From: Dolichospermum sp.
GTDB lineage: Bacteria; Cyanobacteriota; Cyanobacteriia; Cyanobacteriales; Nostocaceae
Reading direction: 5' to 3'
Length of the DNA: 21,703 bases
Assembly (NCBI GenBank): GCA_046070105.1
Contig: JBJUHT010000117.1
Span: forward strand, 1-21,703
Part shown: positions 1-21,703 of the stretch, piece by piece
Numbering within the stretch: position 1 is the stretch's first letter
Layout: each line of letters opens with the position of its first letter
The notes under the pieces: model-generated
What the model saw: only the letters and a program-made list of their open reading frames with translations
What the model was told of the DNA's origin: nothing
Databases searched by the model: none
Position numbers and translations under genes: made by a program

Positions 1-7570: not shown

Positions 7571-8690
7571 TCCTAAATGATTTATGATAAAACACCATAG
7601 TCATGAAGTTTAGGGAAGTCAAAAATTTGACAATTAATCGAGAGTTCAAATAACGCTTTGACTACGGCGAAAGAATGACAGAAAAAATAAAACTCTCTGA
7701 TTAGTCGTTTTGCTTGCAACCAAATATCTTCCACCGGATTCTGTTGTGGTGCATTTGGGGCAAATCTCAAGCAGGTAATCAGCCATTGTTCTTTTTCAAG
7801 TTCACGATTTAATGAATCTAGATAATCTTGAATTTCTTGTGAACGGTGATAACTTGCACCATCCCAGATTATTAAAAGTTTGGCTTCAGGACGCTGTTGG
7901 CGGAGGTATCCTACAAAATTAATTGTGTTTTTAGTATCACCTTTTTCAGCCGCATAAGTGATAAATTCTTTGATTTTATAATCCAATGCACCGAAATATG
8001 TTTGTTTATAACGAGCATTTACAACTGGTATTGTGACTCGTTCATTAGTTTTTCCCCAGACATAACCACAGATGTCTCCCCAAAGTAAATGACATTCATC
8101 AACCATGAACACAACTAGCTCTCCTGACTCTATTTCGGTTCTTCGCGTCTCCAACAACTCACAAATCTCTTTTTTTTGAGTCCACTAATTCTTGGTCATA
8201 TTTTGGATTATTTGCTTGAGTTTTCTTCCAACTAATACTAGCTGCATCAAATAAATCGTAGTAACTTTGTTTCGAGGAGAATGTCACTCCATATTTTGAG
8301 GCAATTTGGTATTCTAATTCGTTTAACGTCCATCTATCCTTAGTTTGTAACCATTCAATTACCTCGGCACGTTGAATATTATTCAGAAACCCTTTACTGC
8401 CTTTATGTCCTAGTTTTAACCCATCAATCCCCATTTGAAAAAATGCTTTTTTATAGGTACTAATAAAGCCAGATGAGACACCTAATATTGACATTATCTC
8501 TTCATGTTTGTATCCAAATAGGAGCATTTTTACTGCGGTAGCCCGCTTGATTTCACGCGGTTGGTTAGGTTGGTTACTATTTTTGATAAAATCTGCTAAT
8601 AACTGCATCCACATCCTCACACCTACATCTTAGTTTTAAACGTTACTTTTTATTTGTATCAGTATTTTCTCATGAATGATTCCGGATTGC
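7567..8690 (-). mobile_element. IS630-family (Tc1/mariner superfamily) insertion sequence, 1124 bp, flanked by a TA target-site duplication
   Basis: Imperfect terminal inverted repeats: gcaatcctaaatgatttatga (7567-7587) against the reverse complement of 8670-8690, 17/21 matches by hand. TA at 7565-7566 and at 8691-8692. It encodes an HTH plus DDE transposase. Confidence 0.85.
7582..8620 (-). CDS. IS630-family transposase in two frames: orfA 8159-8620 (HTH), and orfB 7582-8157 (DDE; frame open from 8184). The frames join at an A8 run.
   Basis: orfB carries VDECHLLWGD, IWDGASYHRS and QQNPVEDIWLQAKR (D, D, E). The frames overlap at ctcAAAAAAAAgag (8170-8177). Fusion needs a +1 shift or loss of one A. 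Confidence 0.85.
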
Positions 8691-8830
8691 TAAAGTATTC
8701 ATTCTCACTTGAAACAAAATATATGAAGGAGACAAAATATGACATTATCAAATATAACTGCTTGCTTTTGCCTAGCTTCATGAGTTGGTTTACAACTTAA
8801 ATAGGATATCGCTGAAAACAACTTTTAAAA

Positions 8831-9266
8831 ATGAAAACAGATAGCATATTTTACCGATTATTTCAAGAAATACCCAGCATATTTTTTGAACTGATTGGTA
8901 ACTCTCCCCAACTAGCAGCACTTTATCAATTTTCATCAATTGAAGTTAAACAAACAGCTTTGAGAATAGATGGAGTTTTCTTACCTAAACAAAATACAGA
9001 TAACCCCATCTACTTTTTAGAAGTACAAGTTTCCAAGAATGAATAGGGAGGAAATAGAAGCTATGTTTGGATTAAGTGAGTTAAAACAAACATGATTTTA
9101 TCAAGAAGCAAAAGAAGAGGGAAAGGAAGAAGGAATAGAACTAGGTAAACGCAAAGCCAAGTTATACGCAGTTCCTGGGTTAATCGGATTGGGTTTAACC
9201 AGAGAACAAATCGCACAAGTTTTAAATTTGAGTTTGGCAGAAATTAGCGAGATTATTCAACAATAG
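8831..9266 (+). pseudogene. Remnant of an Rpn-family / DUF2887 (PD-(D/E)xK recombination-promoting nuclease-like) gene, with an internal deletion, a frame change and an in-frame TGA
   Basis: The N-terminus MKTDSIFYRLFQEIPSIFFELIGN...IYFLEVQ stops at 9046. The C-terminal piece REEIEAMFGLSELKQT*FYQEAKEEGKEEG...GLTREQIAQVLNLSLAEISEIIQQ (9045-9266) is in another frame. The middle of the protein, roughly 140 codons judged from my recollection of family length, is missing. Confidence 0.75.
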
Positions 9267-9318
9267 AATACAAAGGACAGGTGAAAATTTGGTGATTGGT
9301 GATAAAATCTCTGGTTTT

Positions 9319-9354
9319 CATCCTGTTCATCCTTTAATCCTGGATATCCTGTTC
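9319..9354. repeat. Four degenerate 9-nt tandem repeats (CATCCTGTT CATCCTTTA ATCCTGGAT ATCCTGTTC)
   Basis: Read directly in the intergenic DNA downstream of tex. Confidence 0.5.
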
Positions 9355-9409
9355 GCGTAGCGTGGAGTTAGCCACTTCTGACAATTTACCTAATTAGCAA
9401 CTTACGTTA

Positions 9410-11569
9410 TTATTGTTTGATTCCTTTCATGGATAAACTTATGCGTTTTAGTTTTTCGTTGATTTCTAAAACCTGTACTTTTACGACTTGTCCGACTTTA
9501 ACAATTTTTTTGGGATCATCTACAAATTTATCAGCAAGTTGGGAAATATGCACTAAACCATCTTGATGTACACCAATATCAACGAAAGCACCGAAGTTAG
9601 CAACATTAGTAATAATTCCTTCTAGTTCCATTCCTAGGGTTAGATCTTTAATTTCTTTGATTCCTGCTTTAAAGGTAGCATACTTAAATTCAGCACGAGG
9701 ATCTCTTCCTGGTTTTTCCAATTCCCTGAGAATATCCCGCAATGTTGGTTCTCCAATGGTGTCGGTAATATATTTTTTGATGTCAGCCTTTTTCAGGTTT
9801 TCAGCTATTTTTGTAACTTGATTTAAAGATAATCCTAAATCAGCAGCTATAGATTTTACTAAAGGATAACTTTCTGGATGAACTGCGGTATTATCTAAGG
9901 GGTTTTCACTATCACGAATTTTTAAAAAACCTGCGGCTTGTTCAAAAGCTTTTGGTCCTAATTTTGCTACTTTTAAAAGTTGACGACGATTGGTAAATGC
10001 TCCATTTTCGTTGCGATAGGTAATAATATTATTGGCTATAGTTGGGGTAATTCCTGAAACAAATATTAGCAGTTCTTTGGAAGCAGTATTCAAATCTACA
10101 CCCACATAATTAACACAACTTTCTACAGTTTCATCTAATTTCTTTTTCAGTAATTTTTGATCAACGTCATGTTGATATTGTCCCACACCAATTGATTTAG
10201 GATCTATTTTCACTAGTTCGGCTAAAGGATCTTGTAATCTTCTCCCAATACTAATTGCACCTCTGACAGTAACATCTAAATCTGGAAATTCCTCCCTTGC
10301 TACTTCACTAGCAGAATATATAGATGCACCAGATTCATTTACCATAACTTTAACTGGTTTATGGGCTATATTTACTAATATTTCGGCCATAAATTCTTCC
10401 GTTTCCCGTGAGGCTGTACCATTACCAATAGCTATTAATTGAATTTGGTATTTTTCCAGTAATTTTTTGATAGTTTGTGCCGCTTTTTGGCGTTGTTCTG
10501 CTGCTTGGTGGGGAAACACGGCTTGATATTCTAAAAATTTGCCAGTTTCATCTAAAATAGCTACTTTACAACCAGTTCTAAAACCAGGATCTATAGCCAT
10601 TGTCGCTTTCATTCCCGCTGGTGCTGATAATAGTAATTCTCGCAAATTGGTTTCAAAGGTTTTGATTGATTCTATGTCAGCATAGGTTTTTTTATCTTTG
10701 ATAACTTCGCTAATTAATGAGGTTTTCATTAAGCGATTAAAACTATCTTTTAACATGACTTGATAAAAGTCTCGAATGCTGCTAACTTTGGTCTTGATTT
10801 CTTGTGATTCTAAATAACCCAGAACCAAATCTTGATCAAAAGCAATTTCAAAACTGAGAATTTTTTCATCTTCTCCTCGACATAAAGCTAACATATTATG
10901 AGGGGCAATATTTTTGACTTTAATTTGATAATTTCGGTACATTTCAAATTTGGTTGTCCCTTGGGGATGTTCATCTTTGATATGAGAAATAAATACCCCA
11001 TTTTCTAAGAGAAAATTACGGATATATGCCCTTAATTCCGCTTTTTCTGCTACTTCTTCCGCTAAAATATCCGATGCACCTTTTAAAGCTTCATCTACAT
11101 TTTTTACTCCCAAAGTTTCGGAAATATATTTTGCTGCTTCTGCTTGCAATGATACAGAAATCCCATTTTTCACATTCACAGACTCAATGAATATTGCTAG
11201 AGGTTCTAAACCTTTTTCCCTAGCAACAGTAGCGCGGGTACGACGTTTAGGACGATAGGGTAAATATAAATCTTCCAGTTCAGTTTTTTGGAGACAAGAT
11301 GCTATTTTTGTGTTTAGTTCTGGAGTAAGTTTATCTTGTTGAGCGATCGCATTCACAATTACTTTTTTTCTTTCTTCCAATTCCGTTAAGTAATTATATC
11401 TATCTTGTAAATCTCTTAATTGCATTTCATCCATTTCATCTGTTCGTTCTTTACGATAACGCGCAATAAAGGGAATTGTCGCCCCTTCGGCTAAAAGTTT
11501 CAGTGCATTTTCTACCTGGTGGGGTTTAAGTTTTAATTCACTTGCAAGCAGTTGAGAAATATTTAACAT
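9410..11569 (-). CDS. tex: Tex transcription accessory protein (YqgF-like, HhH and C-terminal S1 domains)
   Basis: 719 aa. N-terminus LKPHQVENALKLLAEGATIPFIARYRKERT, GNGTASRETE (YqgF-like), and a C-terminal S1 domain GIITNVANFGAFVDIGVHQDGLVHISQL. Confidence 0.95.
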   Translation of the reverse strand: MLNISQLLASELKLKPHQVENALKLLAEGATIPFIARYRKERTDEMDEMQLRDLQDRYNYLTELEERKKVIVNAIAQQDKLTPELNTKIASCLQKTELEDLYLPYRPKRRTRATVAREKGLEPLAIFIESVNVKNGISVSLQAEAAKYISETLGVKNVDEALKGASDILAEEVAEKAELRAYIRNFLLENGVFISHIKDEHPQGTTKFEMYRNYQIKVKNIAPHNMLALCRGEDEKILSFEIAFDQDLVLGYLESQEIKTKVSSIRDFYQVMLKDSFNRLMKTSLISEVIKDKKTYADIESIKTFETNLRELLLSAPAGMKATMAIDPGFRTGCKVAILDETGKFLEYQAVFPHQAAEQRQKAAQTIKKLLEKYQIQLIAIGNGTASRETEEFMAEILVNIAHKPVKVMVNESGASIYSASEVAREEFPDLDVTVRGAISIGRRLQDPLAELVKIDPKSIGVGQYQHDVDQKLLKKKLDETVESCVNYVGVDLNTASKELLIFVSGITPTIANNIITYRNENGAFTNRRQLLKVAKLGPKAFEQAAGFLKIRDSENPLDNTAVHPESYPLVKSIAADLGLSLNQVTKIAENLKKADIKKYITDTIGEPTLRDILRELEKPGRDPRAEFKYATFKAGIKEIKDLTLGMELEGIITNVANFGAFVDIGVHQDGLVHISQLADKFVDDPKKIVKVGQVVKVQVLEINEKLKRISLSMKGIKQ

Positions 11570-11798
11570 TTTTTATTTCAATTAAAGGATTTTCAGAAAT
11601 TTATATTAGCATCAATAGATATTATTATATCACCTAACTTAGAATAGGGTTTTCAGCCACTTCATTCATAAAAACATTTACAAATAGTTACACTATCGCT
11701 TAATATTGAATGTATTGCCATTTTCCCCTAGTTAACCATAACATAAATAACCCCCGAAAATGGCTCAACAGTAGTTCCTATTTTACAGGTGATTTCCA

Positions 11799-12011
11799 AT
11801 GCCCTTGTTTTTCTTGATAACATTATTCATGGGTGTAATTACTGGCTATCTTTTCAAAAAAAATGATGATGAAATTACTAATATTGCTGGTGTTTTCACA
11901 GGCATCATTTTTATTGTGAGTTTAGTATTAGCACCTTGGCAAATTCAGTTTGGTCTGTTGATATGTGTGGTCATTATTAGCAACAAATTACTGAAGAAAA
12001 ATTGGTTTTAA
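11799..12011 (+). CDS. Hypothetical small membrane protein (70 aa, 2-3 TM helices)
   Basis: ATG ORF in otherwise non-coding DNA, with hydrophobic segments. No recognisable family. Confidence 0.4.
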   Translation: MPLFFLITLFMGVITGYLFKKNDDEITNIAGVFTGIIFIVSLVLAPWQIQFGLLICVVIISNKLLKKNWF

Positions 12012-12280
12012 GTCAATTTTTTGAGGAACTTTTGCAAGTTAAATCTAATCTAATTAAGTCGGCAATTATCCACCCTCTCTCAAAGATAATTAGTGAGGTA
12101 AAAGAGGGTGTTGATAGTTGGATAAAAAATATCATAAGCTTGTCAAGTTTCCTCTGATTGCGCCTTTTTATTACGCTAACATCAAAAATGACTATATTAA
12201 TCAGCAAGACTGATGCAAAATAACGAAAATTTGATTTATAATACAAGTATTAAGTAAATAAAATATATGTAGTTTTGATC

Positions 12281-13528
12281 ATGCTGAAAAAACTCATTCT
12301 CGAAAATTGGAAAAGTTTCCGTTATGCTGAACTTCCACTTGATCCTTTAACTGTGCTTATTGGCACTAATGCAAGTGGTAAGTCTAATGTGGTTGAAGCT
12401 TTGGAATTTTTGCAAAGAATAGCTAACGGTGAAAATCTTGAAACAGCTTTAGCAGGAGATAAAACACTTTCTTCTATTCGTGGTGGTGTAGAATGGGCTG
12501 CAAGAAAACCAGAAAATGAGTTTACTTTAAAGGTACTAATTTCAGGTGAGAATGATCAAACAGATTATTTATATGTTATCAAAATTCAAATATTACCTAT
12601 CGTAAAAGTTAAAAGCGAATACATTGAAAATAAATCATTAGAAGAAAATTATTACATTAAATACTTTACAGTTACATCTGATGACCATACGACTAAAAGC
12701 GGACTTAAAGCATTAAGAAATGACATTAATATTCACGATCTTGAAGTAAATCAAATATCTTATGAATTTGAAACAGATAGATTGGTTATAGGTAAGGAAT
12801 ATGAGGAACAATATTTACCATTAAGAAATCAGGCTAAAGATTTGGTAGCCTCTATTTTGGGGAATACTTTAATTCTAAATCCAATACCATCTCAAATGCG
12901 TGATTTTTCACGACTTTCTGAAAACCTAGAAAATGACTGTTCAAATATAGCTGGAGTATTAGCAGTATTAACAGATGATAAAAAAACAGAAATTGAAAAT
13001 ACGCTATCTGAATATTTAAAAGATTTACCAGAAGGTGATATTAAAAAAGTATGGGCGGAAAAAGTTGGTAGATTTGGATATGATGCAATGCTTTACTGTC
13101 AAGAAGAATGGAAATCAGGAGAAATCATAGAAATTGATGCTAGAAGTATGTCAGATGGAACATTACGCTTTCTAGCCATTCTCACAGCATTATTAACTCG
13201 TCCTGAAGGTAGTCAAATTGTCATAGAAGAAATAGATAATGGTTTACATCCTTCCCGTGCAGCCTTACTGGTGAAAATATTAAAAGAAATTGGCAGTAAA
13301 CGCAATATTGATATTTTACTCACCACCCATAACCCAGCTTTATTAGATGCTTTTGGTTCGGAAATAGTTCCCTTTGTAGTTGTCGCACATCGAGATTCAG
13401 AAACAGGAGAAAGTAAACTTACCCTTTTAGAAAATATTGACAACTTCTCCAAATTATTTGCATCTTATTCCTTGGGACAAATGACAACTAAAGGCGCAAT
13501 TGAACGCAGCCTTTCTCATGGGGAGTAA
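12281..13528 (+). CDS. ABC/SMC-like AAA ATPase (AAA_15/AAA_21-type, RecF/OLD N-domain-like)
   Basis: LILENWKSFRY...VLIGTNASGKSN (Walker A), SDGTLRFLAILTALL (signature-like), IVIEEIDNGLHP (Walker B), LLTTHNPALLD (H-loop). The ATG at 12281 is preferred over the TTG at 12275. Confidence 0.9.
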   Translation: MLKKLILENWKSFRYAELPLDPLTVLIGTNASGKSNVVEALEFLQRIANGENLETALAGDKTLSSIRGGVEWAARKPENEFTLKVLISGENDQTDYLYVIKIQILPIVKVKSEYIENKSLEENYYIKYFTVTSDDHTTKSGLKALRNDINIHDLEVNQISYEFETDRLVIGKEYEEQYLPLRNQAKDLVASILGNTLILNPIPSQMRDFSRLSENLENDCSNIAGVLAVLTDDKKTEIENTLSEYLKDLPEGDIKKVWAEKVGRFGYDAMLYCQEEWKSGEIIEIDARSMSDGTLRFLAILTALLTRPEGSQIVIEEIDNGLHPSRAALLVKILKEIGSKRNIDILLTTHNPALLDAFGSEIVPFVVVAHRDSETGESKLTLLENIDNFSKLFASYSLGQMTTKGAIERSLSHGE

Positions 13529-13536
13529 TTAAAAAT

Positions 13537-14058
13537 ATGAGAAAAGTTTTATTAATAGATACATCTTTATTGTGCGTTTGGTTAAACGTTCCAGGTAAAG
13601 AAACTACTGGTAATAATAAATGGGACTTTGAACTTGTTAACGAGAAAATTCTCACAGAAATTGAAAAAGGAACAACCTTGGTACTTCCATTAGCCACAGT
13701 GATAGAAACAGGAAATCATATTGCTCAAGCTAAAACTACAAATTCAGATAGTAAAAGAATAACATCAGAAAAATTTGCTGAAATTATGATTTATGCGGCC
13801 GACGAAAAAAGTCCTTGGGCTGCTTTTCGTGAACAAATTGTACTATGGGAAGCGGAAGGATTAAAAAATTTAGCAGAAAAATTTCCTAATCAAGTTGTAG
13901 AAAAAACTTCTATGGGAGATGCGAGTATTGTAGTCTTGGGTTGGTATTATCACCAAAAAGGTTTTCATGTAGAATTTCTGACAGATGATAATGGTTTAAT
14001 ATCTCAACAACCACCACAACCTAACCCACCGACACGCCGCAGTAGTCGCGGAAAATAA
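13537..14058 (+). CDS. PIN-like nuclease-fold protein, partner of the upstream ATPase, with a Pro-rich basic tail
   Basis: Acidic residues sit in PIN-like positions: VLLIDTSLL, TVIETGNH, MGDASIVVLG, FLTDDNG. The start is 8 nt after the ATPase stop. Confidence 0.65.
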   Translation: MRKVLLIDTSLLCVWLNVPGKETTGNNKWDFELVNEKILTEIEKGTTLVLPLATVIETGNHIAQAKTTNSDSKRITSEKFAEIMIYAADEKSPWAAFREQIVLWEAEGLKNLAEKFPNQVVEKTSMGDASIVVLGWYYHQKGFHVEFLTDDNGLISQQPPQPNPPTRRSSRGK

Positions 14059-14080
14059 TGAGAGTATTAAATAAATTTAT

Positions 14081-14177
14081 CTTCCTAGTTTACAATATTC
14101 ATCCACCAAAGAACGCTTTGATGACACTTGGGAAGACCCTTATCTAGTCCTATCCGGGAAATGGGAGAAGTCCTTGG
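14081..14177 (+). pseudogene. Ghost fragment of the tldD 5' region: two tldD segments fused, out of frame, non-coding
   Basis: 14081-14135 matches 16367-16421 (53/55 by hand). 14136-14171 matches 16762-16797 (34/36 by hand), and the similarity continues to 14177 with a 3-nt gap. Confidence 0.85.
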
Positions 14178-14251
14178 GTAAATTATCAACAATTTTAATA
14201 TTTACTGTAAACTACATTTAGGTATCCACCTTATTGAAGTAAAATGTTATC

Positions 14252-15445
14252 ATGCTGAATAAACTCAATCATTTACACATCAAGAACTTCCGCTCCCTGG
14301 CAGATGTTCATATTTCACCTGATTCTCTTAACATTCTCTTTGGACCAAACGGGGCGGGAAAATCAACATTTCTAGATACAATCTGGTTTATTAGAGATTG
14401 TGCAATTAGAGGAGTTGATTCAGCTTCCTCATTTAGAGATCATGGAATTGGTATTCTTTGGGATGGGGCAAGTGAAACAGACAATATATTAATTGAAATA
14501 GAAGATGAATCAACTAAATATGAAGTCTCATTTGGATTATCTTCTGGGAGAATTGAAGCTTTTGCGGGTGAAAGATTAGTTAATAAAGTTAATAATCAAT
14601 TACTTATTAATAGAACCATAGGTAGTGATAAAGCAACATTTTATCAATTTATGGGAGAAGATGAAACTACTATCACTCTCAGAGAACCAGAAAAACTTGC
14701 CCTAACTAGCTATGTAGCCTTTGGGAAAGGTGATGGTGCTGCATCAGAGTTAGACAAATTACTTCGTGCTGCACGTTCTTATCATTTAAGAGGTGCTTCT
14801 CTATTTAATCTGAGAAGAGCCGGTTCAGAATCAGAACCTGGTGATAGATTACAAGATAGATGTGAAAATTTATGGTCTGTTTTGAGAAACTTACATGATA
14901 GACAAGTAATTGATGATAGATATGACAAAATTATGAAATTTATGCGCGAAAGTTTCCCAGCTTTCGATGGTTTATATTTTGAGCAAACTGGTAGAAATAC
15001 AGTTTATGCAAATTTTTTAGATAAAAGACGACGTAAACCAATTCAAGCATCAGGAGTATCTGACGGATATATTCAAATGCTGATTAATCTCACGGCTTTA
15101 TTTTCTGAAAAACCCAATGGTTATTCCTTAATTTTATTAGATGAACCTGATATATCTCTTCATCCTTGGGCATTAGCGGTTTTTTCTAAAGCAGTGAAAC
15201 TGGCTACAGAAAAATTCAATAAACAAGTATTTATTGCCACTCATTCACCAGTTTTAATTAGTCAATTTGAACCACAAAATATATGGGCTACGGAACTTGA
15301 CAAAAATGGTCAAACTGTGATGAAAAGGGTTAGCGAAATAACAGATATTCAAGATTTGTTAGAAGAATATGCTACAGGTTCATTATATATGGCTGAAATG
15401 ATTGCCCCCCAGAGTAAGTCTGATGCTGAGGAATTAAGTCAATGA
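14252..15445 (+). CDS. ABC/SMC-like AAA ATPase (AAA_21-type)
   Basis: LHIKNFRSL...ILFGPNGAGKST (Walker A), SDGYIQMLINLTALF, LILLDEPDISLHP (Walker B), FIATHSPVLIS (H-loop). Confidence 0.9.
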   Translation: MLNKLNHLHIKNFRSLADVHISPDSLNILFGPNGAGKSTFLDTIWFIRDCAIRGVDSASSFRDHGIGILWDGASETDNILIEIEDESTKYEVSFGLSSGRIEAFAGERLVNKVNNQLLINRTIGSDKATFYQFMGEDETTITLREPEKLALTSYVAFGKGDGAASELDKLLRAARSYHLRGASLFNLRRAGSESEPGDRLQDRCENLWSVLRNLHDRQVIDDRYDKIMKFMRESFPAFDGLYFEQTGRNTVYANFLDKRRRKPIQASGVSDGYIQMLINLTALFSEKPNGYSLILLDEPDISLHPWALAVFSKAVKLATEKFNKQVFIATHSPVLISQFEPQNIWATELDKNGQTVMKRVSEITDIQDLLEEYATGSLYMAEMIAPQSKSDAEELSQ

Positions 15446-16240
15446 ATGAAGAAAATAATAATAGCCAGCCATGTAATCTTTTTGAATTTGGATTAATTGT
15501 TACAGGTGAAACTGAAGAAGAGCATCTACCAAGCTTATTGAAAAATCTCACGAAAACTGGTATATGTACATTTAAAATTATTAGGCGTATTGGACAGCTT
15601 TCGCCTAGAACTTCTGTTAAAAAACATACTTTATCTGTTATTGGAACAAACAAGAAGGATTTGAATCAAAATCAGCAAATAATTGGTCGTACAGCTAGAG
15701 ACTATTTATTAAAAAATCCATGTAGATATCTATTATTGGTGGATGACTTAGAAAAAGACCGAGTGAACAAAGCACCACAAGTTTTTCGGGTATATAAAGA
15801 AGCACTGGATGGCATTTTACTAGCACAAAAAAAATCGGGCTTCAGTTCATTTTTTAGCAAACATGATTGAAGCTTACTACTTCGCTGATTCTCACGCAAT
15901 CAATAAAGCTCTAGGAACTTCTTTAGAAGATCATTCAGAAGATGTTGAAAAAATACCCCATCCTAAAAATGACTTAAAAAAGATATATCCTGGTTTTGAT
16001 GAAAAAGAAGATGGTGGAAAAATACTAAAATTTCTCAGAGTTGAACATATTTTAGCTCGTCCTCATACCTGTGCATATCTGAGAACTTTATTTTATTGGT
16101 GCTACCAAGTTTTACAAAAACACCCATATCCAGAAATTCTAGAACCATTCCAGGCTGAACAATATCACTTTCGTGTTGGCATCTTAAGTGAGGTAACAAG
16201 AAAACAATTAGACAATATGGCGGAAAACCCTACAGCCTAA
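15442..16240 (+). pseudogene. TOPRIM-like / DUF4276-like partner of the ATPase, split into two frames (15442-15870 and 15824-16240) at an A8 run
   Basis: ATGA start/stop overlap with the ATPase gene. GLIVTGETEEEHLP (TOPRIM-type Glu), YLLLVDDLEKD (DxD-like), then MIEAYYFAD in the +1 frame. The frames overlap at A8 (15827-15834). Confidence 0.65.
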
Positions 16241-16333
16241 ATGCCAACAACGACTTTCATAGATTTGTTAGACTAAACACACCAGGATTATTTCAGTTAC
16301 ATCTGTAGACAACGCCAGCAGACGAGGCACTTC

Positions 16334-17806
16334 ATGCTTACAAACACCCTACTTCTCTCGAATCAACTTCCTAGTTTACAATATTCATCCACCACAGAAC
16401 GCTTCGATGACACTTGGGAAGCCCCCCTGGCAACCCTTTTAGGACTAGGACGCGCCGCCGGGGCAGATTTTGTAGAATACTTCCTAGAACGCCGCAACTA
16501 CATCAGTTGTCTAGCGGAAGATGACACCATTACCAGCATTTCCCCCAGTTTAGCCACCGGTGCGGGAGTGCGCGTATTTCGCGGTAAAGCTGACTGCTAC
16601 GTTAGCACCAATAACCTCACATTTGCGGGTTTAAAAGCAGCTTTAGAAAAAGCACTTTCTATTTTGGGACTACAATTACCAGGTCCTAGTGGCTTCATTC
16701 CCGAAATCAACCTGGAATTACTCAGGGACTACGCCAGCAAACGCGGTAAAGACGCTTGGCTACCCTTATGTAGTTCTATCCGGGAAATGGGAGAAGTTCT
16801 CCTTGATGGTACAGCCCAACTGAACAAAAAAGCTACCCACGTCCAATCTCGCCGCGCTTCCTACTTCCGTGACTGGCAAGAAGTATTAGTTGCTGCCAGT
16901 GATGGTACATTTGCCCGTGATATCCGCCTCACCCAGTCCGTGGGCTTTAATCTGCTTTGTGCTGACGGCGCTAACCGTTCCTCTATTGCTGAACGGGCGG
17001 GTAATACCAGTGACGCTAACTTCCTGAGAACCTGGGATTATCAACAAGCCTCCGAACAAATCGCCGAATCTGCCGGTAAAATGCTTTATGCAGATTACGT
17101 AGAATCAGGAACTTACCCCATTATCATGGCCAATCATTTTGGCGGCGTAATTTTCCACGAAGCTTGCGGACACCTTTTAGAAACCACCCAAATTGAACAC
17201 AAAACCACACCATTTGCTGATAAAAAAGGTGAAAAAATTGCCCATGAAAGCCTGACGGCTTGGGACGAAGGACGGGCAGAAAATGCCTTTGGTACAATTG
17301 ATATGGACGATGAAGGAATGCCCGCTCAAAGAACATTATTAATTGAAAAAGGCATCCTCAAAAACTTCCTCGCTGATAGAACCGGTTCAGTGCGGACTGG
17401 ACACCCCAGAACAGGTAGTGGCCGCCGTCAAAATTACACTTTTGCTGCTGCTAGTCGGATGCGAAATACATATATTGATTGTGGAGAACATACAACAGAA
17501 GACCTATTTTCCTCCGTTGATAAAGGTATTTACTGTAAGAAAATGGGTGGTGGTAGTGTAGGCGCAACAGGCCAATTTAACTTTAGCGTTGACGAAGCTT
17601 ACTTAATAGAAAATGGCAAAATTACCAAACCATTAAAAGGTGCGACCCTCATCGGTGAAGCGAAGGAAATCATGAATAAAATTTCCCTATGTTCCCAAGA
17701 TTTAGAACTAGCTCCCGGCTTTTGTGGTTCAGTTAGCGGCAGCATTTACACCACAGTTGGACAACCCCATATTAAGGTTGATTCTATTACCGTTGGCGGT
17801 AGATAA
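16334..17806 (+). CDS. tldD: TldD metalloprotease
   Basis: 490 aa with the HEACGH zinc-binding motif ([12 protein letters not shown]), and a C-terminus GQFNFSV...[14 protein letters not shown] typical of the TldD/PmbA family. Confidence 0.95.
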
Positions 17807-17810
17807 CTAA

Positions 17811-17838
17811 ATTTTAGATTTTAGATTTTGGATTTTGG
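17811..17838. repeat. Heptamer tandem array ATTTTAG ATTTTAG ATTTTGG ATTTTGG
   Basis: Read directly. It is the inverted partner of 18248-18275. Confidence 0.8.
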
Positions 17839-17841
17839 ATT

Positions 17842-18132
17842 GTGAATGAGCAACAGTTTAAGACCAGAACAAAACAACTTGCATTAAGAGTCATTCGTTT
17901 GGTTGAATCATTACCAAATACTAAAACTGCGGACGTTATTGGTAAACAGTTGTTACGCTCTGCGACTTCTGTCGGTGCTAATTATAGATCAGCTTGTCGT
18001 GCTAAGTCTACAGCTGACTTAATTGCCAAACTTAGTATTGTAGAAGAAGAAGCTGATGAAACTCTTTACTGGTTAGAACTTCTGATTGAATCAAGATTAA
18101 TAACAGTAGAAAAACTTAACAATTTAATGTAA
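17842..18132 (+). CDS. Four-helix-bundle protein (23S rRNA intervening-sequence protein family), GTG start, truncated by a TAA nonsense codon
   Basis: GKQLLRSATSVGANYRSACRAKS...IVEEEADETLYWLELL is the family core. After TAA (18130-18132) the same frame continues ETSEILAMTVASIKTLRQKPK* to 18198, which matches the usual C-terminus. Confidence 0.8.
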   Translation: MNEQQFKTRTKQLALRVIRLVESLPNTKTADVIGKQLLRSATSVGANYRSACRAKSTADLIAKLSIVEEEADETLYWLELLIESRLITVEKLNNLM

Positions 18133-18247
18133 GAAACTAGCGAAATTCTGGCTATGACAGTTGCTTCAATAAAAACCCTTCGACAAAAACCAAAATGATA
18201 ACGTCCAAACTCCAAAATCTAATTTCTAAAACAGTTCTTGATGGAAT

Positions 18248-18275
18248 CCAAAATCTAAAATCTAAAATCCAAAAT
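18248..18275. repeat. Heptamer tandem array CCAAAAT CTAAAAT CTAAAAT CCAAAAT, with a degenerate extra copy set at 18204-18230
   Basis: It is the reverse-complement partner of 17811-17838. As RNA the 28 positions pair with one mismatch and one G-U. Confidence 0.8.
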
Positions 18276-18285
18276 TCATTCAATC

Positions 18286-19626
18286 ATGTCTAACATTCAA
18301 GAAATCGCCACCTACGCTCAAGAAAATGCCGCTAAACTTGGCATTAAAAAATTCGACATTTACGGCTCAACTGTAGATGATACCAGCGTTCAAGTTGACC
18401 AAGGTGAACCCAAACAAGTCAAGGCTTCCAATCGTTCTGGGGTAACAGTTCGGGTATGGAATGAAGAAAATACAATGGGTGTTACCAGTACCACAGATGT
18501 AGATGATAAGGGATTAGAATTAGCTCTAAAAACTGCTTATGAAGCCAGCTTTTTTGGTGTGAAAGAAAATGTTCCTGATTTTAGTCCAGAAGCAACTATT
18601 CCTATCCCTAATAAACATCAAGAAAAAGCTCTCCAAGCACCTGTTTCTGAACTAATAGAAAAGCTCTTAGTGGCAGAAAAAGAATTATTAGCAACTCATC
18701 CTGCTATTAAGGGAGTACCTTATAATGGTTTAGCACAGAGAGATATTGACAGATTTTATCTCAATAGTGAAGGTGCTTTAAGAACTGAATCTCATTCTTT
18801 AGCTTCTATTTATTTGTACAGCAAAACTGAAGAAGAAGGTAAAAAACCCCGCAGTGCTGGTGCTTATCGAGTTAAGGAAAGTGTTGCTGATTTAGATATT
18901 GCTGGTTGTATCAAGGAAACTGCTCAGAAAACTATCAGTCATTTGCATTATGAAAAAATCCAAACTGGTAAATATCAAGTGGTTTTTTCTCCTGAAGCTT
19001 TTTTAAGTTTATTGGGGGCTTTTTCTAATTTATTTAACGCCCAAAATATTCTGGATAATCAAAGTTTATCGAAAGCTGATGATATTGGTAAAGCAATTGC
19101 TTCACCTTTACTTTCAGTTTATGATGATGCTTTACATCCTGCTAATATTGGTGCAGAAAGTTTTGATGGTGAAGGGACTCCAACTCGACAAATTAAGTTA
19201 ATAGAAAAGGGCATTTTAACCAGTTTTTTACATAGTGCGGGAACTGCTAAAAGGTTAAATGCTCAACCTACTGGTAATGCTAGTATTGGCGCAAAAGTTA
19301 GCGTTAGTCCGAATTTTTATCACGTTTTTGCGGCGGAAATTCCTGAGAAAGAATTGAGTCTAGAAACTGCGGAAAATGTGATTTTAATTGATGATTTACA
19401 AGCTCTTCATGCGGGTGTTAAGGCTTTACAAGGTTCTTTTTCTTTACCTTTTGATGGTTGGTTAGTTAATAAAGGTGAGAAAACCAGTATTGAGTCTGCA
19501 ACGGTAGCCGGTGATTTCTTGGAACTTCTCAAATCTATTGTTTATGTGGAGAAAGAGGTGGAATTAACACCAGGAGGTGTTGCTCCCAGAGTTTGGGTGA
19601 GTGAACTTTCTATTACTGGAGATTAA
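18286..19626 (+). CDS. pmbA: PmbA/TldE (TldD/PmbA family protease partner)
   Basis: 446 aa. It has the TldD/PmbA family layout, lies next to tldD, and has the C-terminal pattern GSFSLPFDGWLVNKGE...ATVAGDFLELL. Confidence 0.9.
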   Translation: MSNIQEIATYAQENAAKLGIKKFDIYGSTVDDTSVQVDQGEPKQVKASNRSGVTVRVWNEENTMGVTSTTDVDDKGLELALKTAYEASFFGVKENVPDFSPEATIPIPNKHQEKALQAPVSELIEKLLVAEKELLATHPAIKGVPYNGLAQRDIDRFYLNSEGALRTESHSLASIYLYSKTEEEGKKPRSAGAYRVKESVADLDIAGCIKETAQKTISHLHYEKIQTGKYQVVFSPEAFLSLLGAFSNLFNAQNILDNQSLSKADDIGKAIASPLLSVYDDALHPANIGAESFDGEGTPTRQIKLIEKGILTSFLHSAGTAKRLNAQPTGNASIGAKVSVSPNFYHVFAAEIPEKELSLETAENVILIDDLQALHAGVKALQGSFSLPFDGWLVNKGEKTSIESATVAGDFLELLKSIVYVEKEVELTPGGVAPRVWVSELSITGD

Positions 19627-19635
19627 TAATTACCC

Positions 19636-19659
19636 CACCCCCTGCTCCTGTAGGGGGTG
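19636..19659 (+). terminator. GC-rich hairpin caccccct-gctcctgt-agggggtg, 10 nt after the pmbA stop. Candidate intrinsic terminator.
   Basis: 8-bp stem with an 8-nt loop, followed by cttgactttta. Confidence 0.5.
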
Positions 19660-19713
19660 CTTGACTTTTATCCTATCTTCCACACCCTAAACTTAAAGGT
19701 AAAACAATTTTGC

Positions 19714-19722
19714 TGTTATAAT
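19714..19722 (+). promoter_or_regulatory. Extended -10 element TGtTATAAT upstream of the NLR-like gene
   Basis: tgttataat lies about 38 nt upstream of the ATG at 19760. No good -35 was seen. Confidence 0.3.
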
Positions 19723-19759
19723 CACACTACCAACTATATAAAAAATAAGGTCTTGATTT

Positions 19760-20116
19760 ATGGATCCTATTACCGTCGTGGCTGGAATAGTTACAATTAT
19801 TTTAACTGGAGCCTTGACCCGTGTCGGCGAACTTTCTTTAGATGGGGCAATCTTAAACTTGAAGAAATTGATTGAAGCTAAATCCCCTCAAATTATTAAT
19901 CAATTACAAGCGACTGGTGGAAATCAAGCTCCTTCACCTGAAACTATTGATGCTGTAGCAACTTTGATTAAGAATGACCCCGATATTCAACAACTAGCAG
20001 AACAGGTAGCAACGGAAAACAAATCCAACCCTTATATTCTCAGTTATATGCGAGATGTGGGTATGGTTGTTCATGGGGGAACAGTTCAAAATCCTGTTTT
20101 TAACTTTAACAACTGA
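19760..20116 (+). CDS. N-terminal module of the STAND NTPase: hydrophobic N-terminal helix, helical domain, and a G/N/Q/V-rich tail. It ends at an in-frame TGA.
   Basis: MDPITVVAGIVTIILTGAL..., and the tail VGMVVHGGTVQNPVFNFNN*. It is in the same reading frame as the downstream NB-ARC ORF (444 nt offset). Confidence 0.7.
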   Translation: MDPITVVAGIVTIILTGALTRVGELSLDGAILNLKKLIEAKSPQIINQLQATGGNQAPSPETIDAVATLIKNDPDIQQLAEQVATENKSNPYILSYMRDVGMVVHGGTVQNPVFNFNN

Positions 20117-20203
20117 CTGTCGTCGCCTGTTAGGGAGCAGGTAAAACAAAACCCTTCCAATTTACCAAGTAGTGGTGTCGCTAAGTTTGTTGGACGTGAT
20201 GAT

Positions 20204-21703
20204 GTGTTAACTCAGTTAGCAACTCAGTTAGAAACCTGCGACAGAATTGCCATTTCCACATTAACTGGTATGGGAGGCATTGGTAAATCTGAGTTAGCTT
20301 TGCAGTACGCTCAGCAAGAATATAAGAAAAACACCTATTTGGGTGGAATTACTTGGTTAAATGTGGCTGATAGTGATGTAGGTACAAGCATTTTAAGCTT
20401 TGCTCAGCTTTATCTGGGATTAACCTTGCCCACAGAAGGAATTTTAGAAGAGAGGGTGCGATTCTGTTGGCAAAATTGGTTTAAAAATGAAAAAGACGAA
20501 TCATTAATTATTTTTGATGATGTACGTGAATATAAACAAATTAAGGCATACTTACCTCCTCAAACGGAAAAACGGTTTAAAGTTATTATTACGACACGTA
20601 ATAACAATTTATCAGCAACCATTCAGACGCTACAGTTACCAATTTTAGGAGAAGATGCAGCATTAGATTTATTACGCTCCTATGTTGAAGATGGTCGCAT
20701 TGACCAGGAGTTAGATGCAGCAAAATCACTTTGTCGGGATTTGGGGTATTTACCTTTAGCTTTAGAACTAGTGGCACGCTTATTAAGACGACGTAATAAC
20801 TGGAGGAGTGTTGAAGATATTTGGAGAAGATTAAGTGAGAAGAGATTGAGCCTGCAAAGATATGAAAATTTTGATCAGGAAATGACTGCAGAAAGAGGTG
20901 TTGAAGCAGCTTTTGACTTGACTTGGGAAAACTTAGATGAGAATAGTCGGCTCCTAGCTATGTACCTGAGTTTGTTTGCTCTGGCTCCTGTTTCTAAATC
21001 CTTAATAGATGATTTGTTAGGTGAGCAAGATCCTGATGATATTGAGGAGTGGTTAGCTGATAATTTGGTGAACCTTAATTTAGTTAATGATTTAGGGAAT
21101 AATTGGTATGAATTACATACATTAATTCGGGTTTATTTAAGAGAAAAGCTAGAGGAGTCAGCATTTAAGGAAGAAGCCAAACGTGCCTATTGTAAAGTAA
21201 TGGTTGATATTGCAAAAGATGTTAATGAGACATTAACACTAGCAGATGTTGCGAGATTAAAACCGTATATTGATCACCTAAAAATAGCAGTAGACGAACT
21301 GAATGAATGGTTAGGGGAAGAGAATTTAATCTGGCCTTTTATCGGGTTAGGTCGGTTTTATGAAGGACAGGGATTTTATGACCAAGCTGCTCCTTATAGA
21401 GAACAATGTTTAATTGTGAGTGAAAAGAGATTGGGAGAAAACCATCCTTATGTGGCAACCAGTCTGAACAATCTAGCGGGACTTTATGAGAATCAAGGGA
21501 GATACACAGAAGCAGAACCCCTGTATATACGCGCCCTCTCTATTAGAGAACAGCAATTGGGAGAAAACCATCCTTTGGTAGTAACTATTCTCAAGAATCT
21601 CGCCGGTCTTTATCAAGCTCAAGGAAGAGATGGAGATGCAGCATCTATTCTTCAACGCGCTCAATCTATTCAAGAAAGGCTACTCAAATCTAATGATTCT
21701 TGA
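20204..21703 (+). CDS. NB-ARC (STAND/NLR-like) NTPase with C-terminal TPR repeats. The conserved N-terminal lead-in extends upstream to 20117.
   Basis: GMGGIGKSELALQYA (P-loop), LIIFDDV (Walker B), KVIITTRN, GYLPLALELV (GLPL), and TPR units such as ATSLNNLAGLYENQGRYTEAEPLYIRAL. NLPSSGVAKFVGRDD, upstream of the annotated GTG, is part of the usual NB-ARC lead-in. Confidence 0.9.
   Translation: MLTQLATQLETCDRIAISTLTGMGGIGKSELALQYAQQEYKKNTYLGGITWLNVADSDVGTSILSFAQLYLGLTLPTEGILEERVRFCWQNWFKNEKDESLIIFDDVREYKQIKAYLPPQTEKRFKVIITTRNNNLSATIQTLQLPILGEDAALDLLRSYVEDGRIDQELDAAKSLCRDLGYLPLALELVARLLRRRNNWRSVEDIWRRLSEKRLSLQRYENFDQEMTAERGVEAAFDLTWENLDENSRLLAMYLSLFALAPVSKSLIDDLLGEQDPDDIEEWLADNLVNLNLVNDLGNNWYELHTLIRVYLREKLEESAFKEEAKRAYCKVMVDIAKDVNETLTLADVARLKPYIDHLKIAVDELNEWLGEENLIWPFIGLGRFYEGQGFYDQAAPYREQCLIVSEKRLGENHPYVATSLNNLAGLYENQGRYTEAEPLYIRALSIREQQLGENHPLVVTILKNLAGLYQAQGRDGDAASILQRAQSIQERLLKSNDS

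Follow-up and report, generated by a model that had tools for sequence, protein, structure and literature searches.

Locus and its encoded proteins

The locus lies at the end of a 21,703-nt stretch of Dolichospermum sp. DNA (contig JBJUHT010000117.1; the window hereafter). Here an ORF for a 118-aa protein (19760–20116, beginning with ATG) and an ORF for a large NB-ARC/TPR protein ending at 21703 occupy one and the same reading frame, and their sole separator is the TGA at 20114–20116. Past this stop the frame stays open for 528 codons, up to the TGA at 21701–21703, which is the final codon of the window. The codon immediately 3′ of the stop is CTG (20117–20119); AUG, GUG or UUG overlapping or abutting the upstream stop is absent from the window, and the first in-frame ATG, GTG or TTG is the GTG at 20204 (offset 88). 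An earlier note, made by reading this DNA alone, had described the shared frame, the separation by a single TGA and the lack of a start before GTG 20204, and the ORF anatomy bears it out on all three. It had also assigned the stretch ahead of this GTG to the lead-in of the NTPase, which is correct, as the AAA_16 alignment already starts at residue 23 (FVGRDD).

A hairpin followed by a T-run ends the upstream pmbA/tldD-family gene, and therefore the small gene and the NLR-like gene form a separate transcription unit. A candidate promoter element precedes them; it was left uncalled in a promoter consensus scan because it has no −35 match. A search for terminator-like sites gave none between the small ORF and the NLR, and no tRNA gene, sought as a potential suppressor, lies within the window. 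Plasmid and phage collections gave no DNA or protein match to the locus, and thus there is no sign of its location on a plasmid or phage. Other defence candidates are present in the neighbourhood. The features are listed in Table 1.

Table 1. Features of the locus, with window coordinates
Feature	Position	Strand	Details
Terminator-like hairpin and T-run	19636..19668	+	10-bp stem with 7 GC pairs, then CTTGACTTTT
Candidate extended −10 promoter element	19714..19722	+	TGtTATAAT; inferred from sequence reading only
Small ORF (118 aa)	19760..20116	+	Bell-like helical effector domain, C-terminal amyloid-type motif and TGA
Helical domain	19760..20029	+	Residues 1–90; AlphaFold2 model
Tail motif	20045..20113	+	Residues 96–118, YMRDVGMVVHGGTVQNPVFNFNN; alignments and AlphaFold2 model
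In-frame stop with its +4 base	20114..20117	+	TGA-C; proposed read-through site; conserved across junctions
Linker	20117..20185	+	23 codons, LSSPVREQVKQNPSNLPSSGVAK, the first CTG; no ATG, GTG or TTG
Post-stop frame	20117..21703	+	528 codons; NB-ARC NTPase and TPR sensor (NLR-like STAND protein)
Possible hairpin	20125..20142	+	GCCUGU-UAGGGA-GCAGGU; begins 8 nt past the stop
First in-frame canonical start	20204..20206	+	GTG, chosen by gene callers; not conserved
Walker A / P-loop	20267..20290	+	GMGGIGKS; residue 51 of the post-stop translation
TPR repeats	21317..21688	+	Five 42-aa units fewer than the L001 orthologue

The NB-ARC/TPR identity previously given to the large ORF is confirmed by Pfam matches to the post-stop translation: NB-ARC at residues 29–245 (E 6.8e-21) and TPR_12/TPR_10 at about 401–524 (TPR_12, E 7.2e-27). 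The protein is 92% identical to the NLR of locus L001. The possibility that it is cut short by the end of the window was rejected, as it ends in the same C-terminus as its L001 counterpart and merely has five fewer TPR units.

The small protein starts with the hydrophobic sequence MDPITVVAGIVTIILTGAL, which places an acidic residue (D2) at position 2, and ends in the tail VGMVVHGGTVQNPVFNFNN; both are present as the earlier note quoted them. In an AlphaFold2 model (mean pLDDT 67.6) it is predicted to form five helices (residues 3–20, 30–41, 43–51, 60–72 and 74–89), the first of them hydrophobic, followed by a tail rich in G, N, Q and V (residues 96–118) that is predicted to be disordered in the monomer. 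Residues G17, A18, L19, R21, V22, G23, E24 and L25 are invariant in the alignment of the small-protein family. Pfam, NCBIfam and PADLOC gave no meaningful match to the 118-aa protein (neither Pfam nor NCBIfam holds a Bell profile), PDB sequences searched with a profile yielded no match, and the best Foldseek match of the model in the PDB had a meaningless E of 2.5. The proposal of a HeLo/Bell-type N-module thus stands in part: the hydrophobic helix 1, D2, the five predicted helices and the disordered tail support a Bell/HeLo-like character, while HeLo, Bell or MLKL homology is a possibility unconfirmed by profile or fold searches.

Two layouts among sister loci and the conserved stop

The pairing of a small gene with a downstream NB-ARC/TPR gene is conserved: it recurs in Dolichospermum, Microcystis, Snowella and metagenomes, in two layouts. 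In class A (L005, L006–8 and L040), the stop of the small gene is followed by non-coding DNA or by toxin-antitoxin genes, and the NLR has its own ATG. In class B, which includes the window, a single motif is followed by the stop and then by the NLR linker in frame. The NLR of class A carries an N-terminal motif matching the tail of the effector (VSQSGIGNSQNNSFNL vs IGQDGSGNTQTNIFNV; EQTGVTGLKVEGKAMIKIKQTI vs NQTGIKDTTIGDNAQISIEQKI), so that L005, L006 and L040 have a paired motif that the window does not have, and a linker homologous to that of class B follows this N-terminal motif. In the NLR frame of the window a second motif copy is absent, and LSSPVREQVKQNPSNLP alone precedes FVGR. The sequence VKQNPSNL, once taken for a faint echo of the tail motif, is nothing of the kind: it is ordinary NLR linker, which in NLRs with their own start lies downstream of the true N-terminal motif (L005: ...NIFNVREQKKHQPNSHNLPNSG).

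The tail consensus [KD][VI]G.V..G[TG].Q.N..FNF is kept across the family and in remote branches, whose tails (KIGFVNQGTI..N.FNL) align with that of the window, as does the NLR-side motif of class-A loci, MEIKIGQDGSGNTQTNIFNV. In sister loci, effector and NLR carry paired motifs with which the tail of the window aligns, and this supports its assignment as a putative amyloid-signalling-type motif, as the earlier note had supposed. The window's tail motif has no entry in the published BASS tables; the only resemblance is that of another tail type of the family, type 3 (LEKILNFANRDIN), to the Microcystis BASS5 motif (IEKIVNFSQRDIN / KIVNYAQGDIN).

What happens to the stop in other class-B loci? 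Distinct junctions recovered from Dolichospermum, Microcystis, Snowella and further cyanobacteria number 26; being phylogenetically related, they stand for fewer independent observations. An in-frame stop is present in all 26 and a sense codon in none. The stop with its following base is TGA-C in 22 of the 26, and TGA-A, TAG-C and TAG-T occur once each, TAG being confined to two remote branches. Bacterial termination is documented to be weakest at UGA with a C behind it (PMC5289835). Elsewhere in the AT-rich window TAA is the preferred stop (11 of 17 ORFs). A further remote member, L049, has TGA-C, but its frame ends another 15 codons on, and its short contig shows no NLR.

The small-protein family consists solely of stand-alone proteins of 49–175 aa. 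Neither a word-indexed search of 5.8 billion proteins nor an exhaustive profile search, run on 1.84 billion representatives that stand for about 15 billion proteins, turned up a member above 175 aa or an uninterrupted effector-NLR fusion, and hence no family member recovered by them has a sense codon in place of the stop. The idea that the ancestral gene encoded a single protein of 647 aa is therefore not borne out.

The sequence past the stop behaves as coding sequence in the frame of the small gene. The linker measures 23, 24, 25 or 34 codons, always whole codons, and the frame is therefore always kept, including in those remote branches whose NTPase is of another kind (nSTAND5). Over the 23 post-stop codons pN/pS is 0.31 in the frame of the stop, whereas the two remaining frames give 1.45 and 0.71. 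The NLR bodies of the window and six other lineages have frames open for 528–1068 codons and dN/dS of 0.10–0.31 at dS of 1.1–1.7; for the window NLR against its Microcystis and Snowella orthologues dN/dS is 0.10–0.21, and for the small ORF it is 0.11–0.46. No start is conserved: in 23 of the 26 class-B junctions ATG, GTG and TTG are absent ahead of FVGR or the P-loop, the offset of the first in-frame start is 73, 88 or 130 according to locus, and the counterpart of GTG 20204 is GTT in Microcystis and Snowella. Gene callers assign these NLRs arbitrary, shortened N-termini, at times within the P-loop.

A hairpin past the stop was at first assumed to stimulate read-through, and was kept only as a possibility. 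Across the Microcystis, Snowella and Dolichospermum group, 96% of the cells in its 6-bp stem pair, with one compensatory change (L026), but its covariation was not significant against shuffles (43–57 of 500), and it is absent in remote branches and at the same place in class-A NLRs.

Proposed read-through and its rivals

How could an NLR be made from such a frame? The sensor is probably produced by deliberate read-through of the conserved stop, a possibility that the earlier note had called conceivable and that is now the best-supported reading, on the strength of comparative anatomy. In outline, most ribosomes would terminate at UGA-C (20114–20117) to yield the free 118-aa protein, a helical domain with a putative membrane-targeting N-terminal helix and a presumed amyloid-forming motif at its C-terminus. 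A minority would pass the stop, probably inserting Trp, to yield a fusion of about 647 aa in which effector, motif, linker, NB-ARC and TPR follow one another, and the peptide across the junction would read DVGMVVHGGTVQNPVFNFNN-X-LSSPVR. Triggering and oligomerisation of the TPR/NB-ARC sensor would bring the NOD-adjacent motifs together to fold into an amyloid nucleus. This nucleus would template the motif of the 118-aa protein, free and abundant in the cell, and helix 1 of that protein would then attack the membrane. The single motif just ahead of the leaky stop would thus form the C-terminal end of the free effector and, in the rare fusion, the nucleation site next to the NOD; shared by both products, one copy would serve both partners. 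On these comparisons we lean slightly towards the view that the window encodes a Bell/BASS-type effector and NLR amyloid-signalling system for cell death of the abortive-infection type, laid out in one frame with a conserved leaky stop. For the wider claim, that a family of immune loci makes sensor and amyloid-activated executioner from one frame by evolutionarily conserved programmed read-through, we consider the case evenly balanced.

The most substantial rival treats the locus as two ordinary genes, the second translated by termination-reinitiation or internal initiation from CTG 20117 (ATG in L041/L042) or from GTG 20204. Its product would be an NB-ARC/TPR protein with neither effector nor amyloid motif, which would need another way of talking to the small protein. 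L041 and L042, the closest non-identical relatives of the window locus, alone have TGA-ATG exactly at the junction, and CTG, a near-cognate start, abuts the stop in the window, L001, L034 and L050; thus termination-reinitiation could yield a motif-less NLR in the lineage of the window. Gene callers also pick GTG or TTG starts farther downstream, and the genes of Bell/NLR pairs typically overlap or are closely coupled (Dyrka et al., 2020, bioRxiv 10.1101/2020.01.06.895854). In most junctions, however, the stop is followed by CTA, CCA, CAG or TTC, which the initiator tRNA cannot read; the positions of the downstream GTG and TTG are not conserved; the linker ahead of them, read in the stop's frame, shows selection at the protein level; and an NLR so made would have no motif matching the effector tail, unlike every class-A relative. 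We therefore hold restarted translation to be unlikely, while granting it real weight.

Much less credit is due to decay of the locus, by a nonsense mutation in a fused gene or by loss of the NLR start from a pair, such that only the small protein functions. Pseudogenisation had been the null hypothesis, and decay does occur in the family. Some class-B NLRs are truncated (252 aa in L010, 302 aa in L013 and 107 aa in L023), P0039 is a deletion fusion, and in a common Microcystis variant NB-ARC is gone and the sequence past the stop evolves neutrally; from the truncations and this variant it follows that the NLR half is dispensable in some lineages. The 97-aa extension of the Microcystis variant was considered as a second read-through product and rejected, as it is a decayed NLR with pN about equal to pS. 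Yet in the window and six other lineages the long frame remains open under purifying selection with synonymous sites saturated, the stop is kept across genera and indels keep the frame, so that decay is very unlikely for the locus itself. Still more improbable is specific recoding, either insertion of selenocysteine at UGA via a SECIS element or A-to-I editing of UGA and UAG to UGG in the mRNA. A small hairpin does lie 3′ of the UGA, and editing of the A would, by reasoning, convert both stops to UGG. But the hairpin is not conserved in remote branches; Rfam gave only sub-threshold chance matches in 19500–20400, with no SECIS; no homologue has Cys at the site; and TAG at the same place in remote members, together with ordinary TGA stops in neighbouring genes, led us to reject any TGA-specific recoding, whether by selenocysteine or by reassignment to Trp. 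TadA prefers a U-A-C-G loop, and the context G-A-C-U at the stop is unlike it. An assembly or sequencing error at the TGA has practically negligible probability: it is a general possibility, and one homopolymer frameshift does occur elsewhere in the window, near 15826, but the same stop is shared by more than 30 independent assemblies, including those of the isolates Microcystis aeruginosa LEGE 91341, M. ichthyoblabe FBCC-A1114 and Microcystis sp. BLCC-F210.

If the read-through reading is true, the locus would be a chromosomal bacterial case of functional read-through that sets the stoichiometry of sensor to effector, and a third architecture beside the two-gene paired-motif and the all-in-one NLRs. 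The layout suggests a hard-wired ratio of a rare sensor to an abundant effector, and a route by which the two-gene and all-in-one architectures may interconvert. The comparative data also isolate a short, testable site that could be used in reporters on the tuning of leaky bacterial termination. The hosts Dolichospermum and Microcystis are bloom-forming, and cell-death systems in them are of ecological interest.

Comparison with known systems

Conserved, functional read-through of stop codons is familiar from viruses; programmed cases include the coat/A1 gene of phage Qbeta, which uses UGA, and retroviral gag-pol. To our knowledge, it is barely documented in cellular bacterial genes, and the literature searched held no description of conserved read-through in a chromosomal bacterial immune gene. 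As proposed for the window, a leaky stop in Qbeta and gag-pol gives a major short and a minor extended product, and the extension is under selection and has no start of its own. In contrast, those genes are viral, and no stimulatory element is established at the window locus. The prfB gene of RF2 likewise makes conserved use of the weak UGA-C termination signal (PMC5289835), but by a +1 frameshift with an upstream Shine-Dalgarno element, whereas the continuation in the window is in frame 0.

On the side of amyloid signalling, HET-S/NWD2 and other fungal NLR/effector pairs are alike in that an N-terminal motif of the NLR templates the C-terminal motif of a neighbouring HeLo-type pore-former; they differ in being eukaryotic, always with two genes and two motif copies, and in having a NACHT/WD-type NOD. 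In bacteria, experiments in E. coli have established that a Bell-type/BASS pair acts as an abortive-infection system (bioRxiv 10.1101/2024.11.07.622273). This is Bab/Agp of E. coli ECOR25, in which an adjacent sensor activates "Babybell", a protein whose helix 1 lines the pore and whose C-terminus carries a BASS motif, by amyloid templating, and phage infection leads to cell death (Ibarlosa et al., 2024, bioRxiv 10.1101/2024.11.07.622273). It shares with the putative window system a small effector with a helix 1 and a C-terminal motif beside a sensor; unlike it, Bab/Agp has two separate genes and no in-frame stop, and the PDB sequence and Foldseek searches yielded no match to the small protein of the window.

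A close likeness is to the Bell/BASS-NLR pairs of filamentous bacteria (Dyrka et al., 2020). Their protein of about 120 aa combines a hydrophobic helix at the N-terminus and an acidic residue at position 2–3 with a domain predicted to have five helices and, at the C-terminus, a motif of some 20–25 aa rich in G, N, Q and V; a collinear NB-ARC/TPR gene lies immediately downstream, and the hosts include Nostocaceae and Microcystis. Their defining paired motif is seen in sister loci of the window's family. The difference is that the NLR in the window and at 25 other junctions has neither its own motif nor its own start, and that an in-frame stop follows the single motif. The VNQGT-type tail is not in the tables of that study, and read-through is not mentioned there. 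Loci of the window type have one motif and are therefore invisible to paired-motif screens, which overlook the whole class-B type. The same study describes "all-in-one" Bell-NLR proteins, whose order of effector, NB-ARC and TPR is the architecture of the predicted read-through product. These are encoded by an uninterrupted ORF and need no amyloid motif, whereas the window has both a motif and a conserved stop before the NOD.

Two layouts of a small-protein family and its NLR genes

The 118-aa protein encoded ahead of the NLR (the NB-ARC/TPR frame past the stop) belongs to a gene family in its own right. Searching 5.8 billion proteins by a word index gave 36 relatives, all of 74-156 aa. A HMMER profile, run exhaustively against 1.84 billion representatives, gave 26, all of 49-175 aa except two spurious partial matches in long proteins. 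With a remote member as seed, every protein recovered was again short (106-161 aa); these came from Leptothoe, Pseudanabaena and marine MAGs. No uninterrupted effector-NLR fusion was found among the family members from these searches, and where the earlier note had envisaged an originally unbroken gene, no orthologue has a sense codon in place of the TGA. In alignment A1, the hydrophobic N-terminus is invariant, the core is conserved and the C-terminal tails are interchangeable. AlphaFold2 predicts five helices for the 118-aa protein, with residues 94-118 as a disordered tail (pLDDT of the model 67.6). One protein from the profile search (P0039, 175 aa) has a Bell-like core joined in frame to an NLR winged-helix segment (FDLIWETLDENSQNLAMHLSLFALAP); it is a deletion remnant, showing that internal deletions happen at these loci.

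In the window, which is AT-rich (GC content 35%), the frame past the stop is that of the small ORF and stays open for 528 codons, up to the final codon, encoding an NB-ARC NTPase (E 6.8e-21) and TPR_12/TPR_10 repeats. The codon abutting the TGA is CTG, and the earliest in-frame ATG, GTG or TTG is GTG 20204, 5′ of which, at FVGRDD, the AAA_16 alignment already begins. Frame and domain analysis bore out the layout of ORFs, stop and start described in the earlier note. The nearest relative is a Dolichospermum MAG locus (L001) with identical synteny. The window NLR is complete: it shares its C-terminus with the L001 orthologue and has five fewer TPR units (42 aa). This difference between near-identical loci would come either from fast change in the number of sensor repeats or from assembly collapse.

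Across relatives, an NB-ARC/TPR gene recurrently lies 3′ of the small gene, in two layouts. In class A (L004/L005, L006-L008, L014, L025, L032, L040), the stop of the small ORF is TGA-G, TGA-A or TAG-G, with non-coding DNA or inserted HicAB/RelB toxin-antitoxin genes after it, and the NLR starts at an ATG of its own, with an N-terminus that copies the effector tail motif: VSQSGIGNSQNNSFNL pairs with MEIKIGQDGSGNTQTNIFNV in L005, and EQTGVTGLKVEGKAMIKIKQTI with NQTGIKDTTIGDNAQISIEQKI in L006. Such a motif on both effector tail and NLR N-terminus is the Bell/BASS-NLR signature already published (Dyrka et al., 2020, bioRxiv 10.1101/2020.01.06.895854). In class B, comprising the window and 25 further distinct junctions, the motif is present once, with the stop immediately 3′ and then the NLR linker in frame. 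This linker, L(Q/S)(P/S)PVxEQVKQNPxNLPxSGVAxFVGR, is the one found 3′ of the N-terminal motif in class-A NLRs.

The in-frame stop and the sequence past it

The 26 distinct junctions, from Dolichospermum, Microcystis (isolate genomes included), Snowella, Microcystaceae and other cyanobacteria, all carry the stop in frame. It is TGA-C in 22 junctions and TGA-A in one; two remote branches have TAG-C and TAG-T. The +4 C is retained while the first amino acid past the stop varies (L, P, Q). TAA is favoured by the window's own genes (11/17); UGA followed by C is the weakest documented bacterial termination signal (PMC5289835). In 23/26 junctions, the frame has no ATG, GTG or TTG from the stop up to FVGR or the P-loop, and gene-caller starts are scattered, at offsets 73, 88 or 130 or within the P-loop itself.

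FVGR lies 23, 24, 25 or 34 codons past the stop, depending on the lineage, always in frame 0 and with no stop in between, and stops are present in the other two frames; a remote branch with a different STAND NTPase (nSTAND5) is likewise in frame. Over 23 linker codons, pN/pS is 0.31 in frame 0 versus 1.45 and 0.71 in the remaining frames, and the NLR bodies, open for 528-1068 codons, have dN/dS of 0.10-0.31 at dS 1.1-1.7. Pseudogenisation, the null hypothesis of the earlier note, and a sequencing error are therefore both rejected, given the conserved stop, the kept frame, the missing start and purifying selection. These data point to a functional stop and to translation of the sequence past it.

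Three remote-branch loci (L045, L046, L050) share this architecture: their tails read LAEKIGxVNQGxI..N.FNL, their stops are TAG-C, TAG-T and TGA-C, and their frames enter NB-ARC or nSTAND5 NTPases, for which gene callers begin within the P-loop or 144 nt past the stop. Another remote member, L049, has TGA-C, yet its short contig shows no in-frame NLR. Decay is under way at some class-B loci. A common Microcystis variant keeps TGA-C plus the initial 15 linker codons, after which an extension of ~80 aa, evolving neutrally and with no family match, replaces NB-ARC and a TPR-only ORF follows in a different frame; the NLR here has probably decayed beside an intact effector gene.

Synthesis of the NLR

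The stop is the sole upstream entry into the NLR frame, and the abutting codon in most lineages (CTA, CCA, CAG or TTC) is unreadable by initiator tRNA. On these sequence grounds, read-through of the stop codon is the most economical, and a well-supported, explanation of how the NLR would be made. Termination followed by reinitiation at the abutting codon can yield a motif-less NLR in the L041/L042 lineage, whose small protein is the closest non-identical one (77% identity) and which has TGA-ATG where the window has TGA-CTG. The window's CTG is itself a near-cognate start, so that this route is plausible here too, though less likely than read-through. Selenocysteine or a TGA-specific reassignment is excluded by TAG in remote branches. 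A 6-bp hairpin 8 nt 3′ of the stop occurs in every main-group junction, has no counterpart at the corresponding site of class-A NLRs and shows one compensatory change (L026, where amino acids differ); it has no significance against shuffled sequences, is not kept in remote branches and is not relied on here.

In the window, read-through would produce a ~647-aa fusion running from the effector through motif and linker to NB-ARC and TPR, and termination the free 118-aa effector. One motif would thus adjoin the NTPase domain in the fusion and form the C-terminus of the free protein, so that class-B NLRs would need no copy of their own. Oligomerisation of the NLR might then nucleate templating of the free effector pool, whose helix 1 would attack the membrane, causing cell death upon infection. 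This output is suggested by analogy with HET-S/NWD2 and with Bab/Agp, for which it has been shown experimentally (Ibarlosa et al., 2024, bioRxiv 10.1101/2024.11.07.622273), and the defence-gene neighbourhood of the window is consistent with it.

Neighbouring genes and known systems

Features of the window and of related loci
Feature	Location	Strand	Basis or remark
Holin-family protein	659-1093	-	PF04020 Phage_holin_4_2, E 4e-29
330-aa ORF	1309-2301	-	no family match
FtsK/SpoIIIE-like ATPase	2538-4589	-	weak PADLOC mad8/SspH matches
882-aa protein	4597-7245	-	internal repeats, multi-helix hydrophobic C-terminus; no family match
Transposase, DDE part	7582-8157	-	
Transposase, HTH part	8159-8620	-	
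PDC-M07, candidate two-gene defence system	12275-14058	+	AAA_21/AAA_15 ATPase (PDC-M07A, E 5e-182), 173-aa partner (PDC-M07B, E 1.5e-50)
HEC-01A-like ABC/AAA_21 ATPase, then DUF4276 partner	14252-16240	+	partner ORFs 15442-15870 and 15863-16240
tldD-like gene	16334-17806		
96-aa "23S rRNA intervening-sequence protein"	17842-18132	+	PF05635 per L001 annotation; an insertion separating the tldD-like and pmbA-like genes
pmbA-like gene	18286-19626		
Small ORF, 118 aa	ATG 19760 to TGA 20114-20116	+	reading-frame analysis
TPR copy-number difference	window 21317-21688; L001 5558-6571		
Class-A toxin-antitoxin insertions between effector gene and NLR	L004/L005 4406-4841 and 1174-1609; L006-L008 ~4514-4663		HicB/HicA or RelB-like fragment
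Remote-branch in-frame stops	L045 1808; L046 3382; L050 998		
Microcystis variant	L011 3846-5142		also L012, L015, L017, L022, L024, L028, L030, L031, L035, L036

The DUF4276 partner, one 265-aa gene in L001, is split in the window by an extra A in an A-run near 15826, which is a genuine frameshift or else a sequencing error in the homopolymer. The transposase, two abutting ORFs that we take by sequence alone to be IS630-like, would either be frameshifted or rely on a programmed frameshift. The ATPase and its two neighbours (1309-7245) may form another uncharacterised module.

By anatomy, the locus is a Bell/BASS-NLR-type system. There is no Bell profile to search with, and fold and sequence searches of the small protein gave no match. 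The window's tail motif is absent from published paired-motif tables, as expected for loci without an NLR-side copy, and a different tail found in this family is similar to BASS5. In-frame stops or read-through are mentioned in neither Dyrka et al. (2020) nor Ibarlosa et al. (2024), and a literature search found no report of such an arrangement. In Bell/BASS-NLR pairs the defining motif is on both partners, whereas the window NLR, when tested, has no copy and its sister loci carry one.
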